Source: Octopus bimaculoides
Taxonomy: Eukaryota
Reading direction: 5' to 3'
DNA length: 50,938 bases
Assembly (NCBI RefSeq): GCF_001194135.2
Contig: NC_068998.1
Coordinates: 31,286,583 to 31,337,520, forward strand
A program made the position numbers and the translations under genes. Below, one piece after another: positions 1-50,938 of the stretch (position 1 is its first letter; every line of letters starts with the position of its first letter). The notes below the pieces were generated by a model. That model did not search any database. It was not told where the DNA came from and saw only the letters and a list, made by a program, of their open reading frames with translations.

Positions 1-43
1 AACTCATGTTCGTCAATGTTTTGTAAATTTACCACGATTTTCA

Positions 44-180
44 CTAGGGTGTTAGGATTAGGGTTTTAGGGTCAGGGTTAGGGTTTAGGATTAATGTTAC
101 GGTTACGTTTTTTAGGGTCAGGGTTAGGGTTAGGGTTTAGGGTTTAGGGTTAGGGTTAGTGTTAGGATTAGGGTTGGGTA
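44..180 (+). repeat. Degenerate interstitial telomere-like array (TTAGGG with TTTAGGG, TCAGGG, TTAGGA variants)
   Basis: Direct reading of ggttagggttagggtttagggtttagggttagggttag...; flanked by ordinary sequence at the right, so not a chromosome end. Confidence 0.85.
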
Positions 181-279
181 ATCGTGCGGGTGTTAATCTG
201 AAAAATTACAGATATGTGAAAAGTACCGACCCTGCCATCTATTATAACTTTTGTTGTTCTGTTTAATATATACATAGAT

Positions 280-870
280 TATGCCTCCAAAGAAGAGAGT
301 TTGCTGGGGAAAGACAGCAACACAATCTAAAAAGGAATATTCACCAAGAAAAGCTAATAGTGTATGTTTGGTGGTCCAGTATTGGTATCATCCACTACAG
401 CTTCATGAGACCTGGTCTGTCAATTACAATGGATGTATCCATCAACCAATTGGATGATATGATCAGTGAACTTGCAATTAAACAACTGAGATTGGTCAAT
501 AGAGACGGGCCAATTCTCTTGCAAGACAATGCTCAACCATATGTTACACAAAGAACGCTACTCATTTTACAGGAACTGAACTTGGTAGTACTCTGTGATC
601 AACCATATTCACCAGACTTTTCACCATCTGTCTATCACGTTTTCCAGGCATTAATGGAAAAAAAACTTCAAATCTGAAGAAGATGCAAAAACAGCCTTTC
701 ATGATTTCATCACTTCTTGCTCCCCAGAATTCTTCGATGCTGGCATAAAATGGCAAAATTGTGTTGATAATTTAGGTGCATACTTTGATTAACTGCATTA
801 CTTTTTGTTAAGATAAAATAAAATAAACTTTCAGTTCAAAATCAGATATTTCATTCTTAGTGACCTGATA
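280..870 (+). mobile_element. 5'-truncated mariner (DD34D) transposon remnant
   Basis: ORF 360-677 has the mariner motifs VWW..IGIIHY, LLQDNAQP and YSPDFSPSVYHVF; ends in TIR-like ttcttagtgacctga followed by TA at 869-870. Confidence 0.9.
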
Positions 871-879
871 TGTGTGTGT

Positions 880-1085
880 GTGTGTATTATATGTATAGTT
901 CAAATTTACAGAAAACAAAAGACAGGTGTAGGAACAACAAACAGGTGTATTAGTTTAACACTCGGGAAGAATGGAAAAGTCTTTTACGTTTCAAGCCTAC
1001 GCACTTCGATAGAAAGGATTAAGAGGGAAAAAAATGGAGAGAGAAAAAGATGTGCTGAGTTCAACGATCCAACATGACTAAATGA
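880..1085 (-). repeat. PLE-type terminal repeat fragment (copy 1), homologous to 47200-47390
   Basis: Shares gacaggtg..aacaac..aa..gtgtattagttt.acgctcggga...aaagtcttt.acgtttc.agc.tacgc.cttc.a.agaaag with the copy at 47200-47390. Confidence 0.7.
980..1016 (-). ncRNA. Decayed minimal hammerhead-like motif (variant core), copy 1
   Basis: Minus strand CUUU-CUAUCGAA-GUGC gUAg GCUU-GAAAC-GU-A-AAAG; same layout as 47288-47324 with substitutions in the core and stem II. Confidence 0.5.
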
Positions 1086-1264
1086 CCAGAAAAAAGAAAC
1101 TGAATGAAAGGGAGATAATAATACTAACGAAACGGTGACTCCGACGAACTAAGGTTCGCAAGCATGTGTGTGTATGTGAGAAAGGAATGTGTGGGTGTGT
1201 ATGTGTGAATGGGGTGAGGGTGTGAGTATGTATGTTTGATATATGTATGTTTGATATATATATA

Positions 1265-1677
1265 TAGGCGCAAGAGTGGCTGTATAGGCGCAGAAGTGGC
1301 TGTGTGGTAAGCAGCTTGCTTACCAACCACATGGTTCCGGGTTCAGTCCCACTGCGTGGCACTTTGGGCAAGTGTCTTCTACTATAACCTTAGTCCGACC
1401 AAATCCTTGTGAGTGGATTTGGTAGACAGAAACTGAAAGAAGCCTGTCGTATATATGTATGTATGTGTGTGTTTGTGTGTCCGTTTGTCCCCCTAACATC
1501 GTTTGACAACCGATGCTGGTGTGTTTACGTTCCCGTAACCTAGCAGTTCGGCAAAAGAACCCATAGAATAAGTACTAGGCTTACAAAGAATAAGTCCTGG
1601 GGTTGATTTGCTTGACTAAAGGCGGTGCTCCAGCATGGCCGTAGTCAAATGACTGAAACAAGTAATAGAGTAAAAGA

Positions 1678-1680
<3 letters not shown>
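1265..1680 (+). mobile_element. tRNA-derived SINE, near full length, with duplicated 5' ~19 bp
   Basis: A-box-like gtggctgtgtggtaag and B-box-like ggttcagtcc head, internal (TG) tract, 3' aatgactgaaacaagtaa..gagtaaaagag tail; homologous copy at 26083-26361. Confidence 0.85.

Positions 1681-1719
<39 letters not shown>
1680..1719. repeat. (TA)n microsatellite
   Basis: Direct reading. Confidence 0.95.
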
Positions 1720-1721
<2 letters not shown>

Positions 1722-1724
1722 CTC

Positions 1725-2174
1725 CTGTTTGAAAACTTAAGGACACAGAATGCTTGTGTCGCGTAGCCAACCAGAAACGGTGTTTATTGGGGCTAAATAA
1801 CAGTAACTTTCTTCCCTTTTCTGGGACTGTCACATTTCGTTGGCAACGAGCCATCACTTTATCATGCTGTTACTGCATAACTCTCTGGGAGATTTAGAAA
1901 TGTAATATTTGTATTTTTGTAGATAAGTGAATGTATTTCACTTGAAATTCTATAAGTTTTCAACAGTGGATTAGCAGCGACATCTAGCAAGGCCAAGCTA
2001 CTCCAAACTCATGAAGAGTAATAACCCTGAAACTAGTCTCTGAATGCTGGTTTTGTTGGATGGCGGTGCTTATCCCCACTGTTTGAAAACTTAAGGACAG
2101 AGAACGCTTGTGTTGCATAGCTGACTAGAAACAGTGTTTCTTGGGGCTAAATAACAGTAACATTCTTCCCTTTC
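1725..2174 (+). repeat. ~354-bp-period direct repeat (partial second unit cut by gap) with hammerhead-like remnant at 2010-2038
   Basis: ctgtttgaaaacttaaggaca...ggggctaaataacagtaac..tcttcccttt at 1725-1819 and 2079-2174. Confidence 0.75.
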
Positions 2175-2275
2175 CNNNNNNNNNNNNNNNNNNNNNNNNN
2201 NNNNNNNNNNNNNNNNNNNNNNNNNNNNNNNNNNNNNNNNNNNNNNNNNNNNNNNNNNNNNNNNNNNNNNNNNNN

Positions 2276-4001
2276 CAGAGGATGGGGGTAGGGGTGAGGT
2301 ATGTGGAAGAGGGTGTAAGGGATGGGATGGGAATGATGGGGAAGGTGGGGTAGGAATGTGTAGGAGTGACGTGGGCTTATGTGGGAGGGTTGATGATGAA
2401 GGGGGAATGTGGGTTTGAGAGAAGACAGAAAGAGAGGAAGAGAGAAGAGAGTAGGGGTGAAGAGAAGTAGGAGTCAGAACAAGAGAGGAAGGTGGGTGGG
2501 AGGAAGTAGGAGGAAGGAAAGAGAGGCAAGGGGGAAAGGCAAAGGGAGGAGGTCAGATAAAGAGGGGAGGAGAGTTGAGCCCATGTGATGCAAAGGAGCG
2601 AAGAGAGAAGATTAATCCCTGTTCACGGCGCAAACAGGAGTCCGGATGGCCCATGTGCAAGGACAATCCGAACACAGACAGGTGTTGCAAAGAGTGACTG
2701 GTAGAGCAGAAATGGCGTGAGACCAGGGTGTCATTGCCGAGGCGGATGTCTCGGAGGTGTTCCGCGAACCAGTCAGCCAAGCGGCGTCCCGTTTGTCTGA
2801 TGTACAGAGAATAGCAGAGAGAGCAGGAGATGCAATAGATGATATTAGTAGAAGTGCAGGTGAAGGAGACGGTGGTGTGATAGGGTCGATGATGGGTGCC
2901 GGTGAGGAGGGTGGTGTTGGAGAGGTAAGGGCAAGTGTGGCAACGTGGGCAGGAGCAGGGGAACGAACCAGGTTGGGAGGTTGGGTTAGGGAAGAAGCTG
3001 TGGACCAAGTGGTCTCATAGGTTGTGGGCTCGTTTGAAGGAGGGGAGGGGTGGGTTAGGGAAGATGTGTGAGGTGGATGGGTCGGACTGGAGACGCCGGA
3101 AAGCTTGGACAATGGTGTGTTGGAGAGGTAGGNNNNNNNNNNNNNNNNNNNNNNNNNNNNNNNNNNNNNNNNNNNNNNNNNNNNNNNNNNNNNNNNNNNN
3201 NNNNNNNNNNNNNNNNNNNNNNNNNNNNNNNNNNNNNNNNNNNNNNNNNNNNNNNNNNNNNNNNNNNNNNNNNNNNNNNNNNNNNNNNTGAGGAGATATC
3301 CACGTAGGATGAAGTGGCGAGCCATGAGTTGAGACTGAGTCTCAAAGTCATGGTCATCTCTACAGAGCCTGCATAGACGGAGGAATTGGGAATAGGGGAT
3401 GGAAAGCTTGGTGTGTTTAGGGTGGGAGGAGAAGTTGAGGTATGAGTGTGAGTCTGTATGTTTGTAGTGGATGGAGGTGGTAAGAGTGGAGTGATGAATG
3501 CTGACCGAAATGTCAAGAAAGGAGACAGAGGTGTCAGAGATAGTGCAGGAGAAGTGGAGGGCAGGATGGAAAGATTTGACAAAAGAGAGGAAGGAGTCTA
3601 GATGTTCATGGGAGAGTGAGGTTGCACCGATACAGTCATCAATATAATGGCCATATAGTTCGGGAGTGGGACCAGTGAAACTTGAGAATATTTGGGCCTC
3701 AACGTAGCCAACGAACAGGTTCGCATAGTTGGGGCCCATTCTCGTTCCCATGGCCAATCCCAAGACTTGCTGGTAGAAATCGCCCACGAACGAGTAGTAG
3801 TTGAGTGAGAGGACAAGTTCGGCCAGATGAACGAGCGTAGAAGTGTCAGGTTGGGTCGGAGGTCAAGGAAATGTTTGAGTGCGCGCAGCCCCTCGTGGTG
3901 ATGGATCACCGTGTAAAGGCTCTGGATGTCGAGAGTGAAGAGAAGTTTAGAGGGGCCAGGAACGAAGGAGAAAGAGTTGAACAAACAAAGCACGTGGTGG
4001 G
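2276..4001 (-). mobile_element. Penelope-like retroelement remnant (RT + C-terminal GIY-YIG), frameshifted and gapped
   Basis: PLE RT motifs LFTLDIQSLYT, GLAMGTRMGPNYANLFVG, YIDDCIG, FLDISV; GIY-YIG-like NIIYCISCSLC..LYIRQTGRRLADWFAEH in ORF 2553-3008; purine-rich tract 2276-2550 is the likely 3' UTR. Confidence 0.92.
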
Positions 4002-4439
4002 NNNNNNNNNNNNNNNNNNNNNNNNNNNNNNNNNNNNNNNNNNNNNNNNNNNNNNNNNNNNNNNNNNNNNNNNNNNNNNNNNNNNNNNNNNNNNNNNNNN
4101 NNNNNNNNNNNNNNNNNNNNNNNNNNNNNNNNNNNNNNNNNNNNNNNNNNNNNNNNNNNNNNNNNNNNNNNNNNNNNNNNNNNNNNNNNNNNNNNNNNNN
4201 NNNNNNNNNNNNNNNNNNNNNNNNNNNNNNNNNNNNNNNNNNNNNNNNNNNNNNNNNNNNNNNNNNNNNNNNNNNNNNNNNNNNNNNNNNNNNNNNNNNN
4301 NNNNNNNNNNNNNNNNNNNNNNNNNNNNNNNNNNNNNNNNNNNNNNNNNNNNNNNNNNNNNNNNNNNNNNNNNNNNNNNNNNNNNNNNNNNNNNNNNNNN
4401 NNNNNNNNNNNNNNNNNNNNNNNNNNNNNNNNNNNNNNN

Positions 4440-4483
<44 letters not shown>

Positions 4484-4484
<1 letters not shown>

Positions 4485-6086
4485 TCAAAATAAGCAAAAA
4501 GGATATCCAGAGGTAATGCAGTATGATCATTTCATGCAACTCCAGTTAATTGAACAATGCAATCATTACATCAATTTAAATGCAGAGCAATCCTCAGCTG
4601 CATAGAGACATAGAATTTAATTAAATCAAAACACATTAGTATAATTATACCTAAAATCTCCAGGAAGTTAAGGAATTAGACAAAAAACATGCTGCCTTCA
4701 CTCTAGCATAGAAGCTACTAAGGTATCAAGAAGATATACATTGTTACAGACTCTGCCTGTCACTGATTTTTTGTTTCTATGGGGTCAGTTTTAATTTATA
4801 GACTAGTTTATCAAATCCTTGTATATCTAAGGCCGATCCACTAGAAATATATTCAAAACTACTAGTCATGGCATGAATCTAGGGAGCAGAGATAGTACAA
4901 ATATATCCTGTCCTTATTTACACAAAAAATTTAAAGGTAAGAGTCTCTGGTTCAATATCCCATACAACTGTGTATTATTCACAAACATATATAGAAAATT
5001 TATGGCTATTTTAGAAAAAAACGTCCCTTCTTCCTATAGATATAATAGAATCTTTTTGACAGTTAGAATCTCATACTCTACTCTCCCCAATATAGGTACC
5101 ATCATAGCTAGATTTAATAGGAAGAATATAAAATTAGCCAGAATTGTCGATAATAATAATAATAATAATAATAAGGGGCCCCCACCTGCGAGGTCATGCA
5201 TTGTTTATCTTGATATAAGATCACCATGTTGCGCACATATGGTTGTGATGCATGTGCCCGGTGTACCCTTATCAGATGGGTAGTCATGATGGGTCTATTG
5301 GGCTTCGTATATTTTACCCCAGTGTCACTTTGATGGCATGCACTGCTCTCTCACAACTATAACTTAAACTCCCAAAATGAAAATAGTAGTATTGATGATG
5401 ATGTGGTGAATAGAAGGAATAGTGGTAGCACTTCTAGTAAAAACATTAAGGATTGTAGTTCCAGTACATAACAGGGCATGGAAACTATTAGTATGCTTGA
5501 TGATGCAGAGGCGATTTCATATGATAATACAATTGAAGTGGAGTTAGAAAATAGCAGACATGAACATAACATACTTGATAATAGAATCATTAATAGCGAA
5601 AATATTAACAATAAAAATAAAAATAATAATTTAAATCTTAATAATAATAATAATTCTCCTAGTTGCAATTGTAGAGTTAAATTCCGCTGTCCTTTATTAG
5701 GCCGATGTCTTACCCAGAATGTATTATATAAATGCACAATAAAAACTGCAACTAATAATTATATTTACTTCGGTTGTTTGATTAATTTGAATCAGCATAT
5801 ATACAATCACGTATTGTCCTTTAAACTTAAAGATAAGGCGAATTGTACGCCATTATCCAGTAAGATTTGGGAATTGAAAGAAAGTGGAATTGGGTTTAGC
5901 CTCAAAAGGGAAATAAGAAAAGTTCAGCCTTATAGAAATAGCAGATATGGGTGTGAGATGTGCTCTATGGAAACATATGAAAATTTTAAGCATAAAGATA
6001 ATGGCAACCTGATTAATAATCGATTAGACCTTAGGGTATCATGTGTACATAGTGCCACCCGTACCTTTAAATATTTTAGAAAGTAG
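4484..6086 (+). mobile_element. Penelope-like remnant: degenerate RT end, WFNxPY linker domain, Asn-rich linker, Cys-flanked GIY-YIG endonuclease
   Basis: SLWFNIPYN...RISYSTLPNIGTIIARFN (ORF 4873) and CNCR..CPLLGRCL..NVLY....YIYFG...H....LSSKIWELK...CEMC..E.....LINNR...CVH (ORF 5478) match the PLE C-terminal organisation. Confidence 0.85.
5173..5354 (+). repeat. GC-richer ~182-bp insert (likely 3' tail of another retroelement) interrupting the PLE frame at an (AAT)n run
   Basis: Abrupt composition change after (AAT)n; removing 5173-5354 rejoins the upstream and downstream PLE frames (boundary chosen by eye). Confidence 0.5.
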
Positions 6087-6399
6087 TACTTTATTGATCT
6101 TGTGATTTAAAACCTATAATGTACCTCTTAGTTTATAATCAGTGCATAGGTAGCATGACCTACAGCAATAATTTTCCTTTAGTTAATATTGGGTATCAGT
6201 CATTATAGATACAAGCTAATTAAGTAAATAAACAATTTTTAGTTTTAAATACTTGAATTATTACATACTTTCTATAAATCTTCTCTATTGAAGTTACTAA
6301 GTCGATTTTAGTGATTAAACTATTTTATATCCTTTTCTACCTGATCATTTTAATACTTTATAATTGCCTTTAGATAAACCTAAATTTTTGTACCCCTAT

Positions 6400-7130
6400 A
6401 ATATTAATAATAATAATAATAATAAAATGATCAGTTAGGGTAGAGCACCTTAGAAAAGGAATAAAGACAGCCTAATCACTAAAAACCATAATAAAATATC
6501 CATACCTTTTGTACCCCTATAAAGTCATACTTCGCTTATAAAAACAATATGGGTATCTTCACAACTTAAAATTAAACTGCTTAGATTATAATTTAACTAA
6601 TTTATAGTAAATTTGTTCTCTCACCTCAATGATAATCCTGATAATCCTAAATTTTAACTTTATACAATATGGATATGTTGTTTAAAATAGTTTTAGTAAC
6701 TAAGTTTTTTTATCCCTTTCTTAAAGTGTTCCATCCTAATTTTGGTATTTATATTGGCTTTATACAAGCAGCCCTTCAAATTAAGTACCCCTAAGAAACT
6801 AATATCATTTATGGATTAACACAAATAACTTTTAAAATCTATATTATACCTCTTAATTTAATAGTAGTATATAATTAGCACGTCCTTTTAACAACAATTA
6901 TTCTTTTAACCAATACTAGGTTTCAGTCCTGATTATAAAAAGCTAAATAAGTTAATTAACAATTTTTAGCTCATAATACTTAAATTATTATACATTTTCT
7001 ATAAATTTTTGCTATTGAAGTTAATAAGGCATGGATATTTTATTATGGTTTTAGTGATTAGGCTGTCTTTATTCCTTTTCTAAGGTGCTCTACCCTAACT
7101 GATCATTTTATTATTATTATTATTAATATT
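6400..7130. repeat. ~100-bp near-perfect inverted repeat (6400-6503 / 7031-7130) plus diverged direct repeat (~6118-6350 / ~6843-7110)
   Basis: aaaatgatcagttagggtagagcaccttagaaaaggaataaagacagcctaatcact is reverse-complemented at 7031-7110. Confidence 0.85.
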
Positions 7131-7164
7131 ATTTTTATTATTATTTTATAGTAGTCTTAAATAA

Positions 7165-7853
7165 ATCTAATCGACAATTCTGGCTAATTCTATATTCTTC
7201 CTATTTAATCTAGCTATGATGGTACCTATATTGGGGAGAGTAGAGTATGAGATTCTAACTGTCTTATGTAAAAAGATTCTATTATATCTATAGGAAGAAG
7301 GGATGTTTTTTTCTAAAATAGCCATAAATTTTCTATATATGCTTGTGGATAATGCACAGTTGTATGGGATATTGAACCAGAGATTCTTACCTTTAAATTT
7401 TTTGTGTAAATAAGGACAGGATATATTTGTACTATCTCTGCTCCCTAGATTCATGCCATGACTAGTAGTTTTGTATATATTTCTAGTGGATTGGCCTTAG
7501 ATATACAAGGATTTGATAAACTAGTCTATAAATTAAAACTGACCCCATAAAAGCAAAAAAATCTGTGACAGGCAGAGTATATAACAATGTATATCTTCTT
7601 GATACCTTAGTAGCTTCTATACTGGAGTGAATGCAGCATGTTCTTTGTCTATCTCCTTAAATTCTTGGAGATTTTAGGTACAATTATACTAATGTGTCCA
7701 TCTGTTTTGATTTAATTAAATTCTATGTCTTTGTGCAGCTGAGGATTGCTCTACATTTAAAATGATGTAATGATTGCATTGATCAATTAAATGGAGTTGC
7801 ATGAAATGATCGTACTGCATTACCTCTGGATATCCTTGTTGATTATTTTGATT
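7165..7853 (-). mobile_element. Inverted second copy of PLE segment 4484-5150
   Basis: ORF 7167-7454 (-) nearly identical to ORF 4873 (+); homology extends to ggatatcc..ttattttgat near 7830-7853. Confidence 0.9.
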
Positions 7854-7948
7854 TTAATCACCTACTTTGAAATTGTATGGATAATACCGTACTAAATTCT
7901 GGTGCCTCAACTTAAGTACCATATTCATCTGAATCTATATATATATAT

Positions 7949-7981
<33 letters not shown>

Positions 7982-10900
7982 GTTTAACGTCCGCTTTCCA
8001 TGCTAGCAGGGGTTGGATGATTTGACTGAGGACTGGTGAACCAGATGGCTACACCAGGCTCCAATCTAATTTGGCAGAGCTAATACTGCTGGATGTCCTT
8101 CCGAACGCCAACTACTCCAAGAGTGTAGTGGGTGCTTTGACGTGCCATCGGTACAAAGGCCAGTCAGGCAGTACGTGTCACCTGCACAGGAGCCAGTCCA
8201 GCGGCACTAGCAACGATCGTGCTTGAATGTCTTTACACTTGCCGCGGGCACAAGTGCCAGGAAGGCGATGCTGGGCACAGCTGCCATTACGATTTCGGTT
8301 TTGCTTACCCCAATAAGTCTTCGCAAGTTGAGTTTCGTGTCCAATGAAGGAGACGACGTTGGCACGGGTGCCAGTCGTCGAATTTAGTTCGATTTCACTT
8401 GCCTCAACAAGTCTTCGCAAGCGGGGTTTAATGTCCAATGTAGGAAAGGTACGCATAAGTGGGCTGGCTACACCCCTGGCAGAGACCTTGGGATATAGGT
8501 CTCACTTGGCTTGCTGGGTCTTCTCACGCACAGCATATTTCCAAAGGTCTCGGTCAGAAGTCATCGCCTCGGTGAGGCCCAATGTTCGAAGGTTGTGCCT
8601 CACCACCTCATCCCAGGTCTTCCTGGGCCTACCTCTTCCACAGGTTCCCTCAACTGCTAGGGTGTGGCACTTTTTCACACAGCTATCCTCATCCATTCTC
8701 GCCACATGACCATACCAGCGCAATCGTCTCTCTTGCACACCACAACTGATGCTTCTTAGGTTCAACTTTTCTCTCAAGGTACTTATACTCTGTCTAGTAT
8801 GTACACTGACATTACACATCCATTGGAGCATACTGGCTCTGTTTCTTGTGAGCTTACGCATGTCCTCAGCTGTCACGGCCCATGTTTCACTGTCATGAAG
8901 CATGGCTGTTCGTACACATGTGTCATACAGTCTGCCTTTTACTCTGAGTGAGAGGCCCCTTGTCACCAGCAGAGGTAAGAGCTCTTTGAACTTTGCCCAG
9001 GCTATTCTTATTCTAGAAGCTACACTTTCAGTGCACCTTCCCCCCCACTACTAACTTGGTCACCTAGATAGCGAAAGCTATTAACTAAGTCTAGTTTTTC
9101 TCCCTTGAATGTGGCCAAAGTTGTTTTCAGCACATTTTCAGTGTTAATTGCTCCTGAACATCAGCGATATACAAAAACTAACTTCCTAGTTAACCTGCCT
9201 TTGATATTGCTGCACCTCTTATGCATCCATAGCTTGCACTGGGCACATCTTATAGAGTTTCTACCTACGCCTTTTCTACAGATCGAACAGGGCCATCTAC
9301 CTGAAGGGGTTTGTGTGTTGTCTACCTTCCTACTTATTAGGACTTTGGTTTTAGCTAGGTTGACTCTAAGGCTCTCCGATTCTAGTCCCTGCTTCCACAC
9401 CTGAAACTTCTCCTCTAGTTTTGATAGTGACTCAGCAATTAGTGCAAGGTCATCAGCATAGAGGAGATCCCAGGGGCATCCTGTCTGGAATTCCTCTGTT
9501 ATCGCCTGGAGGACTATGATAGATAGGAGGGGGTTGAGGACTGAACCTTGGTGGACTCCTACCTCTACCTGGAATTCTTCACTGTACTCGTTGCCAAGCC
9601 TCAACTTACTGACAGCATCTCACACAGCTCTCACTAACCATTCTTCTATCCCTAGTTTCTTCATTGACCACCAGATAAGGGAGCGGGGGACCCTGTCAAA
9701 GGCTTTCTCCATGTCAACCAAAGTCAGGTACAGAGGTTTATCTTTGGCTAGGTATTTCTCCTGCAGCTGTCTTACCAGAAATATAGCATCAGTGGTGCTT
9801 TTCCCTGGCACAAACCCAAACTGCATCTCATCTAAACTGACTCTCTCCCTAATTAGTTGGGCTATGACCCTCTCCGTGACTTTCACTACCTGATCTAACA
9901 ACTTGATACTTCTGTAATTATTTGTATCTAAAGTGTCACCTTTACCTTCATAGCAGTTGACTATGGTGCTGCTACACCAGTCATTGGGTATAACTTTTTC
10001 ATGTATCACCTGGTTAACAATACGGATGACTAGGCTATAGCCGACACTGCCAGATATTTTGAGCATCTCTGCAGCGATTTCTGATGGGCCGGGGGCTTTC
10101 CTTGTCTTCATACTCTTAATTGCTTTATCTACCATGGTACTGTCAACTCAGATAGCTGGTCCCTCTGTTGGGTCAACGTTTAGCAGACTCTCTTTCTCCC
10201 ATTCACTCTCTTTATTGAGCAATCTTTTGTAGTGGTGTCTCCAAACCTCGTTTAGTGCAAGCGTATCATCATCCATGTGAACACATTTCTTTCCCACGAC
10301 ATCATAATTCTCTCTCACACACTGTCTTGCAACACAAAATACCTCAAGTCTTTGGTCCTCACGGCACAAAACATTGGCCAATTTTTTCTTATCTGCTTCC
10401 CCTCTGGCTAAATAAACCTGTCACTTAGCTTCCCTTCTGGCAGTCTGATATAATTCCTTGCTACCACCGTTCTTCCAGTCCTTCGAAGCCTGTTTCTTTT
10501 GTCTAATAGCCCTGTCAACAACATTGTTCCACCACCACGTTATTTTGGGTCAAGAGGGGACTTTGCACCATCCACAGATCTGGTCAGTGGCCCTCAGCAG
10601 GTTGTCCCGTAGAAACGTCCAGTTGTCTTCTACATCATGTGAAGCTACATCCCCCTCTATTTTGTCAAAGGCTTNNNNNNNNNNNNNNNNNNNNNNNNNN
10701 NNNNNNNNNNNNNNNNNNNNNNNNNNNNNNNNNNNNNNNNNNNNNNNNNNNNNNNNNNNNNNNNNNNNNNNNNNNNNNNNNNNNNNNNNNNNNNNNNNNN
10801 NNNNNNNNNNNNNNNNNNNNNNNNNNNNNNNNNNNNNNNNNNNNNNNNNNNNNNNNNNNNNNNNNNNNNNNNNNNNNNNNNNNNNNNNNNNNNNNNNNNN

Positions 10901-11493
10901 NNNNNNNNNNNNNNNNNNNNNNNNNNNNNNNNNNNNNNNNNNNNNNNNNNNNNNNNNNNNNNNNNNNNNNNNNNNNNNNNNNNNNNNNNNNNNNNNNNNN
11001 NNNNNNNNNNNNNNNNNNNNNNNNNNNNNNNNNNNNNNNNNNNNNNNNNNNNNNNNNNNNNNNNNNNNNNNNNNNNNNNNNNNNNNNNNNNNNNNNNNNN
11101 NNNNNNNNNNNNNNNNNNNNNNNNNNNNNNNNNNNNNNNNNNNNNNNNNNNNNNNNNNNNNNNNNNNNNNNNNNNNNNNNNNNNNNNNNNNNNNNNNNNN
11201 NNNNNNNNNNNNNNNNNNNNNNNNNNNNNNNNNNNNNNNNNNNNNNNNNNNNNNNNNNNNNNNNNNNNNNNNNNNNNNNNNNNNNNNNNNNNNNNNNNNN
11301 NNNNNNNNNNNNNNNNNNNNNNNNNNNNNNNNNNNNNNNNNNNNNNNNNNNNNNNNNNNNNNNNNNNNNNNNNNNNNNNNNNNNNNNNNNNNNNNNNNNN
11401 NNNNNNNNNNNNNNNNNNNNNNNNNNNNNNNNNNNNNNNNNNNNNNNNNNNNNNNNNNNNNNNNNNNNNNNNNNNNNNNNNNNNNNNNNNNNN

Positions 11494-11549
11494 AGACGAA
11501 ATACCGCTAAGCATTTCGCCCAGCGTGCTAACGTTTCTGCCAGCTCGCC
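11494..11549 (-). mobile_element. tRNA-derived SINE 5' head fragment
   Basis: Minus strand ggcggcgagctggcagaaacgttagcacgctgggcgaaatgcttagcggtatttcgtc, truncated by gap. Confidence 0.6.
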
Positions 11550-11580
11550 GCCTTTTTCTTCTTTTATCTTTCTTTTTAAC

Positions 11581-11718
11581 AGCAGGGTTCGCCACCATCC
11601 CCTGCCGGAGTCTCGTGGAGCTTTAGGTGTTTTCGCTCAATAAACACCCACAACGCCCAGTCTGGGAATCGAAACCGCGATCCTATGACCGCGAGTCCGC
11701 TACCCTAACCACTGGGCC
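11581..11718 (-). mobile_element. tRNA-derived SINE head (second family)
   Basis: Minus strand ggcccagtggttag (A box) ... ggtttcgattccc (B box), followed by non-tRNA body. Confidence 0.7.
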
Positions 11719-12312
11719 TTTCAATGTGCCGACGTTGAGAGTGCCAACCCTGAGGGTGTGGGAGGTATGGGCCCGTGATACCCTGGGGCGGGGAACGGCC
11801 GCGTCAATATATATATAATGTACTGATCCGTGATAGAATACATTTCGTAGAGCTCAAGAGATTTGAACTTGAGCAGGTAGAGTAGTAAATGTAAGGACAA
11901 GCAAGTTCGTCAAGTCGATATATAAAAAATGTTAAATACATTTAATACAAAGAATATACATATGTATACGTATAAAAGAAATCTGACTTACACAAAATGG
12001 AAATTAAGTGGGTTGAGTAGGAGTATGGCTGCAGTCTAATGACTGAAACAAGTAAAAGAGAAGGTATTTAGGGTTTTTTTTCAATCCTATTACATATATA
12101 TTATTTTAATTTTACCTATGCAGGCTTTCTTGACAAGTTTTTAAAATTAAGCCTAGAAGAGTTGTTTCCCTTGAACGATTAAAACTTGATGAATTTTTTT
12201 TTCCTCGATGAGTGTTTACTCCTGTATTAAACAAGCTGTAAGAAAGCATTTAACTTCCAAAATTTGATGAAATGCAACATAGTGTTCCATACCAGTGTCA
12301 TTTAACAAACAT

Positions 12313-12359
12313 GTATGTATGTATGTATGTATGTATGTATGTATGTATGTGTGTGTGTA

Positions 12360-12390
<31 letters not shown>

Positions 12391-12418
12391 TTGTATGTAT
12401 GTATGTATGTATGTATGC
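12313..12418. repeat. Compound (TATG)n/(TG)n microsatellite
   Basis: Direct reading. Confidence 0.95.
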
Positions 12419-12419
12419 C

Positions 12420-12897
12420 ATTATTCAGTATATTTCAAGATTTCTCGCCAATAGAGAATGAACCGTTTTCTAACCAAGATCAAAGGTTCGTTTATTGGAA
12501 TTGGAATTTCAACATCAACAACAGGATATTTTTGTATGTATGTATGTATGTATGCATATATGTATGTATGTGCAGGTTTGTATGCTTTATGTATGTATTC
12601 TCATGCATAGAGTTACATATCTACACATGCTCATATATATTTAAATGATAAACTTCTGGAAAGTTTTACAGATTTTTTCAGTTCTAATGATGGATTGGAT
12701 CTGTAACTTTCAAATTAGCTTTTTCCTTTCTGGTTTTGAGAAGCCTAATTTCTCAGGATGGTATTTAGGCAGTGTGTTACATATCCCAGGGCCCCAGTAA
12801 TTACAGGTATAAACCTGAACTTGTAATCTGGATAGAGTAACTGTAGATTTCTTAATAGTTCAGCATAGGTGTTCTCTTTTACACTGATCTTCGGCTT
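12420..12897 (-). mobile_element. R4/Dong-like RLE retrotransposon 3' end (endonuclease C-terminus + 3' UTR) flanked by (CATA)n on both sides
   Basis: KENTYAELLRNLQLLYPDYKFRFIPVITGALGYVTHCL matches the RLE C-terminal K..Y..L...P...GALG motif; highly similar to 18090-18480. Confidence 0.8.
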
Positions 12898-13081
12898 TAT
12901 GTATGTATGTATGTATGTATGTATGTATGTATGTATGTATGTATGTATGTATGTATGTATGCATGTATGCATGTGTGCATGCATAACTTTAAACTGCATC
13001 TGCTAGTAGGGCTCTGTTTCAGAAATTCCAGGAGTATGGAGTCAGCCCTTAGCAACTATTATTTCCAGGTGTACCCTAAAC

Positions 13082-14176
13082 CTGAGGGTGGACCTGGTGC
13101 ACAGTCACCCACCCCACCCTAAACTAACCATTCCTAATTTTTTTTTCACTGGATTCCTATGTTTTCAATTATGAAGATTTTTTTTCAATCTACATAGAAA
13201 AATATGGAGGTTAAGAATATGGGAGAAAAAAATTTAATTTCAAATTTTTTATGGAAAACTCCAAAATTGATCCACTCCCCATCCTGCTGTCTAAAAGTGA
13301 AAAAAACCCCAGCTGTTTTGTCCATTTCCACATGTATAGATTTATAGTGAATCAAAGAATAAAAAATTTAGAATGGTACAACAATGCACTATAGAACAAA
13401 AAATGGACTATATACCTGTTGTATTTTGGTTATCTATATCCAATGATATTTCGGAATTACAATTCCATCTTCAGATCTTCTTAGCTGACTCCAGTGCATT
13501 GTTGTACCATTCTAAATTTTTTATTCTTTATAAACAATACACAATGCTTCAAGCGAACTACAATACTCTCTTATAGTGAATCAGGAAAAGGACCATGGCA
13601 TGTGAAACCCTCACCACGAAACTTTGATATACTAAAAATGACAGCTAAATGTCTGGAGAAATTTTGTGATTATCTGTGCGCATGCGTGCAACAATTTCTA
13701 CAGCTTATCCAAATGAACAGAGAAAGAAGTACACAGAAATATATTTTACATACCTGTCATATACATCAATTTCGTTTTTTCGCTTTAAAGGTAAACGATT
13801 CTGATAGAAGCAATTACCTTGCTGTCAATTCATTGGATTAATTCCAACAAAATACAAGTTTAGTCACTGGCTCAGCACCTATGTTTGTGTCCTTCATTCC
13901 AAAGTAATAAAAACCTTAACATACTTCCAGAATAGGACTTCATCCATGTGTATCCACGTGTATATATGTGCATGTGTGTATGAAGAAATAAATTAAAAAA
14001 AAAAAGTTAAAAATTAAAAATTTGAAGGGGTGGAGGGAATAAAAAATTTTGAAAATGTGTTTTTTTTTTTGCATATTCGAAATCTCTGTCATTAAAAACA
14101 TAGGAATCTGATGAAAAAAAATCAGAAAGGTAAGTTTGTGGGAGGGGGCGACTGTGCACTAGGTCTGCCAACCTGA
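13082..14176. mobile_element. Non-autonomous DNA transposon with ~90-bp imperfect TIRs
   Basis: Left ggacctggtgcacagtcaccc...ggattcctatgtttt matches reverse complement of right aaaaacataggaatc...ggcgactgtgcactaggtc; no coding capacity inside. Confidence 0.7.
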
Positions 14177-14589
14177 GTAGGAACACTTGTCAGGGTTTCA
14201 GCTATGGGTTAATTATCAAGTCCACCGGGAGTGAGGGGCCATAGCTGTTGTCACAGCTTCTAGGAGAGAGACAATCTGATGTAAAACCTGCTGTTTCACT
14301 TATTACTGGTCATCACTTTGGCTTGTCTCTAGGTACTAAATACGGAGACTCTAAGAGTGATACTCATGTTGTACAAGTATTTATCACAAAAACCCAGTGA
14401 CACACAGATGTCTCTTTATGGTGATCTCATTTGTTATTCAATCTACTGAAATCTTATGGTGATGAAGAGTGGCTACATGCACTGATCTAACCAGTGTGGA
14501 ATAGGTCATAAGTGCTGTTGACAATGAGGAAGCACAAAAAACAGCAATCAACAGGGAAGATGGAGCAATGACCATGTTATTATTTAGAC

Positions 14590-16215
14590 TTATTTCTAGA
14601 TTTCTTGCCAATGAAGAAAGTGTCTGTTTCTAGTCTAGATTCAAGGCTTCTTCATTAGAATTTCAACATCAGCAGGTGTGTATTTGTGCAAGTATTTGGA
14701 GTCAGTGCATGTACAGATCTGTATGTTTTTTCAAAACAATAGCCTGGATCTCATCAAACCTCCAATCAAGAAGCCGGAATGTCGGTGTGAGTACTGATAC
14801 TGCAAATACATTGTGGTCGACTGTTTTATTGAATGCAATAAGTTCTGAAGTCCATATTTTTTTCATCCAGCTGTTATATTCTTTAGTGACACATTCTTTG
14901 TTACAGGCACCATCATAAGTTATATTTTCATCCTAGGTACTTGTAACATTCCTCATCAGATATAGGAGAAACGATTAGATAATTGATGGAGATGCTGCTA
15001 ATCTGGTTGACAGTTTCCATCATTTCACAACCATATAGGAACATTTATCCTTACCAAACTCCAACCCTATATCCTTTGAGAATGCTGTAACTGGGTCAAG
15101 GCTCTTTTTCATATCATGCATATTCCTGACATACAGTTTCAAGTTATCTATGAAGAAGTAGTAAGTAATCTTGGTATTTCAGTCTCTGTGTGCCAATGAA
15201 ATACCTTCCAGACTTAGTCAACATGAATGACTAGGTAATTAACTGAAAGTATTAACAGCATCACAGAGATACTCTCTTGGAATATACCTCTGCAATATTG
15301 TATTTTATCAGTAATAATACAATCATTCTTTGTATTTAACTTCAAGATGATGGCCCAGAATAAAGTCAGGTCAGTTGTGGATTTGATTATGCTATCCAGA
15401 ACTTTAACATGTTCTGGATAGCATCCACAAGTAGGGAACAGTGTCAAAAGCTTTCTTACAAGCTAGTCACATTGAAATCAAGTTCCTCCTATGCCAGCAC
15501 TTCTGACATTACAGTTTTGTTGATCAGTAATTGCTTGGCACATCCCTGAACTTTCTTCCCAGCTACTTGTTCAGCTGTGGATGATATTATTTTCACAATG
15601 GTCTTGGAGGTATAGATTTAAACAGGCTATATATATTTTAGGCATTGAATCCTGGCATGCAACTGGCTGTTAGTTCTTTGTCATGTGGATAGTTTTGTGT
15701 GTGGGGATCAGTTTTGTTTCTGCCAGAGCTAATCAGTGTGGTATGCTAATGTCCCCATTGAGAACTTGCTGTACATGTTGATAAGATATGATCAGTAGAA
15801 GGCCAAGTTGGGATCAGTATCCTACAATCAAGTCTCCTGGCACTTTTCCTTCACAAAATCTTTGAATTGCAGTTCCAAGAGTGTCATCATTGATACCGTC
15901 TATTTTGGGTGTAATGCAAGGACAATAGTTTCTTTGGGCTTTTTCCAACCACAAAGCATGCTGGTTAAACTTTTCATTGCTCCAGATTTTTCTAGAAGGA
16001 TTCTATGTCTTCTTAGAAGGAAGTTCTATGATGTTTTTTGCTTGTCCTCTAATGTTTTTGTACATTACTGTCTGGTTAGGGTTAAATATTTTGTTGATTA
16101 ATTTTCTTTAAGTTACTCTCCTCTGATGATGGAGTTTCTTTTAGCTCATGTTTGTGGGTGATCAGTTTGCAATCAACAGTTCTCTTTTCATTATCGCCAA
16201 ACATTACTTTTATCT
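14590..16215 (-). mobile_element. R4/Dong-like retrotransposon, internally deleted (N-terminal region, RT remnant, 3' UTR)
   Basis: IQYCRGIFQESISVMLLILSVN and the following F(I)DNLKLY-like RT motifs; 3' UTR shared with 12420-12530 and 17305-17360; 5' end abuts (TATG)n at ~16215. Confidence 0.75.
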
Positions 16216-16295
16216 CCACTTTTTGTTGGTGAGTATGTATGTATGTATGTATGTATGTATGTATGTATGTATGTATTCATGTATGTACGTATGTA

Positions 16296-17235
16296 TCATC
16301 ATCATCGTTTAACGTCTGCTTTCCATGCTGGCATGGGTTGGACGGTTTAACCAAGGACTGGTGAGCCAGATGGCTGCACCAGGCTCCAATCTGATCTAGC
16401 AGAGTTTCTACAGCTTGATGCCCTTCCTAATGCCAACCACTCCAAGAGTGTAGTGGGTGCTTTTACATACCACTGGCACGAGGGCCAGTCAGGTGGTACT
16501 CGCTAAGGTAATGCTCAAATGGTGTTTTTTATGTGCTACCTGCACAGGATCCAGTCCAGCGTCACTTGCAACAATCATGTTTAGAAGGTCCTCTTAGCGC
16601 TCCACTAGCATAGATGCCAGTTAAGCGGTGCTGTCATCGAATTTGATTTCGATTTCATTTGCCTCAACAGGTCTTCACAAGCAGAGTTTAGTATCCAATG
16701 AAGGAAAGGTATGCATAAGTGGGCTGGTTACACCCCTGGCAGAGGCCTCGGGTTATGGTCTCACTTGTCGGGCCTTCTCAAGCACAGCATATTTCCAAAG
16801 GTCTTGGTCACTAGTCATTACCTCAGTAATGCCTAATGTTCGAAGGTCGTGCTTCACCACCTCATCTCAGGTCTTCCTGGGTCTACCTCTTCCACAGGTT
16901 TCCTCAACCGCTAGGGTGTGACACTTTTTTCACATAGCTATCCTCATCCATTCTCACTACATGACCATACCAGCGCAGTTGTCTCTCTTGCACACCACAA
17001 CTGATACTTCTTATGTCCAACTTTTCTCTCAAGGTACTTACACTCTGTTGAATATGCACACTGACATTACACATCCAACAGAGCATACTGGCTTCATTCT
17101 TTGCAGGCTTACACATGTCCTCAGCAGTCACGGCCCATGTTTCACTGCCATGTAGCATGGCTGTTCGTACACATGCATCATACAGTTTACCTTTTACTCT
17201 GAGTGAGAGACCCCTTGTCACCAGCAGAGGTAGGA
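16296..17235 (-). mobile_element. 5'-truncated RTE LINE (C-terminus + 3' UTR + (GAT)n tail)
   Basis: ORF 16904-17221 GLSLRVKGKLYDACVRTAMLHGSETWA..QLRWYGHVV; tail homologous to 7952-8500. Confidence 0.9.
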
Positions 17236-17243
17236 TGTATGTA

Positions 17244-17303
<60 letters not shown>

Positions 17304-18052
17304 TGATTGTTCAGTTTAAAAGAGCCGGTTTCTAACCTAGATCCATGGCTCCTTCATTGGGATTTGTCTTCTTAGAAGGAAGTTCTATGATGTTTTTTGC
17401 TTNNNNNNNNNNNNNNNNNNNNNNNNNNNNNNNNNNNNNNNNNNNNNNNNNNNNNNNNNNNNNNNNNNNNNNNNNNNNNNNNNNNNNNNNNNNNNNNNNN
17501 NNNNNNNNNNNNNNNNNNNNNNNNNNNNNNNNNNNNNNNNNNNNNNNNNNNNNNNNNNNNNNNNNNNNNNNNNNNNNNNNNNNNNNNNNNNNNNNNNNNN
17601 NNNNNNNNNNNNNNNNNNNNNNNNNNNNNNNNNNNNNNNNNNNNNNNNNNNNNNNNNNNNNNNNNNNNNNNNNNNNNNNNNNNNNNNNNNNNNNNNNNNN
17701 NNNNNNNNNNNNNNNNNNNNNNNNNNNNNNNNNNNNNNNNNNNNNNNNNNNNNNNNNNNNNNNNNNNNNNNNNNNNNNNNNNNNNNNNNNNNNNNNNNNN
17801 NNNNNNNNNNNNNNNNNNNNNNNNNNNNNNNNNNNNNNNNNNNNNNNNNNNNNNNNNNNNNNNNNNNNNNNNNNNNNNNNNNNNNNNNNNNNNNNNNNNN
17901 NNNNNNNNNNNNNNNNNNNNNNNNNNNNNNNNNNNNNNNNNNNNNNNNNNNNNNNNNNNNNNNNNNNNNNNNNNNNNNNNNNNNNNNNNNNNNNNNNNNN
18001 NNNNNNNNNNNNNNNNNNNNNNNNNNNNNNNNNNNNNNNNNNNNNNNNNNNN

Positions 18053-19095
18053 GTCTTCTAATCAGCCTTTTTCTTTCAGGTTTTGAGAAGTATGTATGTA
18101 TGTATGTATGTATGTATGTATGTATGTATGTGTGCAGATTTGTATGTTTTGTTTTATGTATGTATTCTCATGCATAGAGTTACATATCTACACATGCTCA
18201 TATATATTTAAATGATAAACGTCTGGAAAGTTTTACAGATTTTTATAGTTCCAGTGATGGATTGGATCTGTAGTTTTCAAATTAGCTTTCACTTTTCTAG
18301 TTTTGAAAAGCCTAGTTTCTCAAGATTGGTATTTAGGCAGTGTGTTACATATCCCAGGGCCCCAGTAATTACAGGTATAAACCTGAACTTGTAATCTGGA
18401 GAGAGTAACTGCAGATTTCTCAATAGTTCAGCATAGATGTTCTCTTCTTCACTGATCTTCAGCTTTATGTTAACATTCACTGGGCAGCTAATTTCAATAG
18501 CTGTACAGATACTCTTCTCTATCCCAAATCATTATATCAGGTCTGTTGTGCTTACATTTTATGATGTGGGTGATATCTTCAGTGTCAACTCCACAAAGTC
18601 TGCATTGCTTGTCACATTTTACTGCTTTTCCCTTTTGTTCATCAGGTATTTAGTTGATATTTCTTGTTCCTGGATTGCAAATGCATATCCTTCAAAGCAG
18701 GAAGTAGTAATCAAGCTATTGGTCCATAATAGACTGCTTTGATGATCAATATTACTATCATCTCGGAGCTTTCTACTAACATATCCATGCATAGTCTTCT
18801 GCTGATACAAACTCATTCTTTCATCTGATGATATGTTGCGGTAGAGTCATGTGACTTCTTTGGGCATGTATTCTTAGTTATCATACAAGGAATGCTGCTC
18901 AAGGAGCTGCTTTCCAAGTCTTATGATGTTATCGGCCTCATGTATGCAAACTTGGTCAAGAGATGAACTTCAACACTTGATGGTTAAAAGATGTTGCTGA
19001 AGAGATATAATACAACATTCAAAGGCATTTTGGATTGATATTAAGCCTCTGCTGCCTTGTTTTCATTTGAGGTAGAAGCGGTCTACTTCGCTGTT
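18053..19095 (-). mobile_element. R4/Dong-like 3' half (post-RT region, RLE, 3' UTR)
   Basis: ORFs 18619-18816 and 18289-18480 (CFEGYAFAIQEQEI; YAELL..IPVITGALG); 3' UTR runs into (CATA)n. Confidence 0.8.
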
Positions 19096-19329
19096 TATGT
19101 GGAAATTATGTGTGCTTGTTAGTATTTTTGGGGTTTTCACATCAATGACTCGGATCTCATCAAGCATCCAATCAAGTCGCAGTAGGAGCCGGTCTCATTC
19201 ACACTCGACTGATTCTTTTCCCTCTAGTGCCGGACTTTGTTGGTACCATACCAGGTATCAACACAAGGCCCGCAAATGCATTCAGCCTTGTTCTTTTCAA
19301 TTGTCAAAAAACAACCTGCGGAGGGTTTG

Positions 19330-22300
19330 AGCATGTCAAACACTTCTGACTAATTCTGATCAAATCGTGCATTTTTTTGTAAGGGACCATGTGTCTGGAA
19401 AAGCGTTTATGGTTGACACAGGTTCTAGTTGCTCTATTTGGCCTTTGAGTTTCGCTACAGACAAGCCAAAGTGTTCAGAGATCACCTTGCATGCGGTCAA
19501 TTGGTCTCCCATTGCAACTTACAGTCAAGTTTCCTTACATATTGACATTAATCTTCATCGGGATTTTAGGTGGATTTTTGTCATATCTGATCTCCCACAT
19601 CCTATTCTGGGTGCGGACTTTTTGAACAATTTTAACCTATTGGTCAGGCGACAGAGACTTGTCGATGGTTCTGTGTCTTTTTCTACACCTGCAAAGGCCA
19701 CTACCAATGCTGTTCTCAGTCCTTCATTTTTTGTTGCCACTGCTGGTGATGCATTTCATTCACACTTAGCTTCTTTCCCAGAGCTGGTGGATCAGCGATA
19801 CCAAACGGCAAAACCTACTCACTCGACCCTCCACTATATTACCACCACTGGGTCACCTGTCTTTTCATGCCTGCGGTGACTTGCTCAAGAAGGCTAAGTC
19901 TGAGTTTGAGCACATGCTCCAGCTTGGCCTTATTCACCCCTCCACCAGCCGCTGGGCATCTCCCCTTCATTTGGCACGGAAAGGAGATTATGATTTTCGC
20001 CCAGTGGTGGATTATAGGCATTTGAATACGGTCACTGTTCCTGATCGCTACCCTATAAGACATCTTCAGGATTTCTCCTCTAATTTGCATGGTTATACCA
20101 TTTTTTCTAAGGTCAACCTCGTTCGTGCCTATCACCAAATACCAGTCAATCCTGAGGATGTACCAAAAACTGCTATCACTACTCCTTTTGGCAGCTTCGA
20201 ATTCCTTTTTATGAGTTTCGGTTTGTGGAACGCCACAAGCATGTTCCAATGTTTTACCGATGAAGTTGTCCGTGGACTTGATTTTGTTTTCACTTACGTT
20301 GATGACATACTCATTGCAAGCGACACGCGTGAGAATCACCTCCAACACTTAAATCAACTCTTTCAGTGTCTTCGCGCCTACAGTGTGCGAATCAACCCTG
20401 ATAAGTGTATTTTCGGGCAGATCTCTCTGGAATTTCTGGGGCATTATATCGACTCAAATGGTATCAGACCTCTCTCTTCCAAAGTTGAGGCAATTCAGCG
20501 CATCGCATCCCCCACTTCATTATGCCAGTTTTGGGGGATAGTCAACTTCTACTGACACTTTATTTGTGATTGTGTAGACAAGTTACTTCCTTTGACTCAG
20601 CTATTGAAAACAAATACAAAAAAAGAATTCTCCCATTACTTTATCTGCTGAGGCATTATCTGCTTTTGAGTCAATCAAGAAGAAAATAGCTTCTGTTCCT
20701 TTGCTTGCACATCCGGTTCCCGATGTTCCTCTCTCTTTAACTGTTGATGCATTGGATTCTGTTTTGCAGCACACCGTAGACAATCAGACTAAACCTTTGG
20801 TGTTTTTTTCTCATCAATTAAAGCCAGCCGAACGTCAGTACAGTACTTTTGACCGCGAGCTCTTTGCGATTTACCTGTCAGTTCGTCATTTTCAATATCA
20901 ACTCGAAGGCCGAAATTTTGTGGTTTATACTGATCCCAAGTCTCTTATCTTTGCTCTGTCTTCTAAATCGGACAGACACTCGCCTTGTGCTTTTCATCAT
21001 CTGGACTACATTTTGCAGTTCACGAGTGACATTCAGCACTTACCTGGAACAGAGAACATGCCTGCTGACGCACTTTCTTGTCTTTCTGTGTGCTCTCTTT
21101 CATTCCTTGCTGCAATCGATTTAACCGCCATTGCGTAGGATCAGTCAGCTCTAGACACTTTGGATTTAGCTTCTAACAAGTTATCCTGTTGCAAGTTTGC
21201 CTATCTTCCACTTCCGTCTGCTGAAGACACCATTCTTTGTGACACAACTACTGGTTCTCCCAGGCCGTTTGTACCTGAGAACCACCAGCACTCTGTGTTT
21301 GATGCCTTGCATTCAGTGTCACATCCTGGCATCGCTGCCTCAGTGAAGCTTATTACGGCTTGGTTTCTCTGGCTCAATATGCATTGGATGATCACCGATT
21401 GGGCATGTAAAATGCCAGTGTTCTAAAATCCACAGGTATATTCATGCTCCTCTTGGACAGTTTTCTTCTCTGGAGACTCGCTTTTGCCATGTCCACATTA
21501 ATCTGGTTGGACCATGGCCTGTCAGTCGCGGTTTCTCTTACATATTGACATGCGTCAATCGATTCTCTTGTTGGCCAGAGGCCATTCCGATAGTGGACAT
21601 TTCTGCTGAGTCAGTTGCTTGAGCTTTCATTTCTAATTGGATTACTCGCTTTGTGTCCCAGCTAAGATAACCACTGATTGTAGATGCCAGTTCGAGGCTT
21701 CTCTATTTCGTGAATTGTCATGAATCCTAGGTGTTCATCACATTCGTACGACCAGCTACCACCCAGCCTGCAATGGGATGGTCGAACGTCTTCACAGGCA
21801 ACTGAAGGCTGCTCTATGTGCCACTCCTGATCCGCAGTCTTGGACAGAATTCCTGCCTATTGTTCTTCTTGGTTGTTGCACTGCTGTTAAAACAGATTTA
21901 GGTTTCTTATCTGCTGAACTCCTTTACAGTACCATCCTGGCACTTCCTGGTACAATGTTAGTGCCAGACAACTCATCACCTCCTGATCCAATGTCGTATG
22001 TCACCAGACTTCGCTCGTATTTCTCAAGTCTTTCACCCTTGCATCCACATGACCAGTCCATTTCCTTTCACATCCCACTGGATATTGACAAATGGACTCA
22101 TGTTTTTGTTGAGGATGATTCTGTCAGAGGACCTCTCATTTCTCCTTATAAGGGACCATTTCGTGTATTATCGCGCACGCCCAAAACTTTTAGTCTCGAC
22201 ATCAATGGTCGAGCAGTGACTGTGCCGGTCAACAGACTTAAAAGGGCATATTTTGAGGTGTCCACACCCTTCGATGATGCCCTAAACACACCCACATTTG

Positions 22301-22443
22301 ATCCTTTACAACTACCTACACAACCACCATCACTTATACCTCCATCTTCGTCACCACTACCTAATACGAACAAACCTTGTGTCATCAGGACAGGCCGTAC
22401 TGTGCATTGGCCCAAAAAACTCACTAAAACTATTTATATCTGA
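19330..22443 (+). pseudogene. Gypsy pol (PR-RT-RH-IN) with multiple stops and frameshifts
   Basis: Domain order across ORFs 19367, 19881, 20701, 21160, 21778. Confidence 0.9.
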
Positions 22444-22680
22444 CAATCTCTTTTGTGTTTCCTGTGACAGACAATTGCTTTCTTGTGTACTGGACAGTTC
22501 CAATACTCTGCCATTGAACATTTTGTCAAATTTTTGTGCATACCAATTTATATTTCTTGCAATTATTTTTCTGTTTGACTTGTCACATTGTTGTACCATA
22601 TCTTGTTGGTTGCGATCAGTTGCCATCCTTGCTCTTTCTTGTGCTTGCTCCAATTATTCTGTTTTTGCACTGCTGCATTC

Positions 22681-23099
22681 AGCGGGGAGCCCTTGTAGCG
22701 GCACAAGCAGTCAGCACCATATTGAATGAGATCTTGTGGCAGCCATTGCCATCTCTGAGACTGGAGCAAGACCTCACCTGCATCCATTTGCCATGTGCGA
22801 GCTCAGAACGAGGCTCGCGATGGCAAACTATAAAAAAGAAGAAACCTTGAGGTTCTGTCTATTTTCCTGCTGTGACTGCTAGCAGAGCACACTTCACTAG
22901 CTTGTCCTCTAGGCTAGTTCGCTTGTCGCATCTCCTGAGGCAATGGCCCGCGTAACGGAGAATGATGAATTTATACCGCATGAGATGGCTGCAAAAGAGC
23001 AACATACCACACCTTTGTATATATTGTAAATAAAAACCTGATGGAGAACCTGCGTTTTGCCTAACACTTCTTTACTCGACTGCTGGAGCCTTAGCAACA
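22681..23099 (+). repeat. Polypurine tract (22681-22692) and putative 3' LTR (22694-23099, TG...CA)
   Basis: agcggggagccc precedes TGTAGC; ends GCAACA; AATAAA near 23030. No 5' LTR partner is present to confirm the boundaries. Confidence 0.6.
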
Positions 23100-24410
23100 T
23101 GAAGAGTAATAAATTAATGGGAGAAAGGCGATATTCAACCAATATCCAGAACCTTGCCTCCCATTATAACAGCTTGCTGGTACAGATTGATAAGATTTGG
23201 TCAGTAGAAGGTAAGCTTCTTGTACCAATATCCAACAATCAAGTCTCTTCCTGTTGCTTTTCCATCCTGGAGTTTCTGGATCGCCGTCACAAGAGTTTCG
23301 CCATCAATGTTGTATGTCTTTGATGTAACACAGGAGCAATAACTTTTTCGGATTTCTTCCAGCCACAGAGCATCTTGGTTAAATTCCTTTTCCTCACTCC
23401 AGATATTCCTCCAGAAGGAGTCTATGTCTTCTCATGAAGGAGCTTCTGTGATATTTATTGACCCTCCTCTCATGTCTCTGTATACTGCTGCCTGGTTGTG
23501 GTTAAGTTTTTTGTTTATTGATTTTCTCTTGGTTATTCTCTTCTGATGATGGAGTTTCTCGCTGAGAGCTTTTAGCTCCTGCTTGAGGGTAATCAGTTTG
23601 CAAGTGAGTGCCCTCTTTTTACTGTCTCCAAACATCATTTCTATTTCCTGCTTTGGTGGAATGTATAGTGATTTGCTTGTTTGCATGCAGTAAGCATCAT
23701 TACATGACTGCTGGTCTTCCGTAAACCAGTTGTCTTTTTCTCTGTCTTCAAAACCCATTATGGTACTTTCTTTGTTGTTTCGGTTTTGTTTACTTTTTGA
23801 ATGTCATTCATGTACTGCTTTGCAGTAGCAGCTAGGGCATACAGACAGGTGTTAGTCTGTCAAAATGTGGGTTAATCACTCCACTGTAAATACTCATCAC
23901 CAATTTTGTTAACAACTTTTAATACTATATCTGGTGGGTTTTTTTACTTACTTTGGTAGAGAATACTCTCTCTTTAAGAGAGTACTTCAAAGCCAAAGTT
24001 ATATATTCTCAGAAAAGTTCAGTAAGGGCACATTTCACCGGTATATAATCCTGACTGCAACTACTACTACTACAATAATCTTTGCGGTTGTGCCTGCTAT
24101 TTACCATAGTCGTAGTAGGGGGACAGTGGTCAGTTATTTGAGCCAGTAATGTAGTTTGGCTGACAGGCATTATAGAATCTGTTGGAATGTTGCTAGCTGC
24201 AAAACCATGTGGTGGTCTTATATCATTCACGTTTTTGTTTTTGTTTATAGATTTGGGAAGAAGGTTAATTTTCAATTTTTTAAATAAAGTTACAGTTACT
24301 AACCTTCTTCCTATGTTCTACAAATGTTGCTTGTTGGTGTAGTTGGTTTGTAGTAAAATTATTTAATTCTAGATGCAGGTCGTCCCAATATGATTTCAAT
24401 CAATTCATAT
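23100..24410 (-). mobile_element. R4/Dong-like 5' portion (N-terminal ORF region up to the start of RT)
   Basis: ORF 23432-23758 (MFGDSKKR..CKLITLKQELK..INKKLNHNQ..VYRDMRG) aligns by eye with 16060-16220; 5' end abuts (TATG)n at ~24412. Confidence 0.7.
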
Positions 24411-24484
24411 AGCTATGTATGTATGTATGTATGCATGCATGCATCATATATGTATGTATATGTATGCATGTGTTAATGATGATG

Positions 24485-24531
<47 letters not shown>

Positions 24532-24546
24532 GACACACACAGACAG

Positions 24547-24579
<33 letters not shown>

Positions 24580-24580
<1 letters not shown>

Positions 24581-25938
24581 CAGGTCATCCCATAAGTTCT
24601 GTCCGATTGTACCTTTTTTAAAATTGAATGAAATTTAATAGTATTTTAGATTGTTTAATGGAATTAAAAATTATTTTTATGCATTTGCATACATTTAAAC
24701 TAATTAAATATTATTTTACAGAATAATACAATTNNNNNNNNNNNNNNNNNNNNNNNNNNNNNNNNNNNNNNNNNNNNNNNNNNNNNNNNNNNNNNNNNNN
24801 NNNNNNNNNNNNNNNNNNNNNNNNNNNNNNNNNNNNNNNNNNNNNNNNNNNNNNNNNNNNNNNNNNNNNNNNNNNNNNNNNNNNNNNNNNNNNNNNNNNN
24901 NNNNNNNNNNNNNNNNNNNNNNNNNNNNNNNNNNNNNNNNNNNNNNNNNNNNNNNNNNNNNNNNNNNNNNNNNNNNNNNNNNNNNNNNNNNNNNNNNNNN
25001 NNNNNNNNNNNNNNNNNNNNNNNNNNNNNNNNNNNNNNNNNNNNNNNNNNNNNNNNNNNNNNNNNNNNNNNNNNNNNNNNNNNNNNNNNNNNNNNNNNNN
25101 NNNNNNNNNNNNNNNNNNNNNNNNNNNNNNNNNNNNNNNNNNNNNNNNNNNNNNNNNNNNNNNNNNNNNNNNNNNNNNNNNNNNNNNNNNNNNNNNNNNN
25201 NNNNNNNNNNNNNNNNNNNNNNNNNNNNNNNNNNNNNNNNNNNNNNNNNNNNNNNNNNNNNNNNNNNNNNNNNNNNNNNNNNNNNNNNNNNNNNNNNNNN
25301 NNNNNNNNNNNNNNNNNNNNNNNNNNNNNNNNNNNNNNNNNNNNNNNNNNNNNNNNNNNNNNNNNNNNNNNNNNNNNNNNNNNNNNNNNNNNNNNNNNNN
25401 NNNNNNNNNNNNNNNNNNNNNNNNNNNNNNNNNNNNNNNNNNNNNNNNNNNAATTCACTTTGAATTGTTACCACCTAATGCAACAATCAATGCTCAAGTC
25501 TACTGTCAGCAATTAGAGCGTTTGAATCAAGCTTTGAAGAAAAAAGACCCACTTTAGTGAATCGAAAAGGAGTGATGTTTCATCAGGACAATGCATGACC
25601 CCACACTGCAAAAATCACATCACCGAAGATCGAAGAGCTTGGTTGGGGAAAAATTTCTCATCCACCCTGTTTTCCCGACCTTGCTCCTTCAGATTACCAT
25701 TTGTTTTGTAGTTTATAGAATCATTTGGGGAACATAACTTTTGCAAGCCATGAGGAGGTTGAAACCGACATTTCAGAGTTCTTCGCTTTGAAACTAAAAG
25801 AGTTTTACATTGATAGGATTAAAAAGCTTGTTAATAGATGGAAGGAAGGTACATTGTTGATTAAATTTCAATTAAATATAACATTTGATCACTTGTTTTC
25901 TTTATTCAAAATTCGGAGAGAACTTATGGGATGACCTG

Positions 25939-25939
<1 letters not shown>
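24580..25939 (+). mobile_element. Mariner transposon with both 26-bp TIRs and TA flanks (centre in gap)
   Basis: tcaggtcatcccataagttct(g/c)tccg at both ends; FHQDNA..H and PDLAPSDYHLF in 25560-25720. Confidence 0.92.
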
Positions 25940-25978
<39 letters not shown>

Positions 25979-26082
25979 ATAACCATGTCACAACAGACAA
26001 TTAGAGTCTGGCCAGCTCCTGTCAAACTGTTCAATCCATAGCAGCATGAAAATGGATGTTAAACAATGATGATGATGATATA

Positions 26083-26361
26083 TAGGCACAAGAGTGGCTG
26101 TGTGGTAAGTAGCTTGCTTACCAACCGCATGGTTCCGGGTTTATTTCCACTGCGTGGCATCTTGGGCAAGTGCCTTCTACTATAGCCTCGGGCCGGCCAA
26201 AGCCTTGTGAGTGGATTTGGTAGACGGAAACTGAAAGAAGCCTGTCGTATATATGTATATATACGTGTGTGTGTGTATATGTTTGTGTGTCTGTGTTTGT
26301 CCCCCAACATCGCTTGACAACCGATGCTGGTGTGTTTATGTCCCCGTAACTTAGCGGTTCG
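26083..26361 (+). mobile_element. tRNA-derived SINE (same family as 1265-1680), cut by gap
   Basis: Near-identical head and body. Confidence 0.85.
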
Positions 26362-26778
26362 NNNNNNNNNNNNNNNNNNNNNNNNNNNNNNNNNNNNNNN
26401 NNNNNNNNNNNNNNNNNNNNNNNNNNNNNNNNNNNNNNNNNNNNNNNNNNNNNNNNNNNNNNNNNNNNNNNNNNNNNNNNNNNNNNNNNNNNNNNNNNNN
26501 NNNNNNNNNNNNNNNNNNNNNNNNNNNNNNNNNNNNNNNNNNNNNNNNNNNNNNNNNNNNNNNNNNNNNNNNNNNNNNNNNNNNNNNNNNNNNNNNNNNN
26601 NNNNNNNNNNNNNNNNNNNNNNNNNNNNNNNNNNNNNNNNNNNNNNNNNNNNNNNNNNNNNNNNNNNNNNNNNNNNNNNNNNNNNNNNNNNNNNNNNNNN
26701 NNNNNNNNNNNNNNNNNNNNNNNNNNNNNNNNNNNNNNNNNNNNNNNNNNNNNNNNNNNNNNNNNNNNNNNNNNNNNN

Positions 26779-26844
<66 letters not shown>

Positions 26845-26948
26845 GGAATTAAATATTAAACACTTTTGTTTTCAAAATATTATCGTTCACATAATGTATA
26901 TATAAACGTTATATCCAACTGTCATTTCATACAGGCAACATTCATAGA

Positions 26949-28905
26949 ATGTATGAAGGTATCAAGAAAGCCATCAGCCCAACCCAGAGCAAGATAGCTC
27001 TACTCAAATCCAGAACAGGGGAAGTTATCAAGGATGAAAGAGACCAGCAGGAGAGATGGGTGGAACATTATTCTGAACTCTATGCTAAAAAGAAAAACAT
27101 CTCAGACAATACACTAGACACTGTAGAGCATCTACCTGTCGTGGAGGAGTCGGATGCACTGCCAACTGCTGAAGGTCTGAGCAGAGCCATTGATGGCTTG
27201 CCCACTGGAAAAACACTTGGCTTGGATGGCAGCTCACCAGAGAAAATCAGATGTGCAAGTAGAGTTCTACTTAGCAACTTGCTAAAGTTACTGTGTCAGT
27301 ACTGGGAGGATGGATCAGTGCTGCAAGACATGAGAGACTGCAACATTGTTACCCTATATAAGAACAAAGGAGACAAAAGCGACTGCAATAACTACTGAGT
27401 CATCTTGCTGTTAAGCATAGTTGTGAAAGTCTTTAGGCTACAGAAAATCACAGAGAAGGTACATTCGAATCTCAGTGTGGTTTCAGAGCAAAACTCCACC
27501 ATCAATATGATCTTCTCTGTCCGATAGCTACAAGAAAATTGCTGAGAGCAAAGACAACCACTCTTTATCACCTTTATTGACCTCAACAAAGGCTTTTGTC
27601 AGTAGAGACGACCTGTTCAAAATCCTTGCCAAGACTGGCTGTCTGCCAAGACTTTTCAGGATTATTCAATCATTTCACATGGACACGAAAGACATCGTTC
27701 AATTTGATGGCTCTTTTTTGGAGGCATTCAACATATGCAGTGATGTGAAACAAGGCTGTGTACTTGCCCTCACCCTATATGGCATCTTCTTTGTAGTCAT
27801 CCTGAAACCTGCATTTGGGACATCAACTGATGGTGTTTACCTCCACACAAGATCAAGTGGCAAACTGTGTAGTCTGTTGAAGCTGAAAGCAAAATCCAAG
27901 GTGTGCCACTTGTCAGAGAAATGCTTTTCGCAGACAATGTAGCACTGACAGTGCACTCTAAAGTGCAAATGCAGCACCTCATGGACAAACCCTCAAAGGT
28001 CTGTCAGGAATTCAACCTGACTGTCAGTAATGGGTCAAAATGTCAAGTACACTCCCACCATCACCATCAACAACTACAAGCTAGAGGTAGTCCAATCAAT
28101 TCATCTATCTCAGTTCTACCATCGCTGGTGACTGCTTCCTGGACCCTGAGATGAACATGCGAATTGGACAAGCATCCTCCACACTTGCAAGGCTTACAAA
28201 AAGAGTGAGAAAGCAAAAAAACCAGCTGAAAACACCAAAATTGTTGTCTATAAGGTGTGCATTCTTAGTAAGTTACTTTATGGCAGTGAGACGTGGAGCC
28301 TCTGCTCTAGACAGGAGTGGCATCTCAATGTCTTTCACCTTTGCAATTTATGATGCATCTTGGACATCAAGTGACTGACCACAGCACTAACGCTGAAATC
28401 CTTAACTGAGCCAAGATACCCATCGTACACATCCTACTCCAGCAGCATCATTTGGATGGGCTCAGTCATATTCATCACATGCCAGACGGAAAGATCCCCA
28501 AAGACCTCCTGTATGGGGAACTGGCTGCTGGCACAAGAGAACGAGGACGACCTCATCTTCATTTCAAAGATGTCTGTATGAGAGATATGAAGTCACTTGA
28601 TCTGGACGTCCTGAGATTGGAGGAGGTTGAAAATGATCACCCACACTGGAAGCAAATACTGCAAAAGGGAATGAAGAGAGCAGAAGGAAAACAGGTACTT
28701 ACCATCAGAGAAAAGTGCACTCAACAGAATGAAAAATCAGCAGCACTGGCAGAGAGCTCCTTCAAATGCAGTAGCTGTATGCATGTCTGCCACTCCCATG
28801 TGAACCTTAAAGCCACAACAGATGCTGCACTACCATCAGCAGGTGACACGATTTCTTTGGGTGCAGATCCATGGCTGCTCGATGCCTACTACCTACAACC
28901 GAATG
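26949..28905 (+). mobile_element. RTE/BovB-like LINE remnant with C-terminal Cys/His finger
   Basis: DMRDCNIVTLYKNKGDKSDCNNY, VKQGCVLA..L.GIFF, MLFADNVAL, RIPKDLLYGEL..G.R.RGRP.L.FKDVC, FKCSSCMHVCHSH. Confidence 0.88.
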
Positions 28906-28914
28906 ACTATATAT

Positions 28915-31865
28915 ACATCATCATCATCATCATACATCTGTTTTACATGCTGGCATAGGTTGGACAGTTTGACTGGGGTATGGGAAGCCAGGAGGCTGTA
29001 CCAGTCTGATCTGGCAGTGTTTCTACAGCTGGATGCCCTTCCTAATGCCAACCACTCAAAGAGTGTAGTGGGTGTTTTTTTCGTGCCACCAGCACAGGGA
29101 CCAGAGAGAGCTGGCATCGACCACGATCAGATGGAACTTTTTACGTGCCACTGGCATGGGAGCCAGTCAGGGCAGGGCTGGCATCGGCCACGTTCGGATA
29201 GTGCTTTTTATGTGCCTCTGGCACAGGGACCAAACTACAATTTCCATTTGATTTTGATTTTGATGTACTTGACTCAATAGGTCTCCTCAAGCATGGCATG
29301 TTACCCTACGATCCAAGGTACTTTTTGAGTGGGCTGGTTATGTGACACTGGTGTAGGTTACAGCTGTGAGCTCACTTTATTTGCCAGATCTTCTCAGTCA
29401 CAGCATATCTTCAGAGGTCTCAGTCTTTCGTCATTGCCTCTGTGAGGCCCAACGTTCAAGGATCATGCTTCACCACCTCATCCCATGTCTTCCTGGGTTT
29501 CCCTCTATCCTGGATTCCTTTCACTGTTTCGGAGTGGCACTTTTTCACACAGCTCTCCTCATCCATCCATATTACATGACCATACCAACGCAAACGTCTC
29601 TCTTGCATGCCACATCCAATGCCTCTTATGTTGAACATTTCTCTCAGGGCGCTTACACTCTGTCATGTGTGCACACTGACATTACACATCCAGTGGATCA
29701 TGCCAGCTTCATTTCTTTCGAGCCTACGCATGTCTTCAGCAGTCACGGCCCATGTTTCAATGCTGTGAAGCATGGCAGTTCACATACACGCATTGTATGA
29801 GCGAGAGGCCCTTTGTCACCAGTAGGGGTAGAAGCTTTCTGAACTTTGCCCAGGCTATTCTTATTCTAGTGGTAACACTGTCTGAGCATCCACCCCCACT
29901 ACAGACTTGTAGTGGAAGCTATCAACTACTTCTAGTTTCTCCCCCTGGCATGTGATGGAATCTGTTTTCTGAGTATCTGTGGTGTTTATTGCCTTTGTGC
30001 ATCTGCCGCACATGAAAGCTATCTTCCCGGTTAATCTTCCTTTGATGTTGCTGCACCTCTTATGTGTCCATAGCTTACACTGGGTACATCTTATGGAGTT
30101 TCTACCTACACTTTTTCTACAGATCGAGCAGGGTCACCTACCTGAAAGGGTGTGTGATGTGTTCACCTTCCTACTCGCTAGAACTTTGATCTTTGTGACA
30201 TTGACTCTAAGGCCCTTTGATTCTAAACCTTGCTTCTACACCTGAAATTTCTTCTCTAGTTCTGGTAGTGATTCTCCTATGAGGGCCAGGTTATCAGCAT
30301 AGAGGAGCTCTCAGGGGCAACCCATCTTGAATTCCTGTGTTATTGCCAAGAGGACTATGAAGAATAAGAGGGGGGGGGGCTGAGGGCTGATCCTTGGTGG
30401 ACCCCGACTTCTACCTGGAATTCTTCACTGTACTCATTGCCAACCCTAACCTTACTAATGGCATCTCTGTATAGGGCCTGTACAGCCCTTATTAACCATT
30501 TGTCAATCCCCAGTTTCTGCATCGCTCACCAGATAAGGGATCGGGGGGACCCTGTCAAAGGCTTTCTCCAAGTTCACAAAAGTCAAGTATAGGGGTTTAT
30601 CTTTGGCTAGGTATTTCTCCTGCAATTGCCGTACCAGGGATATAGCATCAGTGGTGCTTCTACCTGGCACAAAGCCAAACTGCATCTCATCTAAGCAGAC
30701 TCTCTCCTTAATTAGTTGGAATATGACCCCCTCTGTGACTTTCATCACCTGATTCAGCAGTTTGATACCCCTGTAGTTATTTCTATCTAGAGCATCACCT
30801 TTACTCTTATAGCAGTTGACTATGGTGCTACTATGCCAGTCATTGGGTATGATTCCATCATGAACTACCTGGTTTACAATCCGGGTGACTAGGCCATAGC
30901 CCACACCACCAGATGTTTTAAACATCTCATCAGTGATTCTTGATGGGCCGGGGGCTTTTCCTGGTTTCATACCCTTAATTGCTTTATCTACCAGGTTATC
31001 TATTCAGATAGCTAGTCCCTCTACTGGGTCAACATTTGGCAGACTCTCCTCCTTCCATTCATTCTCTACGTTCAGTAGTCTTTCATAATGGCTTCTCCAA
31101 ACGTCTTTCCTTTCTGAATCATTAAAAGCAAGTGCACCATCATCCATGCAGACACATTTCTCTCCTGTAACATCGCAATTTTCTCTCACACACTGTCTGG
31201 CAATCTGAAATACTTCAATTCTTTGGTCCTCATGTCACTGGACATTGGCAAACTTCTTCTTTTCTGCTTCTCCCTTGACTGTGTATACCTGTTGCCCAGC
31301 CTCCCTCCTGGCTATCTGGTACATTTCCCTGATACCTCCACTCTTTCAGACTTTCTGGGCCTGTTTTTATGCTCTAATGGCTTTATCTACCACCACGTTT
31401 ATCCACCACTTTACTCTAGGTCTGAAAGGGACTTTGCACACTTCCACAGACTTGGTCTGTGGCACTCAGTAAGCTGTCCCGTAGGAATTTCTAGCTACCT
31501 TCTATGTCCGAGGTCTGTAGCTCCTCCACCCTGTCATCAAATTTCTTGATGAGGATGTCCCTAAATCACTGACCAGGGTTCTTTAGCTTCCAAATCCTTC
31601 TTTTCTGGATTGGTCTGCTTCTTGGCATCCTTCTGGCTTCAAGTCTAAAGTCACTAATGACTAGTCTATGCTGAAGGGTACATTCTTCACCTGGGAGGGT
31701 CTTTGTATTTAAGAGCAACCCTGTGTCCCACTGTCTGGTGAGGATGAAATCAATCTGGCTAGCAGAGTCACCTGATTGATAGGTTATCAAGTGGCTGTCT
31801 GGCTTCCTGAAGTTAGTGTTGCAGATTAAAAGGTTACATGCATCACAGAACTCTAGCTGCAAAGA
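28915..31865 (-). mobile_element. RTE LINE (family of 7952-11810), 5'-truncated within APE
   Basis: ICNTNFRKP..HLITY..QIDFIL..CTLQHRLV (APE); GKAPGPS, NYRGIKLL, LEKAFDRV (RT); RLRWYGHV; 3' UTR and (GAT)n tail. Confidence 0.9.
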
Positions 31866-31869
31866 TGAG

Positions 31870-31908
31870 GTCATTACCACTCGTCATTACCACTCGTCAT
31901 TACCACTC
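31870..31908. repeat. 13-bp unit x3 (gtcattaccactc) at a junction between elements
   Basis: Direct reading. Confidence 0.9.
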
Positions 31909-31995
31909 CTCTTCCCACATAAAGGTGGAAAAAAAGAGTACTCAAGTACCAGAGGTAGAGTAATATGCTTTATTTAAAAGCAGCAGAAATATAAC

Positions 31996-32042
31996 AAAAC
32001 CTTTTACTCAGAGTTTCACGTTCCCATTCGTCAGACAGTTTT
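31996..32042 (-). ncRNA. Type I hammerhead-like motif with canonical core
   Basis: Minus strand aaaacugu-CUGACGA-AUG ggaa CGU-GAA-ACUC u GAGU-A-aaagguuuu; stem I imperfect. Confidence 0.65.
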
Positions 32043-32059
32043 AAAAACTGTCTGATATT

Positions 32060-32650
32060 TCTGCTGTGAAATCAAAATCGAAATTTCTGCTGTGAAATCG
32101 AAATCGAAATCGAACCAAATTCAACGACTGGTACCCCGAAGACTTGTTGGGGCAAGTGAAATCGTAACTGAGCCAAATTTGATGACTGGCACCTGTGCCA
32201 GTGGAGCGCTAACAGCACCATCTGAGCGGGATCACTGACAGAGCAGCAGTCTGGCTTCTGTGCCAGTGGCACGTAAAAAGCACCATCTGAATGAGATCGT
32301 TACCAGTGTTGCCTTACTGGCACTTGTGCCGGTGGTATGTGAACAAGACATTCGAGCGAGGTCGTTGCCAGTGCCACTGGACTGACTCCTGTGCATATGG
32401 CACGTAAAAACACCATTTGAGCATGGCCGTTGCCAGTACCGCCAGACTGGTCCTCGTGCCGGTGGCACGTAAAAGCACCCGTTACACTCTCGGAGTGGTT
32501 GGCATTAGGAAGGGCATCCAGCTGTAGAAATTCTGCCAGATCAGATTGGAGCCTTGTGCAGCCATCTGGTTCACCAGTCCTCAGTCAAATCGTCCAACCC
32601 ATGCTAGCATGGAAAGCGGACGTTAAACGATGATGATGATGATGATATAN
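32060..32650 (+). mobile_element. RTE-family 3' UTR/tail fragment with (GAAATC)n and four ~65-bp subrepeats
   Basis: Ends atggaaagcggacgttaaacgatgatgat; homologous to 7952-8500 in reverse. Confidence 0.85.
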
Positions 32651-33479
32651 NNNNNNNNNNNNNNNNNNNNNNNNNNNNNNNNNNNNNNNNNNNNNNNNNN
32701 NNNNNNNNNNNNNNNNNNNNNNNNNNNNNNNNNNNNNNNNNNNNNNNNNNNNNNNNNNNNNNNNNNNNNNNNNNNNNNNNNNNNNNNNNNNNNNNNNNNN
32801 NNNNNNNNNNNNNNNNNNNNNNNNNNNNNNNNNNNNNNNNNNNNNNNNNNNNNNNNNNNNNNNNNNNNNNNNNNNNNNNNNNNNNNNNNNNNNNNNNNNN
32901 NNNNNNNNNNNNNNNNNNNNNNNNNNNNNNNNNNNNNNNNNNNCATACATATAAATTTGACATGGGCGATTTTTTCTTGTTTTGGGATTCACAGTCAAAC
33001 GGCTGGGTGAAATTGCATGAAAAATTACACAGATGTGTAGAATGATCCAGTGGTGTTGGTGGGCTTTGTATTTTTTCATAACTCTCATGGTTACCAAGAT
33101 AATCTACTATAATAATACTCTTGTGTTTATGAATGAGAAAAGAAGGGGTGATAGAGGAATAAGGAAGGAAGGGGTCATGTCATACTTGGTAGTGGGATGA
33201 TGAAAATTGTATGCTGAAAAAGATCTTCACATACTGAGATTCATATTTTACGTATTTCCTAACGCTTACGTGACTTTTACATATTTCTTAACATTACAAT
33301 TTTATAATTTTATACAAACTTATATTGATCTGGTTAATTTATTTTTGATTTGGTAAATTTAACCTTTTATTTATTTATCCATATTTTTCATCTTTAAACT
33401 ACATTTTGAAATTTCTATTTTATGAGGGGCATTCATTAAAAATTTCCCCTGACCCACTTCCCAAGGACTGGGATAAATA

Positions 33480-34320
33480 AAACTTGGCATAATTATTAGT
33501 CCCTCTCTACATAACCACCACCAATGGTAACACACTTCTCCCATCAATTTCTGCAGCTGTGAAGACTTTGTCTGTAGAAGTCGGTAGGTTGCATCTGGAG
33601 CCAAGACTTTACCTTGGAAATAAGTTCATCATCCAAAATGTGCTTCTATTTCTAAAAAGACTTCATGATTGGAAAGATGAGGAAGTCAGATGGTGTGAAA
33701 TTGGGAGAGTAAGGGGGATGAGGAAGGATTTCATAGCTGCAGGAGTGTGCTTTCATCTAGGCAATATGCACATAGTAAACTGTGTCTTGGAGCAGGTGGA
33801 CTCCTTTGGTCAGCATGCCACGCCTTTCTACTTTGATGGCATCCCACAATTTCTGCAGCAGAGAGACATAATATGCCCTGTTAATTGTGGTGCCCTTTAC
33901 CAGAAAATTCATCGTCACTACTCCGCACAGGTGCCAAAAGACTGTGAGCATTACCTTGCCTGCTGAGAGTTGGAGATGAGCCTTCTTTAGAGGTGGTGAG
34001 TTATCATGCTTCCATTGCTTTGACTGTACTTTAGTCTCAGGATCATAGTGAAGGACCCATGTTTCATCCTGTGTGATAAGTCTGCCAAAAAAGTCTTTGT
34101 TCTTTGTTTTCTTGGAACCTTACCAAAACAACCTAGGATCAATTGACTCATTCCTGCTTCTGAAAAGGTTTGAGCATCAGGGGAATCCATTATGCAGACA
34201 ACTTCCGCATGTACAAATGGTTGTAAATGATTTTTTCCTCAGACCCTAGACTTATCTTCACTTCTTGTGGCGATCCTCCAAAATGGCAGCTTCCATTTTA
34301 TGGATGGTGTCGTCAAAAAT
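33480..34320 (-). mobile_element. Mariner remnant
   Basis: MLTVFW...NFLVKGTTINRAYY..L..L..AIK..R.G.L..GV.LLQD; DET-region homology in ORF 33987-34190. Confidence 0.85.
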
Positions 34321-34639
34321 GGCAGAAAATTTGTTTTTCTTTTAAAATTATATTTTTAAAATTATATTTTTATATTTACTTTTCAAATTTTAACCCTCAA
34401 TTCTTATTTTTAAATAATTCTTTAAAAAATAATTATCTTTTTTTGCAATTTTGCAGTTTATGTATTTTTATTTTTAATTTTATGTTTGTCAATTCTTTAT
34501 TTTCTTCTTATATACCTTGCTGTATTGAGTGTACACAGAGATCTCAAAAGTTAATAGACACAATCATTTTTTTCAATATTTATTTCTAGAAACAAAATAA
34601 AGTAATTTAATACATTTGAATAGTTAATCTAATATTCAA

Positions 34640-35220
34640 TAGACATAGCCAGCCCACTTATGCGTACCTTTCCTTCATTGGACACTAAACTCCACTTGTG
34701 AAGACCTATTGAGGCAAGTGAAATCGAATTCGAACTAAATTCGATGACTGGTCCCCANNNNNNNNNNTTCCTTCATTGGACACTAAACTCGGCTTGCGAA
34801 AGGGGCAAGCGAAAGCGAAATCGTGATGGCACCTGTACCAGTGGAGCGCTAAGAGCACCGTTTGAGCATGATCGTTACCAGTGTCGCCTTCCTGGCACTT
34901 GTACCAATGGCATGTAAAAAGTCATTCGAGCGAGATCGTTGCCAGTGCCGCTGGACTGGCTCCTGTGCAGGTGGCATGTAAAAAACACCTTTTTGAGCAT
35001 GGCCGTTGCCAGCACCATGTGACTGGCCCTCGTGCTGGTGGCATGTAAAAACACCCACTATACTTTCAGAGTGGTTGGCGTTAGGAAGGGCATCCAGCTG
35101 CAGAAACTGCCAGATCAGATTGGAGCCTGGTGCAGCCTTCTGGCTTGCCAGTCCTCAGTCAAATTGTCCAACCCATGCTAGCATGGAAAGCGGACGTTAA
35201 AGGATAATGATGATGATGAG
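34640..35220 (+). mobile_element. RTE-family 3' UTR/tail fragments (partly duplicated across a small gap)
   Basis: ttccttcattggacactaaactc occurs twice; same tail as 32060-32650. Confidence 0.8.
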
Positions 35221-35399
35221 GAGAACAAATATTTATTGCTGTTTTCATTGCTGAAGAACTCAGTTTGAATTCATACAACATGTAGTGTCTGATATAGACC
35301 TGATATGTATTTATCCTCTATGATATAAAGTAATCTGCAACAACACCATCACACTTACTTCATAAGTTTAATGGCATTAGAGAAAGAAGCAACAGAGAC

Positions 35400-35860
35400 A
35401 GGTAGAAGATATTAATGGAAGTATTTAGCTTTGACCATGCACATAGGCAGCTGGAGGGTGAAGAACATAGTGCAGCTGTGTCATGTGCCATCTTCACACA
35501 TGATTGCCTTCTCTCTGAGCTTCCTTGTTGTCAATGGCAGTTCTGACTTTCTGTTCATGATTTCTCAGATGACTATTCAGTCCTGTTGCACATCTCCGTG
35601 GTTTGAAACATAGGTGATAGATGAAAGTTGTAAGTTCTACTGGATTGATCAGGTCATTATGTGGGATAGGAATTCTGTGAATTGCCATATGTCTTTTCAG
35701 ACCCCAAACTGACTTGCAAATTTTTTTCATGTATTACACATCTGGAAGTTCCTACAGGACAACTTAATGAGGGCTGCTGACCAAATTTATGGCTGGTGCA
35801 AAGTCCCACCAGACCTAAGGTGATATGGTGGTAGAACAGGGAAGTAGACATGGACATTAG
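35400..35860 (-). mobile_element. LINE (RTE-like) C-terminal double zinc-finger fragment
   Basis: KICKSVWGLKRHMAIH and HLCFKPRRCATGLNSHLRNH. Confidence 0.55.
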
Positions 35861-36647
35861 AACAAAGAAATTGGACTGGAAGAGTGCTGATAACAGAGAA
35901 CTATATCAGGTAGCTAGAAGTAGGTATCTCTATAGAACACTGTACAATGAAGACAAGCACTGTTTAACCACACAAAAACATACTTTTTGCTTTATCATTT
36001 TCATATCAGAATAAATATTGCTTTATCATTTTCATATCAAAATAAATATTTTCTGAGAAAAATTATATTTCATTTGAAAGTTCTGGATGTGAACTTCCTT
36101 CTCATATAATTTTAATTAAAATCTAACTGTTACATATCATGTCAGGGTCCTTCAAACACTATGGTTTTTCCATGCATTTACAAAATTTGTCCTGTTTTTT
36201 TTTTTGACTGCTGAATGGTAGCCCGTGTTCTAGTTCAGTACACTTGAGCACCATAACTCAAGTTGTGTTAAAAATCATAGTCATGAAAAGGTAGGTTTTC
36301 ACATTATTTTGATATAAAAATTGATGGGGGTTGCTCAAATGATTGTTATAAAATATAAAAGTTAAAATTTCATATTTTCTTGAAGATCATAAAAAAAAAT
36401 TCTCATGAGTTCTATGTAGTCATTGATAATTCTGGCTATGATATGGTGAAAAAGCACAAAGTCACTAGAGAGGGTGGTATACTGACCCTACTTGCTAAAC
36501 TGATGTATTTGTGCACAGCAAGACGTCAAACAGAACATGAATCCAGGGCTTCAGATATCGAATTTGAACTAGGATTTCAGGAAATGAAATAGCTAATTAC
36601 CAAGTAAACATATTTCTACAAAAAAATGCACTAAAGTGTGTTTAATA

Positions 36648-37522
36648 CGAGGTGACATCAGAAGGTTCCTGGACTAGTTATGTTTAATAAAGATTAACTT
36701 ATTTACCTAAGTTTTAACATCATCTCCTTTGAAATAGTCACCATGCACAGTAATATACCAGTCCCAGCATTCCTGCCACTTCTGGAATCTGGTCTGGAAG
36801 TTATTTTCTGTAGGCAAGTCAAGGACCTTCTGTGATTCACTCTGGATCATGGCAACAGTGTTAAAATGGAAACCTTTGAGTTGCATTTTCATCTTGGGGA
36901 AAAGATGGAAGTCTACAGGTGCTAAATCTGGTGAATAAGGTTGGTGCAGAAGTAATACCATGTTGCTTTTGATGAGACACTCACAAGTAAGGAGAGCTTG
37001 GTGACAAGGTGCATTTTCATTGGTCAGTTTTGCCAAAAGTCCTCCCTCAAAATGCCACAGTACAACTCTTGGCCCTGGGAGGCGAATTCTTGATGCACAA
37101 TACCACATTCCCAGGAGTGACACTTGTGGAAGGTCTTCCAGATCACTCATTGTCTTCCAGAGATATTCTTCCACTTTTGAAGTGTCTGTGCCACTCAAAA
37201 TATTGCGTACAACCCATTGCTTTATCTCTGTAAGCATGCCGAAGCATGCCCAGTGTGTCTGTAGCAGGCTTTCCAAGTTTAATGCAAAATTTCTTGTTGG
37301 CTCTTTGTTCCTGTCCAAAAAAACAAAACAAAAAAACAAACAAAAATACAAACAAACAAAAAAAAACCCACAATTTTCACAACTTGCAAAGTAAGCTCAG
37401 TGATGTCATTTGGTACACTGCCTCATGAAAGTCACTGCTAGCTTTCACAGCACACACAACCATGTGCTGCCATCTGTTAGTGTGCTACAGAACTAGTCTG
37501 GGAACTTTTTGATACTACTTCT
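36648..37522 (-). mobile_element. Internally deleted mariner with ~33-bp TIRs and TA flanks
   Basis: Left cgaggtgacatcagaaggttcctggactagtt versus right aactagtctgggaactttttgatactacttct; N-terminal KFCIKLGKPATDTLGML and C-terminal QPYSPDLAPVDFHLFPKMK..LKG, with the centre missing. Confidence 0.9.
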
Positions 37523-38690
37523 TAAGTCTCCTAGAGTTCAAACTTAGCATGAAATTGTTGCATTGAGAATATTGTTTTTTTCGCTCTTGCTGTTTTAACA
37601 ACATGTGGAGAGCCACTAGGCAAACCAAGTGGATATACTTGTACATGTAAAGTTAATTTTTCTTTGAGAAATATTGGTCAAAACCTGCCAATAAAAGTTA
37701 TATTGTGCAATGCGTATAATTTTGTAAACTATTAAAGTCAGATGTGATGTTTTTTTTTTCAGATTTTGAATACAGTTGGGAGAATTTGTGTCAGTGTTTA
37801 CGTATTCATTTTGTTTTTTTTCTTCTCTCTGTCTCCTACTAATATGTTTGCTGTAAGTTACAGATGTTGTTAATACCTTTAATTTATGTTTTTAATACTT
37901 AAAACAAGGAATTAGTTTTCACATTTTGTTTGTTTGTTAATCTAGGTCTACATGCAATTCTGAGAAAGGTATCAAATGGTTGTGGAATGTGCTAGAAACA
38001 ACAGTTAAATCTCCCTTAAATCAACCATCTTTCTGTTTAAAAATATTTTCAAATTTTTTTTAGCAGAAAAGCTCCTCCCATCGTTTTTAAGTGAATAGTG
38101 CAAACAAAATTGGCCAATATCAGTCTGGAGGGAGGTGGTGGCAGAAAAAAATTATAAATTTTCCAAACTGTTTTTTCCATAAAAAGCTTATCCTCATCAT
38201 TTCTAAGACTATGATGCGAAAAAAACAAAACAATAAATGAATGAAATAAATTGGAAAAAACCCTGCCAAAAGGGAGAAAATATAACTTATGTAGGTGTCC
38301 TGACCTGAAATTCTACCATTTATTGCCATTTTTAATAGCTCATTAAAACTGTATTGAAATGGTGTCATGTCCTCAAGTTTCATGATGTATTTACCTCTGT
38401 ACCTACTATAAATGTGCCAAAACTCAAATTCCTGTGGCCTGTACTTTTGGATTAGCTAGGTCTGAAAGCACTGCAAAATCAACCATTTGTTACACTTATC
38501 AAAACAGGCTTTACATAAATATTTAAAATATTGCCAAAAAAATGTTTTCCCTCCAAGGACCTGAAAAAAAAGGCAACTATTATAACATGGTCACTATTAA
38601 TTTGTGTAATTTGAAGATAATTATCATCTCAGTTTCAAAGATATGACACCACAAATATAGCTACTTATTCATTTAGGCAATATTTATTTA

Positions 38691-39066
38691 AGGGCATTAC
38701 TATAGAAGAATGTCTCACGCCAAAACTACCATAATAAACACATTTTTACCGAATGCGCGAGGTGCAATTCAAAAAAATCCCGCTTTTTAGGATAGATATA
38801 TAGAGACAAACAATCTTCTATTTACTATGCCGGATACACGGAGTGTTCATTTTGGTATGTTGAATCTTTTGTTTATTTTTATATATTTTGAGTATACTAT
38901 ACTGATGATCGAAAGTTACATATTGTAATAATTGTGAAATTGTTCGATATATAGTTAAGTCTGTTTTTGAGAAGCCAGTTTTTGAGAGTTGCATTTCCTC
39001 GCGTTCGGTAAAAATGTGTTTATTATAGTAGTTTTAGCATGAGGCATTCTTCTATAGTAATGCCCT
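38691..39066. mobile_element. MITE/non-autonomous DNA element with ~80-bp TIRs
   Basis: agggcattactatagaagaatg.ctca.gc.aaaactac.ataataaacacatttttaccgaa is mirrored at the right end; TA (or TTAA/TTAT) flanks. Confidence 0.85.
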
Positions 39067-39409
39067 TATATAAATATAAATAAATATATTCTAGTGGAAT
39101 AAATGATGGATTTTTTCCCTTATGAGTTTTATCATGCTAACTACTTGATAAAGTTCTTATAAAAGATTTTATTCTATTATTGAATTAATTAAATATATTC
39201 ATTTTGGCAAATTGGGCATAATTTCTACCAACTCATTGACCATTCAAATTGTCATATTTCCTAAAATATTCACCCAAATTTCACAAATGATGTATTAAAA
39301 TTATTCTTTTTAGATGCTCTCAAAAACAAGAACAGGAAAAATTACATTTAAATATTTTCTAAAATTCATAGTAGAAAGAAAGCTAGGAGGTAAGTATATC
39401 TAGCTAAGG

Positions 39410-41740
39410 GAAAAGCAGTAAGGAAGAAGTTTGCCAATGTTCTGTAGCATGACAACTAGAGGCTTGAGGTGTTTGGATTGCAAGAGAAAATTGTGAGTTA
39501 GTAGGAGTGGTGTGTTGCAGAGAAAATCGTGATGTAGCAGGAGAGGTGTGTTTGTATGGCTGATGATTCATTTGCAGTTAGTGATTTTGCAAAGAAAGAG
39601 ACCTGAAAGTGCCTCTGCGAAAGGCTGCTAAATGTAGAGAATGCATAGGAGAAGGACAATCTGCCTAATGTGGACTCAATAGAGGGACCAGTTACTCAAG
39701 TTGACAGTTGTATGGTAGATAAAATAGTTAAAAATAAAGACAGGGAAAGCCTCTGGCCCATCAACAATCACTGCTGAGATGTTTAAAATATCTGGTGGAA
39801 TGGGATATAATCTAGTTACCCATTTTGTCAATCAGGTTGTCCACAAGGCAGGCATACACAACGACTCATGTAGCAGCTTTATAGTCAACTGTTAAAAGGT
39901 AAAGATGATGTCTTGGGCAAAAATAATTACAGAGGTATCAAATTGCTAGATAAAGTGATGAAAGTTACAGAAAGGGTCATATCTCAACTAATTTTAGGAA
40001 GAGAAGTAGCCTAGATGAAATGCAGTTTGGTTTGTACTAGATTGAAGCATTACTGATGCTATCTTCCTGGTGAGGTGACTGCAGAAGTATTTAGCCAAAA
40101 ATAAACTTCTGTACTTTACTTTTGGCAACATGGAGAAAGCCTTTGATAGGGTTCCCTACTCTCTTATCTGGTGAGCAATGAAGAAACTAGGGATAGATGA
40201 GTGGTTGGTGAGAACTGTACAAGCCATGTACAGGGATGCTGTCTGTCGGATGAAAGTTGGCAATGAGTATAGTGAGGAATTTGGTGTACAGGTAGGAGCC
40301 CACCAAGGATTGGTTCTTAACCCCCTCTTGTTAATTACAGTCCTCTTAGCCATAACAAGAATTTAAGACTGGCTGCCCTTGGTAGCTTCTCTATGCTGAT
40401 GACCTTGTTCTTATTGCTGAACAACTATCTGAACTCGAGAGGAAATTTCAGGTGTTGAAGGTTTGGAATTCTGGGGCCTTAGAGTTAATTTAGCAAAGTA
40501 GGAAAACAGACAAATCGCCGATTCCTTCAGAGAGATGGCCCTGCTTGATATGTAGAAAAGGTGTTGGTAGAAACTCCATACGGTGTACCCAGTATAAGCT
40601 ATGAACATATAAGAAGTGCAGTAGTATCACAGGAAGGCTAATGGAGAAAATAGTCTTTGTGTGTGGTAAATGTGCAGGTACAACAAACACTAGGAATGTG
40701 CAGAAGATAGAATCCCCAAAATGTTTGGGAGGATCCTTAAAAGTAGTAGGTAGCTTCTGTTATCTAGGTGACCAAGTTAGCAGTGGAGGAGAAAGTTCTG
40801 AAAGCATAGTTGCTAGAATAAGAACAGGCTGGACAAAGTTAAGAAAGCTGCTACCTTTGTTGGTAATGAAGGGCCTCTCTCTCAGAGTGAAAGGCAGATT
40901 GTATGATGCTTGTGTATGTACAGCTATGCTACATGGCAGTGAAATGTGAACTATGGCTACAGAGGACATGCAAAAGGTCGAAAGAGATGATATCAGTATG
41001 CTCTGCCAGATGAGTAATGTCAGTGTGCATGTATGACAGTGTAAAATGGTTTAAGAGAAAAATTAGGTATAAGAGGTATCATTTGTAGTGTGCAAGAAAG
41101 ATGACTGCTGGTATGGTCATGTGATGTGTATAAAACAGCTGCTTTAAGAAGTGCTAATCTCTAATTGTGGAGGGAAACTATGGAAGGGGTAGACCCAGGA
41201 AAACACGGGATGAAGTGGTGAGAAAGGATTTCCAGATGTTGGCTTCACTGAGGAGATGACAAGAGACTGAAACTTCTGGCAATTTGCTGTGCTTGAGAAT
41301 TGAGAAGACATGTCAAGCTAAGTAAAATCATGGCCTTCCATACATACAGGCATATCCTTTATGGCTATGCACACCACTTCCTCTTTCAGCTAAGAAGTCC
41401 TTGTCTTGAGAGCTCACAGGTTCTGCTGCTACATAAAAAATACCCATGCTAGTGCCATGTAAAAGTGCCTGTGTTAACGTCATGTAAAAGCATTCATGCC
41501 AGTGCTACATAAAAGCACCTCTGCTGGTATCACATAAGAGCACCTATGCTGGTGCCATGTAAAAGCACCCAGTGCACTCCGTAATGTGGTTGGCATTAGG
41601 AAGGGCATCTAGCCATAAAAACTATGCCAAAGTAGACAATTGAAATCTGGTGCAGCTTTCTGGCTGGCCAGCTCCTCTCAAACCATCCAACCCTTGTCAG
41701 CATGGAAAACAGATATTAAATGAAGGTGATGATGATGATG
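39410..41740 (+). mobile_element. RTE LINE (family of 7952-11810), heavily decayed, with 3' UTR and (GAT)n tail
   Basis: MEKAFDRV, GAHQGLVLNPLL, YADDL, GLSLRVKGRLYDAC, GRPRKT remnants. Confidence 0.88.
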
Positions 41741-41749
41741 ATGCACGTG

Positions 41750-42030
41750 GGGGATCGCCTGATCTAGGAGGAACAACATTACATACAACTGATCTTTCAT
41801 GAGACTTTAAATGACTGATATAGCCAGCCTTAGATAGGAGTACATGGTCACGTGTTTCATCCCTCCAGCACTTTGTTCTTATTGATGTTTTGATAACATC
41901 CCTTCCGAAGTCAACACTTTGGCCTTTTATACTCAAAGCAACTCTCTTCAAATGTTTCACAACCTTCCTTATAAGTTTACTTCATTTGATTATTTCCAAA
42001 GCTAGTTCTTTCTAGTTCTCTACATCGATT
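41750..42030 (-). mobile_element. LINE C-terminal zinc-finger fragment
   Basis: LLSKAGYISHLKSH-like motif preceded by K..L+R sequence typical of RTE C-termini. Confidence 0.45.
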
Positions 42031-42289
42031 CACAGTTCCTTCAGGTTGTGTGCATACACTCATACAAGCTAAATTACAGAAATTTTGAAAATTTTTTAGG
42101 AGGGGCAGTTATAACTGTCCTAGACAATTGTAATTTTAGTGTATCATTAATAAGCTTATCTGCTGACAGTTGTTATCCCAGATCAAAGGAGACAACAATA
42201 ACAGCTTTTGAATACTCCCTACTAAACACTGATTATCATGGCTGACTTGTTTGCAGAATGCAGTTGAGATGTGAAGACAATTTGGAAGC

Positions 42290-42901
42290 TAACAATGCAA
42301 TAAGGTTTTGTGTTACAGTTTAACAAGATCACTATAAAAACTTATGAAATGCTACAGACTGTTTATGAATTGACTTGTATGAGTGAAGCATCTATTTTTC
42401 ACTGGCACAATTGGCCAAGAAGCTCAGGATGATCTCTCTTTTTTACAGTAAAGGCATCGTCTACATCCAATGGGTTCCCTCTGGCTAAATGGTCAACAAA
42501 GGGTACTTTGTGAAGGTTTTGAGGGAGTTAAGGATGTGATTTCGTCACAAAAGGCCAGAGCACCTGCACCAGGACAATGCTCGTGCCCACAATTCCATGC
42601 TTGTAACCAACTACATTACAAAGATGGGCATCAAAACTGTCTCTCACCCTCCCTACAGTACAAACCTTGCTCCCTGTGACTTTTGGTTGTTTCTTTAAGA
42701 TGAAAGAGAGAATGAAGGCGACTGGGACAAGGTCCCAAATACCTTCACTTTGGAGGACTTCCATGGGGCCTACATGAAGTGGCTGGGGTGCAACAAGTAC
42801 ATTGAACTCAGGGGAGCTTACTTTGAAGAAGTTTTGTACCACTTTGAAATAAATAAATATCTCTCCTGAGAAAGTTTCAAATCTTCTGGGATGCACCTTC
42901 T
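42290..42901 (+). mobile_element. Internally deleted mariner remnant
   Basis: KTYEMLQTV N-terminus; FFYSKGIVYIQWVP, HQDNARAH, HPPYS.NLAPCDFWLF; TIR-like 3' end. Confidence 0.85.
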
Positions 42902-42924
42902 ACATACATACATACATACATGAT

Positions 42925-44445
42925 GATGACTGTCCACTCATGACTGAGGAAGACCATTGCTGACCTTTAAGAACATTGTGTGCTCTAGGAGTAACTTATA
43001 TTTTGCATTTGTGGCTCCGTTGGTGGCTAATGAGCCCTGCTCTTGACAAGCATACATGACTGCAAACATTGCAAACCAAGCTTTCCCCATTCATTACACT
43101 AGCAGTGTGCTTTCAAGTAGCAGGCTTAAATTCTTCATGCAGAATGTGTGCTCTCTCTATCACAGGCCTTTAGTGAGGACTTGACATAGTCCTTAAATAG
43201 CAGCCTTGGTTTCTACCAGGGTCTCTTTCCACTAAGAAGTTCCCCATATAGCATCTGTTTAGAGGTCCTGCTATCCTTCATTCTAATAAGGTGTCCAGTC
43301 CAATGTAACCAGTGCTCGTGCTCCATCGCCTCAATACTCAAGATATCAGGTTTCCTCAGGACCTGTGTGTCGGAGTTCTTAAGGTCCAGCCAACATTCAG
43401 AATGTGACTCAGACATCTCTGATGAAAGCGTTCAAAGACCTTTACATGACGTTTGTAAAAGGTTCGTGTCTCACATGAGTAAAGGAGTGATGTCAGCACA
43501 CATGCATGGTACACAGCAATTTTTGTTTGCCTTGTGATGCCATGCTGGGACCAGACATGAGACTGAAGAAACTAGAAGGAATCAGTTGCTTTCGCAGCCT
43601 GAAAAATATTTCCTCATTCAAGGAGCAAGAATGGCTAAGTGTGCTGCCTAGGTAGACAAATTTGTCTACCACTTTCAGTATTGTTCCTTTAACCAAGATA
43701 GCTTTATACAGTCATCTGTATAAAGAAGGTCATGAATAAGAGACTGAAAAGCTTTTGAACTGGCAGCAAATTGGCACAGATTAAAGAGGCAACCAGAAGA
43801 TTGATACCTGACATATATTCCCAGAGAGCTGACCTTAGCAAAAGTATGAGTAAAAGCAGCAGCAAAGTACAAAGAAAAGAGAGTTGGGGCAAAGATATCA
43901 CCCTTCTTGACACCATTCTCTACAGGAATGGGTCCCGCCATGCCACCACCAACACTGACCCAAGCCTCTATCCCATCATGAAATGATTTAATTATAGAAA
44001 TAAAGTAATTCAGACATCCAAGTTTGCCAAGTATTTTCCATAGCAAGGCCCTAGTCACAGTATCAAAGGCCTTGGTTAAATCAATGAATACCTGGACAAG
44101 ATCCGTATTCTGTTCATAGCACTTCTCTTGCATCTGTCTTGCTGTGAAAATCATATCCATTGTCCCTCTACCAGATCGGAAGCCACATTGAGATTCAGAT
44201 AGGACATTATTTATGAGACACTCATTCAGGTGGGTAAGAAGAATATTTGCCAGAACCTTGCCAGCAGCTGATAGTAGAGCAATACCTCTGTAGTTACTAG
44301 ACATTATTCTGGCTCCTTTTCCTGTATAGAGAGAAAGAATAATTGCATCCTTCCAGTCTTTAGGCACTGCACCATCCCTCCAGACTATACTAATAAGTTC
44401 ATGAAGGGACTGTGTGATGTAATCACCACCAAATTGCAAGACCTC
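42925..44445 (-). mobile_element. RTE/BovB-like LINE remnant
   Basis: DWKDAIILSLY.GKG..SSNYRGIALLSAAGK, SQCGFRSGRGTMDMIFTARQMQEKC, GVKKGDIFAPTLFSLYF, LLYTDD, QMLYGEL, C-terminal CNVC..VCLSRAGLISH. Confidence 0.92.
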
Positions 44446-44451
44446 AGTACA

Positions 44452-45817
44452 AATTCAGGTATTATTTGATTGTTTCACTCATTCAATTTTGACTAAGAAA
44501 AAAAAAAAAAGGATTTTTTGCATGGAATCAAGCACCCTGACCTCCTAATATACTGCAAACTCCTTATTTTTGTTCGTAAAAAAAGGAGGTGGGGGAAACT
44601 GGATCCCATATCCCATAATCATTGTAAATGAATAAATGAAAATGCAGAGGTTATAGAAATTAGAGTGGTACTGAAGCCAGTGGAGAGATAACGAATGATA
44701 NNNNNNNNNNNNNNNNNNNNNNNNNNNNNNNNNNNNNNNNNNNNNNNNNNNNNNNNNNNNNNNNNNNNNNNNNNNNNNNNNNNNNNNNNNNNNNNNNNNN
44801 NNNNNNNNNNNNNNNNNNNNNNNNNNNNNNNNNNNNNNNNNNNNNNNNNNNNNNNNNNNNNNNNNNNNNNNNNNNNNNNNNNNNNNNNNNNNNNNNNNNN
44901 NNNNNNNNNNNNNNNNNNNNNNNNNNNNNNNNNNNNNNNNNNNNNNNNNNNNNNNNNNNNNNNNNNNNNNNNNNNNNNNNNNNNNNNNNNNNNNNNNNNN
45001 NNNNNNNNNNNNNNNNNNNNNNNNNNNNNNNNNNNNNNNNNNNNNNNNNNNNNNNNNNNNNNNNNNNNNNNNNNNNNNNNNNNNNNNNNNNNNNNNNNNN
45101 NNNNNNNNNNNNNNNNNNNNNNNNNNNNNNNNNNNNNNNNNNNNNNNNNNNNNNNNNNNNNNNNNNNNNNNNNNNNNNNNNNNNNNNNNNNNNNNNNNNN
45201 NNNNNNNNNNNNNNNNNNNNNNNNNNNNNNNNNNNNNNNNNNNNNNNNNNNNNNNNNNNNNNNNNNNNNNNNNNNNNNNNNNNNNNNNNNNNNNNNNNNN
45301 NNNNNNNNNNNNNNNNNNNNNNNNNNNNNNNNNNNNNNNNNNNNNNNNNNNNNNNNNNNNNNNNNNNNNNNNNNNNNNNNNNNNNNNNNNNNNNNNNNNN
45401 NNNNNNNNNNNNNNNNNNNNNNNNNNNNNNNNNNNNNNNNNNNNNNNNNNNNNNNNNNNNNNNNNNNNNNNNNNNNNNNNNNNNNNNNNNNNNNNNNNNN
45501 NNNNNNNNNNNNNNNNNNNNNNNNNNNNNNNNNNNNNNNNNNNNNNNNNNNNNNNNNNNNNNNNNNNNNNNNNNNNNNNNNNNNNNNNNNNNNNNAGGAG
45601 GTCACCAGAATTCATTCAATGAAAAAAAGAAAATTTTCAATCATTCCAGGATGTGGGGATGGGGGTCTGGTTTCCCCCACCCCACTATTTTTCCAAACAA
45701 AAATAAAGAGTTTGCAGCATATTAGGAGGTCAGGGTGCGTGATTCCAGGCAAAAAATTCGAGTTTTTTTTTCTTAGTGAAAATTGTGCAGGTGAAATGAT
45801 CAAAATTTACCCAAATT
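44452..45817. mobile_element. DNA element with ~165-bp imperfect TIRs spanning a gap
   Basis: ggaatca.gcaccctgacctcctaatat.ctgcaaactc.ttatttttgtt at ~44524 is reverse-complemented at ~45700-45750; homology extends to both ends. Confidence 0.8.
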
Positions 45818-45819
45818 CC

Positions 45820-46150
45820 ATCCCTCTTCTCTCTTTCACTCTAATCATCATCCAGAACTTTGCTTGCACCAGACTGTGGTCTGTCCAGCATTCCAATCCA
45901 TGAAAGAAGAGCTGATCTCTAACTGTGGAGGAACCCTGTGGAAGAGGTAGACTCCGCAAGACATGGGATGAGGTGGTGAAACATGATCTTTGAATGTTGG
46001 GTCCTAATGAGGTGATAAATGATTGAGACCTTAGGTGCTTGAGAAGACTTGTCAAGCCAAGTGAAATCATAGTCATGACCAGTGTTGGTGACACGTAAAA
46101 GGCACGCATGCCAGTAACACATAAAGGGCACTTGTGCTGGTGACACGTAA
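45820..46150. mobile_element. Mosaic of short LINE fragments (RTE APE piece on -, RTE 3' end on +)
   Basis: ECWTDHSLVQAKF (APE-like) on -; GRGRLRKTWDEVVKHDL and 3' UTR on +. Confidence 0.6.
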
Positions 46151-46152
46151 AG

Positions 46153-46251
46153 GGTTTCGGAGGCAATATTATTCATGGCAAACGTTGATTCGATCTGCAT
46201 GAACCACACTTTCACATCCCCTGTGAAACAAGGTAAAGAACTGTTATTCAT
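46153..46251 (-). pseudogene. Gypsy gag N-terminal fragment
   Basis: SLPCFTGDVKVWFMQIESTFAMNNIAS matches the KLP.F....P..WF.Q.E..F...I gag N-terminal motif. Confidence 0.6.
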
Positions 46252-46726
46252 GGTGAGACGAGTAACAGAAAGATGTCAATTACGGAGGAAAAGTTTCTAA
46301 AATAGCGTGTGACCGTGCTGTTAGATGTAACAGACAGCTCAGGCAGCTGTGCTTGTGTCCACGTGGGGTATTCAAAATTAGCGTGCATGTATAGCTTGAG
46401 AAATGGCATCGAAGTTTATGAAGAAAGACAAAATGGTGATGAGCTGCATGGTGTAGCAATTCATGTGTGCAAGAGAAAAAAAAAGAATATTTGGCTATTT
46501 TCAAAAAAAATAAAATTAATCTTTTTAGCCCGAATTGGCTACAAAAACAAAAGTGAATTATTGTTTTGGGTGTTGACATCCTAGCAACAGATTGTTCGTA
46601 TATGAAAATGTGTTGGTGTAAGTGTGGTGTGTTTGTAAATAACTTTGGTGTGGTTTCCTTAATAACACGCAGTTTTCTTTAAACAAGGCGTCCGACAAAC
46701 CACTATATATATATATATATATATAT

Positions 46727-47064
46727 AATTTGAAGATAAGCAACAAAAATTCAATAGGTTATAGCAGTACGTACGTTTCGTACAAGCTCCATTTATTCAT
46801 GTAGTGAGAACACTACTTAGAATGTAGAATGAAAATGTACTGTTGAACAGCAGCATAGTCAAGATGATATGTTTTCTTCTCCTACTCTTGTTTTTTGCAC
46901 ATATCTACAAAGTGACTTTCTAAAATGAAATTCCATTATGCAGCTGAGGAGTACATTTTCATTCTACATTCTAAGTAGTGTTCTCACTACATGAATAAAT
47001 GGAGCTTGTACGAAACGTACGTACTACTATAACCTATTGAATTTTTGTTGCTTAACTTCAAATT
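46727..47064. repeat. Fold-back element: 115-bp arms (46727-46841 / 46950-47064, 2 mismatches), 108-bp spacer
   Basis: Base-by-base reverse-complement comparison. Confidence 0.95.
46937..47031 (+). ncRNA. Type I hammerhead-like ribozyme with extended (51-nt insert) stem II
   Basis: UAUGCAG-CUGAGGA-GUACA[51 nt]UGUAC-GAA-AC GUAC GU-A-CUAC(U)AUA; every core nucleotide is canonical. Confidence 0.7.
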
Positions 47065-47199
47065 TTATTCACCAAATCTCTTGATTTTGTTTTTGGTTTT
47101 TACCCTACCAAATTCTGGTGCCTCAAACNNNNNNNNNNNNNNNNNNNNNNNNNNNNNNNNNNNNNNNNNNNNNNNNNNNNNNNNNNATATATATGGGAG

Positions 47200-47390
47200 A
47201 ATGTGCGAAAAACAACAACAACAGACGAGGACAGGTGGTGTAAACAACAAAAGGATGTATTAGTTTGACGCTCGGGAATACAGAAAGTCTTTAACGTTTC
47301 GAGCTACGCTCTTCAACAGAAAGAATACAGAGAAAACAAGGAGAAAAACATGGAGAAAAAAAATTGAAAGGTAAATGAAAGGTAAATGAT
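47200..47390 (-). repeat. PLE-type terminal repeat fragment (copy 2)
   Basis: Homologous to 880-1085. Confidence 0.7.
47288..47324 (-). ncRNA. Minimal hammerhead-like motif with variant core CUGUUGA+A
   Basis: UCUUU-CUGUUGAA-GAGC gua GCUC-GAA-ACGU-U-AAAGA: perfect 5-bp stem I, 4-bp stem II, loopless palindromic stem III. Confidence 0.65.
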
Positions 47391-47431
47391 CTATCATGGC
47401 TTCTGCGATGTATACATATATTTTTTTATAT

Positions 47432-47990
47432 TGGGGTCACCATTTTATAGCGGCTGTTGTTGGCTGTTCAAGTGTGTGTTATTAAATGGAAAACAGCTAG
47501 TATAAATCACCATAAGACATTTTTGTGTATAAATATACTGTTTATTCTGTGTTCACCTTTTGTGGTGGAAGCATGTAGTATGATACAAAAACATGTATGT
47601 TTACATACAAAGAAAGTTTTGATTTTTGCTTTTGCACTGAAAGTAACATATAATGTTTGTATTGCAGTATTATGCATGTGTGTAATGAGAATAGTCATTT
47701 TGAGAATGTGTGCATGATAAAATATCTTCGCTTATGAACCATATATCTTGTGTCGAGGTGAATAGAGATATGAGTCGCATGTGGGAGATTGCATGTGGAG
47801 CTGCAGAGAAAACATGTGTCCTTGACAGAAACCTGGCAGGAACTGAGGCCATTTCTATAGTGTAGCTCAGAACGAGGCTAGTGTCTCAGAACAAGGCTAC
47901 TGTATCAAAGTGAGGCTAGTGTGGAAGTTCAAATGGCTGTAATAATGAGTTTTCTTGGAAATGAAATAAGAATATCTAAAAGCGATATGG
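47432..47990 (-). mobile_element. Possible Gypsy 5' LTR with tRNA-Trp-type PBS (47432-47442)
   Basis: Minus strand gccgctata-aaa-TGGTGACCCC; shares agctcagaacgaggct with the LTR at ~22800; distal boundary uncertain. Confidence 0.4.
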
Positions 47991-48339
47991 TAGCAGTCAG
48001 CAGAGAGGCGAAAAAGAAAGAAGAAAAATCTTTTAAGTGTGGTGCAACTGTGAGTTGAGATGTTCAAGTGTAGGCATAATGAGAAAGGCAGTTCACAGAA
48101 TTTAGTGGTTGGGTATAATTAGGCAATAATCTTGTGTAGCTCTGCGTTGGCAAGACTTGAAAAATATAGAAAAAAGTGAAAAGGGTACAGTGAACTTGCC
48201 GTGAGGATTGGGATATCCAATGTTTTGGATTCAATCCTTCATCAGTTGAAGAAAGACAGAGTTTCCATCCTCTCAGCTTCGAAAACCGGCTGCAACTGAT
48301 AATGGACGCAGAATAACACGGCTGCTAACGTAAAAAGGA

Positions 48340-48403
48340 AGTTATAGGAGAGGGCATGCAGAAAGGAAGAGGAAAAGACTTTTAAGACTCTTCATTTTTT
48401 CCC

Positions 48404-48460
<57 letters not shown>

Positions 48461-48960
48461 TAGTAGTTGTAGTACTGCTCGCATAAGCATTAGTATTAGT
48501 AGTCTTACTAGTATTAACATTTGTTTTAGCCATACTCCGACCTACCCAGGAAGTGGGGATGCTTGTATCCTGATTTATGCTGGTTATAGTGCTCGGATTA
48601 TGGGTGTGGTATATGTTGTCGTGTTCGGTGTTAGTGTTTTAACTGTATTGACCTATGTTATGATTATATATATTTAGGTAGCAGGAATTAAGTAATGGAT
48701 GAGGTAACAACAGATTCTATATTGGGTGGAGAAGAGTAGGATAATTTCAGAGTAAATCCGTTGAAGATCGAATGGCACTTATGGTGATGTGGGAAGTTAG
48801 AGTCTACTATTTGAAAAAAAGGGTTTTGACTAAGCCCTTAACGTTTAAAGCGAATGTGGGTGTAAACCAGAGAATTGATCTTCTCCCACTTTTATTAGCA
48901 ATATAGGTGAAGTATAATCTATAGTATTTGTTAGAGGAGAGTTGCGGGATACATTGTTGT
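48340..48960 (-). mobile_element. Penelope-like fragment (WFxPxF linker domain + Thr/Asn-rich tail)
   Basis: RRSILWFTPTFALNVK / IVDSNFPHHHKCHSIFNGFTLKLSYSSPPNIESVV across a frameshift; (ATT)n at ~48408-48460 encodes poly-Asn. Confidence 0.75.
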
Positions 48961-48964
48961 TTAT

Positions 48965-49335
48965 CAGTTTGGGATTTGCGGAGGGTCAGAGTAGGTAACA
49001 AAAACAGGACAGTGAAAACAAAATAGTGTAAAAAACATACGAGGTAAGGTGGTGAATGCTGGAGGAACAAGCTTTGACAGGAGAAAAGATAGGAGAGGAA
49101 ACAGACAAGAATGCGTCTGGTCTGTGTGGCAGACCAAAAGAAAAGAAAGATGGCTGATGGTCACATGTGAGCAACGAGAGAGTAAAGGAGGAAGAGTGAG
49201 AGAGAGAGGGACAGATAGAAAATGGTGAAGGGGAGAACGTTCGCCACCTTACCTTGTATGGCTTAGCAGCACTCACTGTTTGTTTTCACTGTCCTGTTTT
49301 TGTTTCCAACTTTGACCCTCTGCAAATCCCAAATT
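48965..49335. repeat. ~95-bp imperfect inverted repeat (48965-49060 / 49238-49335) around a purine-rich spacer
   Basis: tttgggatttgc.gagggtca.agt.gg.aacaaaaacaggacagtgaaaacaaa mirrored. Confidence 0.8.
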
Positions 49336-49524
49336 TTATTTTGGTTCACAGGAGCAACTGTTTTCTCGAAGTATATGTATAAATGTATGTGTATGTCTAT
49401 GTATAAATGTATGTGTATGTCTATGTATAAATGTATGTGTATGCATGTGTGTGTGTGCGCATGCACGCATGCATGTGTACATGTATGTGTTCATGTGTGT
49501 ATTTGCTATGCATACATATGGTAG

Positions 49525-49758
49525 GAAGGGGTGAAATTCGTTAACTGTAAGGTTAGAGATGCAGTGTATAGCTTACGATGCACTGAAGGACGGTGCAGAA
49601 ACATGACAACTACCAACATTGGAGAGACTGTACACAGCATAAGAGAGCGTATAGGTGAACATTGGTGAGAGCTCAAAGAAGGGAAAAGCTCATCAGTGCT
49701 CTACCAACATACTCAGGCAAAACATGGAGGCTCGATTAATAGTATAGAAGTGATATGA
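49525..49758 (+). pseudogene. GIY-YIG endonuclease fragment of a Penelope-like element (not in ORF track)
   Basis: Own translation: VNCKVRDAVYSLRCTEGRC...TNIGETVHSIRERIGEHW*ELKEGKSSSVLYQHTQAKHGG. Confidence 0.75.
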
Positions 49759-49829
49759 CACTTAGATCACAGAGTCCACACACATAACAGTACACACATA
49801 ACAACTACAAAGCACTGTACTTAATGACT

Positions 49830-50270
49830 GACATGGTCGGATCGAACGATTTCGGATTTTGATGCATAGTATCTTAATCTTCATCAGCAACTCTTAACGC
49901 CTAAGGTTAAACTCAACTACCTCCGTCAGTCTTATAAGAAAAATCATTGAAAACCCTGTGTTGATTTTCAAAGCAGTAAAAGTGTAAACAACAAAATTTT
50001 GAGTTATTTTAACTCTTGTTTCTAGTAATAGCTGGTGCTGGTCAGTACTCTCCGTCACTTTTGTGACCTCTATTAATTTTGCCTTCAGGTTCAAATTGCT
50101 AATAAACCACCCATTTAATTTGTTGTTTACACTTTTACCGCTTTGAAATTCAGCGCAAGTTTTCAAAAAGACTGACAGAGATAGCTGAATTTAACCCTAG
50201 GCGTTAAGAGTCACTGACGTGGGTTAAGATGCTATGCATCAAGATTCTAAATTGTTCCATCCGACTATGT
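49830..50270. repeat. ~165-bp diverged inverted repeat (49830-49998 / 50117-50270), each arm with a hammerhead-like remnant
   Basis: Arms roughly 80% identical by eye; spacer sequence recurs directly at ~50310-50376 and ~50677-50755. Confidence 0.8.
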
Positions 50271-50371
50271 ACGCTGGGGACTTAACTTCCTTTGTTAGTC
50301 ATTAACTTTGTAGCTTTTGTGACTTCTATTAATTTTTGCCTTTAGGTTAAAATAGCTAAGCCACCCGTTTA

Positions 50372-50376
<5 letters not shown>

Positions 50377-50428
<52 letters not shown>

Positions 50429-50483
50429 GCATATATATATACATGCATGCATGCATGCATGCATGCATACATACATACATACA

Positions 50484-50514
<31 letters not shown>

Positions 50515-50530
50515 GTACATACATATCACA
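50377..50530. repeat. Compound (CA)n/(TA)n/(CATG)n/(CATA)n microsatellite
   Basis: Direct reading. Confidence 0.95.
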
Positions 50531-50754
50531 TCACGAAGTCTGGCCCTTCACTTCAAGGTTACAAAATATTTCAGCCTTTTCATGGAGCCCATAATGGAAT
50601 ACTGCTTTTTCACCCAGAACAGTGCTACTGCTAAGCACACGGACATCCAGGACATTAAGTACAGTGCTTTGTGGCCTTTGAGTTATTCTAACTCTTGTTT
50701 CTAGTAGTAGCTGGTGCTGATCAGTACCCTCTGTCACTTTTGTGATCTTTATTA

Positions 50755-50787
<33 letters not shown>

Positions 50788-50938
50788 AAGAGAGTGAGAG
50801 AGAGGGAGGGAGAGGCAATCTCAATTTCCAACTTGGCATGGAAGTTGTGTTAGAACACAGAACACTGCATTATTTACCGTGAGAAGATCTCTCATATGAA
50901 CTTGTGGGTGACCACAAGTCCATATGAGAGATTCTCTT

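Follow-up and report, generated by a model that had tools for sequence, protein, structure and literature searches.

A segment at positions 46937-47031 of the window (the whole 50,938-nucleotide stretch of Octopus bimaculoides DNA analyzed here, a gapped scaffold with 11 N runs) had been read as a hammerhead ribozyme with a large structured insert in stem II, which raises the question whether it is a genuine ribozyme motif and, if so, what brought it to this locus. Over 4666 nt, the window matches chromosome record CM046618.1 of GCA_001194135.2 (locus L009) at 100%, an accession that PMC10700109 assigns to O. bimaculoides. We conclude that this copy, referred to as c1, is a decayed hammerhead motif of a Hydra-clade Penelope-like retrotransposon (PLE), at whose 3' end such motifs are located. 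Checked against the sequence, the core given in the initial annotation (CUGAGGA, GAAA and GUA in hammerhead order) is exact to the base in its coordinates, and the same check reproduced both the GUACA/UGUAC strands closing 51 nt around a perfect inner hairpin and the 8-nt palindrome proposed as stem III (Table 1). The topology is that of a type I hammerhead, with helix I open and helix III not forming a hairpin. For stem I, the strands GCAG and CUAC are present as described, but the accompanying claim that a CUGC on the opposite arm restores the pair fails, since that CUGC sits on the other strand and cannot restore a helix I pair in an RNA. Helix I of c1 counts 2+1 pairs only, and A47026 is a derived mutation, because the left arm of the surrounding inverted repeat and every other copy carry G at this position.

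Table 1 Features of the hammerhead copies and of the host element in the window
Feature	Positions	Strand	Basis or remark
c1, helix I 5' strand GCAG	46940-46943	+	Read off the sequence; homologous copies have GUGCAG or AUGCAG against CUGCAU
c1, core C3-A9, CUGAGGA	46944-46950	+	Only N7 varies in six aligned sequences
c1, helix II domain, 61 nt	46951-47011	+	Closure GUACA/UGUAC (G10.1-C11.1), internal loops, apical hairpin 46975-46990
c1, helix II closure strands	GUACA 46951-46955, UGUAC 47007-47011	+	Read off the sequence
c1, helix II interior, 51 nt	46956-47006	+	Contains GUAGUG-uucu-CACUAC at 46975-46990
c1, core G12-A13-A14	47012-47014	+	Same in every copy; GAAA = 47012-47015
c1, helix III, 8-nt palindrome ACGUACGU (A15.1...U16.1)	47015-47022	+	Pairs only between two copies
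c1, predicted cleavage site, A17 (47023) / C1.1 (47024)	47023-47024	+	GUA then C in five of five octopus copies
c1, helix I 3' strand CUAC	47024-47027	+	C·A mismatch at A47026; CUGC in the left arm and in every other copy
c2: GUGCAG CUGAGGA [57 nt] GAAA UGAUCGU A CUGCAU	7733-7820	+	blastn, descriptor scan
c3: AUGCAG CUGAGGA [57 nt] GAAA UGAUCAU A CUGCAU	4516-4603	-	blastn, descriptor scan
Degenerate C-terminal PLE ORF remnant, two frames	4873-5283 and 5478-6086	+	Motifs read in translation
Direct, 5'-truncated copy of the element's 3' end	46939-47128	+	Aligns with 7720-7932 and with L001 7779-7985
Extra 3' tail of the direct copy	47069-47128	+	Runs into N gap 47129-47186
Inverted, 5'-truncated copy, without tail	46729-46852	-	Repeat and alignment analysis
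(TA)12 target microsatellite, left flank	46704-46727		Beyond the gap, TA repeats continue from 47187

Covariance models and thermodynamic folding do not point to a hammerhead at this position. No Rfam hammerhead match was obtained in the window, neither at the gathering threshold nor at E ≤ 10. The Rfam model Hammerhead_1 (RF00163) likewise gave no alignment to the octopus copies, whereas it aligned a canonical relative from another animal (locus L007) end to end, at 15 bits against a threshold of 34; because this canonical relative is itself sub-threshold, the Rfam test is weak for the Hydra clade. The c1 region folds no better than shuffled sequences (z = -0.63). When c1 was constrained to the hammerhead fold, as the initial annotation had envisaged, the structure reached -12.7 kcal/mol, compared with -19.7 kcal/mol for the minimum free energy fold, and across the copies the hammerhead is never the minimum free energy structure, lying 3-7 kcal/mol above it. 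That unconstrained folding misses the hammerhead is expected, because the motif is devoid of a monomeric helix III. From an automatic alignment, RNAalifold predicts a different hairpin that is common to five copies and holds GAAA in its loop. In this hairpin (47007-47027 and homologous positions), helix II contributes its 3' strand, which pairs with the region of helix III and of the helix I 3' strand; such a predicted structure could represent an alternative, inactive conformer. Taken alone, the Rfam, shuffle and free-energy results could allow the c1 motif to be dismissed.

The comparison of homologous copies leads to a different assessment. Scanning both strands of the window with a structural descriptor yielded three hammerhead motifs with an 8-nt palindromic stem III, and blastn within the window identified diverged copies, approximately 72% identical to c1, at 7739-7814 (+) and 4597-4522 (-), within the motifs designated c2 and c3. 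Family matches obtained via blastn and nhmmer extend over 7722-7932 (+), 4614-4485 (-) and 46860-46723 (-). Among proteins, P0003 is most closely related to the adjacent ORF and maps to a locus of Octopus sinensis (L001), in which family matches are located at 7779-7985 (+), 3731-3586 (-) and 3027-3193 (+). This locus harbors one full copy, Os1, at 7803-7868 (+), reading UUUUGG CUGAUGA [47 nt] GAAA CAAUUGU A CUGAAC, and a second, Os2, at 3707-3629 (-), whose helix II measures 60 nt and whose palindrome is disrupted at a single base, besides a truncated copy with helix III cut down to ACGU. The comparative sample accordingly comprises five full copies only, from three subfamilies; loci L010 and L011 are degenerate and uninformative, and the sequences of L002 and L003 are not long enough to include the motif.

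The 11 fixed core bases, together with A15.1 and U16.1, are without exception the same in one outgroup and in each of the five octopus copies, and the flanks of the copies are about 72% identical or unalignable. Variation within the core is confined to N7 (G/U) among octopus copies and to H17 (A/C), the latter only once the outgroup is added. The hammerhead consensus leaves precisely N7 and H17 free. The conservation of CUGANGA/GAAA in homologous copies, to which the initial annotation had tied the motif, holds in five out of five octopus copies. In the helix II closure, G10.1-C11.1 occurs only in subfamily A (c1), and c2 and c3 have U·U at 10.1/11.1. The motif could also be a mere coincidence, in which CUGANGA, GAAA and short stretches of complementarity happen to meet within repetitive, AT-rich DNA; in favor of this, the individual motifs are short and two other weak descriptor matches are present in the window, at 43563 and 13474. 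Against the three palindromic motifs observed, however, stands a mean chance expectation of 0.005 per window, determined in 200 locally shuffled windows, and conservation of the motif, accompanied by compensatory change, extends over subfamilies and species, leaving chance co-occurrence as a reading of almost negligible probability.

Covariation was analyzed in an alignment of six rows (the five octopus copies and one outgroup hammerhead), anchored on the motif itself and comprising both strands of helix I, the core, the six outermost bases of either helix II strand, and helix III. In this six-row, motif-anchored alignment, standard pairs occupy 87.8% of cells on the hammerhead structure, compared with 23-46% in a control with partners slid by 1-3 columns. 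Changes on both sides were found in 13 of 15 pairs, and none of 500 shuffles reached the observed values. Stem I, the base of helix II and the helix III palindrome co-vary by compensatory change. Homologous copies and covariation thus favor the hammerhead of the initial annotation, with a conserved core and co-varying helices.

The variants of the palindrome among the copies, ACGUACGU, AUGAUCAU, AUGAUCGU and ACAAUUGU, differ by paired substitutions that include the two central positions. In a monomer hairpin, these central positions would be located in the loop, and their co-variation is explained only if two copies pair with each other. Self-duplexes of the palindromes have energies of -6.4 to -9.8 kcal/mol, with -9.8 kcal/mol for ACGUACGU of c1, and cofolding of c2 with c3 places the palindrome helix between the two strands. 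A tandem sense pair that could dimerize in cis was not seen, the neighboring copy being inverted at all loci seen. The assignment to type I hammerheads with a palindromic, dimer-type stem III is hence backed by homologous copies and by covariation.

The coding remnant in the window identifies the element from which these copies derive. Both of its frames are absent from protein records, and protein look-ups retrieved few relatives on record. Motifs in the remnant comprise a WFNxPY region, a CNCRVKFRC linker, GIY-YIG, CxxC and CxH, with CCHH being absent; the frame at 5478-6086 translates into CNCRVKFRC, NVLYKC...YIYFG, CEMC and CVH. Full-length relatives of approximately 720 aa contain RT-like YRDDG and FLD, followed by WFNPPY, CxCX5C, GIY-YIG, CxxC and CxH, and the full-length homologs P0010 and P0112 additionally show RWK/RWP and DKS/DKT along with YRDDG, the window copies being 5'-truncated. 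Pfam returned a weak GIY-YIG match, on homolog P0079 only. A CxCX5C linker, GIY-YIG, insertion into (TA)n and hammerheads reported as universal characterize the Hydra clade (PMC8557442), and since the CxCX5C, GIY-YIG, CxxC and CxH motifs are clade-diagnostic, we assign the ORF remnant to this clade. P0003 bears the public name 'myelin gene regulatory factor-like A', an apparent misannotation; its sequence (L001 6001-7308) corresponds to the linker and GIY-YIG part of a PLE ORF with low-complexity N-rich stretches.

Locus L001 further reveals the orientation of the motif. On one strand, it presents in order the ORF (6001-7308), the hammerhead (7803-7868), a terminal block ...TTCTGGTGCCTC... and then (TA)n, so that the hammerhead is sense and located approximately 150-190 nt from the 3' end of the element. 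An antisense placement relative to the ORF, as suggested by the left arm at 4484-5160, was considered and is only apparent, because L001 and L007 both show the sense order of ORF, hammerhead and (TA)n; the upstream hammerhead copy at 4484-5160 is therefore the usual inverted partner. With a same-strand ORF carrying the clade motifs in L001 and insertion into (TA)n, the association with a Penelope element made in the initial annotation is borne out. Together, these comparisons suggest that c1 is very probably a sense-strand hammerhead copy from the 3' untranslated or pseudo-LTR region of an octopus Hydra-clade PLE, with a helix II that has expanded within the lineage into an irregular arm of 47-61 nt.

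We also analyzed the architecture of the insertion. c1 lies in the right arm of an inverted repeat (46723-46852 / 46939-47068) with 130-nt arms that are 94% complementary and 86 nt apart. The inverted copy breaks off inside helix II, with CUGUUCAACA in place of GCAGCUGAGGA; as CUGUUCAACA is found where the 5' core belongs, the left arm is without a hammerhead. Inverted copies in the window end with ...TTGCTTATYTT beside (TA)n, and direct copies extend at least 60 nt further (some 70-80 nt in the case of c2), reaching ...GGTGCCTCAA... and then (TA)n. All loci combine a direct copy with an adjoining inverted one that is 5'-truncated, and only one side bears the tail. An inverted partner with a one-sided tail is the published structure of PLE insertions (PMC8557442, PMC11167929), and the one-sided tail has been explained by two internal reverse-transcription start sites (PMC11167929). 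The c1 locus shows this structure in miniature, as a 5'-truncated, inverted-plus-direct insertion into a (TA)n microsatellite, very probably produced by target-primed reverse transcription.

The whole fold-back unit folds at -202.6 kcal/mol. This value and the high complementarity of its arms could indicate that the fold-back itself matters, either as a long hairpin RNA serving as small-RNA precursor or as a MITE/foldback DNA transposon, with the hammerhead bases being incidental, and sub-threshold matches to the long miRNA-precursor models MIR4208 (58 bits) and MIR7502 (49 bits) point in the same direction. The gathering scores of 140 (MIR4208) and 71 (MIR7502) are, however, far above these matches, the same inverted-plus-direct architecture flanks coding copies, and the motif is conserved in copies outside fold-backs (L001 7803-7868). 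Moreover, the arms are asymmetric, with a tail on one side only, and share homology with an RT/GIY-YIG element, namely with its 3' end. We consider an independent role of the fold-back highly improbable. The specific candidates were rejected: matches to miRNA precursors (MIR4208, MIR7502 and mir-627) are sub-threshold and reflect the long hairpin only, and a MITE/foldback DNA transposon is inconsistent with asymmetric arms that are homologous to a retroelement 3' end. Being a hammerhead copy within a PLE insertion, c1 is affected by the fold-back in another way, since read-through RNA would form the very stable hairpin, with which the c1 hammerhead fold could not compete. The mismatch in stem I, the 5'-truncated insertion and the burial in a 130-bp fold-back make it most likely that c1 is an inactive relic at this locus, which in terms of annotation is a dead retroelement fragment rather than a gene.

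A larger inverted repeat is present at 4484-5160 / 7161-7852, with arms of ~680 nt that are 92-97% complementary and 2 kb apart, each including a hammerhead copy and the first ~290 nt of the ORF remnant. The junction of a reverse-complemented 3' end with an ORF fragment occurs here twice, as mirror images, which exceeds the usual inverted-partner structure. The mirror arrangement at 4484-7852 could stem from retrotransposition of an opposite-strand RNA of a composite insertion, from palindromic duplication or from misassembly.

Canonical hammerheads were located in Hydra-clade loci of other animals, at 4101-4144 in L004, 3998-4034 in L005 and L006, and 4164-4207 in L007 and L008. They combine a helix II of 17-23 nt with a helix III of 9-10 nt and a GUC triplet. 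Hydra-clade elements described by Craig et al. 2021 (PMC8557442) share with the octopus element the GIY-YIG and CxCX5C motifs, the (TA)n target and the inverted 5'-truncated partner. In L004, L005 and L007, the hammerhead occupies the same strand and place, 3' of the ORF and tens to ~190 nt from the element end; Hydra-clade hammerheads are also of type I, with a helix III that is self-complementary or nearly so. By virtue of this shared position, the octopus motif is a positional homologue of the known Hydra-clade hammerheads with an inflated helix II. Besides the length of helix II, octopus copies differ from L004, L005 and L007 in H17, which is A instead of C, and in helix III, an exact 8-nt palindrome as opposed to near-palindromes.

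The minimal, dimeric hammerheads of metazoan PLEs (Cervera & de la Peña 2014, PMC4209133) likewise lack a stable monomeric helix III, contain palindromic 15.x/16.x positions that imply a two-copy active form, feature a helix I of 4-6 bp and reside in retroelement terminal repeats. The double hammerhead of the newt satellite (Forster et al. 1988, via PMC4209133) shares the palindromic two-copy design and the short helix I. In published PLE motifs (PMC4209133), A9 is often followed by an additional base, and G10.1-C11.1 is strongly conserved; among the copies studied here, only c1 has G10.1-C11.1. Metazoan non-LTR retrozymes (Cervera & de la Peña 2020, PMC7229834; Li et al. 2026, preprint 10.64898/2026.07.22.740005) are similarly short, non-coding derivatives of PLE ends with type I hammerheads, but they form tandem direct repeats giving rise to circular RNAs, whereas the loci analyzed here are inverted-plus-direct truncated insertions. 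Repeat search and blastn in the window yielded no tandem direct repeats of a short hammerhead unit as in retrozymes, only inverted partners being found.

The region between A9 and G12 distinguishes the octopus copies most clearly, spanning 47-61 nt against the 17-23 nt of the relatives in other animals (L004, L005 and L007), so the description of stem II as unusually expanded and structured was apt. The view that PLE hammerheads typically have a short stem II was not: it is reported as larger than usual, at 6-8 bp (PMC4209133). This is also what 'long helix II' denotes in the searched PLE-hammerhead literature, and the octopus arm is several times longer. Folded alone, the helix II region of c1 forms one arm at -15.1 kcal/mol (z = -2.96). 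One irregular arm closing beside the core was predicted in four of the five copies, and the minimum free energy fold of Os1 contains an apical hairpin only. z-scores of the arm amount to -3.0, -2.0, -1.0, -2.1 and -4.6 for the five copies, and both its sequence and its internal register differ between subfamilies. According to these predictions, the octopus helix II arm is structured.

A regulatory or tertiary-contact role of the insert, as raised in the initial annotation, is pure speculation; minimal PLE hammerheads have been reported to be without loop-mediated tertiary contacts between helices I and II (PMC6155905). We entertain, with considerable doubt, that the arm may be under selection, as a switch or as a docking site for RT/endonuclease, and would couple dimer-dependent self-cleavage to retrotransposition. 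An example of such a switch would be the alternative hairpin burying GAAA. A helix II arm of 47-61 nt, present in at least two octopus species and missed by Rfam models, was not found in the searched literature. PLE hammerheads as such, the dimer-based layout and the occurrence in the Hydra clade have all been published, and what is unusual in octopus is the length of the helix II arm.

By analogy with the ribozyme class, two sense copies would pair via the palindrome into an extended helix III, resulting in a double hammerhead, in which each core would cut the strand it belongs to directly after A17, with a 2',3'-cyclic phosphate and a 5'-OH as the resulting ends. Cleavage might then trim element transcripts. 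Dimeric precedents exist in the newt satellite, avocado sunblotch viroid and PLE motifs (PMC4209133, PMC6155905), and processing of tandem transcripts has been proposed as the role of PLE hammerheads (PMC4209133). Instead, the motif might be a conserved 3'-UTR element that derives from a hammerhead, no longer cleaves and is kept for recognition of RNA or DNA by the RT/endonuclease; the long arm and the palindrome would then be protein-binding features, for example in internal initiation of reverse transcription. Room for such an element is left by the U·U at 10.1/11.1 in c2 and c3, the weak helix I of c1, the free-energy order, in which thermodynamic predictions favor other folds, the RNAalifold hairpin and the lack of a tandem pair. 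Literature data are in line with this: published minimal PLE hammerheads cleave poorly in vitro (PMC4209133), and in the sole element tested, of the Poseidon clade in Anolis, ribozyme mutants still insert normally in vitro, with reverse transcription starting at defined internal sites near the 3' end (PMC11167929). On the other hand, the invariant positions are exactly the catalytic ones, with core variation limited to N7 and H17, helices I and II co-vary as a hammerhead demands, and canonical hammerheads occupy the same position in relatives. A non-cleaving recognition element is therefore, in our estimate, distinctly unlikely, and we favor a hammerhead family with dimeric design of which c1 is a decayed member.

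Other features of the window and of related loci were recorded alongside. At 13474-13445 (-), a compact sequence resembling a minimal hammerhead (CUGAAGA, an unpaired U, a 14-nt helix II arm (GGAAUUGUAAUUCC), GAAA, the palindrome AUAU and C) occupies the loop between the arms of a small inverted repeat (13494-13530 / 13353-13389); shuffles yield ~0.09 motifs of this type per window by chance. An ORF fragment at 2553-3787 (-), interrupted by N gaps, reads ...CSCPRCHTCP...NIIYCISC...YIRQTGRRLADWFAEH... and, judged by these residues, looks like the Zn-finger linker and GIY-YIG of a different, canonical-type PLE; Pfam gave no match for it at E ≤ 0.001. In L008, a perfect small fold-back at 4749-4812 carries a different minimal hammerhead, CUGAUGA AGGUC UAA GACC GAAA CGU U, within a region rich in (TA)n, for which Rfam gives only a sub-threshold miRNA-like hairpin. 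It shows that these elements commonly give rise to hammerhead fold-backs as by-products. The window is almost wholly transposon-derived. Pfam RVT_1 matches are located at 9623-10147 (-), 19770-20552 (+) and 43678-44454 (-), and reading of translations identified a further RT fragment, of LINE type (30506-31003, -), the pol of an LTR retrotransposon (~19331-22440, +) and remnants of mariner-like transposases (267-674, +; 36710-37396, -). Several copies of a short repeat, whose translation reads ...LDALPNANHSESV..., are also present.

Since standard descriptors and Rfam models miss the octopus class, ribozyme counts in cephalopods, and perhaps in other groups, are probably underestimates. The presence of hammerheads in PLEs is a standing puzzle, as they are almost universal and yet dispensable for in vitro insertion in the one element tested. 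The octopus lineage keeps the core, helix I and the dimerizing palindrome, with helix II inflated two- to three-fold, and thereby shows which parts are constrained. The octopus variant thus provides a natural comparison of hammerheads with and without an insert within one element clade.
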